This document shows positions 1-64,000 of a DNA stretch of 64,000 nt, in pieces. This stretch comes from a virus. The notes beneath the pieces were generated by a model that saw only the letters and a program-made list of their open reading frames with translations, was not told the DNA's origin and did not search any database. Location: IMG/VR virus record IMGVR_UViG_3300047564_002270, positions 64,001 through 128,000 of that record. One strand, written 5' to 3'. A program made the translations under genes and the position numbers. Within the stretch, counting starts at the first letter, position 1; each line of letters opens with the position of its first letter.

Positions 1-1049
1 GGGCTATTCCTGTTGTAGTTGGTTCTAAAAAAGAAATAGAAACTACATTTAAATATGAAAAAAATCCTCCTTGGATTTTTGCAACTTCTTGGGAGGATGC
101 AGTTAAGACGTGTAAAGATTTATTGAATGATGAAGAAAAAATAATATCAATTAGAGCAGATATTTTATTATGGTGGCAAAATAGAATTAATGATATAAAA
201 AAGATAGTTGAAAAATGTCTGATAGAAAATTCAGTAAATAAATTAAAAAACTTTCCGAAAATATATTGCGTAAGTTTGGAAGAAAATTCTCTTCGAAGGA
301 ATATGTTATTAAGTGAATTTTCTAAATATGATATAGCAGAAATTAATTTTTTGTTATCTAAAAAATATCCAGATAATAATCATATAATAGAATCTGATTA
401 TTTGGATGATGATATAGTTAATTTGAGAGGTGCTGACTGCACGGCGTCTCACATCAATATGTTAAATAAATGGATAGAAGATACTGATGATGACTATGCA
501 TTCTTCTGTGAGGATGATTTAAGTTTAGAAACAGTTTCTTATTGGAATTTTACTTGGGACGAATTCTATAGTAAACTGCCAAAAGATTGGGAGTGTATTC
601 AGTTATTCATTATAAGTGATCATTTTAAAGTTGAGTCTCTTGAAATAGCACCAAGAATGTGGAATTTTTGGGGAGCAACTGCTTATCTTATGAAAAAAGA
701 TTATGCTAAAAAGATAGTTAATACTTATTATAAGAATAATAAATATGTTCTTAATCCCATAAACGAAACTCCAATACATTGTTATTGGAATCCTGATTGG
801 ATGTTTCCTGATCAATCAATTGTAAGTGTTGAGTGCTGTTTATTTCATCATAAACTTCCAATTGTAGAAAATATTCTTTTTACTGGGATTGGAAAAGTAT
901 ATAATTGTCCGATATTTATTGAAAATATTTCTATAGATTCTACTTTTGTTTCTGGGCATAAGTTTGGACATTTAGAATCTCATGAATCTATTTTGAATTC
1001 TTGGAGATTGCACAAACAAAATAAATTATCATTGCAGTTTATGGATTAA
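1..1049 (+). CDS. Multi-domain glycosyltransferase, 5'-truncated (probable exostosin/GT47-like tail followed by a GT25-like domain)
   Basis: Frame is open from position 3 (AIPVVVG...PPWIFATSWEDA...LLWWQ). It continues into IYCVSLEE..RR, CTASH, FFCEDD and WGATAYL motifs typical of GT25. Confidence 0.7.
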   Translation, partial: AIPVVVGSKKEIETTFKYEKNPPWIFATSWEDAVKTCKDLLNDEEKIISIRADILLWWQNRINDIKKIVEKCLIENSVNKLKNFPKIYCVSLEENSLRRNMLLSEFSKYDIAEINFLLSKKYPDNNHIIESDYLDDDIVNLRGADCTASHINMLNKWIEDTDDDYAFFCEDDLSLETVSYWNFTWDEFYSKLPKDWECIQLFIISDHFKVESLEIAPRMWNFWGATAYLMKKDYAKKIVNTYYKNNKYVLNPINETPIHCYWNPDWMFPDQSIVSVECCLFHHKLPIVENILFTGIGKVYNCPIFIENISIDSTFVSGHKFGHLESHESILNSWRLHKQNKLSLQFMD

Positions 1050-1067
1050 TTAAAGGAGAATATTTAA

Positions 1068-1307
1068 ATGAATTTTACAGTTTATTCGAAGCAAGGTTGC
1101 CCATATTGCGTAAAGATCAAACAAGTGCTAGAATTGGCAGGTCTTGATCACGTAGTTTACACTCTTGGAAGCGATTTTAATAGGGATCAATTTTACGAAC
1201 AGTTTGGTTTAGGTTCTACTTTTCCGCAAGTTGTTTTAAACGATCATGAAAATCTGGGCGGATGCTCTGATACAGTCCAATACTTACAGGAGAAAAAACT
1301 AGTTTAA
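1068..1307 (+). CDS. nrdC: Glutaredoxin (NrdC-like)
   Basis: CPYC active site, TFPQV and LGG motifs; AAGGAG RBS. Confidence 0.9.
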   Translation: MNFTVYSKQGCPYCVKIKQVLELAGLDHVVYTLGSDFNRDQFYEQFGLGSTFPQVVLNDHENLGGCSDTVQYLQEKKLV

Positions 1308-1666
1308 TGGAAACTAATTTTTACGAAGTTTATAATGACGTAGAAAAAGCAATCGATTTTGCTTTTCAGGGAAAATTTGTTTTGAAATTTTATGATTATT
1401 TAAAAATTCGTAAAACAAAAAGATGTGAAGTTGAGGGATTTATCAAAAGTTTCACCGCAAATGAAATCGATAGTCTTGTTAGAGATTTAGATGATTATAT
1501 TGAAGGTGGTTCAGATGAAATTCATAAACAACTTCGTGAAGGTTATGGGCATATCCCAAAACCGCAAGCAAGGAAAATTAGAAATTATTTGTCTAGTATT
1601 TTAGAAGATGCCTGGAAATATAATTATGATAAACGACCAGGAAGGCGCAAAAAGAAAACTAAATAA
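1307..1666 (+). CDS. Conserved cyanophage hypothetical protein
   Basis: 119-aa ORF coupled to the upstream gene (TAATG); basic C-terminus. Confidence 0.75.
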   Translation: METNFYEVYNDVEKAIDFAFQGKFVLKFYDYLKIRKTKRCEVEGFIKSFTANEIDSLVRDLDDYIEGGSDEIHKQLREGYGHIPKPQARKIRNYLSSILEDAWKYNYDKRPGRRKKKTK

Positions 1667-1700
1667 GTTAGATCCTCATATTAATCGGGGATTTGAATTG

Positions 1701-1838
1701 ATGTTAAGAACACATAATAGAAAGGAGAGGCCATCAAGACCAAAAACATTTCACATTCGTTTTGGTAAGATGTTATCTCTCTTTCGAAGAGAGATACATT
1801 TAAGTTTTGATTTTCATTTAGATATTACTAAGAAGTAA
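1701..1838 (+). CDS. Small hypothetical protein (start uncertain)
   Basis: Fills the gap after a CTAAATA late-promoter-like site (1660-1666); ATG at 1701 is in frame with track ORF 1608..1838. Confidence 0.45.
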   Translation: MLRTHNRKERPSRPKTFHIRFGKMLSLFRREIHLSFDFHLDITKK

Positions 1839-1854
1839 CTCTCGGAGAAAAACA

Positions 1855-2085
1855 ATGTTAGCAGTAGCTCTTACTCTAGGAACATTAATATCAATTATGT
1901 TTTTCTTTATGGGAGGCGTTTTGGGTTGGATGTTAAAGCAATATACATTTGAAAAAAATTATGTTGCATATACTCACCCAGAAATGTTTGATAATAATGG
2001 CAATTTAATACCCGATGAAATTTTAGCAGTAAGGTTTGAAAATGACTATGATAGCGACGACAACGAAGAAGAAGACGACGAATAG
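1855..2085 (+). CDS. Small membrane protein with acidic tail
   Basis: N-terminal hydrophobic helix, HPEMFD motif, GGAG RBS. Confidence 0.75.
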   Translation: MLAVALTLGTLISIMFFFMGGVLGWMLKQYTFEKNYVAYTHPEMFDNNGNLIPDEILAVRFENDYDSDDNEEEDDE

Positions 2086-2638
2086 TGCTCCTATTCCTAA
2101 ACTTCAACCCAATCCATTTCAGCACGAAATTTTAGAACTTGCTTCGAAGCAGAGAAGCAATACGAAAAAAATAGAAGTTCTCAAAGAATATCGTAATGAT
2201 GGTCTTGTGACTCTTTTCATCATGAATTACGATGAAAGTGTAATTAGTGCTCTTCCACCAGGTCCAGTTCCTTATGCTGGTGCTGAAGATCAGACTTCCC
2301 TTGGTGGAAATATGACTGACATGATTATGAGTAAGGCAAAAAATGAAGGTATGAAGAGTAATGGATATTACGGGACTGAAAGTTTTGCCGAGGATATGTT
2401 AAAGACTTCTATTCGTAATGAGTATAAGAACTTTTACATTTTTGTGAAAGGTGGGAGTAATTCAATGTCTCAGATGCGTAAGGAGAATATCTTTATTAAT
2501 ATGCTACAAGGACTTCATCCCCTTGAAGCAGAATTGATGTGCCTTGTAAAAGATAAGAAACTTACCGATAAATATAAAATATCTTTTGATGTTATAAAAG
2601 AAGCATATCCCGATATTGTTTGGGGAGGACGTTCGTGA
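2036..2638 (+). CDS. Conserved T4-like phage hypothetical protein (start may be 2042)
   Basis: 200-aa ORF with LPPG.VPY and FINMLQGLHPLEAEL motifs. Confidence 0.75.
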   Translation: MKMTMIATTTKKKTTNSAPIPKLQPNPFQHEILELASKQRSNTKKIEVLKEYRNDGLVTLFIMNYDESVISALPPGPVPYAGAEDQTSLGGNMTDMIMSKAKNEGMKSNGYYGTESFAEDMLKTSIRNEYKNFYIFVKGGSNSMSQMRKENIFINMLQGLHPLEAELMCLVKDKKLTDKYKISFDVIKEAYPDIVWGGRS

Positions 2639-2982
2639 GTAGACTTCGTGATGTAGTAAAAAAGGCGCAGGAGAATTCTATGGCTGATGAAAAACGAGAG
2701 AATGGAAATAATTCTGCGCAATATGGTTGTGATATTCTTCTCCAAAAAACAACTCTGGAGCAGGCAAAGGATAAAAGTTTTCCAAATGATGCATATTTAA
2801 TTTGGTATAACGTAGGTGAAGAACAATGCCTTGATCTAGTTAGAGGTTCTAGAGTTCGTATTTTTGATATGTATTATGATAAGTATGGTCCTGGTGCAGT
2901 TAAAAAAATTGACTGGGGATATGGAACAGTAAGCCCTAAGATGTGGGGATATAAAGAACCTGAGAAGAAGAAAAGACGATGA
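2635..2982 (+). CDS. Conserved cyanophage hypothetical protein
   Basis: GTG overlaps the upstream TGA, GGAGG RBS; FDMYYDKYG motif. Confidence 0.7.
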   Translation: MSRLRDVVKKAQENSMADEKRENGNNSAQYGCDILLQKTTLEQAKDKSFPNDAYLIWYNVGEEQCLDLVRGSRVRIFDMYYDKYGPGAVKKIDWGYGTVSPKMWGYKEPEKKKRR

Positions 2983-3173
2983 GTAATGGTTTTGGAAGTG
3001 AAAAAGTAAAAGTTTCTTTAAGTGAAGCAGAACTAAATAAACTGATTAAAAAATATAAAGGTCTTCGTAAATATATGAAATCCCCACTTTACCAAGTTAA
3101 GGTAATGGATGGAACTGAAACTGTAGTTTCGGAACTCATGGATGAATATAACCAAGACCCCATAGATTTGTAG
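2979..3173 (+). CDS. Hypothetical protein
   Basis: 64-aa ORF with ATGA overlap. Confidence 0.65.
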   Translation: MSNGFGSEKVKVSLSEAELNKLIKKYKGLRKYMKSPLYQVKVMDGTETVVSELMDEYNQDPIDL

Positions 3174-3184
3174 GAAAAAAATTG

Positions 3185-3511
3185 ATGGGAAAGCATTATC
3201 TACTTAACTTGTATGGATGCTCGTTTGTCCTTTTGGACGACGAGCGTTGTCTTATAGACTTACTAGAAAACGCGGCGGCTGCTAGTGGCGCTACGGTAAT
3301 TCAAACTATTTCAAAAAAGTTTGAACCACAAGGAGTTACAGTTTTATGTCTTTTATCTGAAAGTCATATTAGTATTCATACTTGGCCTGAGGATGGTAAA
3401 GCGGCAGTGGATGTCTATACTTGCGGAGATTGCAATCCAAAGATTGGTTGTGATATAATTATTCAGCAGTTATATGCTACTAGTCATACGTTAAGTTATA
3501 TTGAACGGTAG
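3185..3511 (+). CDS. speD: S-adenosylmethionine decarboxylase proenzyme
   Basis: MGKH, FEPQGVT, LSESHISIHTWPE (pyruvoyl cleavage site) and DVYTCG motifs. Confidence 0.95.
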   Translation: MGKHYLLNLYGCSFVLLDDERCLIDLLENAAAASGATVIQTISKKFEPQGVTVLCLLSESHISIHTWPEDGKAAVDVYTCGDCNPKIGCDIIIQQLYATSHTLSYIER

Positions 3512-3546
3512 TCTTTTATACAAAACTTTCCGGTAAATATTAATAA

Positions 3547-3641
3547 CGTTCATCCCTATGGGACGGAAGTAAGCCGACGCGGAACGGATCGTTCATTCGC
3601 TATTCGCAAATAGCGAACGCAAACGCCGACTGAAGGAACGC
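3547..3641 (+). ncRNA. Tandem glutamine riboswitch (glnA RNA motif-like)
   Basis: Two CGTTCA...GGAACG units (3547-3586, 3590-3640), each with a P2 hairpin (TCCC-TAT-GGGA; TTCGCTATT-CGCA-AATAGCGAA). GGAAGTAAG and CTGAAGGAACGC consensus blocks are present, and a YRG-motif peptide follows. Confidence 0.85.
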
Positions 3642-3671
3642 TCTTTAGCCTCAAAATTAAGGAGAACCCTA

Positions 3672-3836
3672 ATGTCAAAAGTTGTATATCGTGGTGTTGA
3701 ATACGATACCACAAATCGTCCAAATCAAAAATTTAAAATTGAACCTCACGTAGAAATCTATCGCGGATCAATGTTTTATGTTGATGAAAATGGAAACAAA
3801 CTCCATATGGAAAAATCCAAAGGAGGTGTGAAATGA
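3672..3836 (+). CDS. DUF4278-like small protein (54 aa; not in the ORF track)
   Basis: MSKVVYRGVEYDT...IYRGS has two YRG motifs; AAGGAG RBS; lies directly after the riboswitch. Confidence 0.85.
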   Translation: MSKVVYRGVEYDTTNRPNQKFKIEPHVEIYRGSMFYVDENGNKLHMEKSKGGVK

Positions 3837-3934
3837 ATACCTACTTTGTTAGTTACCTAAAGAAAAAAGCAAAGAAGGAAAAACTTCTTAAAGATGCACA
3901 ATTAAATATGGCAAAGCAACCACAAGTTGCATAA
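3833..3934 (+). CDS. Small basic protein, 33 aa (MNTYFVSYLKKKAKKEKLLKDAQLNMAKQPQVA)
   Basis: AGGAGG RBS, ATGA overlap, ends just before a terminator. Confidence 0.7.
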   Translation: MNTYFVSYLKKKAKKEKLLKDAQLNMAKQPQVA

Positions 3935-3940
3935 ATTACT

Positions 3941-3966
3941 GGAGGATTGACAATCCTCCTTTTTTT
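3941..3966 (+). terminator. Intrinsic terminator
   Basis: GGAGGATTG-A-CAATCCTCC inverted repeat followed by a T run. Confidence 0.85.
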
Positions 3967-3975
3967 ATGTAAAAT
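3947..3975 (+). promoter_or_regulatory. Sigma70-type promoter overlapping the terminator
   Basis: TTGACA-17 nt-TAAAAT. Confidence 0.7.
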
Positions 3976-3995
3976 CAAAGAAAACTAATTCGCCA

Positions 3996-4175
3996 ATGAA
4001 TGTTGAAAAAGTTAAATTAATTATCAAGAATATGGAATTATTAGTTCAAGCTCTTCAATTGGAAATTGAAGAAGCAGAAAAGAAACCTAATAATGTCATT
4101 AAATTAGATGAGTTGTTCGGCAATCGCCAAGATAATTTGAGTGATTATGAACCAGACTATTACGAGGAACCATAA
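3996..4175 (+). CDS. Hypothetical protein, 59 aa (not in the ORF track)
   Basis: MNVEKVKLIIKNMELLV...YYEEP; TAATG coupling to the next gene. Confidence 0.7.
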   Translation: MNVEKVKLIIKNMELLVQALQLEIEEAEKKPNNVIKLDELFGNRQDNLSDYEPDYYEEP

Positions 4176-4366
4176 TGTATGAAGATTTAACCGCTTTTGA
4201 AAGAGCACTTGCTAGATTTGGGGATAAGGTCCAATATGTAATTGGACTTGAGATTACCAATAGAATGAGTCCTGAGACTGCATATCAGGAAATTAAAGAG
4301 ATGATGAAGGAACTTAAAAAACTTCGTAAAAAAGAAAAAGAAACTTGGGAGATTGAAACTGAATGA
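4175..4366 (+). CDS. Hypothetical protein
   Basis: 63-aa ORF coupled at both ends; GAGG RBS. Confidence 0.75.
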   Translation: MYEDLTAFERALARFGDKVQYVIGLEITNRMSPETAYQEIKEMMKELKKLRKKEKETWEIETE

Positions 4367-5115
4367 AACCTATTAAAGCAAAGGATCTACTAGAACTTGA
4401 CAAGCATCTTGAAGTGGTTAAACTTCAGGGGTATCCCATTCCAGAACAAGTCATTTGGCAGGCAGGAAAGGGTGACTATTCTGAGGTTCCGATTCATAAG
4501 GTTCAAGTTCCTAATAATCATGAATGTGGTGAATGGATTGTTGAGCAACTACTTGCGAATGACAGAGGTCACTGGGGTCCGATTGAACATCCTGGAATTA
4601 CTTTTTCTTGTTCCGGATTTGTTCATAACGTAATTGTTCAGGCAAGAACTCACCGTATTGGAACAAGTTGGGATGTTCAATCTCAGAGATATACTGGAAA
4701 GCGTGTCGTTAAAGTTGCCAAGAAAGAACTTGATATTGAAGAGGTCTTCTACGTGCGTCCTGAGGGGTTCTACACCAACCGTAAGGGTAAGAAGTATGAA
4801 TGGACTCAACAGCACCGCCAACGCAAACTAGGGCGCATTCTGAGTGAGTGTGAGGAGTATTATGAGTATTATGAACAGGGAATGTGTGAAGAACATATTC
4901 GTGATTACCTTCCTCAGGCAATTCGTCAGAACTTTGTAGTTTCATTCAATCTTAGATCTGTTCTTCACTTTATGGATCTTCGCTCAAAATTAGATGCTCA
5001 ACTTGAAATTCAAGCATTGTGTGATGCAATTGCTCCACATCTGAAACTATGGGCACCAAATGTTTGGACATATTATGAAGAAAAGAGACTACATAAAGCA
5101 AGACTTTCTCCCTGA
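4363..5115 (+). CDS. thyX: FAD-dependent thymidylate synthase
   Basis: GHWGPIEH, QARTHRIGTSWDVQSQRY, FNLRSVLHF and AQLEI motifs. Confidence 0.95.
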   Translation: MKPIKAKDLLELDKHLEVVKLQGYPIPEQVIWQAGKGDYSEVPIHKVQVPNNHECGEWIVEQLLANDRGHWGPIEHPGITFSCSGFVHNVIVQARTHRIGTSWDVQSQRYTGKRVVKVAKKELDIEEVFYVRPEGFYTNRKGKKYEWTQQHRQRKLGRILSECEEYYEYYEQGMCEEHIRDYLPQAIRQNFVVSFNLRSVLHFMDLRSKLDAQLEIQALCDAIAPHLKLWAPNVWTYYEEKRLHKARLSP

Positions 5116-5120
5116 TTCAT

Positions 5121-5279
5121 ATGAAAACATGGTGCATTAAAGATCATCTTACAGGACATGTATTTAAAACTCTTATGACTGAAGAAGAGTTTCAACAATT
5201 CCTCAAAGAAAATCCAGACTTTGATGAGTGCGTTGATTGTATAGAATGTGACGATGCACCGTCAATTTGTATTGAATAA
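5121..5279 (+). CDS. Small Cys-rich hypothetical protein, 52 aa (not in the ORF track)
   Basis: MKTWCIKDHLTG...ENPDFDECVDCIECDDAPSICIE fills the intergenic gap. Confidence 0.65.
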   Translation: MKTWCIKDHLTGHVFKTLMTEEEFQQFLKENPDFDECVDCIECDDAPSICIE

Positions 5280-5307
5280 ATAAATTCACATAATATGGAG
5301 TTTTAAA

Positions 5308-5553
5308 TTGGCAACATATCCCGTTATTAATAAGACCACAGGTGAACAAAAAGAAGTTAATATGAGTGTTCACGATTGGGATCAGTGGAAAAAAGATAAT
5401 CCAGATTGGGATAGAGATTGGTCTGACCCTTCAACTTGCCCTTCCTCCGGCGAGGTAGGAGATTGGAGAGATAAGCATATCAATAAAAATCCCGGATGGG
5501 GAGAGGTTCTCAAAAAAGCATCAAAAGCAGGCGCTAGTAAATCACAAATTTAA
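5308..5553 (+). CDS. Conserved T4-like phage hypothetical protein (TTG start)
   Basis: ATYPVINKTTGEQKE...DNPDW; GGAG RBS; directly upstream of phoH. Confidence 0.8.
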   Translation: MATYPVINKTTGEQKEVNMSVHDWDQWKKDNPDWDRDWSDPSTCPSSGEVGDWRDKHINKNPGWGEVLKKASKAGASKSQI

Positions 5554-5562
5554 TTCACCAAT

Positions 5563-6330
5563 ATGGCAAGAAGAAGAAAGAGCAGTGGCGACATTCAACC
5601 CATTGGTATTGGGATGACCAATGCTAGGGCAATGCGTAAAAGAAAAAACCAGATTAATATTGAAAATCTTTTAGAGATTGATCCTTTAACAGATAATCAG
5701 ACAAAATTATTCGACTCCTTCGATACGGGGAAAAATATTGTCGCTTACGGTGCAGCAGGAACTGGTAAAACTTTTATCACCCTATACAAGGCACTTTGTG
5801 ATGTTCTTAATGAAAGAACTCCTTATGATAAAATTTATATCGTAAGATCTCTTGTTGCTACTCGTGAGATTGGATTTCTTCCAGGAGATCACGAAGATAA
5901 GTCATCGCTTTATCAAATTCCATATAAGAATATGGTGAAGTTTATGTTTCAGATGCCAGATGATGCGGCATTCGAAATGCTTTATGGTGGTCTAAAAACA
6001 CAAGGAACAATCAGTTTTTGGTCAACTTCTTTTATTAGAGGAACAACTCTGGATAATGCAATCATTATCGTTGATGAATTCCAGAACTTGAATTTCCACG
6101 AATTGGATTCTATTATTACTCGTGTTGGACAAGATTCTAAAATTATGTTCTGTGGTGATGCAACTCAATCAGATCTCTTGAAAACAAACGAAAAGAATGG
6201 TATTATTGATTTTATGAAGATCTTAAGAATTATGCCTTCTTTTGATGTTATTGAGTTTGGTGCAGAAGATATCGTTCGTTCTGGTCTATGTAAAGAGTAT
6301 ATTCTTGCTAAAATGGAATTAGGATTGTAA
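5563..6330 (+). CDS. phoH: PhoH-like ATPase
   Basis: GAAGTGKT Walker A, IGFLPG, RGTTLD, IVDEFQN, GDATQSD and DIVRSG motifs. Confidence 0.95.
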   Translation: MARRRKSSGDIQPIGIGMTNARAMRKRKNQINIENLLEIDPLTDNQTKLFDSFDTGKNIVAYGAAGTGKTFITLYKALCDVLNERTPYDKIYIVRSLVATREIGFLPGDHEDKSSLYQIPYKNMVKFMFQMPDDAAFEMLYGGLKTQGTISFWSTSFIRGTTLDNAIIIVDEFQNLNFHELDSIITRVGQDSKIMFCGDATQSDLLKTNEKNGIIDFMKILRIMPSFDVIEFGAEDIVRSGLCKEYILAKMELGL

Positions 6331-7001
6331 TGTTTAATCATATTGAATTGGATCTTCCGACATTAGATCGGGAATTAATTGATGGAGTTCGTTATTACAA
6401 ATTACCAAACGGATCTAAAAAGTTAGTATCTATTACGTCAGTCACAAGCAATTTCAAAAAAGAATTCTTTGAGTCCTGGCGTAAAAAGGTTGGCGAAGTA
6501 GAAGCAAATCGAATTACTAAAAAGGCAACGAGTAGAGGAACTGATGCTCATACATTAATTGAGTATCATCTTAAAAATCTGAAATGCACTTCTGATGTTC
6601 TTCCTATATCAGAAATGTTATTTCAGATTTCTATTCCTACTCTAAGACGTATAAATAATATTCACGCATTGGAAGGTTCTCTTTATAGTGAATTTTTAGG
6701 TATTGCAGGAACAGTTGACTGTATTGCAGAATTTGATGGAGAACTTGCGATAATTGATTTTAAAACCTCAGCAAAACCAAAACCAAGAGATTGGATTGAA
6801 GGATACTTTGTCCAATGTTGTGCATATGCTTGTATGCTTCACGAATTAACTGGATTGTCAGTTAAAAAATTTGTGATCATTATGGCGTGTGAAAATGGTG
6901 AATGTGTTGTTTATGAGGAATATGATAAGACGAAATACATAAAACTTCTTGTCAAATACATTAAAAAGTTTGTTAATGACAAACTTCAACAAATTTCTTG
7001 A
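6330..7001 (+). CDS. PD-(D/E)XK exonuclease
   Basis: SITSV, RGT..H, AGTVDCIA, IIDFKTS and QCCAYA motifs. Confidence 0.9.
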   Translation: MFNHIELDLPTLDRELIDGVRYYKLPNGSKKLVSITSVTSNFKKEFFESWRKKVGEVEANRITKKATSRGTDAHTLIEYHLKNLKCTSDVLPISEMLFQISIPTLRRINNIHALEGSLYSEFLGIAGTVDCIAEFDGELAIIDFKTSAKPKPRDWIEGYFVQCCAYACMLHELTGLSVKKFVIIMACENGECVVYEEYDKTKYIKLLVKYIKKFVNDKLQQIS

Positions 7002-7026
7002 CTTTCTTTAATCAAAGAACTATAAT
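6998..7026 (+). promoter_or_regulatory. Sigma70-type promoter
   Basis: TTGACT-17 nt-TATAAT; spacer is an inverted repeat (TTCTTT-AATC-AAAGAA). Confidence 0.75.
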
Positions 7027-7076
7027 ATTGCAATCGTTTATGAGTTAAAAAATTGTCACCTACAATCTTAGAGTTA

Positions 7077-7346
7077 ATGGAGAACACAATCGAAAAAGAG
7101 TTTGAAAAAGTTTTAGAAGAAAAATTTTATTGCCCCACTAAATTTGCTCAAGAAGTAGAAAAAATAGTCCAAGAAAATCCCGATGTCAATTATATTGATG
7201 CTGTGATTATTTTTTGTGAAAGGAATAAGATAGATTTAGAGTCAGTTCCTAAACTTCTTTCAAAACCATTGAAAGAAAAAATTAAGTTTCAAGCAATGGA
7301 ACTCAACTTTTTGAAAAAAACTTCACGAGCACGTTTAGTATTTTGA
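7077..7346 (+). CDS. gp33: Late-promoter transcription co-activator gp33
   Basis: FAQEVE, YIDAV, SKPLKEKI and ELNFLK motifs; 33-59-32 synteny. Confidence 0.88.
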   Translation: MENTIEKEFEKVLEEKFYCPTKFAQEVEKIVQENPDVNYIDAVIIFCERNKIDLESVPKLLSKPLKEKIKFQAMELNFLKKTSRARLVF

Positions 7347-7939
7347 AATTGGATCCTCTAAATTGTTATAAAACATATCTTGCTCTCAAAAATCATTTCA
7401 CAAAACCAAATTACGATTATCAAAAATATTGCGGAAAAGTAAAAGCATCCCTTCAAGCTTTCTATAAGCGTAAAGATAGGATGTGGTTTGAAAAAATGAG
7501 TCGACAAAAAACTGACGAAGAGATTATTAATTTTTTTGTTGCCAATTTTGTTTGTTGTGATGATCCACAGTCTCTTTGGATTGGTGAAATTATAAGAGAT
7601 GGTGAAACTAGATATAAGAATTGGAAAAAAAGAACCGAGTCGATTTCTTATTTCTTTAAAGAGGAAATCGATACGGTTTTTACGTCTAAGAATTTTGAGA
7701 ATATGTTTATGATCGATGGTAATAAACATCCTCAACTGTTAAAGGAACATCTTCAAGGGAAGATTTCTCTTGAGACTATGGTTATCTTGAACAACATTCT
7801 TAACTATAAAACAGACTTCGATAAAAAACTTCAAGATCCTGTATGGGAATTCGTTTCCCTAAGGATTTTAAAATATTCTTCCTTCCTACATACAGATATA
7901 TTTAAGTGTAAAAAAATGTTAAAGGAGTGTGTATTATGA
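7343..7939 (+). CDS. gp59: Helicase loader gp59
   Basis: YLALKNHFT..YDY.KY.GK, FYKRKD and ISLET motifs; synteny. Confidence 0.9.
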   Translation: MKLDPLNCYKTYLALKNHFTKPNYDYQKYCGKVKASLQAFYKRKDRMWFEKMSRQKTDEEIINFFVANFVCCDDPQSLWIGEIIRDGETRYKNWKKRTESISYFFKEEIDTVFTSKNFENMFMIDGNKHPQLLKEHLQGKISLETMVILNNILNYKTDFDKKLQDPVWEFVSLRILKYSSFLHTDIFKCKKMLKECVL

Positions 7940-8277
7940 GTTTCTTTGACTCTGAAGTTGTGAGAGCAGAGATGTCCGAGATCTCTGAACTCCAGGAAGA
8001 GATCTACAAGAATGTTTTTAACTTCTTTAAAATGAGCAATAAAGATAAAATAGAGCACGTTAATCTTTTACAAAAACTTCTTCAAAAACAACAAATTCTT
8101 TATACTCGTTTAAGTCTTTCTGATGATCCAGAGGCAAAGGAGATGAAAGAACGTGTTATGGAATCTGCTACTATGATGGGTCTTCCCAAAGGAACTGACA
8201 TTAATATTATCTTTAAGAATATGGAAGCTCTTATTGATATGATGAAAGGACGTATTGACGCCGAGGGCAATCCCTGA
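7936..8277 (+). CDS. DUF1825-like helical protein
   Basis: MSFFDSEVVRAE...RLSLSDDPEA; AAGGAG RBS. Confidence 0.8.
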   Translation: MSFFDSEVVRAEMSEISELQEEIYKNVFNFFKMSNKDKIEHVNLLQKLLQKQQILYTRLSLSDDPEAKEMKERVMESATMMGLPKGTDINIIFKNMEALIDMMKGRIDAEGNP

Positions 8278-8283
8278 TATACT
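8255..8283 (+). promoter_or_regulatory. Sigma70-type promoter of gene 32
   Basis: TTGACG-17 nt-TATACT. Confidence 0.7.
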
Positions 8284-8348
8284 AAGGGCAAGCGGCTGGG
8301 GGATCCGCACCAAAGTTAACCCACACAAGCCAAATACGGAGCATACAA

Positions 8349-9326
8349 ATGTCTTTCGCAAATCTTAAAAAGCAATCTAAACTTGGTTCTCTCACCGATA
8401 AACTGGTGAAAGAAGTTGAAAAAATGGGTTCTACATCTTCAGGAGAAGATACCCGTTTCTGGAAACCTACGATGGGTAAGGATAACGTAGGTTCTGCTGT
8501 TATTCGTTTTCTTCCTGCTCCAGATGGAGAAGATATTCCTTGGGTAAAAATGTTTGCTCACGGTTTCCAAGGTTCTGGTGGTTGGTATATTGAGAACTCT
8601 CTGACTACTCTTGGTCAAAAAGATCCTGTAACCGAATACAATCGCGGTCTTTGGAATAGTGGTAACGATAAAGATAAAGAAACTGTTCGTAAGCAAAAGC
8701 GTAAGTTGTCTTATTACAGCAACATTTATGTTGTAAAGGATCCTACCAACCCTGAGAACGAAGGTAAGGTCTTCCTGTTTAAGTTCGGTAAGAAAATCTT
8801 TGATAAAATTCTGAATGCAATGCAACCAGAATTTGAAGATGAGACTCCTATTAATCCCTTTGATTTTTGGGGTGGAGCAAACTTCCGCCTTAAGATCCGT
8901 AAGGTTGAAGGTTATTGGAACTACGATAAATCTGAGTTTGATTCTTCTGGACCTCTTCTTGATGATGACGATGCAATGGAAGCAATCTGGAAGAAAGAGT
9001 ATTCTCTCTCTGCTTTGATTGCCCCAGATCAATTCAAGACCTACGAAGAACTTGAGAAGCGCCTGAACTATGTTCTTGGCGTAGGTAAAGTTGCTCCTAA
9101 GTCTGCTTCTGCTGATGTGGAAGAAGAATACGAGTCTTATATGCCTAAGCGTTCTTCTGAAGAGAATGTGATGGAAGAACTTGAAGAGTCTTATCGGAAG
9201 AGTAAATCTGCTCCCCCAGTTCCTCAGAGTGTCAAAGAAGAACTCAATCGACTGTCCTCTTCTGCTTCCGATGATGAAGATGAAGACGATGCAATGAGTT
9301 ACTTCAAGCGTCTTGCTGAAGAGTGA
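8349..9326 (+). CDS. gp32: Single-stranded DNA-binding protein gp32
   Basis: AVIRFLP, WYIENSLTT, GKKIFDKI and NYDKSEF motifs; acidic C-tail. Confidence 0.97.
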   Translation: MSFANLKKQSKLGSLTDKLVKEVEKMGSTSSGEDTRFWKPTMGKDNVGSAVIRFLPAPDGEDIPWVKMFAHGFQGSGGWYIENSLTTLGQKDPVTEYNRGLWNSGNDKDKETVRKQKRKLSYYSNIYVVKDPTNPENEGKVFLFKFGKKIFDKILNAMQPEFEDETPINPFDFWGGANFRLKIRKVEGYWNYDKSEFDSSGPLLDDDDAMEAIWKKEYSLSALIAPDQFKTYEELEKRLNYVLGVGKVAPKSASADVEEEYESYMPKRSSEENVMEELEESYRKSKSAPPVPQSVKEELNRLSSSASDDEDEDDAMSYFKRLAEE

Positions 9327-9998
9327 TTAGTTCTCGTAAAGTCTGATATCATCAACTCTCTTAAGGGTGGGGTCAATGTATTGATCTCCACCCTCTTTAT
9401 ATGGCATTGTATTTTCCATATCATTCATAATGACAGGAACATAGTCTGATTTAAGTAGAAAAATATTTCTTTTTTTCTCTTCTTTTCTTACTTCATAATC
9501 ATAGTTTGAAATCGCAATAGTTATATTAAACTCCTGTTTATCTTGACCTAGACCATAATCAAAATATCTCACATTAAAAGATGATGGAACAGTTAGACCA
9601 GATTTAACGATAATATTTCCAGAACTATCTTTAACTTCTATGGTCTCATAGTGGTGAGTGCCATAAACAACATCATAAGTATTATATTTTTCTAGTAAGT
9701 ATTTGTCGAATGTTTCTTGACTCATTGGCCACTCATCATATACGTTAACTATATTATTTGACAAAAGAACGATCCAATCTAAAGAAGAATCTCCATAAAT
9801 TTTTTCAGCAATATTATCAGGTCTTTCGTCTCCGATGATGTTATATTTGGTAAAGAAGATTAGATTTCCAAAAATATCATCTCTAATTTTACCCCTTTTA
9901 AATAAATTTTTTGTTCTTGTGTAATTTGATATTTGATCTTGAGACGTATTTCTATTGATATATTCTAAATTTGGTAAGTATCTAAAGTAGTATGCCAT
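9327..9998 (-). CDS. gp53: Baseplate wedge subunit gp53
   Basis: YFRYLPN, ERPDNIA..IYGD..LDWIVLLSN and HHYET motifs. Confidence 0.9.
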   Translation of the reverse strand: MAYYFRYLPNLEYINRNTSQDQISNYTRTKNLFKRGKIRDDIFGNLIFFTKYNIIGDERPDNIAEKIYGDSSLDWIVLLSNNIVNVYDEWPMSQETFDKYLLEKYNTYDVVYGTHHYETIEVKDSSGNIIVKSGLTVPSSFNVRYFDYGLGQDKQEFNITIAISNYDYEVRKEEKKRNIFLLKSDYVPVIMNDMENTMPYKEGGDQYIDPTLKRVDDIRLYEN

Positions 9999-10001
9999 TT
10001 T

Positions 10002-11363
10002 TTACCATCCCATTCCTGTTTTACCATCGCCCTTTTCATAATCTGGTTCGTAGATAGGATCAATCTCTCCGAAAGTCATACTTAAATCATATTGAGTCAT
10101 TGATCCTCCCTCAGCATAAGTCATATAATTTCCATCTGGTGAGTAATTAACAGAGAAATCTCTTAATGCTGCTACTTTAATTCTATTTAAGTATGGGTGA
10201 TTTTCTGCTCTATCTCCTCTTCCAGTGTAAATGTATCTTATTTTGAATACATTTGGCGCTAATAGGAATAGTTTTGATTGAGATAGACCAGGAACCATAC
10301 TCTTTTTAAAGTATCTGATGATGTCTTTAATCAGTTGTGCTTCTTTTGGTTCTCTTGGAGTCAGTTTAAAATTAAATGTAAAACTTCTTAGCATCGGTCC
10401 ATTGAATAATAATTCAAGGTTATTGTTTATTGCTCCTCCAATTGTTCTTGAAAGCAATCCTGGTCTTCCGACTGCTTGCTCCGTAAAATAATTGATTAAA
10501 AGTGCTCTTAATTCTGGACCAGCTGACTCAAAAGATTTTCCTACATCTCTAGTCGAGTTAGCAATTTCCTTAAAATAATTACCCACATCACCAGCACCTG
10601 CTGCACCAATTATATTATAAGCAGCACTTGCAAATGCTGCAGTGATTGGATTTAGATCTCCTGATCCCCAATCGACTGACATTGAGTCAACAATTCCCGA
10701 TTGAATTGGGAGGCAAATTGTTGCCAATGTTTCTGATTTTCTATCCTCCATTCCAGTTAAGGCAACACTAAAACGACCTGTTCCTTGCGTTCCAGCTGGT
10801 GCAAGACCAGATTTTTTATATGATTTAATTTCAAATTGGATATAATCACCACCAATACCTTGCCTATTTAAAGGATAAACAAGAAGTGTTCCTTTATCAT
10901 AATTGTTTATTCTCTGGGTTGCTTCTCCAAAGGGATTGGTATTTGCATCATAAGCAGATGTTCCTCCAGTATTTGGTGCTGCCGTTGACGCTGGGGCAGG
11001 GGGATCAGTTGCAGTTGCTGGACCAACTCCAGCAGTTTTAGCACCGTTAGATAAGTATGATTGAACGGATGCTTTTAATTTTTCAGTTGTTGCCGCATTA
11101 TATCCGGATATTTGTCCATTTGCAACATCTTGAATACTAGTATATTGAGATGTTGCAGCACCTGTTCCTCTTCGATATAATATATCTCCATTGTTTGCAA
11201 TCGAGATATACATTGTTTTGACAATCGGATCTGTACTATTTGGATCTAAAGGCACAAATCCATTCGTTGCCAATTTATTATTTCCATTCGCGTCCTTATA
11301 TGTATTATTTACAAAAGTTTTTTCGTTTGTAATTGTAGTATCTTTGACATTCCAAAAAGGCAT
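10002..11363 (-). CDS. gp48: Baseplate tail-tube cap gp48
   Basis: NNNLELLFNGP.LRSFTF.FKLTPR...EA..I..II..FK and VNYSPDG motifs. Confidence 0.88.
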   Translation of the reverse strand: MPFWNVKDTTITNEKTFVNNTYKDANGNNKLATNGFVPLDPNSTDPIVKTMYISIANNGDILYRRGTGAATSQYTSIQDVANGQISGYNAATTEKLKASVQSYLSNGAKTAGVGPATATDPPAPASTAAPNTGGTSAYDANTNPFGEATQRINNYDKGTLLVYPLNRQGIGGDYIQFEIKSYKKSGLAPAGTQGTGRFSVALTGMEDRKSETLATICLPIQSGIVDSMSVDWGSGDLNPITAAFASAAYNIIGAAGAGDVGNYFKEIANSTRDVGKSFESAGPELRALLINYFTEQAVGRPGLLSRTIGGAINNNLELLFNGPMLRSFTFNFKLTPREPKEAQLIKDIIRYFKKSMVPGLSQSKLFLLAPNVFKIRYIYTGRGDRAENHPYLNRIKVAALRDFSVNYSPDGNYMTYAEGGSMTQYDLSMTFGEIDPIYEPDYEKGDGKTGMGW

Positions 11364-11425
11364 CAGAAATTCCCCCTACGCGCAAGGGATGCAAGAACTT
11401 TACGTGATCTATTCCTTATTGACAT
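11363..11425 (-). CDS. 20-aa basic leader peptide MSIRNRSRKVLASLARRGNF
   Basis: Lies between a TATAAATA late promoter and gp48; its TGA overlaps the gp48 ATG. Confidence 0.45.
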   Translation of the reverse strand: MSIRNRSRKVLASLARRGNF

Positions 11426-11449
11426 TTTGACGATAAAGTTCTTTATGTA

Positions 11450-11457
11450 TATTTATA
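11450..11457 (-). promoter_or_regulatory. T4-type late promoter
   Basis: TATAAATA on the minus strand. Confidence 0.75.
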
Positions 11458-11908
11458 GACCTAATTCGTCCTCTGTGATAATTCTGAATTCTATTCTTCG
11501 ATCATCACACCATTCTTTTGCTGCTCTCCATTTAGCAACATTTTTTTCATAAGTTAGTGCTTCAGTTATATATGTTTTATTTTGTTTTTTTGGAGAACGA
11601 ACAGGTGGTTTAGTTTGTTTTTTTGGTTTGACTTCAATTAAATATTTTTTAATCAATCCATTTTGCTCTTGAACCTTGATAATAAAATCTGGATAGTATC
11701 TTCTGACCTTATTAGTTGTTGGATCTACATAAGGAATAAAAAATTCTTCACTTCCCCACTCTAAAATATTTACCTTTCGGTCACAATATCTCATAAATCG
11801 AAGTTCCCAAGAACTCCTGTAAATAATATTTCTTGGATCTCCTTTATATTTTTGAGGATTTTGTGGGTTAAATCTTCCCTGATGATACTTACTTTCCCGA
11901 TCTCTCAT
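11453..11908 (-). CDS. gp4: Head completion nuclease gp4
   Basis: KYKGD...IIYRSSWE, RYYPDF, IEVKP and ITE motifs. Confidence 0.92.
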   Translation of the reverse strand: MRDRESKYHQGRFNPQNPQKYKGDPRNIIYRSSWELRFMRYCDRKVNILEWGSEEFFIPYVDPTTNKVRRYYPDFIIKVQEQNGLIKKYLIEVKPKKQTKPPVRSPKKQNKTYITEALTYEKNVAKWRAAKEWCDDRRIEFRIITEDELGL

Positions 11909-11946
11909 ATCCTGACTACATAATATATAATAAAATATTTATCCTA

Positions 11947-12849
11947 ATGGCAGGAGCTGTAGCAAAGCATTATAAGGTTTCGGAAATTAAACAGAAATTG
12001 ATGCGTCCGGCGCAGACTTCTGTTTATATGGTAGAGGTATTAACAAACCAAGAAGTAAATTCTTTTGTTTCTAGTAGGGGAGTCAGTGAAGCAAAACATA
12101 AGGAAATGATTAATCTTGCTTGCTGTGAAGCAAGTCTTCCTGGATCTAGTTTGGCAACGCACGAAGTCAATAATGACTATCACGGATCAACTGAAAAAAT
12201 GGTGTATCGTAGAATTTACGATGACACTATTGATTTAACTTTTTATGTTGATCACGAATATGCAGTTATTAAATATTTTCAGGGATGGATGAATTTTATT
12301 GTTGGTGAAGGGGAATACTTTGACTCAGAGCAGTATAAAAATCCTGCAACTTTTTACAGGATGCAATACCCAAAAAGATACAAGAGTGACATTCACCTTA
12401 TTAAATTTGAAAAAGATGTAAGTAAAAATTCTCCCAGACCCACACTTCAATATCAATTTATACAAGCATTTCCGATCAATATTGTTTCTACTCCAATATC
12501 TTATGATGCAAGTGATTTATTAAAAATTACGGTTTCTTTCTCTTATGTTAGATATGTAATGACTAATAGATTTAGTCCTTCTTATCAAAATGCAACTAGA
12601 AAACCTCCCATCATAGGAGATCCTGCAGATCAAGCTACAATAAATGGAAATGCTTTAAGTCCTTCATATCCATTTACTCCAGGAGTTCCTGAGTTATATA
12701 CTGCAGCAACAGCATTGGACGGAACTCAATATTTTAATGACAGTTTAAGAAATTTACCAAATACATTTTCTTATAACTCTTTTGCACCAAATGCTTCTAA
12801 CCCACCAGTTGGTGATTTTGGAACTCCTGGAACCTCTGGATTTGCGTAA
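11947..12849 (+). CDS. Tail tube-like / tube initiator protein (gp19/gp54 family)
   Basis: CCEASLPG, DLTFYVD, AFP.NI and ITVSFSY motifs. Confidence 0.75.
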   Translation: MAGAVAKHYKVSEIKQKLMRPAQTSVYMVEVLTNQEVNSFVSSRGVSEAKHKEMINLACCEASLPGSSLATHEVNNDYHGSTEKMVYRRIYDDTIDLTFYVDHEYAVIKYFQGWMNFIVGEGEYFDSEQYKNPATFYRMQYPKRYKSDIHLIKFEKDVSKNSPRPTLQYQFIQAFPINIVSTPISYDASDLLKITVSFSYVRYVMTNRFSPSYQNATRKPPIIGDPADQATINGNALSPSYPFTPGVPELYTAATALDGTQYFNDSLRNLPNTFSYNSFAPNASNPPVGDFGTPGTSGFA

Positions 12850-12880
12850 TAAATAAAACACCTGAATTGTATAGGAGATT

Positions 12881-13600
12881 ATGCCTTTACCAAAGATTTC
12901 TACTCCGACTTATGAGTTGGAATTGCCATCAACTGGAGAATCAATTAGATATAGACCGTTCTTAGTAAGAGAAGAAAAACTTCTTGTTCTTGCCCTTGAG
13001 AGTGAAAACACTAAAGATATTACGAATGCAATTAAAACAGTTATTAAAAATTGCATTCAATCAAAAGGAATTAAAGTTGAAATTCTTCCTACATTTGATA
13101 TTGAATATTTGTTCCTTAACATTCGTGGAAAATCAGTTGGCGAAGAAATAGAAGTTAATTTGATTTGCCCAGATGATAGTGAAACAACAGTATTAACTAA
13201 GATTGCTGTTGATGATATTCAGGTTAAAAAGAATGAAGAGCATACTAATCAAATTAAGATTGATGATAATTTGATGATGGAAATGAAGTATCCATCATTA
13301 GATCAGTTCATTAAGAGTAATTTTGATTTTTCTTCTGGAAACAATATGGATCAATCTTTTGATTTGATTGTTTCTTGTATTGCTAAGATTTATAACGCAG
13401 AAGAAGTTTGGTCTTCATCAGATGTGACTAAGAAAGAACTTGTCGATTTCTTAGATCAAATGAACTCATCACAATTTAAACAAATTGAAAAGTTCTTTGA
13501 GACTATGCCTAAACTTTCCCACGAAGTTAAGATTACAAATCCAAATACAAATGTTGAAAGCACTGTTGTTCTTGAGGGGCTATCGAGTTTTTTCGCGTAG
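12881..13600 (+). CDS. gp26: Baseplate hub assembly protein (gp26-like); probable tail assembly chaperone
   Basis: MPLPKI.TPTYEL.LPS, YRPFLVREEK, IRGKSVGE and FFETMP motifs; ends in SSFFA. Confidence 0.85.
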   Translation: MPLPKISTPTYELELPSTGESIRYRPFLVREEKLLVLALESENTKDITNAIKTVIKNCIQSKGIKVEILPTFDIEYLFLNIRGKSVGEEIEVNLICPDDSETTVLTKIAVDDIQVKKNEEHTNQIKIDDNLMMEMKYPSLDQFIKSNFDFSSGNNMDQSFDLIVSCIAKIYNAEEVWSSSDVTKKELVDFLDQMNSSQFKQIEKFFETMPKLSHEVKITNPNTNVESTVVLEGLSSFFA

Positions 13601-13621
13601 CAATGGTCCATATGGACCTTG
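13574..13621 (+). promoter_or_regulatory. Candidate programmed -1 ribosomal frameshift cassette
   Basis: GAGGGG (13574-79), slippery T-TTT-TTC (13588-94), 6-nt spacer and hairpin (13601-21). The -1 frame is open into the next ORF. Confidence 0.65.
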
Positions 13622-13776
13622 AGAATTATTATAAATTAAATTTTGCTTTGATGCAGTATCATAAATACTCATTGACCGAAATTGAAAACTTGATGCCTTG
13701 GGAACGTGATGTTTATGTTATGCTTCTAGAGCAGCACTTAGAAGAAGAAAGACAAAAACAACAGCAAAAACAGTAA
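13603..13776 (+). CDS. gp51: gp51-like baseplate hub assembly catalyst, 57 aa (not in the ORF track); probable frameshift extension of the upstream gene
   Basis: LENYYKLNFALMQYHKYSLTEIENLMPWERDVY. Confidence 0.85.
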   Translation: MVHMDLENYYKLNFALMQYHKYSLTEIENLMPWERDVYVMLLEQHLEEERQKQQQKQ

Positions 13777-16569
13777 ATGGCAGTCGAGGATCCTACTAAA
13801 AAACAAATAGAAGAAGTAGATCCAGAAGTTGCCAAAATTCTTGGGTTGGAGGATAACTTTGACTTAGAATATGATGAGTATATGCAATTGTTGAGAGAAA
13901 CAATTGTTAAAAGTTCCTTCGATGAAAAGTCAAAGTTATCTGAAGATGATCTAGCAAAACTTGCTAACGAAAGAAAGAGAATAAGAGATCTTAAAGGATC
14001 TAAATTTACTGCAGCAAAAAAAGGAATAAATGTAGACTCTTTTTTTAATAAGAAACCTCAAGGTCAAGGGACAAATCAAAAACCCGTCACAGATCCTGCA
14101 AAGTTATTATCAGGATCTGGAGGTGCTTTAGCAAATTACCAACCACCAGAACCTGAACAAGAACAAGAAAAACAGGTAGATAATAATTCAAAAAAGATTG
14201 GGGAAATAGAAAAGTTTTTAAATGGATCTCTACTTGATATTGTAAAAGAAATTAGAGGATTGACCGAGAGTATCCTTTCTATATTACAAAAACAGTCTTC
14301 TGCTGATAAAAAGGGATCGGAATTATCAAGAAGAGAAAGAGAGAAGACTGGAAAGGAAGGTAAGGAGAAAGATTTAGAAGGCAAGAAGGAAGAGAAAAAG
14401 GGTTTAGGACTAATCAATAAAATTCTTAAACCCTTTACGAGTATCTTTGATACGATTAAGAATTTTATAATGATGGTTCTTCTTGGGTCTTTGGTTAATT
14501 GGTTATTTACTGTCTTACAAAATCCAATGACATTACTCAAACCTATACAGGGTTTGATTGATGGTATAACTGGTTTCTTTAATACAGTTATACAATTTAT
14601 TGATAAGATGGTTGTTCAACCGGTGAGAAATTTTATTGATGCAATTAATTCTGCATTGAATGGTTTTATTGGTCTTTTGAATGGTGCATTAAAAATGCTT
14701 CCGGGTTCCCCTCAAATAGGGTCTGCGAATATTCCTAACATTCCACAAGCTCCAGAACTTCAAGCACCCAATATTACTGGTGAACCAAAGAACCCAGAAC
14801 CTAAACCAACTGCAGGTCCACCAATTAATCTTAAATTTACTGGTGGAGAAGTTAGACCTCCAAAAGTAGTAAAAAAAGAAACTGGTGGATCTATTCCAGG
14901 AAATGCAGCAGATAGGAAAAAATTATCTTTTAATGATACAGTTTCAAGAGAGGGTGGAAATGTATCTTCTAAAACTACTTCATTCAATGTTTCTGGTCTA
15001 GGTCCCGATAAACATCTAACTGCTCTTTCAACTGGAGAATATGTATTAAAGAAAGGTGCTGCTGATTGGTTAGGAGGTCCAGTATATCTTGATAATATCA
15101 ATAAGATGTTTGGTGGAACAACTGAAAGAAAAGTTGCTAATCTTGGAGATATTAAAATTGAAGCGAAGTCGACTGGAGGTCAGATTGGTGGATCTAGTGG
15201 TTCCAATGGTGCTAGAGGATCTAGTGGTTCCAGTGGTTCCAATGGTGCTAGAGGATCTAGTGGTGCTAGTAGTTCTGGAGGTTCTTCAAATGGATTTAAG
15301 ATTGGTGATAGAATTTTTAGCCCGACAGAATATAGTAAGAATGTAATATCAACTCGTTATATTACAGTTGGTAAAAATCCTCCAAAATCATATGTTCTTG
15401 GATATGTTAGAGATAGTGCAAGTAGTGGAAAATATACTATTAAAATGGTCAATAAACTAGTGTCTTCTGCTGGATTGGGAAAGTTAGTTGGAAAAAGCGA
15501 CGAATTGACCGGAGTTCTTCCATCAAGTCCAGAAGGACAATCTATTTTAAAATCTGCAAACGTTGCTGATTATTTTAGAACTGTAGTTGGCACTGCAAAA
15601 ATGTTTAAACTCGAATTGAAATATGATAAAGATGCGGATATTCAATATTGGTATAATCAAGCATATCAAACACATTATAATGATTGGAAGGATAAATTAG
15701 GAGTATCTGATGAAAAGGCTAAGCAGATGGCATCAGTTGCTGCTGCTGAATTTGCAATATCTAAATCTAAAGGATCTAAAGGGTCTTGGTTGCCTGGATC
15801 ACCACAATCCAAAGCTCCTGAGTCTTTAAGATATCAAGGTGTTGAAACTGATAATCTATCGGGACCTGCATCTGCAGACTCTCCGGCAGCAGATGCTCCT
15901 AAAGACGATAAAACATTAAAATTTGATGATGCCGCTTTAACCTCAGGAACAATCTATGGGGACCCTGCAAAAGACTCTTATGCAAGTCCATCTACTCCAT
16001 TAATTCCTACTGGACCTGGATCTAGAAATCCTCAAAGTGAAACTGGAGAACCTAAGAAATCAACTCAATCTCAACCATCAACACCATTAATTCCTTCTTC
16101 ACCACCATCATCTTCATCATTATCTGAAGACCAACTTAATAAAATGTCGGTGGATCAATTGAGTAAAATGTTAGATCCATCAAAAGTTGGAGCATCTAAT
16201 CCAGCAGTTTTTGAAGCTGCTACAAGAGCTAGAGAAGAGGGTAAAGCACAAGGTCTTACTGGGGAAGTATTAGAAAAGAAAGTATTAATAGCATCTATTT
16301 TAGCAAAGAAAGGTGGAGCATCATCTGCTGTTTCTTCACCTACAACTTCTCCTTCTATAGCACCTGGGAAACCACCTAATATACCAGGTGTTCCCGAAAG
16401 TCAACCAAGTGTATCTATGTTGCCACTACCATCTGTTGGGAAAGGAGGAAACCCACAATCAGGAATGACAAAAACTGGATCAACACCTGTTGTTTATTTT
16501 AATTCTTATGACAGTAGTGAGGCTGCTATAATTACAACCGCAGCTCTTTATAACATCTGGGGAATGTAG
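13777..16569 (+). CDS. Tape-measure-like virion protein 1
   Basis: Coiled-coil and amphipathic N-half; G.GPD...ALSTGEYVL motif typical of tape-measure C-termini; low-complexity linkers. Confidence 0.65.
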   Translation: MAVEDPTKKQIEEVDPEVAKILGLEDNFDLEYDEYMQLLRETIVKSSFDEKSKLSEDDLAKLANERKRIRDLKGSKFTAAKKGINVDSFFNKKPQGQGTNQKPVTDPAKLLSGSGGALANYQPPEPEQEQEKQVDNNSKKIGEIEKFLNGSLLDIVKEIRGLTESILSILQKQSSADKKGSELSRREREKTGKEGKEKDLEGKKEEKKGLGLINKILKPFTSIFDTIKNFIMMVLLGSLVNWLFTVLQNPMTLLKPIQGLIDGITGFFNTVIQFIDKMVVQPVRNFIDAINSALNGFIGLLNGALKMLPGSPQIGSANIPNIPQAPELQAPNITGEPKNPEPKPTAGPPINLKFTGGEVRPPKVVKKETGGSIPGNAADRKKLSFNDTVSREGGNVSSKTTSFNVSGLGPDKHLTALSTGEYVLKKGAADWLGGPVYLDNINKMFGGTTERKVANLGDIKIEAKSTGGQIGGSSGSNGARGSSGSSGSNGARGSSGASSSGGSSNGFKIGDRIFSPTEYSKNVISTRYITVGKNPPKSYVLGYVRDSASSGKYTIKMVNKLVSSAGLGKLVGKSDELTGVLPSSPEGQSILKSANVADYFRTVVGTAKMFKLELKYDKDADIQYWYNQAYQTHYNDWKDKLGVSDEKAKQMASVAAAEFAISKSKGSKGSWLPGSPQSKAPESLRYQGVETDNLSGPASADSPAADAPKDDKTLKFDDAALTSGTIYGDPAKDSYASPSTPLIPTGPGSRNPQSETGEPKKSTQSQPSTPLIPSSPPSSSSLSEDQLNKMSVDQLSKMLDPSKVGASNPAVFEAATRAREEGKAQGLTGEVLEKKVLIASILAKKGGASSAVSSPTTSPSIAPGKPPNIPGVPESQPSVSMLPLPSVGKGGNPQSGMTKTGSTPVVYFNSYDSSEAAIITTAALYNIWGM
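15190..15270 (+). repeat. Tandem coding repeat (GSSGSNGAR)
   Basis: AGTGGTTCCAATGGTGCTAGAGGATCTAGTGGT occurs twice. Confidence 0.8.
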
Positions 16570-16581
16570 GGGGATAGATAG

Positions 16582-19500
16582 ATGCTTCCTTTATTACTTG
16601 GCGCAGGAAGAATGTTAGCAGCAGGAGCAGCAAGAGGTGCTGCTACAGGGGCAGCAAGAGGAGCAATTGTTGGAGGAATTAAAGAGACTGTAAAGAAAGG
16701 TATTGTTGATGGGGCAAAGAAAAAAGCGACCTCATTTATTAAGAAAAAAACTACCAAAGCTAATAAGAAAATATCTCCAGATAAATTAATACCAAAAGGA
16801 AGTAAGGGTAGTGGCACTGGAGCATTAGTTCGTCGTAAGTCATCTGCAATTGTTCGTCGTCCAACTTCTGCTCTTGTTAAACCCGTCGATAAAGAAACTG
16901 GGGTAGAAGAAAAGCAACAAAAAGAAGAACAAAAACCCTTTGATGGTGGAGATCTAATCAAGGAATTAATTGCAATCAAAGAAACTTTGATTAAAATTAA
17001 AGGAGTTTTTGGATCTAATTTAGCAAATACTTTAAGAAATCAAAGAAGTCAAAGAATTCTTAGAAGTAAAGAAAAGGCATCTAAGAGAGAGGCAGAATTA
17101 GAGAAAAAAGGTCCTGAGAAAAAAGGTAAGATATTAGAGGGTCCTAAAAAGAAACTAAGTTTCTTTGATATGATTTGGAATTATATTAGTAATGTTTTAT
17201 TAGGAAGTCTTGCAAATTTCTTATTTAATTATGTTCCTCAGATTATTAAAATGTTTGGGGAAATTGCTAAAGGTCTTGAAAATCCTTTACAGCAATTAAG
17301 ATTAGGAATAATTGCTCTCACAACTTTATTCCCGAAACAAATTAAGTTTCTTGCTAAACTGACAGGGATGATCATTGGTCCCCCTGCAAGATTGATAGGA
17401 AAACTTTTATTAAAAGCAGGAGGAGTCGCTAAGAACTTATTTAAGAAAGCAGGAACTCTTGTTTTTAATTTAATTAAGGGCCCTCTTACAAATTTAGTAA
17501 AGAGAATTGGTGGAGAAGCATTAGAGCAAGGTATAAAATCAACTGCTAAAGGTGCTGTTAAATTTGCAGGAAAAGCAGCAGCAAAAGCAGGTACTGCTAT
17601 AGGAACTAGTGCTAGATTTTTAAAACGATTTAGAGCATTTTCTAAAATGTTTAAAAGAGTTCCAGTTATTGGGGCTTTGATTGGCATTGGTATTGATATG
17701 GCAATGGGAGAGCCATTGGATCGTGCTATTATAGGTGCTGCCGGTGCTAGTTTAGGTTCAGCAATTGGTGGATTAATAGGACAAGGTGTTATTCCAATTC
17801 CTGGTCTTGGTGCTCTTGTTGGTGCTGGTATTGGTGGTGCTATTGGTGATTGGGGGGCAAAAGAAATTTATAAAAATTTGTCAGGAAGAACTGGTCCAGT
17901 TGATAAGGCAAACCCAATTCCCGTTGAACGTCGTTATGCTGCAGGTAGAGTTGGTGGTGGTTCTAGATCTATGCCAAGTAGGACTACCAATATACAAGCA
18001 AAACCTGCAGTAGCAACAACTAAAGTTTCTGCCGATGTTGAAAGTAAGGCAAAGGAAGATATTCTTAAGGATGAGAAAAGTTTAAACAGATTTAAATCTC
18101 TCTCATCAACTTTTGCAGGAACTCCATTTATTGGTCAGTTATTGAAGATGGGTATTGATATTGGAATGGGAGCACAAGTTCAAAAGACACAGACTGATGC
18201 TGCTGCTCAAGACCTTGGATTTACTATTGGTAAAGCATTAGAAGATGATGAGTTTTCAGTTCCTGGTTTAAACAAAAGAATTATTGGACCTTTATCTAAG
18301 AATTTAACTGAGTGGGCAAAGAAAAGAATATTTTATGAAGTAAAATCAAGAGAAGGATTGTTCCCATCAATCGAAAAATCAAAAGACCAGGCAGGTAAAG
18401 CAGGTGAGGGTGGACAGCAACCAGCAACTGATGGTGGAGGAGTTAATATACAGGGAGGAGATGCTGATTTTTGGACACTGGCAGCAGTAGTTTCTAGAGA
18501 GGATGGTGATCCACAAGGACAGGCAGACGTTGCGCAGTCAATTTATAATAGACTTGCATCCGGTGCTTATGGTGGAAAAACTATAAAAGATTTAATTACC
18601 AGAACCTGGCAGTATGAACCAACTTGGAGATATCCAGGTGGTGCAACTAAAGGAAGAGGTAATCCTAATCCAGAATGGTTTAATATAAAAGATTTAGCTA
18701 GCGCAGCTGCTGCGACAGGAACTTCAGAATTCCACGTTTCTCAAGCTGCTAAAGCTATTCTAGATGCAAACCTTCAAAAAAATTCAAAAGAATTTGTTCA
18801 AGGAAGAACTGATTTTACTGGATACGCTAAATCTGCTAGAAGAGGTCAAATCCAAAGAAAGAGTGGTGACAATTATTTTGGATGGGACTTTAATTATTCT
18901 GGTAATAAAATAGCATTAGTCCCCAATTTCAATGCATCTGCATCATCTTCTTCTGGAGGTGGTGGAGGAGGAAAAAATGAACCTAACGTAGCTCAAAAAG
19001 ACAAAAAAATATTCTTACATTGGACTGCTGGCGGATATAATGATAATCCTAGTGGATTTGGATATAATGCTGTTTTTGATGGTAGTGGAAAGAAACAACA
19101 AATTCGCCCATATAATCAGGCAGGAGAGCATACTTGGCGTAGAAATGCAAATTCTGTAGGACTAGCAGTTGCTGCTATGGGTGGAAAAACTGATCCTTGG
19201 AGTGTTCCTCCTAAAGCAAATCAAATTTCAGCAATGACTGCTGAAGCTGCTAAAATTGCTAAATCTTGGGGTTGGAAAGCATCTGATGTTAATTCCAAAA
19301 ATATTATGACTCACGCTGAGATTGCAAAGATAGATGGTTATGGACCTGGATCTGGTGATAAACAAATGAGGTGGGATTTCCTTCAAACGGAAAAAGGAAA
19401 ACCTGATTGGTCTGGAGGAAATGAACTTCGTAGTAAGATTAAATCTTCTATGGGAGGTGGATATGGTTTTAATCATCAGCATATTGTTCCATCTTTTGCT

Positions 19501-20829
19501 ATGGGTGGAAATCACGTAGTAACTTCATCAATGGGGATGAGAAATTTTGCTCTATCTCCCGGTATGCATATGGGAGTTGACATTGCGGGATCCACTGGAG
19601 AACCTTTGCAAGCATTTACTGATGGAACTGTTGAAGCAACCTCTCCACCATCACCTTCTGCTGGTTATGGAAATTGGGTAAGTTGGATTGATAGCAATGG
19701 TATTGGGCATCTCTATGGGCATATGAACAAGCCTCCTTTTGTAAGAGCGGGTCAAAAGGTAAAGAAAGGAACTGTTCTTGGAGAACTTGGAAGCACTGGA
19801 AAATCTTCAGGACCTCACTTACATTGGGAAGCAGCAACAAATCCACAAGATACTGGAAGACCAAAGAGTTCAGTTCTTTCAAGATTTAATCCACTATCAA
19901 GATATAACAAAGAAGCTCCTTTTGGTGGAACTATTAAATCCGATGGTTCTGTTCCAGAAAGTTCAGGAACTTCATCCAACCACGATGCAGCACCTGGTTC
20001 AACTTCCCCAGGAACTTCGAGTTCAAATCAATTATCTTTCTCTGATAGTGCTCTGACTTCAGGAACAATCTATGGAGATCCTGCTAAGGGTGGTGGATCT
20101 GGAACTAGAGGTAAAATCGTAGAATACTTAACTGGAGATCCTAATAGTCCTAACATTGCAGGAAAAGCATATGATAGGGCAGGACACGGAACACCTGGCA
20201 ATTATCACGATCACGTTGCCTTTAATGATCGTCAGACTGCAATAGATGCTTATAAATTCTTTAAATCAAAAGGTGTAGATGTCACTGAATTTAAAGGATT
20301 TGGTAGTGTTGGTGGCCACGCAATAAATTCTTATCATTATTCCGGTTTAGCATTTGATATTCCAGGATATCAATGGGGTGGAAGTGGTCCTGTTGGTGAT
20401 AAAGATTATGCTGGGTCAAGAAAAGTTAGAGCACTTCTAAATGAATTTTTTGGAGGATCAATACCTGTTGGAAGTGGACCTCCTCCTTCAGATATTGCTC
20501 AAGGATCTCAACCAAATGCAGATGGATCGAATAATGGAGGATTACAGTTCTCTGAATCTGATTTAACTTCGGGAACAATCTATGGAGATCCATCAAAAGA
20601 ATTCTATAAAAAGGAGATGGCAAATATTGATCAACTCAAGCAAAAACCATCTTATGATCAGAGTGGGAAACAAAGTATAGTTATGTTGCCACCTATGCAG
20701 GCACAATCTGCACCAGGACAATCTGGTGGTGGTAGGGGTATTTCACCTATTTCTGGTGGGTTAAATAATAAAGAAGTTTCCGCGCTTTCTGTCCGTCAAA
20801 TTCTAGCATCAGCACTTTATAAAATTTAA
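16582..20829 (+). CDS. Tape-measure-like virion protein 2 with multiple peptidoglycan hydrolase domains
   Basis: Ala/Gly amphipathic N-half; SleB-like (LAAVVSRE...VAQSIYNR), amidase_2 (FLHWTAG...THAE), M23 (HMGVD...YGHM...GPHLHWE) and a further Zn-peptidase-like domain. Confidence 0.85.
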   Translation: MLPLLLGAGRMLAAGAARGAATGAARGAIVGGIKETVKKGIVDGAKKKATSFIKKKTTKANKKISPDKLIPKGSKGSGTGALVRRKSSAIVRRPTSALVKPVDKETGVEEKQQKEEQKPFDGGDLIKELIAIKETLIKIKGVFGSNLANTLRNQRSQRILRSKEKASKREAELEKKGPEKKGKILEGPKKKLSFFDMIWNYISNVLLGSLANFLFNYVPQIIKMFGEIAKGLENPLQQLRLGIIALTTLFPKQIKFLAKLTGMIIGPPARLIGKLLLKAGGVAKNLFKKAGTLVFNLIKGPLTNLVKRIGGEALEQGIKSTAKGAVKFAGKAAAKAGTAIGTSARFLKRFRAFSKMFKRVPVIGALIGIGIDMAMGEPLDRAIIGAAGASLGSAIGGLIGQGVIPIPGLGALVGAGIGGAIGDWGAKEIYKNLSGRTGPVDKANPIPVERRYAAGRVGGGSRSMPSRTTNIQAKPAVATTKVSADVESKAKEDILKDEKSLNRFKSLSSTFAGTPFIGQLLKMGIDIGMGAQVQKTQTDAAAQDLGFTIGKALEDDEFSVPGLNKRIIGPLSKNLTEWAKKRIFYEVKSREGLFPSIEKSKDQAGKAGEGGQQPATDGGGVNIQGGDADFWTLAAVVSREDGDPQGQADVAQSIYNRLASGAYGGKTIKDLITRTWQYEPTWRYPGGATKGRGNPNPEWFNIKDLASAAAATGTSEFHVSQAAKAILDANLQKNSKEFVQGRTDFTGYAKSARRGQIQRKSGDNYFGWDFNYSGNKIALVPNFNASASSSSGGGGGGKNEPNVAQKDKKIFLHWTAGGYNDNPSGFGYNAVFDGSGKKQQIRPYNQAGEHTWRRNANSVGLAVAAMGGKTDPWSVPPKANQISAMTAEAAKIAKSWGWKASDVNSKNIMTHAEIAKIDGYGPGSGDKQMRWDFLQTEKGKPDWSGGNELRSKIKSSMGGGYGFNHQHIVPSFAMGGNHVVTSSMGMRNFALSPGMHMGVDIAGSTGEPLQAFTDGTVEATSPPSPSAGYGNWVSWIDSNGIGHLYGHMNKPPFVRAGQKVKKGTVLGELGSTGKSSGPHLHWEAATNPQDTGRPKSSVLSRFNPLSRYNKEAPFGGTIKSDGSVPESSGTSSNHDAAPGSTSPGTSSSNQLSFSDSALTSGTIYGDPAKGGGSGTRGKIVEYLTGDPNSPNIAGKAYDRAGHGTPGNYHDHVAFNDRQTAIDAYKFFKSKGVDVTEFKGFGSVGGHAINSYHYSGLAFDIPGYQWGGSGPVGDKDYAGSRKVRALLNEFFGGSIPVGSGPPPSDIAQGSQPNADGSNNGGLQFSESDLTSGTIYGDPSKEFYKKEMANIDQLKQKPSYDQSGKQSIVMLPPMQAQSAPGQSGGGRGISPISGGLNNKEVSALSVRQILASALYKI

Positions 20830-20834
20830 GATTA

Positions 20835-22178
20835 ATGTCAAATCAACAGGTTAATGCTTCCGATATTAAAACATTTACTATCTTTCCTACCAATGGAGAT
20901 GATAAAGATAAAGGAGTTGATATTGTAGCCTTAATTCAAGAGTTGAAATATTATGAAAATGTTCTATCAAACTCATTATCTTTGAGTGTTATTGTTGCGG
21001 ATAGTGGAGGATTGGAACTTTATAAAGATAATATGATAGGTATTTTGGACGGAATACCTATTAGAGGTGGAGAAAGAGTTGCTATAGAATTTTCAGACTC
21101 TCAAGAGAAAGAAACTACTTTATCTTTTGGCACTCATAGTTTTTATATTAATAGGATTAAAAACGTTAATCCTGGAACATCCAATGATGTCTTTATTTTG
21201 GAATTATGCACAAGAGAATTTTTGGCAAATGAACAAGCCAGAGTTGTTAAAAGATATGATGGAAAAATATCTGACAGTATTAGAACAATACTGACTGACC
21301 CAAAAGGTCTGAAGACAAAGAAAAATTTGGATATCGATGCAACAGTTCTTCCATATAACTTTATAGGAAATGACAGAAAACCTTTCTATATTTGCACTTG
21401 GTTAGCATCTAAAAGTGTTCCAGAAGCATCCGGAAAAATTAATGGTGCTGCCGGTTATTTCTTTTTTGAAACATATGACGGATTTAAATTTAAATCGATT
21501 GATGTTTTACTTTCCCAACCACCAAAGGATAAGAAAAAATTTGTTTATACTAACGCACCAAATATAGAAGGACCAACAGATTATACTACAAAGATTACCT
21601 ATGTTTCTATTGAAAGAGATATGGATTTGCAACAAAATCTTTTGATGGGAACTTATGCAAATCGTAGTTTGTTCTTTGATTTTTATGCAATGGATTATGA
21701 AATAAGAAATTATAATTTAAAGAACGATCAGAAGGATAAAATTAAACCTGCAGAAGATAATATATTATTTGTTCCTGATGAATTTACACAAACTCCATCA
21801 AGATTTATGAATTTACTTCTGGATCTTGGAGCATTGCCATCTGGAGAAACGCCAGACAAACAACTTGAAACTTGGAAAAATAATCCCAAGCAACCTAACT
21901 TTGATGCACCTCAGACAATGGTTCAAGCAATTATGAGATATAATCAACTATATACAATTAAGACTAACATTGTTATTCCAGGTGATTTTAGTCTTAGGGC
22001 AGGTGATATAATTGAATGTGATTTTCCAGATCTGTCTAAAAAGAACAGTAAAGAGCCAAATAAAGAGACGAAAGGATTATATTTAATTGCCAGTTTATGT
22101 CATAGGATTACACCCAATGATACTTATACAAGTTTAACACTCGTTCGTGATTCGTTCAACAGCACTACCATCAAGTAA
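20835..22178 (+). CDS. Baseplate hub protein (gp27-like)
   Basis: AGYFFFET.DGF.FKSID, IPGDFSLRAGD and G.YLI..LCH motifs; sits between tape measure and gp5. Confidence 0.7.
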   Translation: MSNQQVNASDIKTFTIFPTNGDDKDKGVDIVALIQELKYYENVLSNSLSLSVIVADSGGLELYKDNMIGILDGIPIRGGERVAIEFSDSQEKETTLSFGTHSFYINRIKNVNPGTSNDVFILELCTREFLANEQARVVKRYDGKISDSIRTILTDPKGLKTKKNLDIDATVLPYNFIGNDRKPFYICTWLASKSVPEASGKINGAAGYFFFETYDGFKFKSIDVLLSQPPKDKKKFVYTNAPNIEGPTDYTTKITYVSIERDMDLQQNLLMGTYANRSLFFDFYAMDYEIRNYNLKNDQKDKIKPAEDNILFVPDEFTQTPSRFMNLLLDLGALPSGETPDKQLETWKNNPKQPNFDAPQTMVQAIMRYNQLYTIKTNIVIPGDFSLRAGDIIECDFPDLSKKNSKEPNKETKGLYLIASLCHRITPNDTYTSLTLVRDSFNSTTIK

Positions 22179-22179
22179 A

Positions 22180-22395
22180 ATGGACAGAACACTTCAGCAA
22201 CATATTAATGATGATCTTGATGAATTAAATAACCCAACTACTAGTGGTCAACGCCGTCGTCATCTTGAAGAAGAAGTTGAGGCACTTGAACAGTATCAAG
22301 TAAATCATCCTGATGAAAATTATGATCCAACACCATTAGAGTTATATTGCGATTCTAACCCAAGTGCCTTAGAGTGTAGAGTATACGATGATTGA
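22180..22395 (+). CDS. cp12: CP12 Calvin-cycle inhibitor (phage type)
   Basis: C-terminal PTPLELYCDSNPSALECRVYDD signature. Confidence 0.93.
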   Translation: MDRTLQQHINDDLDELNNPTTSGQRRRHLEEEVEALEQYQVNHPDENYDPTPLELYCDSNPSALECRVYDD

Positions 22396-25333
22396 ACAGG
22401 AATTATTTAAAAAACATTTTCTAGGTAGAGATGGATTTGTCTGGTGGGTCGGGCAGATTGCCGATGCCAAAATGTGGAAGACAAATCAACCTGGAAAAAG
22501 AACTTTAACTAATGCAGATCATAAAGGATTTGCTGAAAGATATAGAGTTCGTATTATGGGATACCATACTGCTGACAAAGAAGCATTAAAAGATAATGAT
22601 CTTCCTTGGGCAACAATAATGTATCCCGTGACTGCAGGTTCTGGAGGAGCAACAGCATCTGAGTCGGCCCAACTTAGACAAGGAACTTTTGTCTTTGGTT
22701 TCTTTATGGATGGTGAAGATGGGCAAGTTCCCGTCATTATGGGAGTTCTTGGGTATAATGAATATACCACAGTAATGCGTAATGTTCCTCCAGTTCCTTT
22801 TCTTCCTTTTGATGGATATGAAAAATTAGATAGAAGATCTCAGCAGGCAATTAAAGAAAAAAAGGAAAAGGTTCAGGCAACTCAAGTAAAACCACCAGGA
22901 AGAACTCCTGTAGATCCACAACCAACAATTCAACAATCAACAGTAGGTCAAAATCAATCTAATCATTCTGCTCAAGAAGAGTCTCAAAAGAAAGAAGGAA
23001 ATATTCCAACACCTGAAGCAAAACCAAGACGTGATGGTCCCAATCAAATTAAAGGATTGCAAATTGATATTCGTAATCTAGTTCAAAAAGTAGAATTAAT
23101 TACAAGAGATCTTTCAAAATTTGGAACAGAACAAAAAGGATTAATTAATAAGTATTCCGAAAAAATACAAAAGGCAATGGATGAGGCAACTAAGTTTGTC
23201 TCAGAAAAAGTTAAGTGGATCGTTAAAGAATTAAGAAAAAATACTGTAGAGAGAGTTAATAATGCAGTAAAAGATACTTATTATTTCTTTTTCCCAAACG
23301 AAAGACCTAAAGTAAAAGCAGCACAGGATAAAGCATTAAATAAAATTTCCTGTGTCTTTGATAAAGTAGTTAAGGGTCTGTTTGGTTTAGTTGGAAAATT
23401 CTTAGGATCACTCGTTAGTAAAATTGTAAATGTTGCTGCTTGTGTGATTGAAAATTTTGTTGGTGGTTTGGTTGGGAAAATAGCAGGATTTCTTTCTGGT
23501 GCTCTTGATAATATTTTAACACCTTTAAATTCTCTACTTGGGTTAGTTTCAAGTATAGGTGCAGTGGGAAATTCTTTAAAAGGATTTAGTGGATTTAAAA
23601 TCGATGCCGTTGCAAATGTTTTTGAGTCAGTTAAATCTTTACGTGGTTTCTTTAGTTGTGAAACAAAACCAGTTTCTCAGGTCACTGACCAATGGAGTAT
23701 ATGGCAGGGGGCAGGTGATAATGGAGAGTCTCTTGCAAAATTAAAGTCAGTATTCGATAAAGCAAAGTCAGTTGGAAGTCAAGCAGTTAGTGCAGTAAAT
23801 CAAGTTACTTCACTTGGAGATTCTATTGGAAGTTCATTAAAGAGTTTAGATTTTTCAGATTTATTTGAGGATACTTGTAATGTTGGCGCAATCTTATGTG
23901 GTCCACCGAAGGTTTCCTTTTTTGGAGGTGGAGGTTTTGGGGCAGCAGCAAATGCTATTGTAAGTGCATCTGGGGATATTATTGGAGTTGATATGATTAG
24001 TCCTGGATCTGGTTATATTGATGCTCCTTTTGTTTCTTTTAGCGACCCTTGCGGAAAGGGTAGGGGTGCAGTAGGAAAAGTAGTTTTGAATAACTTTAAT
24101 AAAGGTGGATCCGGAACAGGACTTGGTTTAGATTCTACTCTAGTTAACTTAGCTAATCAAAATAATTTTTGGTCAGGAGACGAAAATCTAGCATTGTTTG
24201 ATCAGATTTCAAATTCAACTAATTTGGATCCAAATTCTTCAGCAGGAGGAACTGGAACTGACGGAACTGGAACTGGAACTGACGGAACTGGAACTGACGG
24301 AACTGGCGGAACTGGAACTCCAAATAATGATAATATTATTGGAGTCCCTATAGAAATATCTTTAGGTTCTTCTGGAATTGATTATGAAAATTCTTCAAAT
24401 GTTTCCACAATAGGAGGATCCGGAACTGGATTGACAGTCAATATAGAAACTGAGGATGATATTAATCTGGACGAAGATGATGCAATAGGTGGAGCAATTG
24501 TTAGTATTTCGATTTATGATCCTGGAGTTGATTATAAGGTCGGAGATATTGTAAGTATTGAAGGTGGTAGTGGAGGAACATTCAGAATTGATAAAGTTGA
24601 AGGTCCAGCATCTGGGATTGCTGTAAATTCTCAGACTCCATCTGCAGGGGGGATAGCGAGAGTTATTATTATAGATCCTGGAACTGGATATTTACCCGCC
24701 CCCGATGGTGATACTGGTGGGGAAGGAAGAATATGGAAAACAAAAGATCAAACAGAAGTGAGGAGATCGACTTTAGATTATGATAGACCTTACGATCCTG
24801 GTCAAACTATTAATTTAAATCCAGGAGATACAGTTAATCTTCCAATAGGATCTTCGGAAACTATTTCTGATGTAAATGGAAATATTCTGGAAGTTATTCC
24901 CGGTGGAGTTCCATATACTGTTTCCAATTCGGGGACAATTACTGCTCCTGTTGGAATTCAAACCTCTATTATACCAGAATCTCCTACGTTATCTAACGGT
25001 CAATATCCTGTCGTATTGGAACTTGAAGAAGTTTATGTGAAAAATTCTGGGTTTGAGTATAACCCAGAAGATAAAATTGTTATGGAACCAAATCTAGGTG
25101 CAATTTTAGAACCAATTTTTAATGATGTTGGATCCTTACTTGGAGTCAATATTATAAGAGGTGCAGAAGGATTTACTGAGATGCCTGAAATTTATATTGA
25201 AACTGAAACTGGTTATAATGCAGAATTGGTTCCAGTATTCAAGGTAAATAGAGTTGGAGATAATATTGATGTTATGCGTCCTTCCTTGGGAGAGAAAGTA
25301 ATTTCAGTTATTGATTGTGTAGGTAAATTCTAA
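22388..25333 (+). CDS. gp5: Baseplate central spike / hub protein gp5-like (no T4 lysozyme domain seen)
   Basis: FLGRDGFVWWVGQI, RVRIMGYH, LPWA and FGFFMDG...PVIMG OB-fold motifs. Confidence 0.85.
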   Translation: MIEQELFKKHFLGRDGFVWWVGQIADAKMWKTNQPGKRTLTNADHKGFAERYRVRIMGYHTADKEALKDNDLPWATIMYPVTAGSGGATASESAQLRQGTFVFGFFMDGEDGQVPVIMGVLGYNEYTTVMRNVPPVPFLPFDGYEKLDRRSQQAIKEKKEKVQATQVKPPGRTPVDPQPTIQQSTVGQNQSNHSAQEESQKKEGNIPTPEAKPRRDGPNQIKGLQIDIRNLVQKVELITRDLSKFGTEQKGLINKYSEKIQKAMDEATKFVSEKVKWIVKELRKNTVERVNNAVKDTYYFFFPNERPKVKAAQDKALNKISCVFDKVVKGLFGLVGKFLGSLVSKIVNVAACVIENFVGGLVGKIAGFLSGALDNILTPLNSLLGLVSSIGAVGNSLKGFSGFKIDAVANVFESVKSLRGFFSCETKPVSQVTDQWSIWQGAGDNGESLAKLKSVFDKAKSVGSQAVSAVNQVTSLGDSIGSSLKSLDFSDLFEDTCNVGAILCGPPKVSFFGGGGFGAAANAIVSASGDIIGVDMISPGSGYIDAPFVSFSDPCGKGRGAVGKVVLNNFNKGGSGTGLGLDSTLVNLANQNNFWSGDENLALFDQISNSTNLDPNSSAGGTGTDGTGTGTDGTGTDGTGGTGTPNNDNIIGVPIEISLGSSGIDYENSSNVSTIGGSGTGLTVNIETEDDINLDEDDAIGGAIVSISIYDPGVDYKVGDIVSIEGGSGGTFRIDKVEGPASGIAVNSQTPSAGGIARVIIIDPGTGYLPAPDGDTGGEGRIWKTKDQTEVRRSTLDYDRPYDPGQTINLNPGDTVNLPIGSSETISDVNGNILEVIPGGVPYTVSNSGTITAPVGIQTSIIPESPTLSNGQYPVVLELEEVYVKNSGFEYNPEDKIVMEPNLGAILEPIFNDVGSLLGVNIIRGAEGFTEMPEIYIETETGYNAELVPVFKVNRVGDNIDVMRPSLGEKVISVIDCVGKF
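24248..24318 (+). repeat. Tandem GGAACT/GGAACTGAC repeats (GTGTDGTG linker)
   Basis: Directly visible. Confidence 0.85.
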
Positions 25334-25917
25334 TGGCAGAAAAGAAAAATTATCACGCCCATAGAAAAGGGACAAAGGATAGCGAAACTAAGAGAGGACA
25401 TATTCATAACGATAATGTTCTATCTGCTTATATGGTTCGTAGTGGATATGACTATCGACATTATATGACAATGGATGCAGATGCTCATAGAACTGGATGG
25501 ACGATCCTCAGATGCCCTGGAGCATTTAATGTTAAGGCAGGTGATGATATTCCATATAATTCAAATTCAATTTATTTTGAAGCAATTAATGGTGATATTG
25601 TTTTAAAAGCAAAAAATGGAAGAATTAAACTTGATGCTGAAAATATACAATTGATTGCTAAAGGCGGTAGTAATAAAACTGGAACAATTCTTTTAGAGTC
25701 TAACGAAGATATTACATTAAACTCTAAGAATATTAGATTGAATGCTGACTCTGTCTGTAAGTTCTTTTCTTCTGGATCGATGCAAATAGTAGCAGATGCT
25801 TCTATGGACATTTATGCAGGTCTAGCTGATTGTGCTACAGGAGCTTGTAAAATTAAAAAATCTAAATATCCATCTAAAATTGCAAAGATACATAATAAAG
25901 GAAACTTTGTAGTTTAA
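25333..25917 (+). CDS. Probable spike beta-helix protein (gp5 C-terminal-like)
   Basis: NGDIVLKAKNGRIKLDAENI-type beta repeats; coupled to gp5. Confidence 0.6.
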   Translation: MAEKKNYHAHRKGTKDSETKRGHIHNDNVLSAYMVRSGYDYRHYMTMDADAHRTGWTILRCPGAFNVKAGDDIPYNSNSIYFEAINGDIVLKAKNGRIKLDAENIQLIAKGGSNKTGTILLESNEDITLNSKNIRLNADSVCKFFSSGSMQIVADASMDIYAGLADCATGACKIKKSKYPSKIAKIHNKGNFVV

Positions 25918-25925
25918 TATAGAAA

Positions 25926-26714
25926 ATGGCATTTTCTTTCGATGATATTGCTATAGGAAAAAGATTTTTCCTTGGATTTGGAAAACCTGAAATTTTAGGA
26001 AGAGGTCCAGCAGAAATTCGTGGATCTATGTTTGCTGAAGGTCCTGCTATTTTTGGGAACGCTACAGCATTTCCTTCTATTTGGGCAACTGTAATGATTG
26101 GCCCAAATAAGAATAGAGATTCACCCCCCTGCGTAATTCCTGGAAATTTAGCTGCTTGTGGAGGAGTCAATAATTCTCCATACTCTCTTGCAGTCAAAGG
26201 AAATGCTGCTATTTTTAATCATTTAGATGTTTCCAGAAATATTACTGCAGGAACTAATATTTTCGCAGGGGGCAATATTAGAGCACAGGGTGATGTTGTT
26301 TCTCATTGTGGTGGACATCGTTTATCTAATAAGAAAAACTTTGATATTCCCCATCCATCAAAAGAAGGTTGGAGACTGAGACACACTTGTCCAGAAAGTC
26401 CTTCCAATGATGTTTATATTCGAGGTAGAGTTAAAAATAAAACCACAATCGAACTTCCAGAATACTGGAAAGATTTTGTAGATACTAAAAATATCACAGT
26501 TACATTGACTCCAATTGGTTCTCACCAAAGTGTAATCGTAAAGAGTTGGGATAATGAAAAAGTTTATCTCCAATCAAATGGTGGTTTGCCAATTGATTGT
26601 TTCTACACAATCTATGCAGAAAGAGTTGATGGTGACAAACTCATTCCCGAATATGAAGGATTGACGCCTGATGAATATCCAGGAGATAATGGTGAATATA
26701 ATATTAATACTTGA
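25926..26714 (+). CDS. Virion structural protein
   Basis: FDIPHP...LRH.C.E.P...VY.RG and I.LPEYW motifs as in phage fibre C-terminal domains. Confidence 0.6.
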   Translation: MAFSFDDIAIGKRFFLGFGKPEILGRGPAEIRGSMFAEGPAIFGNATAFPSIWATVMIGPNKNRDSPPCVIPGNLAACGGVNNSPYSLAVKGNAAIFNHLDVSRNITAGTNIFAGGNIRAQGDVVSHCGGHRLSNKKNFDIPHPSKEGWRLRHTCPESPSNDVYIRGRVKNKTTIELPEYWKDFVDTKNITVTLTPIGSHQSVIVKSWDNEKVYLQSNGGLPIDCFYTIYAERVDGDKLIPEYEGLTPDEYPGDNGEYNINT

Positions 26715-26717
26715 TTT

Positions 26718-27386
26718 ATGAAGATCCACGAAGTTTTTCCCATAGTTGTTGCCCAAGACGAAATAGACGTTCATCAAGAATTTAAAACCAAATACTTTGA
26801 AGAACTTAAAACTCTTTGGTTTAATGGATATGAAAATGAGACTCCCGAAAACTCCGGGAGATGTGCTCTTCATTTAAATCCAAACTATAAATTTTTCTTT
26901 GAGTCATTAAAAAGATCTGTTACTAAGTATCTTGATTTGATGGAAGTTGATTCCCATAAATTAAGTTTTCATATTACTAAATCTTGGATTGGATATCATA
27001 ATAAAGATATACCTCAATTAAAACCACATACTCATAATGCATCTGATATTTCTTTTTGTTATTATATTTCTTCCGATCAATCTTCGGATAAATTCTGTGT
27101 TCATAACAAAGAAAACTTGAATGAGGTTTCAGATGCACTCTTTGAAACCAGTAATAAATATAATTTGATTAGGAAGTTTAATCGATACAACTGTGATTAT
27201 TATACAATTACCCCTCACGAAGGAACGGTTGTTATATTTCCCAGTAAATTAATTCACTCAACTTTAAAGAAGGATAATTTAACTGATAGATATGTAATAG
27301 CAGGTGACATTAAACTCTGTTTAAAAGAAGAATATAAATTATATCATCAGACACTGCCTCACCCAAATCAATGGTTGTCATTTTAA
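26718..27386 (+). CDS. 2OG-Fe(II) oxygenase-like protein
   Basis: SW, H.H, IS..YY, EG.VVIFPS.L.H and R.VI motifs. Confidence 0.8.
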   Translation: MKIHEVFPIVVAQDEIDVHQEFKTKYFEELKTLWFNGYENETPENSGRCALHLNPNYKFFFESLKRSVTKYLDLMEVDSHKLSFHITKSWIGYHNKDIPQLKPHTHNASDISFCYYISSDQSSDKFCVHNKENLNEVSDALFETSNKYNLIRKFNRYNCDYYTITPHEGTVVIFPSKLIHSTLKKDNLTDRYVIAGDIKLCLKEEYKLYHQTLPHPNQWLSF

Positions 27387-27397
27387 GGAATTAAATT

Positions 27398-29887
27398 ATG
27401 AATGAAGAAGAATATCTTGCTATGCTATTGGAACAACAACTTGTTCCAGAAGATGCTCCCCCCGATCCACTACCGGCAGCAACACAGGATGTCTTCTTTA
27501 ATGTTGACAATGAGACAGGAACTGTCGGAATAGGAACTTCTCAAGCAGTCAATGCAAGAGTTCATATTGTATCTAGAGATCCTTTTCCTGCAGTTAGAAT
27601 CATTCAAAAGGGGACTGGAGATGTTCTTTTAATTGATAATAAAGATCTTGCAGATCAGAATGATCCTCCCACTACACCATACTTTAATATTAAAAATGAT
27701 GGAAGAATTGGTGTAGGAACAACAGTTCCATTAGCAGAAATGCATCTTGTCACTGAAGGTGAGGGTGATATTCTAATTGGTGGTGTCATAGGAACAGGAC
27801 CTTTAGTTTCTCCTACAGACTCTGGCATATTCTTTTCTGGATTAGGTAACACAGTTTCTTCAGGTCTTTTTACCGAAGTTGATGGGTTGTTAGTTGATCT
27901 CGCAGCAAACGTAGAACAAGTTGGAACCGTAGATACAAGTCGAGTTGGTGGAATTATTCGACTGGATACTCGTAAAGAAGGTGAATACAGTTCAGACCTT
28001 GGAGATTATAATAGCTTTACGCTCAAAGGGTATCCGATTGGACTGGGAACTACAGGAGAATATAATGTCTTAACCGCAAATCTTGATACTGCAGACATTC
28101 ATATTGCGCCTGTGAAGGGTGAAGTGTATGTAGGTGCATATTCTTCTACTACATCTCTTGGAATTGCAACGGATATTATTGATGAACAATATCGTTTTTA
28201 TGTAAATGGCAATGCTGGAATTGCAGGAACATTATCTCTTCCAGATGATTCTAAAATAACTGTCGGAGTCTCAAGTGATCTTTCAATATATCATGATCCA
28301 GTAACAAACAATAGTTATATACTTGAAAATAATACAACGGGTAACTTAGTAATTGCTGGTGATAATATTGAGTTTAAAGATACTTCATTAACAGAAAATT
28401 ACGCAGTCTTTACAACTAATGGTGCAGTAGAACTATACTATGATAATGTTAAGAAACTTGAGACAACTGCAGATGGTGTCTTTATTGGTGCTCTAGGATT
28501 TTCAACGACTGGAATTATAAGTGGACCTCAAGAAATTATAATCGATCCTGCAGTTGTTGGTGATGATACTGGAATTGTAAGAATTAAAGGGGACCTCTAT
28601 GTAGATGGTGGAACCACACAGATCTATTCTAGCGTTGTTATGATTGCCGATGCTAGAGTTGGAATTGCGACTACAATATCTGATAGTTTTTTACTAAATG
28701 ATGCTGGAATTGAAATTGGTATTGGAGCAAGTCAGAAGAGATTTGCGTATAATTATATAACCGATTCTTTAAGATCCTCAGAAAATATTAATATTTTCCC
28801 AATTGATAAGGTATATAAAATAGACGGAAATACTGTTCTGAGTATATCGACAGTCGGATCTTCTGTTACAACTTCTTCTTTGGAAGAAGTAGGAATCTTG
28901 CAAAGGTTGAGAGTTAGTGGTCTATCCACTCTAAATGACCTTTATGTGAGTGGAGTGGCTACTGTTCCTAATCTTAATGTTACTAATTTAAATCTACCTT
29001 CTGGAATAGCAACGATTGGTTATGCAACTATTACTGCAGCAAATATAGGTGTTGCTACGATTGGGTTTGGTTCAGTTCAAAATTTAATTGTTCCTACAAC
29101 TGGAATTGCAACAATTGGAATTGCAACAATTGGAATTGCAACAATTGATAATGCAAGAATTACAAATCTTGCTTTAGGAACTACTGATGGGTCTCCATTA
29201 GGTCAAGTTGGAATTTTGACAATTGCAGCACTGTCCCCATTTGGTCAATTTGGTGGTGGTTTTATTGGTTCTGAAGCTCAGGTTTTAATCGCAACTGGAA
29301 GCACATATTTTAACAACACTGGAATTGGTATAAGTTGGTCAGAATTTTCTCTTTCTGCTATTGGAGGAACTACTGGTATTGCTATCACAGCAGTTGACCC
29401 CCTTACAGATACTAGAGAATTTTATTTACCCGGAGTTCCTACTGAAGATGTAGATGGAGCGTTGAGTGGAGTTGCTATTGCGGCAACAATGTATGCGGGG
29501 GGATTGAAATATAGCCCATCAACTAGAACATTATCTGATTTAAATGGTAATTTCAGAGCAATTCCTCCAAGAGATCCAATACCAGAAGCAGCTCCTGCAG
29601 CTATTACATCAGCAGATGTCGGTAAATCTAGAATAGTTCTTAGTAATATTACTATACAGAATGGAGATTTTCAAGTCGGAGATGCAGTTACAATCGTAAA
29701 TAGAAATACTGTCACAATCAGTATTTTGACCGGAGGATCTACTCTCATTTTAGGTGCTCAAAATAGTAATACATCATCAAATAGAAACTTATCTAGAAAT
29801 GGTATTGCGACTTTATTATGTGTGGATAGGCAAGCCTCTGGTCCAGGGTTTACTAATACATTTTTAATTTCTGGAGTTGGTCTATAA
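27398..29887 (+). CDS. Tail fibre protein
   Basis: VGIGT repeats, GAVELYYDN.KKLETT..G, GIATI repeats; C-terminal G.ATLLCV...ISG.GL domain. Confidence 0.75.
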   Translation: MNEEEYLAMLLEQQLVPEDAPPDPLPAATQDVFFNVDNETGTVGIGTSQAVNARVHIVSRDPFPAVRIIQKGTGDVLLIDNKDLADQNDPPTTPYFNIKNDGRIGVGTTVPLAEMHLVTEGEGDILIGGVIGTGPLVSPTDSGIFFSGLGNTVSSGLFTEVDGLLVDLAANVEQVGTVDTSRVGGIIRLDTRKEGEYSSDLGDYNSFTLKGYPIGLGTTGEYNVLTANLDTADIHIAPVKGEVYVGAYSSTTSLGIATDIIDEQYRFYVNGNAGIAGTLSLPDDSKITVGVSSDLSIYHDPVTNNSYILENNTTGNLVIAGDNIEFKDTSLTENYAVFTTNGAVELYYDNVKKLETTADGVFIGALGFSTTGIISGPQEIIIDPAVVGDDTGIVRIKGDLYVDGGTTQIYSSVVMIADARVGIATTISDSFLLNDAGIEIGIGASQKRFAYNYITDSLRSSENINIFPIDKVYKIDGNTVLSISTVGSSVTTSSLEEVGILQRLRVSGLSTLNDLYVSGVATVPNLNVTNLNLPSGIATIGYATITAANIGVATIGFGSVQNLIVPTTGIATIGIATIGIATIDNARITNLALGTTDGSPLGQVGILTIAALSPFGQFGGGFIGSEAQVLIATGSTYFNNTGIGISWSEFSLSAIGGTTGIAITAVDPLTDTREFYLPGVPTEDVDGALSGVAIAATMYAGGLKYSPSTRTLSDLNGNFRAIPPRDPIPEAAPAAITSADVGKSRIVLSNITIQNGDFQVGDAVTIVNRNTVTISILTGGSTLILGAQNSNTSSNRNLSRNGIATLLCVDRQASGPGFTNTFLISGVGL
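29101..29147 (+). repeat. 15-bp tandem repeat x3 (GIATI)
   Basis: TGGAATTGCAACAAT occurs three times. Confidence 0.9.
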
Positions 29888-29889
29888 TT

Positions 29890-32800
29890 ATGTCTATTAT
29901 TCAGATGTTATTCACTGGTGGTGGAACTTTTTTGAGTAATGAATTTCCCACCACAGGAAATGCTAAACCATTAACTACAGTAATTCCTTTCGTAGAAAGT
30001 AATTTTCTTATTCCTACCGGAGTTTCTAATATTACCGCTCAAGTATGGGGTGGTGGAGGAGCTTCTGGTTCTTGTTATTTTGGAACCAGTGGTGCCGGTG
30101 GTGGAGGTGGATACGTTTCTGCGTCTATTCCGGTTTCTGATTTGGGCATTACTGCTCTTACTATAAGATCGGGTGGTGGTGGAGGAAATCCAACTTATTA
30201 TACAATACCTTCAGATGAATATACAGCCCAAAACACTTCTACTATTGAATTTGTTGGAGGAGAATCTGCTTCAAGTGCCCCAACCTATAATACAATTGCT
30301 CTCAGAGGAACGTCTTCTTCTTCAAGTTCTTTATCAGTTTCTACGATTACTTTTGTTGGTTCAGTTTCTGGAACTACTGTAACTTCTTTAACTTTACCAG
30401 CAACTCAGGAAGGAGACATTGTTATAATAGCATCTGCTGCAGATCAAAATGCTGTAATTATACCTACAGGATACACATTTATTAACCTTGATGCAACAGC
30501 AGCAAGTTATACGCTATCATATAAAGTGATGGGAGCAGTTCCAGACACTGAGATTACTGGTTTGCAGGACACTAACGGCACCGGTGCTGGTGTAAGAAAT
30601 GTTGCTCACCTTGCTATGGTTTTTAGGGGAGTATCTGCAACAAATCCAATTATTGAAACTGCCGCTCCTATTAATAATGCTCCCATTTCAACTAATATAC
30701 TGTTACCAGATGTTACTGTGGATAGTGTTGGTTGTATGTCAGTTGCATTTGGATTTTTAGACGATGTTGGTGCAAATGTTACTGCCAGTCCTACTGGTTA
30801 TTCACCATCAATAAGTCAAATAGCAGATGCTATAGACCCAGCAAATCCAAACAATGATGAAGTGACTATTATGTCTGCATTCAGGCTTTTAACTGCTAGT
30901 GGATTGGAAAATCCTGACCAATTTACAGTTGATAACAATGATAATTATAGTTCATTTACATTAGCATTAAGACCCCAAAAGACTATAACCCCACCCTCAT
31001 CAACATTACCTTTACCAACAAACACTCAAGTGGGAGATTTTCTTTTAGTTGCCTCAGTTGCTGATGGATCTACCTTACCTTTAAATCTTCCATCGGCATT
31101 TGATGGTATAACTACGACTCCATACGCAAACATATCTAATGCCAATGCAACAAATACTGCTTCTTATAGGTTGTCCTGGAGAAGAGTGTCTTCATTAGCA
31201 GAAACTATAACCAACTTATCGACAGAGGGAATTATTGATAGTGGGCTTACTGGGATTGCTAATGGAGAACCGGCAGGGGTTGCGCATTTCGCAATGTCTT
31301 TTAGTAATGTAGACACACTTAACCCATTTATCAGTGCAGTATCTTCTGCAACAGGAAACCCAGATCCTCCAGCAACAACAAATTTGAATATTGGTGGATA
31401 TATGGCAGTTGCATTTGGATTTTTAGATAATGTAAGTCAAATTCCATCTACACTTCCAACTGGTTATGTTAGTGGTGGTGATATTAGAGTTGGAACAGAT
31501 GCAAATGGAGCTAATGAAGCATCTATAATGACTGCTTATAGAATAAGACCTAATACTGGTATTGAAAACCCAGCATCCTTCACAGTTTCGGGAACCAATC
31601 CATACACAGCAATCACTGTTGCATTAAGACCCAGTCTACAAAGTTCTGGTGCTTTAACCCAACTTCCTCTTCCGTTAGGGTCTGCTGCAGGGGACATTGT
31701 ATTTTGCTCTTCAGTTGCTGATGGAGGAACTTTAAATCCACCACCTGGTTTTATTGGGATTAGTTCAAGTGTTGGTAATGATAATGTTTCTTATCAATTA
31801 TCATATAAAATATTAGCAGCAGGAGAAACTTTAATAACAGGATTAACTCCAGCAGGGGCCATTGATGGCGGTGCCGGTGATGGAGATCCTGCTGGTGTTG
31901 CTCACGCTTGTTTAGTTTTTAGGGGATTTGATCCTGCAAGCCCACCAACCTCAACAATAGCAACTGGAACAGGAAACCCAGATCCACCAAACATTACAGG
32001 ATTATTGGCAGGTGATACTGCTATTGCTCTTGGATTTTTAGATAATGTAAGTATTACACCAACAGGAGTTCCTGCAAATTTCATTAGTGCGGTTAATGTT
32101 AGAGTCGGAACTGATAATAATGGAAATAATGAAGCATCCTTTATGTCTGCTTATAGATTAACAATACCAGGGACTTCAGAAAATCCAACAACCTTTAATG
32201 TTGGTGGGGGAGGAGAACCTTGGACTGCCATTACTATTGGATTAAGAGCTGCTAGATCTCAAAAATTCTCCATTATAACAGGAGGTTGTGGTGGTTCTGG
32301 TGGTGGTTATAGTGGAATTTTTTATAATCTAGGTGGAATATTAACTCCTTTATTGATCGCCGGAGGTGGTGGCGGAGGAGGTGGTGCTTCTATTAATGCT
32401 ACTACTTCCGGTGGAGTTGGAGGTGCTGGAGGAGGAGGCGCTGGTGGTCCAGGATTTTCTGGTTTAGGTGGTCTTAACTCTGGACCAGGAGGTGGTGGAG
32501 GAACTCTTATCTCTGGAGGTGCTGGTGGATTTAATCTCGGTTCTGGTCTAAACCCAGGAGAAGCAGGTTTTTTTTGGGATACTGCTGAGGTATCGGGATT
32601 TTTGACTGGCGGGAGAGGTGCAAATTCTCCTGTTGCTGATACAACATCAGTTCCATTATATGGAGCAAATGCAACTGGTGGATGGATAAGAGGATCTGGT
32701 GGTGGAAGTTCTAGAAATCTAGATCCATATATTACATCACCTATTCCTACAGACTGTGGTGGTGCAGGTGGGGCAGGTTATTATGGAGGAGGAGGTGGTG

Positions 32801-33030
32801 GCGCTGGAAATAACGCTGGTGGCGGTGGAGGTGGTGGAGGATCTAATTATATAAATCCACTAGTTTCTGCTTTAGATAATTTTGTTGCAATAGGAACTTC
32901 TCCGGGAGTTGTTTATGATGGTATAATAGGATATGGTGGTAATAGTGTTATCGGGAATGGAACTGCTTACGTTTCAGGTCTTGGGGGAGGTAATGGATTG
33001 GTTGCAATTTCCTTTATTCAACCAGCATAA
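29890..33030 (+). CDS. Glycine-rich adhesin-like protein with three internal repeat domains
   Basis: Poly-Gly loops at both ends; 3 x (GD...ADG...VAH...PDPP...GFLD...ENP...LRP). Confidence 0.75.
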   Translation: MSIIQMLFTGGGTFLSNEFPTTGNAKPLTTVIPFVESNFLIPTGVSNITAQVWGGGGASGSCYFGTSGAGGGGGYVSASIPVSDLGITALTIRSGGGGGNPTYYTIPSDEYTAQNTSTIEFVGGESASSAPTYNTIALRGTSSSSSSLSVSTITFVGSVSGTTVTSLTLPATQEGDIVIIASAADQNAVIIPTGYTFINLDATAASYTLSYKVMGAVPDTEITGLQDTNGTGAGVRNVAHLAMVFRGVSATNPIIETAAPINNAPISTNILLPDVTVDSVGCMSVAFGFLDDVGANVTASPTGYSPSISQIADAIDPANPNNDEVTIMSAFRLLTASGLENPDQFTVDNNDNYSSFTLALRPQKTITPPSSTLPLPTNTQVGDFLLVASVADGSTLPLNLPSAFDGITTTPYANISNANATNTASYRLSWRRVSSLAETITNLSTEGIIDSGLTGIANGEPAGVAHFAMSFSNVDTLNPFISAVSSATGNPDPPATTNLNIGGYMAVAFGFLDNVSQIPSTLPTGYVSGGDIRVGTDANGANEASIMTAYRIRPNTGIENPASFTVSGTNPYTAITVALRPSLQSSGALTQLPLPLGSAAGDIVFCSSVADGGTLNPPPGFIGISSSVGNDNVSYQLSYKILAAGETLITGLTPAGAIDGGAGDGDPAGVAHACLVFRGFDPASPPTSTIATGTGNPDPPNITGLLAGDTAIALGFLDNVSITPTGVPANFISAVNVRVGTDNNGNNEASFMSAYRLTIPGTSENPTTFNVGGGGEPWTAITIGLRAARSQKFSIITGGCGGSGGGYSGIFYNLGGILTPLLIAGGGGGGGGASINATTSGGVGGAGGGGAGGPGFSGLGGLNSGPGGGGGTLISGGAGGFNLGSGLNPGEAGFFWDTAEVSGFLTGGRGANSPVADTTSVPLYGANATGGWIRGSGGGSSRNLDPYITSPIPTDCGGAGGAGYYGGGGGGAGNNAGGGGGGGGSNYINPLVSALDNFVAIGTSPGVVYDGIIGYGGNSVIGNGTAYVSGLGGGNGLVAISFIQPA

Positions 33031-33038
33031 TTATTTCC

Positions 33039-33067
33039 TTGACTTCCCAGCAAGAAAGTGCTACACT
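33039..33067 (+). promoter_or_regulatory. Sigma70-type promoter
   Basis: TTGACT-17 nt-TACACT. Confidence 0.6.
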
Positions 33068-33090
33068 AGGATCGGTGTTACGTTTTTACT

Positions 33091-33273
33091 ATGCAAGAAG
33101 AGTATTTGACCCGATGCGTGGTTGATCCCCTTAAAAGGACTGTTTATATTTACTCCAGTGAGGGGACAGAACGAGAAGTGTCCTGTGATACCGTTGATGA
33201 GTTTATGAATGTGCTAGAGTTCGTTCGTGCAACTTTGGATGAAAAAACTCTCTCATATGCAAATCCACTTTGA
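33091..33273 (+). CDS. Hypothetical protein
   Basis: 60-aa ORF directly after the promoter. Confidence 0.7.
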   Translation: MQEEYLTRCVVDPLKRTVYIYSSEGTEREVSCDTVDEFMNVLEFVRATLDEKTLSYANPL

Positions 33274-33334
33274 TTTTCATTTTTTAGGGCAAAAATTTTC
33301 CCAGTAAAAATTTTCACATAAGGATTTTTAAGAT

Positions 33335-33514
33335 ATGCGTCCAGAAACAAAAGAATCAATGGAAATGTTGTTTTCAGCAAAATGGAATCTTCCAGAAGCA
33401 GCAAGAAACTGTGGATTAACTAATAAAGAAATGAAAATTACTTTTAACGAATACTGCACTTTACATCCCCCAACATATACTCCAGAAACTGATTTTAAAA
33501 CATCATCTAAATAA
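33335..33514 (+). CDS. Small hypothetical protein, possibly HTH-like, 59 aa (not in the ORF track)
   Basis: MRPETKESMEMLFSAKWNLPEAARNCGLTNKEMK; AAGGA RBS. Confidence 0.7.
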   Translation: MRPETKESMEMLFSAKWNLPEAARNCGLTNKEMKITFNEYCTLHPPTYTPETDFKTSSK

Positions 33515-33539
33515 ACAAAAAGTAATAGGAGTTGTTCCT

Positions 33540-33809
33540 ATGAAATACAGGATAGATGCAGCATATGTTTGGTATAACCGAAAAACGCAGATAGTCTTGA
33601 TGTATTTCATAAATCAAATTCCATTTACTTTTGATGAACTTCCAGATTATTGTATGGATGATCTGGAATTAGTTGAAATGGCAAACAATGAACTCAAATT
33701 TGAACCTGAGGACTTGTATCAATCTTCACATTACCTTATAATGGAAGAGTGCCATCCTCTCATGTTTGAATTAGAACTGGAAAATCCAGAAATGTTGCCT
33801 GTTGATTAA
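33540..33809 (+). CDS. Hypothetical acidic protein
   Basis: AGGAG RBS; CTAAATA late-promoter-like site upstream. Confidence 0.75.
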   Translation: MKYRIDAAYVWYNRKTQIVLMYFINQIPFTFDELPDYCMDDLELVEMANNELKFEPEDLYQSSHYLIMEECHPLMFELELENPEMLPVD

Positions 33810-33812
33810 ATT

Positions 33813-33884
33813 GCCCTTGTAGCTCAGTGGTAGAGCAACGGTTTTGTAAACCGTTGGTCGCTGGTTCAAATCCAGTCGGGGGCT
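33813..33884 (+). tRNA. tRNA-Thr(UGU), no encoded CCA
   Basis: Acceptor GCCCTTG/CGGGGGC, D arm GCTC-AGTGGTA-GAGC, anticodon arm ACGGT-TTTGTAA-ACCGT, T loop GGTTCAAATCC. Confidence 0.95.
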
Positions 33885-33904
33885 TGAGTTCTTAAAACTC
33901 CAAA

Positions 33905-34099
33905 ATGTCATTAATTTCACAAAAAGATCGAAAACTTGCTATTGAAGCATTAGAGTATTATAAAACACAAATTCCATTAACCATTACTGTAGGAGAACTT
34001 GTTTCCGATACCGTCATTGAACAAGACGAACAAAAAATGATGGAACTTAATGCTCTTATAAATTGGATTAAATTAGAATACTTCAAAAATGAAAATTAA
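33905..34099 (+). CDS. Hypothetical protein
   Basis: 64-aa ORF. Confidence 0.65.
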   Translation: MSLISQKDRKLAIEALEYYKTQIPLTITVGELVSDTVIEQDEQKMMELNALINWIKLEYFKNEN

Positions 34100-34259
34100 T
34101 CTGTGGTATTGCCAATCTATGAATATGTGGCGTTGGACACTGACTGATGACTCTAGACCTATCTTAAAACAAGAAGCAGGTCAACAACCAGATCTTCGTG
34201 CTGCAATGAATGATGTTGCAAACACTGTAGAATATATGATGAAATCCTCACACGAATGA
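34089..34259 (+). CDS. Hypothetical protein, 56 aa (not in the ORF track)
   Basis: MKINLWYCQSMNMWRWTL...; overlaps both neighbours. Confidence 0.65.
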   Translation: MKINLWYCQSMNMWRWTLTDDSRPILKQEAGQQPDLRAAMNDVANTVEYMMKSSHE

Positions 34260-34891
34260 GTAAAAATACTCAGTTTTTTATAGATAGAGTAGGTAAAGAA
34301 GAAATCAAAAATCTTCTTTATAATTATCATTATTTAAAAGACGAATCAAAGGACTTTAAGAGTGGATACAACTACGGTTTATTCAAATCCAGTGTTTCTG
34401 ATATTTTGCATATTGGTGACTGCCTCGCTGCTTGTATCTTTACTAAGATCCCCGTCCCAGAAATAGCAGTCGGGGCATTTGGATTGCAAAGAGATGAACA
34501 AGACGGTCTTTATGAATTATCGAGATTATGTGTTCACCCAGATATTCAAAAAACAGAATACAACATCACTTCTTGGTTTGTCAGTCGTTGTATAAAGAGG
34601 TTTAAAAAAGATGCCCGCGTTCGTTGTATTCTTAGCTATGCTGATGCTAATCACCACTCTGGAGTTATATACAGAGCTTGTAATTTTACTTACTACGGTT
34701 TAACTGATCCTAAAAAGGATTTTTATTATTCTGATGGATCCAAACACTCAAGAGGTTCTGTAAAAGGTTCTGAAGGTGAATGGAGAGAAAGAAGTCGAAA
34801 GCATAGATATCTGATGCTATTCGACAAAGAACTTAAAAAACGCTTGACTTGGAAAGAAGAAAAGTGGTATAATAATACAGGCGATACTTAA
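34256..34891 (+). CDS. Mom-like (GNAT fold) DNA adenine modification protein
   Basis: YHYL, ELSRLC, SWFVSR, ILSYAD...H.G.IYRA.NF.YYG and KHRY motifs. Confidence 0.8.
   Translation: MSKNTQFFIDRVGKEEIKNLLYNYHYLKDESKDFKSGYNYGLFKSSVSDILHIGDCLAACIFTKIPVPEIAVGAFGLQRDEQDGLYELSRLCVHPDIQKTEYNITSWFVSRCIKRFKKDARVRCILSYADANHHSGVIYRACNFTYYGLTDPKKDFYYSDGSKHSRGSVKGSEGEWRERSRKHRYLMLFDKELKKRLTWKEEKWYNNTGDT
34844..34873 (+). promoter_or_regulatory. Sigma70-type promoter inside the 3' end of the Mom-like gene
   Basis: TTGACT-18 nt-TATAAT with TG extension. Confidence 0.6.
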
Positions 34892-34917
34892 ACCAGATTC
34901 CCTTCCGTGTGACTTGA

Positions 34918-34948
34918 AAAACCTCCCCCAAAGGGAGGTTTTCTTGTT
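34918..34948 (+). terminator. Intrinsic terminator (possibly bidirectional)
   Basis: AAAACCTCCC-CCAAA-GGGAGGTTTT followed by CTTGTT. Confidence 0.85.
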
Positions 34949-34985
34949 GCTAAATAATCTATAACAGAATTTATAGCGCAATAAA

Positions 34986-37900
34986 ATGGGTCTCAGTCGT
35001 CTGGATAATTTTCTGAAGAGCACTCGTGGAGAAATTCTTTATGTTGATCCATCAAGTATCGACTCTACAGATAGTATAGAAAATAAGGGTAATTCATTAA
35101 CTAGACCCTTTAAAACTATACAAAGAGCATTAATAGAAGCAGCAAGATTTTCATACCAGAAAGGTTTAGATAATGATAGGTTTGGTAAAACGACCATTCT
35201 TCTTTATCCAGGTGAGCACCTTATTGATAATCGTCCAGGGTGGATTCCAGATATTTCCCTCGGACAGAATACTTATCTTTTGAGAAATGGAACTTCAAGT
35301 AATGATTTTACTCAATTTGATGTAAATACCAATTTTAATATTGCATCAGAAAATAATATTCTCTACAAAATGAATAGTGTCCATGGGGGAGTTATTATTC
35401 CTCGCGGAACTTCTATTGTCGGTTATGATCTTCGTAAAACCAAAATTCGTCCTAAGTATGTCCCAAATCCTGACGAAGTTGATGGAGCAAATATTGAAAG
35501 ATCTGCTATTTTTAGAGTAACAGGTGCTTGTTACTTATGGCAATTTACTGTTTTTGATGCAGATCCAAATATTCCTTGTTATATCGATTATACGACAAAC
35601 ACATTTTTCCCAAGATTTTCTCATCATAAACTTACTTGTTTTGAATATGCAGACGGAGTAAATCCAGTAACTATCAATGACGAGTTTATTCAGAACTTTT
35701 CTACAACTCGAACTGACTTAGATATTTACTATGAAAAAGTTGGAATTGCTTATGGGGAAAGTAGTGATAGAGGAATTTCAAACGATTATCCATCATCCTT
35801 ATTAGATATTCAACCAAAGATTGATGAATATTTGATCGTAGGTTCTCGTGGAGATGAAATAGGTATTACAAGTATTCGTGCAGGAAATGGAACAGTATCT
35901 GGTAATACAATTACCGTTGAGTTATCAGAGCCATTTGAAAACATTGATGTTGACTCTCCTATTCAAATTAAAGGAATTGGTCCAGCAGGATATAATGGTC
36001 AACAAGTTGTAAGTAAAGTTATCAGTGATAGCGTAATTCAGTATAAGGTTCAAACTCCTCCAGAAACTCCGAGTATCCCTTCTCCTCCTGGAGCAACTTT
36101 AAGTCTTATTTTAGATACTGTTAATTCTGCCTCTCCATACATTTTCAACTGTTCTCTAAGATCCGTGTATGGTATGTGTGGTCTTCACGCAGATGGAGAC
36201 AAGGCAGGTGGATTTAAGAGTATGGTTGTTGCGCAATTCACCGGAATTGGTCTACAGAAAGATAATAAGGCATTCGTAAAATATAATCCAAATACCGGAG
36301 AATATGATGACGAACTGGCAACTGGAGATCAAAACATTTATGCCAATTCACTAGCACGTCATAAACCATCTTATGAAAGTATTCATATTAAGTGCAGTAA
36401 CAATGCGTTTATTCAGGTAGTTTCCGTATTTGCAATTGGATTTACTCGCCACTTCTTAACAGAGTCTGGTGGAGACCTTTCGATCACAAACTCAAACTCC
36501 AACTTTGGAGCAAACTCATTAACTGCGACTGGATTTAGAAACGAAGCGTTTTTAAGAGATGATGTTGGTTATATTACTCACATCATTCCACCAAAAGAAA
36601 TCGAACCAATTGAAACAAGTTCTGAATTTAATGCGATTGATGTAGCATTGACCATTTCCAGAGGATCTGCGGGAAGCAATAGATTATACTTGTACAATAA
36701 AAAATCTTTAGATGCCCCACCAAATCATATTTTGGATGGATATAGAATTGGAGCAAAGACTGACGATAAACTTTATTTTACAATAAATCAGAGTGGAGTT
36801 ACTTCAACATATTTTGCTAACATTGTTATCCCAGGAACTTCTCAAAGCAAAGAAAAATTATCCTATGTTTCTAGAAGTAATTCTTTAAACAACATTACTG
36901 ACGATATAATTAATTTTTCTTCACCACACTCTTTTTCAACAGGGGAAAAAATTAGAATTATTAGTGAAAATGGTTATTTGCCTGATGGAGTTAAAGAAGA
37001 TCAGATATATTATGCGATAACAAATTCGTTACCCGGTTCTTCATTAACTACATCACAGTTAAAGATTGCAAAATCTTTCAATGATGCCCAAAACAATAAT
37101 TTTATAAGTATCAATAATAGAGGTGGTTCATTAAAGGTAGTAAGTAGAGTTTCTGATAAAAAACCAAACGAAATTGGACATCCTATTCAGTGGGATATCT
37201 CATTGTCGCAGTGGTATATTTCTGTTTCTTCAGATGGAGCAAATAATACGATATATGATGCAATTGTTGCTGCAGGAGTTGCAACTCTTGGTCCAGCAAC
37301 CTCTAGAACTTATATTGAAAGAACAATAGATACTAGATCTTTATCGGATACTCTTTACAAAATTAGATATGTAATCCCATCAAGTTCATCAATTACTTCA
37401 AGACCTCCAAGCGAAGGATTTATTCTTCAAGAGTCTAATAAAACAATTGGAGCAAGTGATGATGAAGTTACAAAATATTTTAGAAATTTAAATAACCCTG
37501 CAACTCTTGGAAATATTAATGAACTAAGAAATTTCAGATTTATTTCTAATGCAACTTGGTCTAATACTAACAAGGATGTTACTATTACTACTGAACTAGA
37601 TCACGGTCTATCTGTAGGTTCCGAAGTTGAAATTAAGAGTATTAAGAGTACAAGAAATGCTACAGGAATTGATAAGATTGGATTTAATGGTTTATTCACA
37701 GTAACCGCAGTTCCCACTAGAAGAACTTTTAAATATGCTTTGATTACAAACCCAGGTAATTTCACTAGTAATACTTCAGCGAGAACTGTCGATCTTCCAA
37801 GATTTTCCCGTAAAAAGTATTCTGGAATTTACTCAATTTACAAATCTGAAGAAATTAAACCTTATATCAAGGGGCAGCAAGATGGAGTATATCACTTAAC

Positions 37901-40631
37901 AATTACAAATTCTTCAAACTCACCTTCAGCATCTCCATTTGATTCTTTTAAATTGAGTCAACCGATTCAAAATCTTTATCCAAGAACAAATAGAGATGAA
38001 CCAGTTTCTGACGCACCTTCTGCTTCTTCTTTTGCAGTTCCGGATCCAGTTGGAAAAGTTGTAGTTGATGATCCAGAAAATAGTATTACTAAAGAAACTA
38101 TTGATAGTTCTTTATTAGATTTCAATCAGTCAATAAAAATTAATAATATAATTTCAATAGACGCTAACACTCATGACATTTATACTTCATCTGATCACGG
38201 TCTAAATCGTTTAATTTCAGCAACTGTTTTAACTCCTGGGTCAAATTATGGAACTGGTTCTGGAGTAACCGAAACTTATTACAATGCCCAATTAATTAGT
38301 AATACTGGTTTTGGAACAGAAGCATCTGCAAAAGTTGTTGTTAGTTCTGCCGGAACAATTTTTTCAGTTGAAATTATGAATCCCGGAACTGGATATTTTG
38401 TTAATGAAGAGTTATCTGTGGTTGGAATTGCTACTACAGGTCTTCATACTCCAGGAACAGTAAGAGTATCTAATGTATATAATAATATTGGCGATAATAT
38501 AAAAATTTCCAATATTAAAGATCCATCTTATAAAAAGTATAATGGACTTTATAAAATTACATTATTAAATAGCTCTTCTAACAGAATTAGAGTTGCATCG
38601 TTAAATCCTATTTCATCCCCTGTTGTTGGATCCGGAATAGGAGCTACAGTATCTCAGCCTTCATTCATAAATCTGACAGGAAAAAGTTTGACGATTACTG
38701 CGGCCAGTTATAATTCTACATCAGGTATTGCAACTTTTGCATCTTCTTCTCCTCATGGATTATTCAAAGGAAATAAAATTTCAATTTCTAGTTCGACAGT
38801 AGAATATAATCAATCATTTATCGTAAATCAAGTTCCTCTTAATAATACATTCTCAGTAAATGTTGGAAAAGGTCTTTCCCCAGCAGGTGTTGGAGGTGCT
38901 GTTTTAAACTATGAGGGGGTATCTTCAAGAGGTGAATTAACTTCTACTGAAGATGAGAATGTTTCCGAAAGAATGATCTTTAATTATGGAAATCTAACAA
39001 CTTATACTTCAGCAACATTAGGACCAGAACTTTCAAGCACTCAAGTTACACTTTCTGATAGATACGATTTGAGAATTGGTGATTTTATACTGATTAACAA
39101 TGAAATTATGAGAGTGAAGACGACTGTAACAAGTAATGTTATACAAGTTGATCGTGCTCTGGTAGGAACATCACCAGAAAATCACGCTTTAGGTTCTTTA
39201 GTAAGAAGAATTAATATTATTCCAATTGAATTCAGAAGAAATTCTATTTTAAGAGCTTCTGGACATACATTTGAATATCTTGGATTTGGTCCAGGAAATT
39301 ATTCGACTGCATTCCCCGAGAGGCAAGATAGGCAGTTAAGTCCTCAAGAAGAATTATTTGCACAGTCTGCTAAATTTGGCGCAGGTGCTGTTATATTCAC
39401 TGGAATGAACAGTGATGGTGATTCCTATACTGGAAATAAAAAGGTCAGTTCTTCAGGAAGGGGTGAAACTTATGATACGCCAATTCCAAGCTTTGTTGGA
39501 GATCCTCCAGAGTCTTCTAATACACTTGGAATTGATTACATAAATCCTGATGTTATCTCTGTAAGTAGATCTATCTCGGTTGATGGTGGAGTTGAAGGAA
39601 ATAACATTTCTAACTTTAATGGACCAGTAATCTTCAATGAAAAAATTACATCCAATTCTCCAGATGGAATTGAAGCAAGTACTCTTTTACTTCAGGGTGA
39701 TGCAAGAATTTCAAGAAGATATACTGTAGGTATATCAACTCCGACTGTTGCTGGCAATCCAGGTGATGTTATTTTTGATGCTGCTCCTAATGTTGGTGGA
39801 TCTATTGGTTGGGTATATACTAACCAAAATAATTGGTCTAGATTTGGTTCAATTAATCTTTCCGAATTTTCATCCATTGGAGTTTTTGATGATTTAACTA
39901 TTAATAATTCCGATTTTAAAGTTTCAACTGGAGTACAGCAATTTACTGTAAGTAATGGATTAGTTGGTATTGGAACTGCGCCAGAAGCTGGAACTGCATT
40001 AAAAGTTAATGGAAAAATTGTTGGGGATGGTTCTGGACTTACAGGTGTTTCTGATATTTGGGTTACCGATGCAGTTGGTATTCATACAAATACTCCTATT
40101 GGAATTAATACCACTAGTGCTAAGTCAGAGTATGCAATGTATGTTGAAGGAACTATGGCAATCAATGGATCCTTACGTGTATTTGAAATCATTGAAAAGG
40201 CAACCATTGATAACAGAACTTTAACAAATACTACTATTCCAGTTTATTTGGCTGATAATAATGTTTATTATTTCGTAAATCCACCCACTGGCGATTGGAC
40301 TTTAAGTTTCTTGGGAGATAGTTCTAAATTAACAACAGAACCTGGATATTTCTTAGCTGGAGATAATGGTTTCTTAAATGTAGGAGAAACAATGACCGTT
40401 GCGATTATAACAAATCAAGGAGCAATTCCATACTATAATCCTACAATTCTTGTTGATAATTCTAATATTAATCCTTATTATTATGGTGGAGAAAAAATAA
40501 CAACAGGAAATCCGAATGGTATTGATGTTTATACATATGTTCTCATAAGAAAAGCGGGATCGGCAGCAGGAGCGATATCCAATCAGATTACTGTTCTATA
40601 TTCTCAGGCACAATACACCCAAATACCTTAA
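34986..40631 (+). CDS. Large virion structural / fibre protein with beta-helix scaffold
   Basis: MGLSRLDNFLK, RPFKTIQRAL, SPYIFNCS and ITNSNSNFG motifs; repeated HGL..G beta domains; CTAAATA upstream at 34950. Confidence 0.8.
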   Translation: MGLSRLDNFLKSTRGEILYVDPSSIDSTDSIENKGNSLTRPFKTIQRALIEAARFSYQKGLDNDRFGKTTILLYPGEHLIDNRPGWIPDISLGQNTYLLRNGTSSNDFTQFDVNTNFNIASENNILYKMNSVHGGVIIPRGTSIVGYDLRKTKIRPKYVPNPDEVDGANIERSAIFRVTGACYLWQFTVFDADPNIPCYIDYTTNTFFPRFSHHKLTCFEYADGVNPVTINDEFIQNFSTTRTDLDIYYEKVGIAYGESSDRGISNDYPSSLLDIQPKIDEYLIVGSRGDEIGITSIRAGNGTVSGNTITVELSEPFENIDVDSPIQIKGIGPAGYNGQQVVSKVISDSVIQYKVQTPPETPSIPSPPGATLSLILDTVNSASPYIFNCSLRSVYGMCGLHADGDKAGGFKSMVVAQFTGIGLQKDNKAFVKYNPNTGEYDDELATGDQNIYANSLARHKPSYESIHIKCSNNAFIQVVSVFAIGFTRHFLTESGGDLSITNSNSNFGANSLTATGFRNEAFLRDDVGYITHIIPPKEIEPIETSSEFNAIDVALTISRGSAGSNRLYLYNKKSLDAPPNHILDGYRIGAKTDDKLYFTINQSGVTSTYFANIVIPGTSQSKEKLSYVSRSNSLNNITDDIINFSSPHSFSTGEKIRIISENGYLPDGVKEDQIYYAITNSLPGSSLTTSQLKIAKSFNDAQNNNFISINNRGGSLKVVSRVSDKKPNEIGHPIQWDISLSQWYISVSSDGANNTIYDAIVAAGVATLGPATSRTYIERTIDTRSLSDTLYKIRYVIPSSSSITSRPPSEGFILQESNKTIGASDDEVTKYFRNLNNPATLGNINELRNFRFISNATWSNTNKDVTITTELDHGLSVGSEVEIKSIKSTRNATGIDKIGFNGLFTVTAVPTRRTFKYALITNPGNFTSNTSARTVDLPRFSRKKYSGIYSIYKSEEIKPYIKGQQDGVYHLTITNSSNSPSASPFDSFKLSQPIQNLYPRTNRDEPVSDAPSASSFAVPDPVGKVVVDDPENSITKETIDSSLLDFNQSIKINNIISIDANTHDIYTSSDHGLNRLISATVLTPGSNYGTGSGVTETYYNAQLISNTGFGTEASAKVVVSSAGTIFSVEIMNPGTGYFVNEELSVVGIATTGLHTPGTVRVSNVYNNIGDNIKISNIKDPSYKKYNGLYKITLLNSSSNRIRVASLNPISSPVVGSGIGATVSQPSFINLTGKSLTITAASYNSTSGIATFASSSPHGLFKGNKISISSSTVEYNQSFIVNQVPLNNTFSVNVGKGLSPAGVGGAVLNYEGVSSRGELTSTEDENVSERMIFNYGNLTTYTSATLGPELSSTQVTLSDRYDLRIGDFILINNEIMRVKTTVTSNVIQVDRALVGTSPENHALGSLVRRINIIPIEFRRNSILRASGHTFEYLGFGPGNYSTAFPERQDRQLSPQEELFAQSAKFGAGAVIFTGMNSDGDSYTGNKKVSSSGRGETYDTPIPSFVGDPPESSNTLGIDYINPDVISVSRSISVDGGVEGNNISNFNGPVIFNEKITSNSPDGIEASTLLLQGDARISRRYTVGISTPTVAGNPGDVIFDAAPNVGGSIGWVYTNQNNWSRFGSINLSEFSSIGVFDDLTINNSDFKVSTGVQQFTVSNGLVGIGTAPEAGTALKVNGKIVGDGSGLTGVSDIWVTDAVGIHTNTPIGINTTSAKSEYAMYVEGTMAINGSLRVFEIIEKATIDNRTLTNTTIPVYLADNNVYYFVNPPTGDWTLSFLGDSSKLTTEPGYFLAGDNGFLNVGETMTVAIITNQGAIPYYNPTILVDNSNINPYYYGGEKITTGNPNGIDVYTYVLIRKAGSAAGAISNQITVLYSQAQYTQIP

Positions 40632-40650
40632 TTATAAGGAGTAATAAAAA

Positions 40651-43600
40651 ATGAGTCCATTACTTGGTTCTACTGGAGGTTCTTCTGAATATGCTTATAG
40701 AGGAACTTTAGACGATTGGCCTAATCCATTTGCAACTGCTCTCAGTGCCCAAAATATTATAGGAACACAAAGCCCAACAATTGCTGCTACTGCCATTTTA
40801 ACTATTACTGGGATTAACTATAAAGCAAGGGTCGTTGTCGAAAACGATAATGCAACTTTATCGATTGATGGTGGAGTTACTTATGTTCCAGCAAGGTCAA
40901 CGGATGCTTCTGTATTTGTCAGAGATAATACTACCATCCAAATTAGACTTCAACCAACTTCAGGAACTCTGAGTGATTTTAACAAATCATATACAATTCC
41001 TGTTAAAATAGGAAAAAGAACAGGGACTTGGGAAGTTTCTACAAGATCAATTGACGAAACTCCGAATAATTTTATTTTTAATGGATTATTAGACCAGCAA
41101 CTTGGAATTACTACAGTAAGTAATATTGTTACTGTTTTGGGATTAGAGGCAGGATTTTCTTTTCCTATTTCTGCTTCTGCAAATCAAACTGGAGAGGGAA
41201 CAACGATTAATATCTATAAAAATGGATCACTAATCGGAGTTTCAGGAACAGTTGCAAATACTGATCAGATATACCTTTCAACACAAACTCCAAATTTATA
41301 TGCAACAACAAGAACATTTACTGTTCAGGTAGGAACTTTCACAACTACTTGGGGTCTTATAACTAGAGATGCTATTACTACAATAGATCCATTTAGTTTC
41401 ACTGGCATTTCTTCCGCAAATCAACTTGGATTTGGATATACAAGTGGATTTATGACAATATCTGGTGCTGATACGGGACCAGCAAATGCAGACCCATTAA
41501 CTTGGCCAGGAGATCCAGCTGCGTTATTAGTGTCAAGAACTGGAACTGGTTCTTTCCAAATTCTGAAATCAGATGGAACTCTAAGATATACTGATCCAGT
41601 AAATCCAAGTGCCCCAACTTATTTTCAAACCTCATCAACCTATGCATTTAATGGTGATAAAATAAATGTTAAGGTGCCTTCTTCCACAAGTTATAGCACA
41701 ACCACTACAACTACATTGAACGTATCGGATAAATCGGCAGCATTTATTGTTACAACAAGACCTGCCCCAATTGATACTATTCCTGCAACATATACATTTT
41801 CAGATCTTACAGATCAAGGAAGAGGTGTAGTAGTCACAAGTGGACCAATTACTTTAAGTGGCATGATTGCCGGATCAAATGGCGTAGCATCTATACCAAG
41901 TTCAACTGCAGGAGTTTCTGCAGAATATAATATAAATGGTAGTCCAACTTGGGTAGCAGGACTCAACCCAGGTCCTGTTAAAAATGGAGATATTATCCGT
42001 GTAAGAATGACAACTCCTGTTGCAAATACTGCGAATGGTGTAACTAATAATACACTAACTTTTAGAGTTAATGGAACAGACACAACAGTAAATAATTCAA
42101 CCCCAATAGATAATCCAGAAGGATATACAACTATAACAGGTTTTCAGGAAGATATTTGGAATGTTAGCACTATTGCAAGAAGTTGTCCAATTACTACCTT
42201 CAGTATAGCAAATATAACCAATTCTCCTTTAAATTCTGACGAAATTATAGACTTCACAGTTGGTGGATATAACACTGATTGTCAAATGAATGTCACTGTC
42301 AATTCAGTATCTTCTGCTTTTAATTTTACTCAATTAAATGGATCAACGATAACTCCAGTTAAGACATTAACAAACGTTACACCAGGATCCACTGTTAGAT
42401 TAACGGTAAGATCTAGCCCTTCTTATATCACAGGCGTAGCATCGACCATTACAGTTTCCAATAGTGCCTCTGGAGTCACTCCATCAGTTGGATTTAATAC
42501 GTCCTTTACTATTACTACGGTTGCTGATACTACTCCTTGGGCATTGTCTCTTACTGCAAGTCCCACAACTATCGAAATAGGATCACCTACTACTTTAACC
42601 TGGTCTTCTACTAATTGCACAAGTATTCGCTCAGTAAGTTGGTCTGCAACTCCACCAACAAGTCTGAGTGGAACTACTGCACAAACACCAGTAACTACTG
42701 GGTCTATTACTTATACAATCACGGCATTTGTAAATCCAGCTTCTTCTACTTATACCACTGGAACTACTGTCGAGGGATCTAATAGGTATGCAACGGCATC
42801 GGTTACAATTACTGTTAATGAAGATTATACTCCTACTTTAAATCCTAATACAACCATATTTTCTTCTCTTACAGGAGTAGAGCCTTCAACTGCAATTCTC
42901 AATCTCCTTTCATCTGGTAATTTAACAGTGTCTGGAATTACTGCTGCTATAACCGGTTCAGTTACAGGTAGCCCTGGAGCAGCTTTTGCTCTTCCAGTAG
43001 CAGGATCTATTACTAACTCAAATATTGCTAATAATACTGTCATTCAATTAAGAGTAAATGCTTCGACCGATTTCCTTACAGCAACTAGCGCATTTATAAA
43101 TTTTACCGACCCTTCAGGAAATTCTGTTGCAACCCAAAGAGAATTTAGAGTGACGACAAGAGAATGTATTCCAGAAGAAAATTCATTTCAATGGCCAGTT
43201 GGTCCAGTTGCTAATAATGTTACACTAACTTATTATACTAATGCGCAATTTACTAATACTTTGGGAACAATAATTTCGGGGGAAACGTTATTAAAAAGTA
43301 GACCTCCTACAGGTCTTGTTGCAGTAGGTGATGCAACAGCATATTATAACTCAATACTTGCAGGATCTGGAAATTTCCAAGGATCTACTGCATCTATTCA
43401 ATGGACGGACTTGGTATCTGCTATTTGGGATGCATTTACTTTAAATGCACAAAGACCTCCTGCGCAATTTGAGATTGAATCTTTATTGCAAAATCTTAAC
43501 CCCAGTAGTTATACTGGAATTGCGGTTGGAGCAACTCCTTGGCAGACTGTCCTTAACTCAGCAGCAACAAGCAATACTACTAGAATTAGAGATACTGCGT

Positions 43601-43668
43601 TTCCAATTCTTAACAGTTGCACTACCAGAGCAGCGACAGTTGGGACTATCAAAACTGGTGCATATTAA
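40651..43668 (+). CDS. Thr/Ser-rich virion protein with Ig-like repeats
   Basis: Repeated D..P..F.F...V.S..IT.SG units; AAGGAG RBS. Confidence 0.7.
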   Translation: MSPLLGSTGGSSEYAYRGTLDDWPNPFATALSAQNIIGTQSPTIAATAILTITGINYKARVVVENDNATLSIDGGVTYVPARSTDASVFVRDNTTIQIRLQPTSGTLSDFNKSYTIPVKIGKRTGTWEVSTRSIDETPNNFIFNGLLDQQLGITTVSNIVTVLGLEAGFSFPISASANQTGEGTTINIYKNGSLIGVSGTVANTDQIYLSTQTPNLYATTRTFTVQVGTFTTTWGLITRDAITTIDPFSFTGISSANQLGFGYTSGFMTISGADTGPANADPLTWPGDPAALLVSRTGTGSFQILKSDGTLRYTDPVNPSAPTYFQTSSTYAFNGDKINVKVPSSTSYSTTTTTTLNVSDKSAAFIVTTRPAPIDTIPATYTFSDLTDQGRGVVVTSGPITLSGMIAGSNGVASIPSSTAGVSAEYNINGSPTWVAGLNPGPVKNGDIIRVRMTTPVANTANGVTNNTLTFRVNGTDTTVNNSTPIDNPEGYTTITGFQEDIWNVSTIARSCPITTFSIANITNSPLNSDEIIDFTVGGYNTDCQMNVTVNSVSSAFNFTQLNGSTITPVKTLTNVTPGSTVRLTVRSSPSYITGVASTITVSNSASGVTPSVGFNTSFTITTVADTTPWALSLTASPTTIEIGSPTTLTWSSTNCTSIRSVSWSATPPTSLSGTTAQTPVTTGSITYTITAFVNPASSTYTTGTTVEGSNRYATASVTITVNEDYTPTLNPNTTIFSSLTGVEPSTAILNLLSSGNLTVSGITAAITGSVTGSPGAAFALPVAGSITNSNIANNTVIQLRVNASTDFLTATSAFINFTDPSGNSVATQREFRVTTRECIPEENSFQWPVGPVANNVTLTYYTNAQFTNTLGTIISGETLLKSRPPTGLVAVGDATAYYNSILAGSGNFQGSTASIQWTDLVSAIWDAFTLNAQRPPAQFEIESLLQNLNPSSYTGIAVGATPWQTVLNSAATSNTTRIRDTAFPILNSCTTRAATVGTIKTGAY

Positions 43669-43671
43669 TTT

Positions 43672-43679
43672 TATAAATA
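43672..43679 (+). promoter_or_regulatory. T4-type late promoter
   Basis: Perfect TATAAATA ending 34 nt before the ATG. Confidence 0.8.
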
Positions 43680-43713
43680 TATAAAAGGGTGGATAGGGAA
43701 ACCCGGGGGAACT

Positions 43714-46700
43714 ATGGCCATAGATAAGAATTTTGTCGTTAAAAATGGTCTTGAAGTAAGTGATAATTTAATCCACGCTGATGCAGTAACCAAAAGAATC
43801 GGTATTGGAACTGATCAGCCAGAATATCTTTTAGACGTTAAGGCAATTCCGAAACCCGGAGAAGTTATAGTCGGAATTGCAACAACGACCGTTGCAATTT
43901 TTAGAGGAGATGTCATAATTCAAGGTACTCTTGATGTTGCCAATGATGAAATTAATTTAGACTATGGAGACATCACAAATATCATCGGTGAAAATTTAAA
44001 TTATGGTATTGGAACTATTAGGAACTTTACTTCCACCAACGCAGGAATTACAACACTAACAGTAACAAATATTAATGCTGGTCCAGGAATTGCTTCCTTA
44101 CCTCTTATAGTAAGTGGTATTGCAACGGTTGATCTTGGAATCGGAAATACATTAAGATATCAGACTGGTTTTATAACTTCAATAATAGGGTCTAATTTAA
44201 ATTATAGTATCGGAACGATTACGAATCTAAGTGGAACTATTTCAACAATTACAACTTCCACTGGCACAGATTTAGAATATACTAATGCTTACATCAGCAA
44301 TCTTTATGCACAAAGTGGAATTGTCACAACATTAAATTCAACTAATGCCACTTTAACTAGTGTATCAGGGGATAACTTAACATATAATACAGGAACCATT
44401 ACTACATTTACTTCAAGTGATGGAACTATTACAAATCTAACAGGAACTGCAGTTACTTATTCTGCAGGAAATTTCACTAATATTGTTGGTGTTTCTGTTA
44501 CTGCTACAGATTTTAGTGGAGAACAAGCGACTATTAATGTTCTTGACGGAGAGCAATTAAACTATGCAATAGGAACTTTTAGAAATTCACTTTACGTCAA
44601 TAGTGCTCTTTATGATGATAATAGACAGTATGGAAATTATGGTCAATATCTAAAATCTTTAGGAGGAACTGGAGGATCTGATGGAGGTCCAGCAGTTCAA
44701 TGGGAATCTTTTGGTGTTCTTAGAAATAGAGAAGTATTTACTGCATCTGCAGGGCAATCTGAATTTGCATTCCAATATGATTTATCAACTTTAGGAGATC
44801 CCCCAGGAATCGGAATCGGAGTAAATCCAGAAGCATTATATCTTGACGTTTATCTAAATGGAGTTAAGTTAATTCAAGGTGATGATTATATTGCAACTTC
44901 TGGAGTCGGAATTACCTTAACTACTCCAGCAGATTTAGGTGATATTATTGAGATGAATGCTCTCATTGATAATGATCTAATTTTGATTGATGGTGCAACA
45001 ATCACAGTCAGTAATTTCGGAGAAAATGCTGGTATAGCATCTTTTATTGATTTTACAGACAATATGTTTGTAATTGGAGCAGGTGGACCTGGTATTGTTA
45101 CTGTTGGTGTTGCTCTGAGTGGAACTTATGTAATTGACGTTGCTGGTATTAGTTCATTTACAGATACTGTTCTAATTAATCAAGTTTCAACTGCTAATAC
45201 ATTTTATGCAGTCAATCTTACTGATTTGACTGGTGGAATAGGAACTTATAAGGATACTTTTGTTGATGCTGATCTAGCAGGTCTTATCTATTACCCATTA
45301 GGACCAAAACTTGGAATTGGCGTTAGTATATTAGAGGATTATAATTTAACAGTAGCAATTGATGCCAAAATTGGTAACATTGCTCTAGAAACAAATACCC
45401 TTACTGGAGAGGCAAAAATTTCTCCAACTCAATCGGTAGTTTCTTTAGGAACAACTGATAGAATTACAATTGGTTCTTCTCTTGCTGTTGAAAATGATAT
45501 AACTGCCGAAGGTTCAGTAACTGCAGAAGAATATTATGGTGATGGTGTAAATCTTGTAGGGATTGTAACTCAGATTGTTGCTGGAATTGGTGTTAATGTT
45601 TTCGGATCTCAACCACAAGGAAAGGGTGTAGTTAAGATTGATGCATATCGTCCAATCGGTAAAACAATTTATGTTTCTCAAACTGGTGATGATAATAATA
45701 CTGGATTGGCAGAGAATTATCCAAAGAGAACAATCAAAGCAGCTGCTGGTGCTGCTCTATTTGGAGATACTATTAAAGTATTCCCTGGAGTTTATGTTGA
45801 AGAAAATCCCATTCTTCTTAAGAAAACAGTCGCAGTTGAGGGAACTGAACTCAGAAACTGCGTTGTTACTCCAAAGTATCCCAACCAAGACTTATTCTTT
45901 GTAAACAATGGTTGCCACCTAACAGACTTGAGTTTCATTGGTCCTCAAATGACCAATGGAGCAGCAATTGTTTCATTCGAACGTTTGCTGGGCGTTTCAA
46001 CTGGTAGATACTTTGATGCTGCGAGATTAATTCGTTTAAATCTTGATTACATTGCTAAAGAGTCCGTAGGTTTCCTTACAAGTGGATTTAGTGGATTTGC
46101 AGGAACTCATAGAGAGCAGGATGCTGGTAGACTACTTGATCTAAATCTCGATTTCATTGCAGAAGAAACTGTTGCTTGGTTATACACTCCTAATGCTGAT
46201 CCATCACAAGGATATCTTGGTTCAGCAGGTCTTGCTTTAACAACAACGGGTCTTACAGGATCTCCCCCTCCAGTCCCAGCAACAGTGAAGCAAAGTTGTA
46301 AGGATGATGTTAAGGACATTATCCGCTCCATTTCGAATGATTTAAAAGCAAATAGCAATAGAAATTCAGTTGGAGCAGGAAAATCTTATTATGATCCTTC
46401 AGGAAACTTACTTCATATTAATGGGCAGGATGGAAATGGTAATAGCATTCGAGCGGCAACAGTTGCTGCAATTAACCATGCGGTAGGAATTGCAACATAT
46501 ATTATCAATAATATTGATTATAAGGCTCAACCTGGAATTGTATCATTTACAAGTACAAATCAAAACTTTAGTTATTCTCCGATCATTGTTCCTGGAGGAT
46601 GTCCAGAAACTATTACCAAAATAAATGGACTACGTGATAATATTGTGAATATTATCAGTGATTATAGCACTCTTGCCGGAATTACCACAATATATGGAGT

Positions 46701-49176
46701 AAATATTGACTCAAGTCTTTGCGCAAAAGACGTTAAAAATATTTGGAAAGGAATTTGTTTTGATATTACAAGAGGTGGAAATTCTAAGTCTGTGGGTGCT
46801 GGCAAATCCTATTATGATGAAGATTGGAATTTAAAAACAGGAATTCTTAAGAACCCATCAGAAGTTGAGCAAACTATTGCGACTTTAGACTACTCATTTA
46901 AAGTAGCACGTTCAATAGTCAATAACTGCACTTGGGGAGGATATCCGGTAGGAGTTGGAACTAGCGTTTCTAACGCAGTTTATGATCATGTAACTGGAAT
47001 TACTACTATTACAACTAATGGTCCTCACGGATTGAGTAAAGATGATCCAGCTAGAATTGTTGGATTAGCATTTACTTGTAGTTATGATGGTGGGGCAACA
47101 CAATTAATTTTCCCAAGGGAAGGTGATTATGGTGTTATATTCCCAGTTCAATCTGTAGTTGGACCAAATACATTTACTTTTGTCGGCGGAGCATCAACAC
47201 TCCCTCATTATTACACTACTGGAGGAACAGTTCAGAAATATCAAAACTTCCAACAAGAATTTACTCAGGTTAAAGATCTTGGAATTCAGGTCGACCCAGA
47301 AACTGGATTTAATAATAGTGTTAATTCTTGTGCAAATGTTATTTCTGCAATGCATTCTTGCATCGGAGTTGTAACTTCTATTGTTGGTTTAGGATCAACC
47401 GCGTTCTCCACTGTTGGATTTAATACAACATATCCAGGAAACAGTGGATATGGATTTAATTCAGTAACATCAGTAATTGGCGCAACATATGATAATACAA
47501 GTGGAATAGCAACAATTACTGCTCCAGGAATTCTAGTTAAAAAAGGTGATTTAATTGAGATTAGAGATCTTGAGTTCTCTTGTTCATATGACCCATCAAA
47601 CATATTAAAGTTTCCATCAGGTTATTATGGATATGATTTTAATATTGATAAAATAAATCCAGATGGAAGTTTTGCAATTAATGTCGGAGTTTCAACAATT
47701 GTTCATAATTATGAGGGTGGTGGATTTATTGTTAAGCGTTCTATAGGTGTCACAACTGCTTCTTATAATAATGTAACTGGTATTACTACAGTAACAGCAG
47801 CAGGTGCAGTTGTTAAGAAGGGAGATCTAGTTGTTCTTAGAGATCTTGAGTTTTCTTGCACAAGTGGTGCTGGAACTACAACATTATATCCAACTGGTAA
47901 TAGAGGATTTACTTTTGAAGTTCTTAATATTATTGGTGGAGACTCAGATGGTTCCAATACATTTGTTGTAAATGTTGGACCATCAACAATTCCTCATACT
48001 TATCAGGGTGGTGGAGTTGTTCTTCCACCATATTCCAAAGGAACTGGACCTGTAACTCAAGGTCCTTATGTAAGAAACTGCACCAACTTTATTCCAGGAA
48101 GTATTGGAATGCTTGTGGATGGTGTTAATGCTGAACCAGGAGACCAAGACGATATTGGTGTTACTGGAGCAATGAGCGTTGACTCATATACTCAATATAA
48201 TCAAGGTGGTATTGGAGTTTCTATTACCAACGGTGCTTATTGTCAGTTAGTTTCTATCTTTACAATTTGCGATGATATTGCGATTTACACAGGATCTGGC
48301 GGTCAGTGTGATATTACAAACTCTAACTCATCATTCGGTAATTATGGTCTTGTTTCCAATGGTGTTGGTGGACCAGATAGTAAATCAATTTATAGATATA
48401 CTGGAAATATTATTGTAAATAAAGACGGAAATGAACCTGCCGCTGAACAGGCAACAATCACAGTTTCTGGAATTGGATCATATAGACCATATGATGGACA
48501 AGCTCTCTACTTTGGTGAACTGTTCTATACTGTTCAAAGAGTAGAAATTACTGATGGTGGAAGTGGATATAACGAGGATGATCCTCCAATAGTAACTTTT
48601 GATGATCCTGAAGGTGAAAATGGAATTACTGCAGAAGCATTAGTAACTGTAGAAAATGGAAAAGTCGTTTCAGTTGACCTTGTAAGTAGCGGAAGTCAAT
48701 ATAGAACTCCACCAGATATTAGATTTAGTGGTGGGGGAATTGGCATTACAACTGCTACTGCACAGGCAGTAATGACTCCAATTTATTATACAATTGAAAG
48801 TGCAACTCTTCCTAGTGCTGGAATTTCTACAATTATATTGAATACAAATCTAAATAATAACGTAAGTGTAGGAACCACGGTTTATTTCTCCAGATTAAGT
48901 TTGCAGATTGCTACAACAATTTCTTTTGAATGGGTTGGGGCAGGAACAGACATTAATAGAGCAAAACCAGGATTAGGTGGTGTAGTTGTTCCAGAAAATC
49001 AAGTTGTTAAAATTGACGGCGGACAAGTTGTTTATACCAGCACAGACCAGGCTGGTAACTTTAGAATTGGTGATGGTGTAACCGTCAATCAGCTTACTGG
49101 AACCGTATCTGGTAGAGCATTTAATCAAAGTTTGTTAAATACAGTAACTCCACTCATCATCGCATTAGGTAAGTAA
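43714..49176 (+). CDS. Large fibre protein: beta-helix scaffold with inserted helical (phycobiliprotein-like) and beta repeat domains
   Basis: MAIDKNFVVKNGL, IGIGT, TIYVS..GDD.N.G, PYVRNCT and ITNSNSSFG motifs. Confidence 0.8.
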   Translation: MAIDKNFVVKNGLEVSDNLIHADAVTKRIGIGTDQPEYLLDVKAIPKPGEVIVGIATTTVAIFRGDVIIQGTLDVANDEINLDYGDITNIIGENLNYGIGTIRNFTSTNAGITTLTVTNINAGPGIASLPLIVSGIATVDLGIGNTLRYQTGFITSIIGSNLNYSIGTITNLSGTISTITTSTGTDLEYTNAYISNLYAQSGIVTTLNSTNATLTSVSGDNLTYNTGTITTFTSSDGTITNLTGTAVTYSAGNFTNIVGVSVTATDFSGEQATINVLDGEQLNYAIGTFRNSLYVNSALYDDNRQYGNYGQYLKSLGGTGGSDGGPAVQWESFGVLRNREVFTASAGQSEFAFQYDLSTLGDPPGIGIGVNPEALYLDVYLNGVKLIQGDDYIATSGVGITLTTPADLGDIIEMNALIDNDLILIDGATITVSNFGENAGIASFIDFTDNMFVIGAGGPGIVTVGVALSGTYVIDVAGISSFTDTVLINQVSTANTFYAVNLTDLTGGIGTYKDTFVDADLAGLIYYPLGPKLGIGVSILEDYNLTVAIDAKIGNIALETNTLTGEAKISPTQSVVSLGTTDRITIGSSLAVENDITAEGSVTAEEYYGDGVNLVGIVTQIVAGIGVNVFGSQPQGKGVVKIDAYRPIGKTIYVSQTGDDNNTGLAENYPKRTIKAAAGAALFGDTIKVFPGVYVEENPILLKKTVAVEGTELRNCVVTPKYPNQDLFFVNNGCHLTDLSFIGPQMTNGAAIVSFERLLGVSTGRYFDAARLIRLNLDYIAKESVGFLTSGFSGFAGTHREQDAGRLLDLNLDFIAEETVAWLYTPNADPSQGYLGSAGLALTTTGLTGSPPPVPATVKQSCKDDVKDIIRSISNDLKANSNRNSVGAGKSYYDPSGNLLHINGQDGNGNSIRAATVAAINHAVGIATYIINNIDYKAQPGIVSFTSTNQNFSYSPIIVPGGCPETITKINGLRDNIVNIISDYSTLAGITTIYGVNIDSSLCAKDVKNIWKGICFDITRGGNSKSVGAGKSYYDEDWNLKTGILKNPSEVEQTIATLDYSFKVARSIVNNCTWGGYPVGVGTSVSNAVYDHVTGITTITTNGPHGLSKDDPARIVGLAFTCSYDGGATQLIFPREGDYGVIFPVQSVVGPNTFTFVGGASTLPHYYTTGGTVQKYQNFQQEFTQVKDLGIQVDPETGFNNSVNSCANVISAMHSCIGVVTSIVGLGSTAFSTVGFNTTYPGNSGYGFNSVTSVIGATYDNTSGIATITAPGILVKKGDLIEIRDLEFSCSYDPSNILKFPSGYYGYDFNIDKINPDGSFAINVGVSTIVHNYEGGGFIVKRSIGVTTASYNNVTGITTVTAAGAVVKKGDLVVLRDLEFSCTSGAGTTTLYPTGNRGFTFEVLNIIGGDSDGSNTFVVNVGPSTIPHTYQGGGVVLPPYSKGTGPVTQGPYVRNCTNFIPGSIGMLVDGVNAEPGDQDDIGVTGAMSVDSYTQYNQGGIGVSITNGAYCQLVSIFTICDDIAIYTGSGGQCDITNSNSSFGNYGLVSNGVGGPDSKSIYRYTGNIIVNKDGNEPAAEQATITVSGIGSYRPYDGQALYFGELFYTVQRVEITDGGSGYNEDDPPIVTFDDPEGENGITAEALVTVENGKVVSVDLVSSGSQYRTPPDIRFSGGGIGITTATAQAVMTPIYYTIESATLPSAGISTIILNTNLNNNVSVGTTVYFSRLSLQIATTISFEWVGAGTDINRAKPGLGGVVVPENQVVKIDGGQVVYTSTDQAGNFRIGDGVTVNQLTGTVSGRAFNQSLLNTVTPLIIALGK

Positions 49177-49177
49177 A

Positions 49178-49534
49178 ATGGCAGCAGTAGCTCTTAATAA
49201 ATTCAGAACAATCCGAGTTGGCATTACAACCAATATGGTAGGAATATACACTTGCCCTATTGGTGTTGCTTCCATTATTATTCTTTCTCAGGTTACTAAT
49301 ATTGGAACAGGATCTTCTGTTCATACAGTAACTGCGGTTCATTCTCGCAATAAATCGACTGATACTGGAGATTATAAATTTGCTAATGGAGTTTCTATTC
49401 CACCTAATGATAGTGCCATTTTAATTCCAGATGGAAGACTTGCTCTTGAGACTAATGACTCTATTAAGATTAAAGGAAGTGAGAATGGAGTTCTTGAGTT
49501 GGTATTAAGTGTTCTGGAGACTGCGAAGCAATGA
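49178..49534 (+). CDS. Small virion structural protein
   Basis: ALNKFRT...IYTCP.GV..II...SVLET; coupled within the fibre operon. Confidence 0.7.
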   Translation: MAAVALNKFRTIRVGITTNMVGIYTCPIGVASIIILSQVTNIGTGSSVHTVTAVHSRNKSTDTGDYKFANGVSIPPNDSAILIPDGRLALETNDSIKIKGSENGVLELVLSVLETAKQ

Positions 49535-50400
49535 CACGAAGAACTAGGATATTATCAATACTGGGAAGTTCTATTGGTATTAATACAATTACCAATTCAG
49601 TATCTCTTGGGTCTTCAACTTCCCCAATGTCATTTCAAAATGGTATTATTGATTCTAATGCAGGTGTTGGATCTACTGGATTTGTTTTAACTTCTATTGG
49701 TGCTGGAGTTAGTTGGTCTTCATTAGGACAAAGTGCCCAAGGAATTCAAGGACGTCAAGGAACTACAGGAATAGGATCACAAGGACTTCAAGGAACTCAA
49801 GGTGTTCAAGGACCTAGTGGTGTGGGAACTGGAGGATCTGGATCTCAAGGAATTCAAGGTCTCTCAGGTTCTGTTGGTGTTCAAGGTGCTACAGGTGCTA
49901 CAGGAATAGGATCACAAGGACTTCAAGGTGTTCAAGGTGCTACGGGAATAGGATCACAAGGAGTTCAGGGAGTTCAAGGTCCAAGTGGTGTAGGAACTGG
50001 AGGATCTGGTTCTCAAGGAATTCAGGGAGTTCAAGGGATTTCCGGCATTGTTGGAGTTCAGGGAGTTCAAGGATCTACTGGATCAAGTGGAATAGGATCT
50101 CAAGGTGCTCAAGGAGTTCAAGGGATTTCCGGCATTGTTGGAGTTCAGGGGGTTCAAGGATCTACTGGTCCCGTAGCAGGATCTGCTAATCAAGTAGTAT
50201 ACAAAAATGCATCAAACGTTGCAACAGGTTCTTCATCACTAACTTTTGATGGGTCAATTCTTTCAGCAAGTGGAATTATCATTGCTGCTAATGGATTTAT
50301 GAGTTCTGCATCAGACTATCCAGTGAAAATTGATGTTGTTGGAAGTACACTTGTATTTTCTGTTGCTGGTATTGGATCAGCTACATTGAACCTGGTCTAA
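49531..50400 (+). CDS. Collagen-like fibre protein
   Basis: G-X-Q triplets. Confidence 0.8.
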   Translation: MTRRTRILSILGSSIGINTITNSVSLGSSTSPMSFQNGIIDSNAGVGSTGFVLTSIGAGVSWSSLGQSAQGIQGRQGTTGIGSQGLQGTQGVQGPSGVGTGGSGSQGIQGLSGSVGVQGATGATGIGSQGLQGVQGATGIGSQGVQGVQGPSGVGTGGSGSQGIQGVQGISGIVGVQGVQGSTGSSGIGSQGAQGVQGISGIVGVQGVQGSTGPVAGSANQVVYKNASNVATGSSSLTFDGSILSASGIIIAANGFMSSASDYPVKIDVVGSTLVFSVAGIGSATLNLV

Positions 50401-50445
50401 ATAATGAGAACAAGAACTAACATAATTCACCTCAAAAATAGTTAA

Positions 50446-52761
50446 ATGGCGAGATTAAATTCTGGAAGAGTTGTAAGAACTCCACAATCAAGAATTACTT
50501 CCGATAGGTATCAGTTTCTTGGATTAGAGCAAGCTGAACCAAATCTCGGTGACCCTTTAGTAGGACCATCTTCGGTTACTGCAAAACCGCTTCCTTTAGG
50601 TCAGTATTATACTGTAATTGGAGTAGGAACTCAACCAGGAGAACGATATTGGGCCACAGGCAATATTGGAATTGGAACTACTCAAGGTCTTATAAGTGTT
50701 TTTGATAGAGGTACTTTGCCATCCAATGCCTTCACTAGAATTGGGGCATTAAATTTTGTAGGAACGGGAGTTACCGTAGAAACTTCCTCATTTGAAATGT
50801 TTCCTGGAGTTGGTGTAGCAACAATTAGAATTGCAGTTGATGAAGTTTTAAATCAAGGAAATGTAGGTGAATTCCTTGTTAATACTTCAACTGGATTTGC
50901 ATTTGGAACTCCTGATTTATTTTATAATGCATCAACTCGTAGGGTTGGTGTAGCAACAAATAATCCGATTTTTACATTAGATGTTGCTGGTGATGGTAGA
51001 TTTATCAGTTCCGTTACTGCTCCCGATTTTTATGGCGATTTAAGTGGAACTGCAACAACTGCAACTAATCTAACCAGTGCTGCGAATATTACTGGAGGAT
51101 TTTTAAGCACAGAAAGAGTAGATCCAAGTGAATTTTATCCAATTTATGTCAATAAGGCAAAGGAAGCAGAAAATATTAGCGGAATTGCAGAAACTTCTAG
51201 AAATGTAATCGGTGGTATTGGTTCTATTACATCACTATATGTTGGTGGTGGAGCAGCAATTGTCGGAGTTGGAACTTCAATAGGTTTAATTTTAGAAGGA
51301 TTTTTGGCATATGATGCTGATGATATTGATGGAACTAGTGGAACAACTACTTCAGTATTAATGTCTCAAGGACCTGGCCTTGGAGTTACTTGGAAAACCG
51401 TTCAAGAAGCTGCTCTTTTTGGTCTTCAAGGTATTCAAGGAATTCAAGGAATTCAAGGACGTCAAGGTATTCAGGGAATTCAAGGACCTCAAGGTATTCA
51501 AGGACCTCAAGGTATTCAAGGAACTGCAGGTCCTCAAGGACTACAGGGAATTAGTGGTGATTTTGGAACTCAGGGTCTCCTAGGAATTCAAGGACTTCAA
51601 GGAACCATAGGACCTCAAGGAATTCAAGGAAATCAAGGTCCTTTAGGAATTCAAGGAATTCAAGGAATTCAAGGGGTTCAAGGAACTTTTGGGGGTGTTG
51701 GGGTTCCAGGTGCTCAGGGTCTTCAAGGAATTCAAGGAATTCAAGGAATTCAAGGAAATCAAGGTATTCAAGGTATTTCCGGAACTCTTGGAACTCCAGG
51801 TGTTCAAGGTATTCAAGGTGTTCAAGGATCTCAAGGTCTTCAAGGTATTCAAGGACCTCAAGGTCTTCAAGGAACTGCAGGTCCTCAGGGACTTCAGGGA
51901 CTTCAAGGAATTCAAGGTCTTTCTGGTGGAGCAGGAACACCAGGATCTCAAGGACTTCAAGGTATTCAAGGAACTACAGGCTCTCAGGGACTTCAAGGAA
52001 TTCAAGGACTCCAGGGAACTCAAGGACCTCAAGGTATTCAAGGAATTCAAGGAAGTCAAGGTATTCAAGGTCTTTCTGGTGGAGCAGGAACACCAGGATC
52101 TCAAGGACTTCAAGGTCTTCAAGGTATTCAAGGACCTCAAGGACTCCAGGGAACTCAAGGACTCCAGGGAACTCAAGGACCTCAAGGTCTCCAAGGAATT
52201 ACCGGAGCAGGAACTCAAGGTATTCAGGGAATTCAAGGACCTCAAGGTATTCAGGGAATTCAAGGACCTCAAGGTATTCAGGGAATTCAAGGACGTCAAG
52301 GTATTCAGGGAATTCAAGGTCCTCAAGGTCTCCAAGGAATTACCGGAGCAGGAACTCAAGGTATTCAGGGTATTCAAGGACCTCAAGGTATTCAGGGAAT
52401 TCAAGGACGTCAAGGTATTCAAGGCGTTCAAGGAACCTTTGGTCCTGCAACTATACCCCAAACGCTTGCAACACCACCTTATACATTAGATCCATCAGAT
52501 AATGGAAAACACGTATCAGTTGGTGGTGCTGGAGCAACTGTAACAATTCCAACTGGATTATTCTCTTCAGGAAATAATGTGGTTATCTATAATTCTGGAG
52601 CAACATCTATTGGAATTAATACCACAGGATCTACTGGAGTGGTATTAAGATTTGCAGGAAGCACTTTAACTGGAAATAGAGATCTTGCTCCTTATGGGGT
52701 CGCTACGCTTTTATGTGTAAATACTAATGAATATGTAATTTCTGGAGCAGGTTTATACTGA
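50446..52761 (+). CDS. Collagen-like tail fibre protein
   Basis: About 340 aa of uninterrupted G-X-Y (mostly G-X-Q); C-terminal GVATLLCV...ISGAGL domain. Confidence 0.85.
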   Translation: MARLNSGRVVRTPQSRITSDRYQFLGLEQAEPNLGDPLVGPSSVTAKPLPLGQYYTVIGVGTQPGERYWATGNIGIGTTQGLISVFDRGTLPSNAFTRIGALNFVGTGVTVETSSFEMFPGVGVATIRIAVDEVLNQGNVGEFLVNTSTGFAFGTPDLFYNASTRRVGVATNNPIFTLDVAGDGRFISSVTAPDFYGDLSGTATTATNLTSAANITGGFLSTERVDPSEFYPIYVNKAKEAENISGIAETSRNVIGGIGSITSLYVGGGAAIVGVGTSIGLILEGFLAYDADDIDGTSGTTTSVLMSQGPGLGVTWKTVQEAALFGLQGIQGIQGIQGRQGIQGIQGPQGIQGPQGIQGTAGPQGLQGISGDFGTQGLLGIQGLQGTIGPQGIQGNQGPLGIQGIQGIQGVQGTFGGVGVPGAQGLQGIQGIQGIQGNQGIQGISGTLGTPGVQGIQGVQGSQGLQGIQGPQGLQGTAGPQGLQGLQGIQGLSGGAGTPGSQGLQGIQGTTGSQGLQGIQGLQGTQGPQGIQGIQGSQGIQGLSGGAGTPGSQGLQGLQGIQGPQGLQGTQGLQGTQGPQGLQGITGAGTQGIQGIQGPQGIQGIQGPQGIQGIQGRQGIQGIQGPQGLQGITGAGTQGIQGIQGPQGIQGIQGRQGIQGVQGTFGPATIPQTLATPPYTLDPSDNGKHVSVGGAGATVTIPTGLFSSGNNVVIYNSGATSIGINTTGSTGVVLRFAGSTLTGNRDLAPYGVATLLCVNTNEYVISGAGLY
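51421..52446 (+). repeat. 9-bp periodic collagen-coding repeat
   Basis: GG(A/T)-NNN-CAA units with longer exact duplications. Confidence 0.9.
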
Positions 52762-52762
52762 T

Positions 52763-55276
52763 ATGACTTTTCCCGCACAATTATTATCTTACATAAATTC
52801 TCAACAAAATCAAGTATCTTATACTACAGCAGGAGTTAGTAGTTATTTTACAGTTCCTGAGGGTGTAACTTCACTATCTGCAGTCTGTATTGGTGCAGGT
52901 GGAGGTGGTGGTGGAACTGGATCTGATAGTTTTGCTGCAGGTGGAGGCGGTGGAGGAGGTCTCACTTGGGGAATTTTTTCTGTTGTCCCAGGAGATGTTT
53001 TAGAAATTTTTGTCGGAACTGCAGGTGTTGCTGGAGCAGCTTCGAATGCTGCTGCGGGGGTAGGGGGAGCGGGTGGAGATACGTACATTAGATTATTTTC
53101 AAGAGTTGGTGGCGGCGCAGGTGTAGGAGGTAATATTCTAATTGCTGAAGGTGGAAGAGGCGGGGGCAAAGCAACTACTAACACAGGTTCTGCTGCAGGA
53201 GGTGCAGGTGGTCGTGGTGGTTCAACTTCTTATGGAGCTCCAACTAATGCAGGAATTACCGTTTTTAAATATAATGGAGGTGCCGGAGGTAATGGTGGAT
53301 CTTGCACAGGTGGGGGTGCTGGCGGCGGAGGTGCCGGCGGTTATATTGGAGCGGGCGGCAATGGCGGTTCAGTTAATCCAAATACAGTTGCTACTTCTGC
53401 CGTAACCGGATCTGGTGGTGGTGGTGGAGGTGGTGGAACCGGAACTGGTGGTCTTTCTCAAAAAGGATATGGAGGTGGTGGCGTTGGTGCCTATGGAATT
53501 GACATAACAGGAGAACTTAATTCAACAGGAGAACCTGGTAGTAATGACACTGGTAGTGGAGGGTCTGGTGGTGGAGGAGGATCTTTCTTCAACGATCCTG
53601 GTTTAGGAATTGCTGCACAATATATTTCAGAATCTGTTTCAACAACAACCTCTATTGATTATCCCGTTGGAATAACCACAGGAGATTTTCTTCTTTTAAT
53701 GTCAGGATCTGATGTTTATACTGGAGACAGACAATTAGCAACCAATTTTACATCTATTCCAGTTCCAGTAGGATTTACTACTATCAGTCAATCAGTCAAT
53801 GGCGTATATAGAATAAGTTCTTCAGGAATAGCCACAGAAGCTATTCCTGCTAATGTTACAGCTATTGCCAATAAATCAAGAGATTTAAATTTCACATCAT
53901 CTTACAGATTTGTTCCTGAAGGTGGTCTTAGTGGAACATTAGCTGGTCTTACAACATCTTCAGTTCATAATATGTTTGCTCTTAGGTTTCTACCTAATCC
54001 ACCAACAATTAATTATTTGACAACAAGTGGAAATCCTGGTCTTCAGGTTAATACTGGCGGTTCACTTATGCCAAATCCCCCAGCATATGTTGGAACTCCT
54101 AGAGGAGCATTTTCACTTGCTCTTGGATATTTAACTAACGCAATTTTATTAAGTCCAGGGTCAACTACTGCAGGGGCAGGAACAACAGAAATTGCTACAG
54201 TAAATGGAGGAAGAACTCCGCCAAGGGGTGGTGAAGGGGTTGGACTAGTCGCATCTTATCGACAGGTTGCAACGGGAACTACTGAAACATTTGATCCTGG
54301 GCCCTTTTTAACCGGAACAACATCACATGCCCGTGCTTGGTCAATTGAAGTTCCACGATCAAATACGGCAAATCCAGTTTCTATTATCGGAACTGCTTCC
54401 ACATCGACATGGAACGAACCAGATACAGACAATTTTACTTTACCAACAACACTTGATATATCTGGTATTGTATCAGATGGTTGCACAGTTATGGTTATTA
54501 GTGCTTATGATAATAACGCTACTCCCAGTACTCCACAACTTACCGGTGTTGCACTTGACCGTTTTATTGCCGGCAGCAGCGGGCCCGCTTCCTTTGATAC
54601 CGGTGGAATGGGATGGAATATTCGATGGGGTATTTGGAATACTGGAGACGGGACAAACATTACAAATTTAGAAGAAGCATCAACAAATATTCCGGCAGCT
54701 CATCTAGTAATTACATTTTCTAATGCAAACATACCAGCAACACCAAATGCACCATCTTTTGACAATAATTCTACTTTTTATGGATCTCCCAATCCTCCTC
54801 AAATAACTACAACACAAAACGGATCTCTCATTCTTGCTATTGGAATGGTTGATAATATCAGAGTATCTAATATTACTAGCGTTCAAGAACCCATTAATGG
54901 TTACAGTCCAATCACAGTTCAAACATATGGAGTAACTGATAATGGTGCAATTCTTATGTCCGCATATAAAAATAATTTAGATCCAGATACTCAAGATATT
55001 CCGGGCACTGAAGATCCAGAACCATTTCGTGGTAATGGGGGTAATGTTTGGGTGGCACAAACAATCATCATTGGAGGTCCTGGAAGTAATACTAGTGGAG
55101 GTCCTAATAATGCAGGACAATGGGGTGGTGGTGGAGGATCCGGAAGAGAGAATGAATCCGTCAGTGGTATGGCTGGTGCCCAAGGATCCGCAAGAATTAT
55201 GTGGGGAAATTCACGTCAATACCCAGCATCAGCTACTGCAGGGAATGCTCCAATAGTTCTAGACTGGACTCCATAA
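52763..55276 (+). CDS. Glycine-rich adhesin-like protein with two internal repeat domains
   Basis: FTVPEGVTSLSAVCIGAGGGGG; poly-Gly loops; paralogous to 29890..33030. Confidence 0.75.
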   Translation: MTFPAQLLSYINSQQNQVSYTTAGVSSYFTVPEGVTSLSAVCIGAGGGGGGTGSDSFAAGGGGGGGLTWGIFSVVPGDVLEIFVGTAGVAGAASNAAAGVGGAGGDTYIRLFSRVGGGAGVGGNILIAEGGRGGGKATTNTGSAAGGAGGRGGSTSYGAPTNAGITVFKYNGGAGGNGGSCTGGGAGGGGAGGYIGAGGNGGSVNPNTVATSAVTGSGGGGGGGGTGTGGLSQKGYGGGGVGAYGIDITGELNSTGEPGSNDTGSGGSGGGGGSFFNDPGLGIAAQYISESVSTTTSIDYPVGITTGDFLLLMSGSDVYTGDRQLATNFTSIPVPVGFTTISQSVNGVYRISSSGIATEAIPANVTAIANKSRDLNFTSSYRFVPEGGLSGTLAGLTTSSVHNMFALRFLPNPPTINYLTTSGNPGLQVNTGGSLMPNPPAYVGTPRGAFSLALGYLTNAILLSPGSTTAGAGTTEIATVNGGRTPPRGGEGVGLVASYRQVATGTTETFDPGPFLTGTTSHARAWSIEVPRSNTANPVSIIGTASTSTWNEPDTDNFTLPTTLDISGIVSDGCTVMVISAYDNNATPSTPQLTGVALDRFIAGSSGPASFDTGGMGWNIRWGIWNTGDGTNITNLEEASTNIPAAHLVITFSNANIPATPNAPSFDNNSTFYGSPNPPQITTTQNGSLILAIGMVDNIRVSNITSVQEPINGYSPITVQTYGVTDNGAILMSAYKNNLDPDTQDIPGTEDPEPFRGNGGNVWVAQTIIIGGPGSNTSGGPNNAGQWGGGGGSGRENESVSGMAGAQGSARIMWGNSRQYPASATAGNAPIVLDWTP

Positions 55277-55300
55277 GAACCACTTCTAGAACCGTCACAG

Positions 55301-55332
55301 ACCCCCCTAGGATCTCTTCCAGGGGGGTTTAT
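55301..55332 (+). terminator. Hairpin ending the structural operon (also part of a promoter unit)
   Basis: ACCCCCCT...AGGGGGGT followed by TTAT. Confidence 0.65.
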
Positions 55333-55360
55333 AGTATATGAGCAACCAAAGACCCCGTTT

Positions 55361-55465
55361 ATGAGGTTTTCCTCCTTTGATCGCCTTCTTTTCCTCAGTT
55401 CTTTTCTACTTTTTATGAACTGGGGAGTTCGCCTTACACAATCTATTTTTAATTATTTCTTCTGA
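55361..55465 (+). CDS. Small hydrophobic protein, 34 aa (not in the ORF track)
   Basis: MRFSSFDRLLFLSSFLLFMNWGVRLTQSIFNYFF; TGATG coupling. Confidence 0.6.
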   Translation: MRFSSFDRLLFLSSFLLFMNWGVRLTQSIFNYFF

Positions 55466-55887
55466 TGGTTTATCTTGATATTAATGGTTTCGGTTTTGGT
55501 GTCCGTAAGAAACTTTGCAAAGATGTCATTGAATATTTTTGCGATAAGTATCTTCCCCGCCACAAACTTGACATCACTGTAAAGCATCGGAATTTACGTC
55601 GAGATAATGTATATGGGTGGTGTAATATTGAAGGGGATGCCTATCGTCCTCGTGAGTTTATGATTGAAATTCACAATGGACTTGATAAGGAAACCTATAT
55701 TAAGACTCTGTTTCACGAATGCACTCACGTTCTTCAACACGTTCGAGGTGATCTAAAGGAAAGGCACAATAAACAACTCTGGAAAGGAGTTGATTATAGC
55801 AAAGTTTCTTATGAAGATCAACCTTGGGAACAAGAAGCAGAAGAGAACGAAGAGAAACTCTACTACGAATACTTGACATGGGGTTGA
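55465..55887 (+). CDS. HExxH zinc metallopeptidase-like protein
   Basis: TLFHECTHVLQ and Y.DQPWEQEA motifs. Confidence 0.75.
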   Translation: MVYLDINGFGFGVRKKLCKDVIEYFCDKYLPRHKLDITVKHRNLRRDNVYGWCNIEGDAYRPREFMIEIHNGLDKETYIKTLFHECTHVLQHVRGDLKERHNKQLWKGVDYSKVSYEDQPWEQEAEENEEKLYYEYLTWG

Positions 55888-55902
55888 AAATCCCTGTATA
55901 AT
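55873..55902 (+). promoter_or_regulatory. Sigma70-type promoter
   Basis: TTGACA-18 nt-TATAAT. Confidence 0.7.
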
Positions 55903-55941
55903 GTGCCTTGTCACGGTTGATAGGATATCTCTAAGTTCTTT

Positions 55942-55982
55942 AAGGTTTCTAAGTTGACTTAGGGACCTTTTTGTTGTATAAT
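55942..55982 (+). promoter_or_regulatory. Terminator hairpin overlapped by a sigma70-type promoter
   Basis: AAGGTTTCTAAG-TTGA-CTTAGGGACCTT plus T run; TTGACT(55954)-17 nt-TATAAT(55977). Confidence 0.7.
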
Positions 55983-55997
55983 GAATAAAAAAGTTAT

Positions 55998-56582
55998 ATG
56001 AGATTTACACTAGCAATTATTAATCCTCCATATGGTGTTGGTGGAAATCTTGCGATTAAATTTCTAAACAAGATTTCTGAGCACACTGATGATGTTCGAG
56101 CAGTCTTACCAACATCAGTCAGAAAACCATCTTCTTTAAATAAAATTAAAGATCATCTTCATTGTGTTTTAGATGAAGATCTAGATTCTTCTACATTCCC
56201 AAATGGTATTAGTGCTGTGAAACAATACTGGGAGGTAAAAAACACGTCGAGATTTCAGGTAGGTGTAGGTGAAATTCCGATGTTAAGAGAACATCCTGAT
56301 TTTGAATTCCTGCCTTATGAAAGAAGATTTGATGCCGATGTATTTGTTGGTGAATATGGATGTGGTCCAAGTGGTCGAGTGAAGACAGAGAACTTCACTC
56401 ATTATGCTAAGGGACATCACTTTCTGAAGGTTCGAGATAAAAGTGTAATTGATAATATGGTAGAATTTGCTGATAGGTTTAGAGAGGCAGCAAATCAATG
56501 TAATGGAAGATATCATTTTGGAAAGAATGATTTGATTTCAACCTATATTAAATGTCTAGAGGAGCGAGATGACAAAGAATAA
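55998..56582 (+). CDS. N6-adenine DNA methyltransferase, catalytic (NPPY) / target-recognition half
   Basis: Begins MRFTLAIINPPY; AIKFL, AVLP and TFP motifs; no SAM-binding motif. Confidence 0.75.
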   Translation: MRFTLAIINPPYGVGGNLAIKFLNKISEHTDDVRAVLPTSVRKPSSLNKIKDHLHCVLDEDLDSSTFPNGISAVKQYWEVKNTSRFQVGVGEIPMLREHPDFEFLPYERRFDADVFVGEYGCGPSGRVKTENFTHYAKGHHFLKVRDKSVIDNMVEFADRFREAANQCNGRYHFGKNDLISTYIKCLEERDDKE

Positions 56583-56970
56583 ACATAATCTAGAAGTTGG
56601 ATCAACTATTGAAAGATCCGACGAGAGAATTAAAGAGACACAAGAAGTCTTTACTCCGATGGATCTTGTCGAGAGTATGGTGAATGATATTGACATCGAG
56701 ATTATTAAAAATCCAGAGAGCACCTTTATCGATAACTCTGCAGGATCTGGAAACTTTTTGATTGCTCTTAAAAATCGTTTATGTCAATATCACGAAGAGA
56801 AATATGTTCTGGATCATATGCTCTATGCCGTCGAGATGATGGAAGATAATCATAAGGAGCTTTGTGAGAGGTTAGGTGTGTCTACAGATCATCCTCATTA
56901 TGTGTGTGCGGATGCTCTGGAGTATGATTACTCATTTGGAAATCTTATCGGTATTGAAAAGTTTTTCTAA
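56569..56970 (+). CDS. N6-adenine DNA methyltransferase, SAM-binding half
   Basis: EVFTP, FIDNSAGSGNFL, LYAVE and CADAL motifs; no NPPY. Confidence 0.85.
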   Translation: MTKNKHNLEVGSTIERSDERIKETQEVFTPMDLVESMVNDIDIEIIKNPESTFIDNSAGSGNFLIALKNRLCQYHEEKYVLDHMLYAVEMMEDNHKELCERLGVSTDHPHYVCADALEYDYSFGNLIGIEKFF

Positions 56971-56982
56971 TGGGTCGAGGGG

Positions 56983-57011
56983 TTGACGGGGCGGTTGATC
57001 CATCGTATATT
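56983..57011 (+). promoter_or_regulatory. Sigma70-type promoter
   Basis: TTGACG-17 nt-TATATT. Confidence 0.65.
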
Positions 57012-57069
57012 ACTCACATCGGCAAGGAATTCGTTCGCCGCCGATTTGTTCTTTACCTGACTAACACAA

Positions 57070-58074
57070 ATGTCACACGTTGTTATTGATCGGTGCTCCG
57101 CACCAGATCCTTCAAATTCACTTTTGATTTCTCTTCCGCGAAAGGAATTCAAAGGTGCTCGATATATTGAAACTGTAATTCTTCCAGTGGAAGATGTAGA
57201 TCGTGGTGGTGATTGGGAAGAAAATCAACATCGCGCAGCTGGAACTGATGGTGATAACAAACAAGGTCTTTTAGAAGACCTTCAAAGAGGTATTCGCTAC
57301 GATCAGCTTCCGCCAATCGTAATTAAGGACGAGGAAGAAAACAAGTTTAAACTTTTGGATGGTTTTACTCGAACTTGGGCGCTCCTTGAACTTTCACAAA
57401 AGTATTGGGTTTTTGATCTCTATGAATTTGATCCTGGTGTCAATTCCAAAAACTTAATTGAAGATATTAGTTTGGGGGCAAATTCTCACCCATCTTGTAA
57501 AAGTGCCACAAAAGATGACTTTATCAAAATTGGTGTTGCTCGTGTAAATCGTGGCGATCTGGCCAAAGACATGGGTGCCATTCTTGAATGGATTGAAAGT
57601 GTCCCAAATGTGCTTAGTCAAAGGACTCGAAAAACAATTGCGACTAACATTTACAAAGAAACTGTTAGTGTCAGCAAACTTCGGGCTCTTGAACTTCAAG
57701 ACGTCAAGAAGATTATTCGCACTCAAACTGAATACCAAGTTGGCGGTAAAATCGATCAGAAGAACCGATTTGGTCGTGTTGTGAATGCTGCTAACGATCT
57801 TTACACTCTTCGTAACTTCAAGTTCATTCTTGAAGATTATTCCAAAACTGGTCGAACAACTATGGTAACTCTGTATAGTTCAAGTGCTATCAGTCCTGAG
57901 GAACTGAAAGAGCAGCGGAATACTGCTAAAGCAGAGTTGGAGTCCTTTCACACGATGGCAATTCGTTATGTTTCTAAGTTTCTTGAAACTGGAGTCAAAC
58001 CATTTGAAATCGTAGGTTCGATTGCTCAAATTAAGGGTGAAGAAACGGATCAAGTAATTGTTCCTTTCTCTTGA
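57070..58074 (+). CDS. ParB/Srx N-terminal-like domain protein
   Basis: NQHR, PPIVI and LLDGFTRTWAL motifs. Confidence 0.65.
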   Translation: MSHVVIDRCSAPDPSNSLLISLPRKEFKGARYIETVILPVEDVDRGGDWEENQHRAAGTDGDNKQGLLEDLQRGIRYDQLPPIVIKDEEENKFKLLDGFTRTWALLELSQKYWVFDLYEFDPGVNSKNLIEDISLGANSHPSCKSATKDDFIKIGVARVNRGDLAKDMGAILEWIESVPNVLSQRTRKTIATNIYKETVSVSKLRALELQDVKKIIRTQTEYQVGGKIDQKNRFGRVVNAANDLYTLRNFKFILEDYSKTGRTTMVTLYSSSAISPEELKEQRNTAKAELESFHTMAIRYVSKFLETGVKPFEIVGSIAQIKGEETDQVIVPFS

Positions 58075-58094
58075 TCCACTTCCCAAACTGGCAC

Positions 58095-58120
58095 AGGGGT
58101 CCTTCGGGACCCCTTTTTGT
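58095..58120 (+). terminator. Intrinsic terminator
   Basis: AGGGGTCC-TTCG-GGACCCCT followed by TTTTGT. Confidence 0.85.
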
Positions 58121-58155
58121 GCTGCTACAATACCTGTATTGAAACGCAAAACACG

Positions 58156-59385
58156 ATGATCCAACTCCGCCCCCACCAACAGACTGCTCTCGATGCTCTC
58201 GCTCAGCATTCTAAGGGTATCTGTGTGTTCCCCACTGGCGGTGGCAAGACTAACGTTGCCATCTTTGATGCTATGCGCGTGTTTCAATCCGAAACTCCTA
58301 AGACTGTTGTGGTGGTTGCTCCCCGCATTCTGCTTGCTGAGCAACTCTCCTGCGAGTTTCTTGAGTTCATCACCAATGCTTCTGTGTTTCACGTTCATAG
58401 CGGTGAGACTCACCACGAGAGCAGCACCAATCCTGAGAAAATCTACAACTGGTATGCAACTAACAACTCTCGCCACAAACTGATCTTCACCACCTATAAC
58501 TCCCTTGAGCGTCTTGTTGATGCCGAGGTTGAGGTGGATACGATCTACTTTGACGAGGCACACAATAGCGTTCAGCGCCACTTCTTCCCTGCGACTGAGC
58601 ACTTCAGTCAGGAAGCAAAGCGTTGCTACTTCTTCACTGCAACTCCTAAGCATTCTCTGGCAGTTGGCAAACCTGGTATGAACGATGTTGCTGTCTATGG
58701 ACAAATCATCGCCAAGGTTCCTGCTCCCGAACTTGTTCAGGGTGGTTACATCATTCCCCCTAAGGTGATTGCAACGGAAATGCGCCTCTCTGTGCCTGGT
58801 GAGGATGTTGCTATGCGCGATTGTGAGTATCTGCTGCAGATCATTCAGGACAATCCTGTCAACAAGATCCTGGTGTGTGCCAAGGCAACCAAGCATATCA
58901 TCAATCTGCTTTCTGAGTCTGATTTTGTTGAGCAGATTGCCGAACAAGGTTACTCTGTGATGCACATCACTGCCAAGCACGGTGCCTACATCGATGGGCA
59001 GAAAGTCAACCGCGAGGTGTTCTTCGACACTCTCAACGAGTGGGGTAAGGATGCTGACAAGAAGTTTGTGGTTCTTCACCACAGCATCCTTGCCGAGGGT
59101 ATCAACATCTCTGCTCTTGAGGCAGTTGTGTTCCTCCGCTCTATGGATATTGTGGGCATCGGTCAAACCGTTGGGCGCACTCTTCGTCTTCACCCACAGG
59201 ATGCTGCTGGTATTCGCTCTGGCGCTATTCAGGCAGGTGATCTGGCATCTTACACCAAATCTTACGGTTTGGTGATCTGCCCCGTGTTCGACAAGAATAC
59301 GACCTCTACTGCCAAGAAGGTTCAGAACGTTGTTGACATCATCTTCCAGCAGGGTGATGTGGCAGTGTCGGTGGTTCGCAAGTGA
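58156..59385 (+). CDS. Superfamily 2 (DEAH, ResIII-like) helicase
   Basis: LRPHQ, PTGGGKT, FDEAH, TATP, ILAEGIN and QTVGRTLR motifs. Confidence 0.92.
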   Translation: MIQLRPHQQTALDALAQHSKGICVFPTGGGKTNVAIFDAMRVFQSETPKTVVVVAPRILLAEQLSCEFLEFITNASVFHVHSGETHHESSTNPEKIYNWYATNNSRHKLIFTTYNSLERLVDAEVEVDTIYFDEAHNSVQRHFFPATEHFSQEAKRCYFFTATPKHSLAVGKPGMNDVAVYGQIIAKVPAPELVQGGYIIPPKVIATEMRLSVPGEDVAMRDCEYLLQIIQDNPVNKILVCAKATKHIINLLSESDFVEQIAEQGYSVMHITAKHGAYIDGQKVNREVFFDTLNEWGKDADKKFVVLHHSILAEGINISALEAVVFLRSMDIVGIGQTVGRTLRLHPQDAAGIRSGAIQAGDLASYTKSYGLVICPVFDKNTTSTAKKVQNVVDIIFQQGDVAVSVVRK

Positions 59386-59458
59386 TCCACCCCCCCTGCC
59401 TGAAGCGGTTCCCTCACCCCAAACCCCTTGCGGTCACTGGGGTGAAAACCCGATTTTC

Positions 59459-59487
59459 TTGCAATTCTGCGGTAAGGGTGCTATCAT
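59459..59487 (+). promoter_or_regulatory. Possible sigma70-type promoter
   Basis: TTGCAA-17 nt-TATCAT with TG extension. Confidence 0.45.
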
Positions 59488-59523
59488 ACCTTCGCCACGT
59501 TCCCACGACCGATTTTTTGATTT

Positions 59524-59694
59524 ATGGAAGGATTTGAAACAGAAGATGGGTATGCTGCTGTTCCTTGGGGCAAAAGGTTAGTCATCATTTATGGTGGTTA
59601 TCAATTGACCGATGTGAGCACAGCAAGGCAAGCACATAAGTTCATCAAAGAACATCGCACCAATCCACAAACTGGCACAGTATTTGTCCAATAG
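59524..59694 (+). CDS. Hypothetical protein, 56 aa (not in the ORF track)
   Basis: MEGFETEDGYAAVPWGKRLVIIYGG... Confidence 0.65.
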   Translation: MEGFETEDGYAAVPWGKRLVIIYGGYQLTDVSTARQAHKFIKEHRTNPQTGTVFVQ

Positions 59695-59712
59695 AGATTT
59701 TTTTCAACTACA

Positions 59713-59931
59713 ATGACTTCAACTCTGATTAAACAAGTGAAAAAGAAATTTGTGAATGTAACTCCTATGAGTTCAAAAGCAAAAAATCGGTTTATTAACA
59801 ATATGGATTGCTTTCATGCTTGCGAAGTTGAGCAGGAAAAGGATGGTAAATTGTTTCTTGTTTCACTAAATCGTAAATACTGCTTTTGGTTGCAGAAGGA
59901 AGGGAACGAACACTGGAAGGTTGAAAAATGA
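59713..59931 (+). CDS. Hypothetical protein
   Basis: V.P.SSKAKNRF.N.M motif; start uncertain. Confidence 0.7.
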   Translation: MTSTLIKQVKKKFVNVTPMSSKAKNRFINNMDCFHACEVEQEKDGKLFLVSLNRKYCFWLQKEGNEHWKVEK

Positions 59932-60239
59932 TTGGATTGATTGCTGGTCTTGCATGTGGCGTAGCTACATATTATGGTGTAGGAGATGGTTTTCATGGGC
60001 AAATCACCGCTAACGGCGAACGGTTTGATGCTTATCGTTGGACTGCAGCTCATCCTTATCTACCTATGGGGACACGCATCAAGGTAACAAATCAAGATAA
60101 TCTCAAACAAGTTATTGTGAGAGTAAATGATCGAGGACCTTATTCTCACGCGGATCTTGACCTAAGTTATGCTGCCTTTGCACATATTGCCTCCACAAGT
60201 AAAGGTAATGCCACTGTGTGTTGGAGGGTCGTGGGATGA
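59928..60239 (+). CDS. rlpA: RlpA-like double-psi beta-barrel (lytic transglycosylase family)
   Basis: ATYYG, TANGERFD, TAAH..LPMGT, VRVNDRGPY and DLS.AAF motifs. Confidence 0.92.
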   Translation: MIGLIAGLACGVATYYGVGDGFHGQITANGERFDAYRWTAAHPYLPMGTRIKVTNQDNLKQVIVRVNDRGPYSHADLDLSYAAFAHIASTSKGNATVCWRVVG

Positions 60240-60412
60240 AAGTCACGGAGCATAATATACACGAAACTGATCTAGATCTCACTGATATCACTGAATTAAT
60301 TCGTCTCTGTAAGGAAGAATCTATAAAGCATCAGGGGGATAGGGAAACTCTCTTGTATTATGGGGCATTGATTGGAAAGTTAGTTTGCATTCGACACGAT
60401 TTAATCTCTTAA
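60236..60412 (+). CDS. Hypothetical protein
   Basis: ATGA overlap with rlpA. Confidence 0.6.
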   Translation: MKVTEHNIHETDLDLTDITELIRLCKEESIKHQGDRETLLYYGALIGKLVCIRHDLIS

Positions 60413-60451
60413 TAAAAGTTTATTAAATAGTAGTGAATTGAGGAAGAAGTT

Positions 60452-60637
60452 ATGGTTGTATTACTATCAACAACTATTATTACTTGTTCTCAGGCAATGA
60501 ATATTATTCAACGCCTTACTAATGTAGTAGGATTAACTGAATCTCAAAAAACTGAAATTATTCAGGAGGTTCGTAAGACTATTCCTTATTGTCCCATTAA
60601 AATAGTAGAAGATGACGCAAGAAACACAAGAAGATAA
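60452..60637 (+). CDS. Hypothetical protein
   Basis: GAGGA RBS; TAAATA upstream. Confidence 0.65.
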   Translation: MVVLLSTTIITCSQAMNIIQRLTNVVGLTESQKTEIIQEVRKTIPYCPIKIVEDDARNTRR

Positions 60638-60785
60638 ATGGAACCGTGGACTTACTCTATTTGAGGAAAGTGTATTGAAACCAGATCCTGAACTTCGTCA
60701 ATGTGCTCATAATCAAAAATGTTACAACGAACTCATGCAAGTTCGTGATAATGTGTTAGAATACTTAAAGACAATAAGAAAATAA
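60612..60785 (+). CDS. Hypothetical protein, 57 aa (not in the ORF track)
   Basis: KWNRGLTLFEESVLKPDPELRQCAHNQKCYNELM. Confidence 0.7.
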   Translation: MTQETQEDKWNRGLTLFEESVLKPDPELRQCAHNQKCYNELMQVRDNVLEYLKTIRK

Positions 60786-60814
60786 ATATTGTAAAATTAT
60801 ATGGAAAACCGAAG

Positions 60815-61135
60815 ATGCTATCAACACAATATCGGTTGAGACTTGAAGAAATTTGTGATCGTATCGCAAGACGCGAACCTGTTGGATTGGAAGATATGAT
60901 CTGGGCAGAAAAACTTGCGAAAGCAAATCGTTCTGCTGCTACTATTCTTCGTCAAGCAAGAAGAAAAGCAGAAAATCCTAATATGGTTGAGGGGGGTATG
61001 GATGACTTTCTCAATCAATTAGATATTGGTGGGTTTGGTAATGAGAGATTTGGTAAAAGAGGATTTGATAGTGTTGATGATATGATTGATTGGTGGACTG
61101 AAGATAAACCTGAGGATTGGAGGCAAAGAGATTGA
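60815..61135 (+). CDS. Conserved cyanophage hypothetical protein
   Basis: MLSTQYRLRLE.IC...DWRQRD; ATAAATA upstream. Confidence 0.75.
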   Translation: MLSTQYRLRLEEICDRIARREPVGLEDMIWAEKLAKANRSAATILRQARRKAENPNMVEGGMDDFLNQLDIGGFGNERFGKRGFDSVDDMIDWWTEDKPEDWRQRD

Positions 61136-61371
61136 TGAAAGCTGTATTGTATTCTAAAGAAAACTGCCAGGAATGTGATAGGGCAAGATCTCTTTTAGAA
61201 AGCTTAGGAGTTTCTCATTTAGAGTATAAACTTGGAAGTGATTATAATGAGAAACAGTTTCGTGCCGAGTTTGGTAGTAATGCTCAGTTTCCTCAGGTTG
61301 CAATTGATTATAAGCACATAGGAAGTCTTAAAGAAACTCTTCAATATCTCAAAGTAGTAGGAGTAATATGA
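61135..61371 (+). CDS. Glutaredoxin-like protein (CQEC)
   Basis: LYSKENCQEC, FPQV and HIG motifs; TGATG coupling. Confidence 0.85.
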   Translation: MKAVLYSKENCQECDRARSLLESLGVSHLEYKLGSDYNEKQFRAEFGSNAQFPQVAIDYKHIGSLKETLQYLKVVGVI

Positions 61372-61841
61372 GCGAAGTTCAATTTAAAAAGCATAGAGTA
61401 TTCCGCGAAACGGATGCTGTTGTTTTCTACGATATTTCTGTAGAAGACTCTAATGCACAAGATCTTGTAGTTCATACTGGTCCTGCTATTTCTCCTCCCG
61501 ACGATATTGTAGGGGCAAAACAATTTTATATTCACCATCACCAGGTAGATCACAATCGTGTTCTATCTGGTCTTCGCACATTTGAATTGGTAAATCTGGA
61601 ATGGAGATATCCTTATCACATTGTGCATCTTAATCGCACATCTGGTGCTCTTGTAATTCCTAAGATGACCTTCCATCGTTCATATTCTGGACCTGATGGA
61701 TCCATTGTGATTAATCAGGCAATTCGTGATGATGAATTTAATCCAGAAACAGAATTTGTTCCAGTTTCTGCCGCTAAAAATAAAGATCTTTATCATATAC
61801 TTGCACACGAAAAACCAGTCATTCATACTCTAGGAGAATGA
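61368..61841 (+). CDS. Cupin-like His-rich protein
   Basis: FRET..V.FYD, AISPP, FYIH.HQ.D.N and FHRS motifs. Confidence 0.6.
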   Translation: MSEVQFKKHRVFRETDAVVFYDISVEDSNAQDLVVHTGPAISPPDDIVGAKQFYIHHHQVDHNRVLSGLRTFELVNLEWRYPYHIVHLNRTSGALVIPKMTFHRSYSGPDGSIVINQAIRDDEFNPETEFVPVSAAKNKDLYHILAHEKPVIHTLGE

Positions 61842-62029
61842 AACAAGCAGTTATTCTTTCACTCTGTTTTCTTCCTCTTGCAATCATCTATGTGATTATG
61901 AAAGTTTCGTTATGGTTGTCTAGTAGTGTATCAGAAATCAAGTATGTAAAGGACGATGCAAAACGACCACACGGACCCTACTTGGAAAACCCATATGGAG
62001 ATGTTGACGAAGAGAATGAAGAAGATTGA
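61838..62029 (+). CDS. Small membrane protein
   Basis: N-terminal hydrophobic helix; ATGA overlap. Confidence 0.65.
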   Translation: MKQAVILSLCFLPLAIIYVIMKVSLWLSSSVSEIKYVKDDAKRPHGPYLENPYGDVDEENEED

Positions 62030-62162
62030 AATTGCTGATAAGATTGACGAAGCAATCTGGAAATGGTATTTTGAACACGGTAAAGAAGTTCCGAACTGGA
62101 AAATGCAAAAGGACCCACAGTGGTGGATTGATTACCTAGCATCACTTGACGAGGGACAATAA
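62016..62162 (+). CDS. Hypothetical protein (start uncertain)
   Basis: MKKIEIADKIDEAIWKWY...DPQWWIDYL. Confidence 0.55.
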   Translation: MKKIEIADKIDEAIWKWYFEHGKEVPNWKMQKDPQWWIDYLASLDEGQ

Positions 62163-62174
62163 ATATCCTATAAT
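62146..62174 (+). promoter_or_regulatory. Sigma70-type promoter with an ATAAATA late-type box in its spacer
   Basis: TTGACG-17 nt-TATAAT. Confidence 0.65.
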
Positions 62175-62195
62175 CATTGCATATATCTTTTGATT

Positions 62196-62396
62196 ATGGA
62201 CTACAAACCTTATTCCACAGAGTGGAGCAGAAAGAGATACTTGGCAGAAGCAATTCAGAAGTATTTCGATGACGATGCTTCTGTAGAGGTTGTGCTTGAT
62301 GACATTGTTGATGTTCTTGAAGTTAATGCACTGGAGTATAGAACTCGTGCAGAAAAGTTTCAAGAAGTTTTAGATGGTCTTAAAGGGTTAAGTTAG
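62196..62396 (+). CDS. Hypothetical protein
   Basis: MDYKPYS.EW.RKRYL. Confidence 0.7.
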   Translation: MDYKPYSTEWSRKRYLAEAIQKYFDDDASVEVVLDDIVDVLEVNALEYRTRAEKFQEVLDGLKGLS

Positions 62397-62398
62397 TA

Positions 62399-62857
62399 AT
62401 GGAATTTACAATTTTACATCATTCGTATCGGTTTAAAACAACTTCTGATGATAATAAGTATGGTAAATGGGATTACATTGTTTATAATTTAGTATTCACC
62501 GCACACGACCACTACTTTAAGGGGATGTGTCTTGATTTGTCTGCGGAATGGAAAAGAGTCTTAGTTGCTAAAGATAAAGATAAAGCAGATGAGTATCTTT
62601 TAAAAAGCATTGAAGAACACTCTGATGCAGAAAGAAATAAAATCTTTTTCAAGGCTTGGGAATATCAATCCCCACATCTTGTTTATAATGAGAAGTTTGA
62701 TGTCTTTCAACTAAGAGACTACATTCAAGATAATCCTGCCACCAGAGGGACTATCGCATATATAGAAGACCTAAAACGGGGAATTACTTACGGACACTTT
62801 GCTCCTTATAGTTCCTTATATTCTTGTGTCTACAACTTACAATACTGGTGGGATTAA
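62399..62857 (+). CDS. Hypothetical protein
   Basis: 152-aa ORF. Confidence 0.7.
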   Translation: MEFTILHHSYRFKTTSDDNKYGKWDYIVYNLVFTAHDHYFKGMCLDLSAEWKRVLVAKDKDKADEYLLKSIEEHSDAERNKIFFKAWEYQSPHLVYNEKFDVFQLRDYIQDNPATRGTIAYIEDLKRGITYGHFAPYSSLYSCVYNLQYWWD

Positions 62858-63096
62858 TGGATAATTTTCAAATATCTTTGCTGCTTATATTTGGAATTAT
62901 TTTTTATATGGTCATTGTTGACCAAAACGTAGCAGATTTTATAAATCTGTTGGCAAAAGTATTCAAGAACGAAGTTTCTAAAAGAATTTGGATGATTAAG
63001 TATCACCCCCGTAATCCAATTACTAACTTGATTAAAAGGCGGGAGTATGCTAAAATTGCAGAAGAATTATTAAAAGAATATAATATTCGGGAGTAA
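62857..63096 (+). CDS. Small membrane protein
   Basis: TAATG coupling; hydrophobic N-terminus; HPRNPI motif. Confidence 0.65.
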   Translation: MDNFQISLLLIFGIIFYMVIVDQNVADFINLLAKVFKNEVSKRIWMIKYHPRNPITNLIKRREYAKIAEELLKEYNIRE

Positions 63097-63102
63097 ATTC
63101 AA

Positions 63103-63333
63103 ATGACACTCGCAAAACCAGTAGAAGAATCACTCAAAGAAGCTGAAGCAAGTCTAAGAAATGCTCTTTCTTTTGCTGCTCGATCTGAACGTCCTATGGT
63201 GACTTCTGTGATTGCAAATCTAATTCAACGTATTGATACTTTAATTTCAACGGACGCACTTCTTGATAAACTTGAAACAAGAAAACCTGGTGATAAAGGT
63301 GTTTGGAATGATTTTTTCATTGATCCTGATTGA
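63103..63333 (+). CDS. Hypothetical protein
   Basis: SL.EAE..LRNAL.FAAR.ERP; GGAG RBS. Confidence 0.7.
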   Translation: MTLAKPVEESLKEAEASLRNALSFAARSERPMVTSVIANLIQRIDTLISTDALLDKLETRKPGDKGVWNDFFIDPD

Positions 63334-63418
63334 TCATTAAGTTTCATTACTCAACTCTTAAAACAATATTAAGAAATACAACTTTTCCTCTATATAATGT
63401 TAGGATATTCAAACAAAC

Positions 63419-63631
63419 ATGTCCAAAATGAATATGACACAAGAAGAGTGGAAAGAGCTGAATGATCTACGAGCAGCAATTTCACAGTATCCTGCATCAG
63501 TCGTTCCAGAAAAGCAGGAAAGATTTACAGAACTTCTTGTTAAGAGTTGGGAATATATCGACACGGTTCCAAGCCCAGACGGTTCTATAACTGTCACAAG
63601 ACCTGGTAAAACCGCCAAAGGGGTAGTATAA
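63419..63631 (+). CDS. Hypothetical protein
   Basis: EW.EL..LR.AI...PASV.P...ERF..LL motif. Confidence 0.65.
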   Translation: MSKMNMTQEEWKELNDLRAAISQYPASVVPEKQERFTELLVKSWEYIDTVPSPDGSITVTRPGKTAKGVV

Positions 63632-63655
63632 TACTTTCAGTTCAATAAAAGATCA

Positions 63656-64000
63656 ATGCCTCAATATCGTGCCGACGTCTGGTTGGGTTCCTCCTCTGGA
63701 CGTCAAGAAATCACCGTAAGTTCTAATACCAGTTATGGTGCTAAAGAACAGATTATGAACATCTACGGTGTCGAGGACAATGACATTCGCAATCTTCATC
63801 AAGTAAGTGGTGGTGGTTCTTCTGGTGGAACTTCTATCGAAGGTGGTGGATGGTTGATTGGATTATTTGGAGTTCTTGCTCTCTGGTATTTTCTGACCCC
63901 TTGGGTTGCTATGCTTGCTGGAGGTGCTGGTGCTACTTGGGTAGCAGAGAAACTCTGTGGAACCTCACTTGAAGGTGCCTGTGATAATGACAACAATAAG
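63656..64000 (+). CDS. Membrane protein, 3'-truncated (not in the ORF track)
   Basis: MPQYRADVWLGSSSGRQ... followed by hydrophobic segments; open to the window end. Confidence 0.7.
   Translation, partial: MPQYRADVWLGSSSGRQEITVSSNTSYGAKEQIMNIYGVEDNDIRNLHQVSGGGSSGGTSIEGGGWLIGLFGVLALWYFLTPWVAMLAGGAGATWVAEKLCGTSLEGACDNDNNK

Follow-up and report, generated by a model that had tools for sequence, protein, structure and literature searches.

Putative ribosomal -1 frameshifting joins the gp26-like and "gp51" reading frames of an uncultured cyanophage into one candidate tail assembly chaperone gene

The slippery heptamer of the phage lambda tail assembly chaperones gpG and gpGT is G_GGA_AAG, while that of the E and E+E' pair of phage P2 is T_TTT_TTG. 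In the Escherichia coli dnaX signal, a Shine-Dalgarno-like element precedes the heptamer and a stem-loop follows it. A conserved -1 frameshift in the tail assembly chaperones of long-tailed phages was reportedly described by Xu, Hendrix and Duda in 2004. According to the review of Atkins et al. (2016, PMC5009743), long-tailed phages "except T4" conserve G-T frameshifting. In T4, gp26 and gp51 are described as chaperones of hub assembly, and gp51 does not form part of the particle (PMC3004832). Vladimirov, Gautam and Davidson (2022, doi 10.1016/j.virol.2021.11.003) reportedly identified T4 gp26/gp51 as a tail assembly chaperone pair. Papers that cite this work state that the TAC-N genes of T4-like phages are known to carry poly-T slippery sequences (PMC12846349), and that some T4-like phages have a short gene and a long fusion gene instead of frameshifting (PMC10274946). 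The core idea of the present work is therefore already published at family level, and the novelty that a preliminary description of the locus had implied for a frameshifted gp26/gp51 has to be given up in view of this prior art.

The locus analyzed here lies in a stretch of 64,000 nucleotides (the window), which is positions 64,001 to 128,000 of the IMG/VR record IMGVR_UViG_3300047564_002270. Its nearest isolates are the cyanophages P-TIM68, SynMITS9220M01 and S-SM2, with about 75% nucleotide identity. We propose, with a probability of roughly 0.8, that the gp26-like gene and the small "gp51" open reading frame (ORF) of the window are one recoded tail (baseplate-hub/tape-measure) assembly chaperone gene, whose two parts are joined by ribosomal -1 frameshifting. 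The locus belongs to the same family as the T4 pair of 2022, PF12322, and follows the same logic of a short and a long form; it differs in its source, an uncultured cyanophage whose pair continues to be annotated as two genes. Both the poly-T slip signals and the alternative of a short gene plus a long fusion gene, as the citing papers present them, are reproduced in our comparison. The features of the locus are the following:

11947-12849, plus strand: upstream gene with a tail-tube-family fold (gp54/gp48-like tube initiator); PF23849 Phage_TTP_2, E-value 1e-17; phrog_45 "tail tube", E-value 1e-32
12881-13600, plus strand: gp26-like short form (TAC-N), 239 aa, 0 frame
13574-13579, plus strand: Shine-Dalgarno-like GAGGGG, candidate stimulator, within the conserved L-E-G-L codons and 8 nt 5' of the slip site
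13588-13594, plus strand: slippery heptamer T_TTT_TTC, in 0-frame phase X_XXY_YYZ
13594-13776, plus strand: -1-frame extension, 60 codons and a stop, which appended to residues 1-238 gives the predicted long form (TAC-NC)
13598-13600, plus strand: 0-frame stop TAG, one codon past the heptamer
13601-13621, plus strand: stem-loop CAA-U-GGUCC-AUAU-GGACC-UUG, with 3 bp, a bulged U, 5 bp and the loop AUAU, 6 nt after the heptamer
13603-13776, plus strand: 57-aa ORF, commonly labelled "gp51 / baseplate hub assembly catalyst", in the -1 frame relative to the gp26-like ORF
13777-16569, plus strand: next gene, candidate tape measure protein, 930 aa, with weak tape-measure PHROG matches (E-values 2e-4 and 6e-4)

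The three elements that the preliminary description had placed around the end of the gp26-like gene are all present. The final codons of the gene are AGT TTT TTC GCG TAG, which agrees base by base with the in-frame heptamer described, GAGGGG precedes the heptamer by 8 nt, and the hairpin CAA-T-GGTCC-ATAT-GGACC-TTG starts 6 nt after it. After the slip the -1 frame reads F-F-R-V-A-M-V-H-M-D-L and runs directly into the 57-aa ORF, also as had been reported. The predicted products have 239 aa on normal termination and 238+60 = 298 aa after a -1 slip, in line with the 239 and roughly 298 aa given before. TTTTTTC is found 40 times in this AT-rich window against 42 copies expected, that is, at chance level, and therefore the significance of the heptamer can come only from its conservation among homologues. 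The minus strand carries 30 of the 40 copies and the plus strand 10, and the slip site is the only plus-strand copy between 11548 and 38359; this scarcity may reflect avoidance of sense-orientation slippery runs among the plus-strand genes located there.

Like lambda gpG/gpGT, the locus has its slip site within the last few codons of the short ORF, followed by a -1 extension; a long candidate tape-measure gene comes directly after it, short and long forms are shared (here predicted), and the N-domain fold is like that of the solved chaperones of the class. The locus differs in the heptamer, here U_UUU_UUC, in a short form that is about 100 residues longer and has extra domains, and in the lack of detectable sequence similarity. 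Phage P2 E/E+E' and the present pair are both myovirus tail chaperones (here a candidate), with a T-rich heptamer shortly before the short ORF ends as the site of the -1 shift (here proposed); however, their sequences are unrelated and P2 is a small temperate myovirus. The tau/gamma signal of E. coli dnaX shows the same three-part layout of upstream Shine-Dalgarno-like element, heptamer and downstream stem-loop, but there the frameshift shortens the product, while here it would extend it, and the Shine-Dalgarno-like element of the present locus is backed by a modest codon bias only.

Homologous junctions were obtained from 256 usable loci, which gave 223 unique junctions, the majority of them from IMG/VR. 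The set contains 15 diverse isolates: cyanophages, a Methylophilales phage and phages of Ochrobactrum, Stenotrophomonas, Cronobacter, Acidovorax, Aeromonas, Vibrio and Agrobacterium. Amino acid identity to the gp26 of the window ranges between 23 and 98%, and the GC content of the gp26 genes between 26 and 59%. Single-protein locus searches with the gp26 of KVP40, Aeromonas 65 and YB07 retrieved two to five loci each, and an 18-sequence gp26 alignment was too divergent to be used as search seed.

Conservation of the heptamer across homologues, one of the checks proposed in the preliminary description, is nearly complete. The heptamer T_TTT_TTC/A/T is found in phase in 221 of the 223 unique junctions: 199 show TTTTTTC, 18 show TTTTTTA and four show TTTTTTT. 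In 218 of these 221 junctions the 0-frame stop lies one codon 3' of the heptamer. The run has exactly six T in about 90% of the junctions and never expands, and the codon that precedes it always ends in T regardless of the residue encoded (AGT, GAT, TCT, AAT, GCT or ACT). For the second Phe, 200 of 222 sites use TTC, compared with 31% of the Phe codons elsewhere in the same genes. Furthermore, the 18 TTTTTTA junctions encode the 0-frame dipeptide F-L instead of F-F and retain the slipperiness. Directly after the heptamer the 0 frame encodes various residues (A, G, V, E, S or D), and the overlapping residue of the -1 frame is Arg in 201 of 222 junctions, encoded by both CGN and AGR codons. On these sequence grounds, there is selection on the nucleotides and on the -1 frame at the junction.

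Two junctions do not show the heptamer. In one of them, L105, the run has five T, and it is read as a homopolymer error because the otherwise identical L104 and YB07 carry six. A comparison of L105:1938-1990 with L104 and L088 thus shows T5 versus T6 exactly at the slip site of two Stenotrophomonas phage genomes that do not differ otherwise. The other, the sole true exception among the 223, is Vibrio phage K483 (L095:2040-2120), which reads TCA CTT TTC AAG TAA and whose extension ORF begins at a TAATG stop-start overlap; this lineage looks like a case of translational coupling in place of frameshifting. In-frame fused metagenome ORFs (P0003 and others) were considered as natural fusions and rejected as probable homopolymer errors, since they are singletons and some of them carry further frame errors. 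The singletons P0003, P0006, P0007 and P0012 read through the slip site as ...SFFR....

Homopolymer errors at this very site, such as the T5 of L105, and the ORFs that read through it raise the question of whether the true gene is one uninterrupted ORF with seven T, which sequencing or assembly has broken. This explanation is extremely improbable, because T6 and the same stop recur in 221 independent junctions, with many finished isolate genomes among them.

From the heptamer onward, 221 of 221 junctions have an open -1 frame of 57 codons or more, so that the -1 phase, whose conservation had likewise been proposed as a check, is universal. A conserved core, ..NYYK.NF..MQHHKYSL.E.ENM.PWERE.Y.., begins exactly at codon 13 past the heptamer in 203 junctions, while the position of the first ATG wanders between codons 3 and 35. 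An ATG lies upstream of the core in 148 of these 203 junctions, and 44 of the 203 have no ATG, GTG or TTG ahead of it. In the window, ATG 13603 is not conserved within its clade, where it is often CTG, TTA or CTC, and ATG 13612 is conserved only within that clade. With wandering ATGs and 44 junctions that lack a start before a fixed core, independent initiation cannot be the general route to this domain.

These data bear on the reading that the databases adopt, in which the pair are two separate genes: the small ORF would be translated alone, from ATG 13603 or 13612 or by termination-reinitiation after the TAG, no fusion would be made, and the T-run would be a U-rich enhancer or encode an F-F motif. 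The two in-frame ATGs would permit some independent or re-initiated translation of the small ORF in the window, and both the ATG ahead of the core in most junctions and the TAATG overlap of Vibrio phage K483 speak for it. Nevertheless, we hold two separate genes to be very improbable, since the start positions are not conserved or are missing, the peptide is conserved from the slip site on, with its Arg kept through two codon families, and F-F changes to F-L while the run stays. The preliminary description had also called on an ATG of the small ORF without ribosome binding site; a Shine-Dalgarno sequence is indeed missing before its ATGs, but as evidence for a frameshift this is weak, because many genes of the window lack one.

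The stem-loop of the window has a predicted energy of -9.7 kcal/mol (z = -2.2 against shuffles) and is within the most stable 1.8% of the windows of its locus. Across loci, the 36 nt that start 4 nt past the heptamer show a mean of -8.5 kcal/mol, compared with -3.2 kcal/mol in control windows of the same locus; their median rank is 2.7%, and 57% of the loci have them in their top 5%. Among the 147 loci at or below -6 kcal/mol, 121 show a spacer of 3-7 nt, while about one third of all loci show weak downstream structure only. The stems vary by clade: GGUCC/GGACC in that of the window, GGCUCUC/GAGAGCC, GACUAUC/GAUAGUC and GCCCUC/GAGGGC in others, and a 10-12-bp stem in the P-SSM2 group, and stems of different clades lie in different registers. 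The conservation of the hairpin, which was the third check proposed, is therefore that of a downstream stem-loop as a feature, with clade-specific stems. In the clade of the window, 31 double-sided changes were counted against 16.9 ± 2.9 in shuffles (0/500), and slid controls were lower; since the stem lies inside -1 coding sequence, this covariation is supportive and not conclusive, and protein constraint may account for part of the hairpin conservation. Upstream of the slip site, the conserved L-E-G-L codons show GAG in 51% of cases versus 28% elsewhere in gp26, and GGG in 23% versus 8%; the enrichment of the Shine-Dalgarno-like element is modest and not universal.

The same fused 298-aa protein would be obtained by transcriptional slippage, with the RNA polymerase adding an extra U at the T6 in some transcripts, and because the protein is identical, comparative data cannot separate the two mechanisms. 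Efficient transcriptional slippage in bacterial systems usually requires longer runs. A homopolymer run is found at the site in all 221 junctions; against this mechanism, the run is held at six T in most junctions, without expansion, it is kept in X_XXY_YYZ phase, and a stem-loop 3-7 nt downstream is a classical ribosomal stimulator. The words "mechanism other than translational frameshifting" in the title of Vladimirov et al. may refer to the two genes of T4 only or may also cast doubt on ribosomal slippage. On balance, transcriptional slippage appears unlikely, and a slip of the ribosome is the preferred reading.

The 239-aa protein matches PF12322 T4_baseplate over its full length and above the gathering score (E-value 5.4e-76, 255 bits, profile positions 2-219 of 219) and phrog_150 with an E-value of 2e-79. 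PF12322 is single-copy in the 107-kb genome fragment of the uncultured virus that contains the window. The 57-aa ORF matches phrog_634 "hub assembly catalyst" only at positions 60-116, and it also matches the last 42 positions of phrog_150 (240-281), a first hint that both parts exist fused. No match was found for it in the Pfam version used, which predates PF28602; this family is listed for the extension in the precomputed Pfam column of proteins P0001-P0033. NCBIfam has no model for any of the four proteins analyzed.

T4 gp51 (249 aa) shows PF12322 over residues 1-201 (E-value 4e-52), and its match to phrog_150 runs to the end, whereas T4 gp26 (208 aa) contains the PF12322 domain only. In the alignment, every gp26 ends in L.G[LI]..FF.-stop, T4 gp51 continues from exactly that F-F point into the extension, and the -1 extension of the window aligns with this C-terminal extension. 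A T4 gp51-type stand-alone gene has the PF12322 domain and the extension in one ORF; the 57-aa ORF of the window covers the extension only, so the label "gp51" denotes here a fragment. T4 genes 26 and 51 are divergently transcribed and, judging by these alignments, encode the short and the long form as separate genes. In RB43 (L267:1601-2894), a long form of 247 aa is followed on the same strand by a gp26-like short form of 185 aa, ending ..SLRGLEAFLKVVG, a tandem arrangement unlike the divergent genes of T4. Full-length gp51 genes are present in 1380 phage records, which include Tevenvirinae and Acinetobacter, Aeromonas, RB43 and KP27 types, and the single-gene type in 691 phage records. One Acinetobacter phage record labels gp51 as "tape measure protein assembly chaperone".

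None of six T4-type phages with a separate gp51 shows the heptamer at the end of gp26. The gp26 of T4, VR25 and a Klebsiella phage ends in GAR TTC TTT (GAG TTC TTT in T4), AB-Navy71 shows TTT GTC, PspYZU05 shows A_TTT_TTT, and Aes012 has no motif. T4-type gp26 genes thus retain F-F and not the run, which indicates that the heptamer is not kept elsewhere merely for the F-F motif. This, together with T4 gp51, in which the extension works fused to the gp26 domain, further argues against two separate genes.

To model the long form, the metagenomic read-through form P0003 was used, aligned with 48 diverse short forms and extensions. The fused model has a pLDDT of 94 and a pTM of 0.88, and its extension is helical. 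In a structural search of 48,161 chains, 3fgx, YqbN (3klu) and the HK97 tail assembly chaperone (2ob9) rank first, with Z-scores of 6.9-7.1 over 85-86 residues, in model residues 1-92. The N-domain folded alone (pLDDT 85-94) gives 2ob9_B (Z 7.6), 3fgx_B (Z 7.6) and 3klu_A (Z 7.3) over 85-86 residues, followed by 5ir0 (Z 5.3) and the next unrelated chain (Z 4.2). Foldseek places the same chains first for the N-domain, with probability 0.91, TM 0.43-0.55 and non-significant E-values of 0.15-1.3, and found no match for the full-length fused model; it took VIA-align, and the N-domain folded separately, to bring out the chaperone match. A sequence-profile search of solved structures gave no match, and residues 93-239 of the short form have no counterpart in the matched chaperones. 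The modeled N-domain therefore shows a moderate but specific resemblance to solved tail assembly chaperones, and this fold, along with T4 gp51 as a long form encoded by a separate gene, supports the analogy with lambda G/GT that had been drawn for the locus.

The gene order given in the preliminary description, tube-like gene, chaperone pair and tape-measure-like gene, stands in its first part. A tube-family gene lies upstream, and its syntenic counterpart is annotated as gp54 or tail tube in Aeromonas phage 65, KVP40 and OLIVR6. The label "tape-measure-like" is weaker, with marginal PHROG matches only: the 930-aa protein has no Pfam match and no similarity to T4 gp29 by BLASTP. Two genes downstream of the pair, the plus-strand gene 16582-20829 encodes a 1415-aa protein with a Peptidase_M23 match (E-value 3e-23) and weaker Amidase_2, Hydrolase_2 and glycine-zipper matches, and its predicted product is a tail or hub protein with multiple lytic domains. 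In P-HM2 and S-SCSM1, the chaperone pair is directly followed by a peptidase or lysozyme gene.

For the expression of the locus we infer that most ribosomes would terminate at TAG 13598 and release the 239-aa short form, and that a minority would slip back one base, with two tRNA-Phe on UUU-UUC within U_UUU_UUC (13588-13594). Probably the stem-loop that begins 6 nt past the heptamer, and perhaps also the GAGGGG ahead of it, would aid the slip. Slipped ribosomes would read 60 further codons in the -1 frame and produce the 298-aa long form with its helical C-terminal domain. By analogy with lambda G/GT and with the genetics of T4 gp26/gp51, the N-terminal part common to both forms would attach to the tape measure or hub protein, the extension would bring in a further tail component, and neither form would remain in the virion.

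Taken jointly, these observations would fit a single-gene frameshift that is ancestral in the T4 superfamily (Kyanoviridae, KVP40-like, Aeromonas-65-like and Stenotrophomonas/Acidovorax/Agrobacterium myophages), with T4 genes 26 and 51 as a derived duplication that made the slip site dispensable. Selection would act on slipperiness itself, as in the change from F-F to F-L at TTTTTTA, and the stimulatory stem would have been re-invented in each clade within the coding sequence. We give this joint reading an even chance.

None of the 15 isolate records of the single-gene type marks ribosomal slippage, and they give the extension as a gene of its own ("gp51 / hub assembly catalyst"), cut it to 26-31 aa, or lack it. 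In P-HM2, Melnitz, LPCS28, VmeM-32, ACP17 and Aeromonas 65, it is unannotated or a 26-47-aa ORF that starts from an internal Met. As a consequence, a fragment passes for a gene in the output of gene callers and of PHROG/Pfam-based pipelines for hundreds of marine phage genomes. Furthermore, the slip site attracts homopolymer errors, through which metagenomes come to contain spurious ORFs, either fused or broken.

The signal fills the gap that the words "except T4" had left in an otherwise general feature of long-tailed phages, the tail-chaperone frameshift, a step that the 2022 paper appears to have taken first. If that paper omits cyanophages or such details, the reading of an ancestral frameshift would be a modest extension of it. 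The remaining value of the locus and its relatives lies in annotation, the TTTTTTA variants, the clade-specific stems, the K483 exception and the binding partners, and their heptamers and stems offer a natural variant series with which -1 frameshifting can be studied in non-model hosts, cyanobacteria among them.
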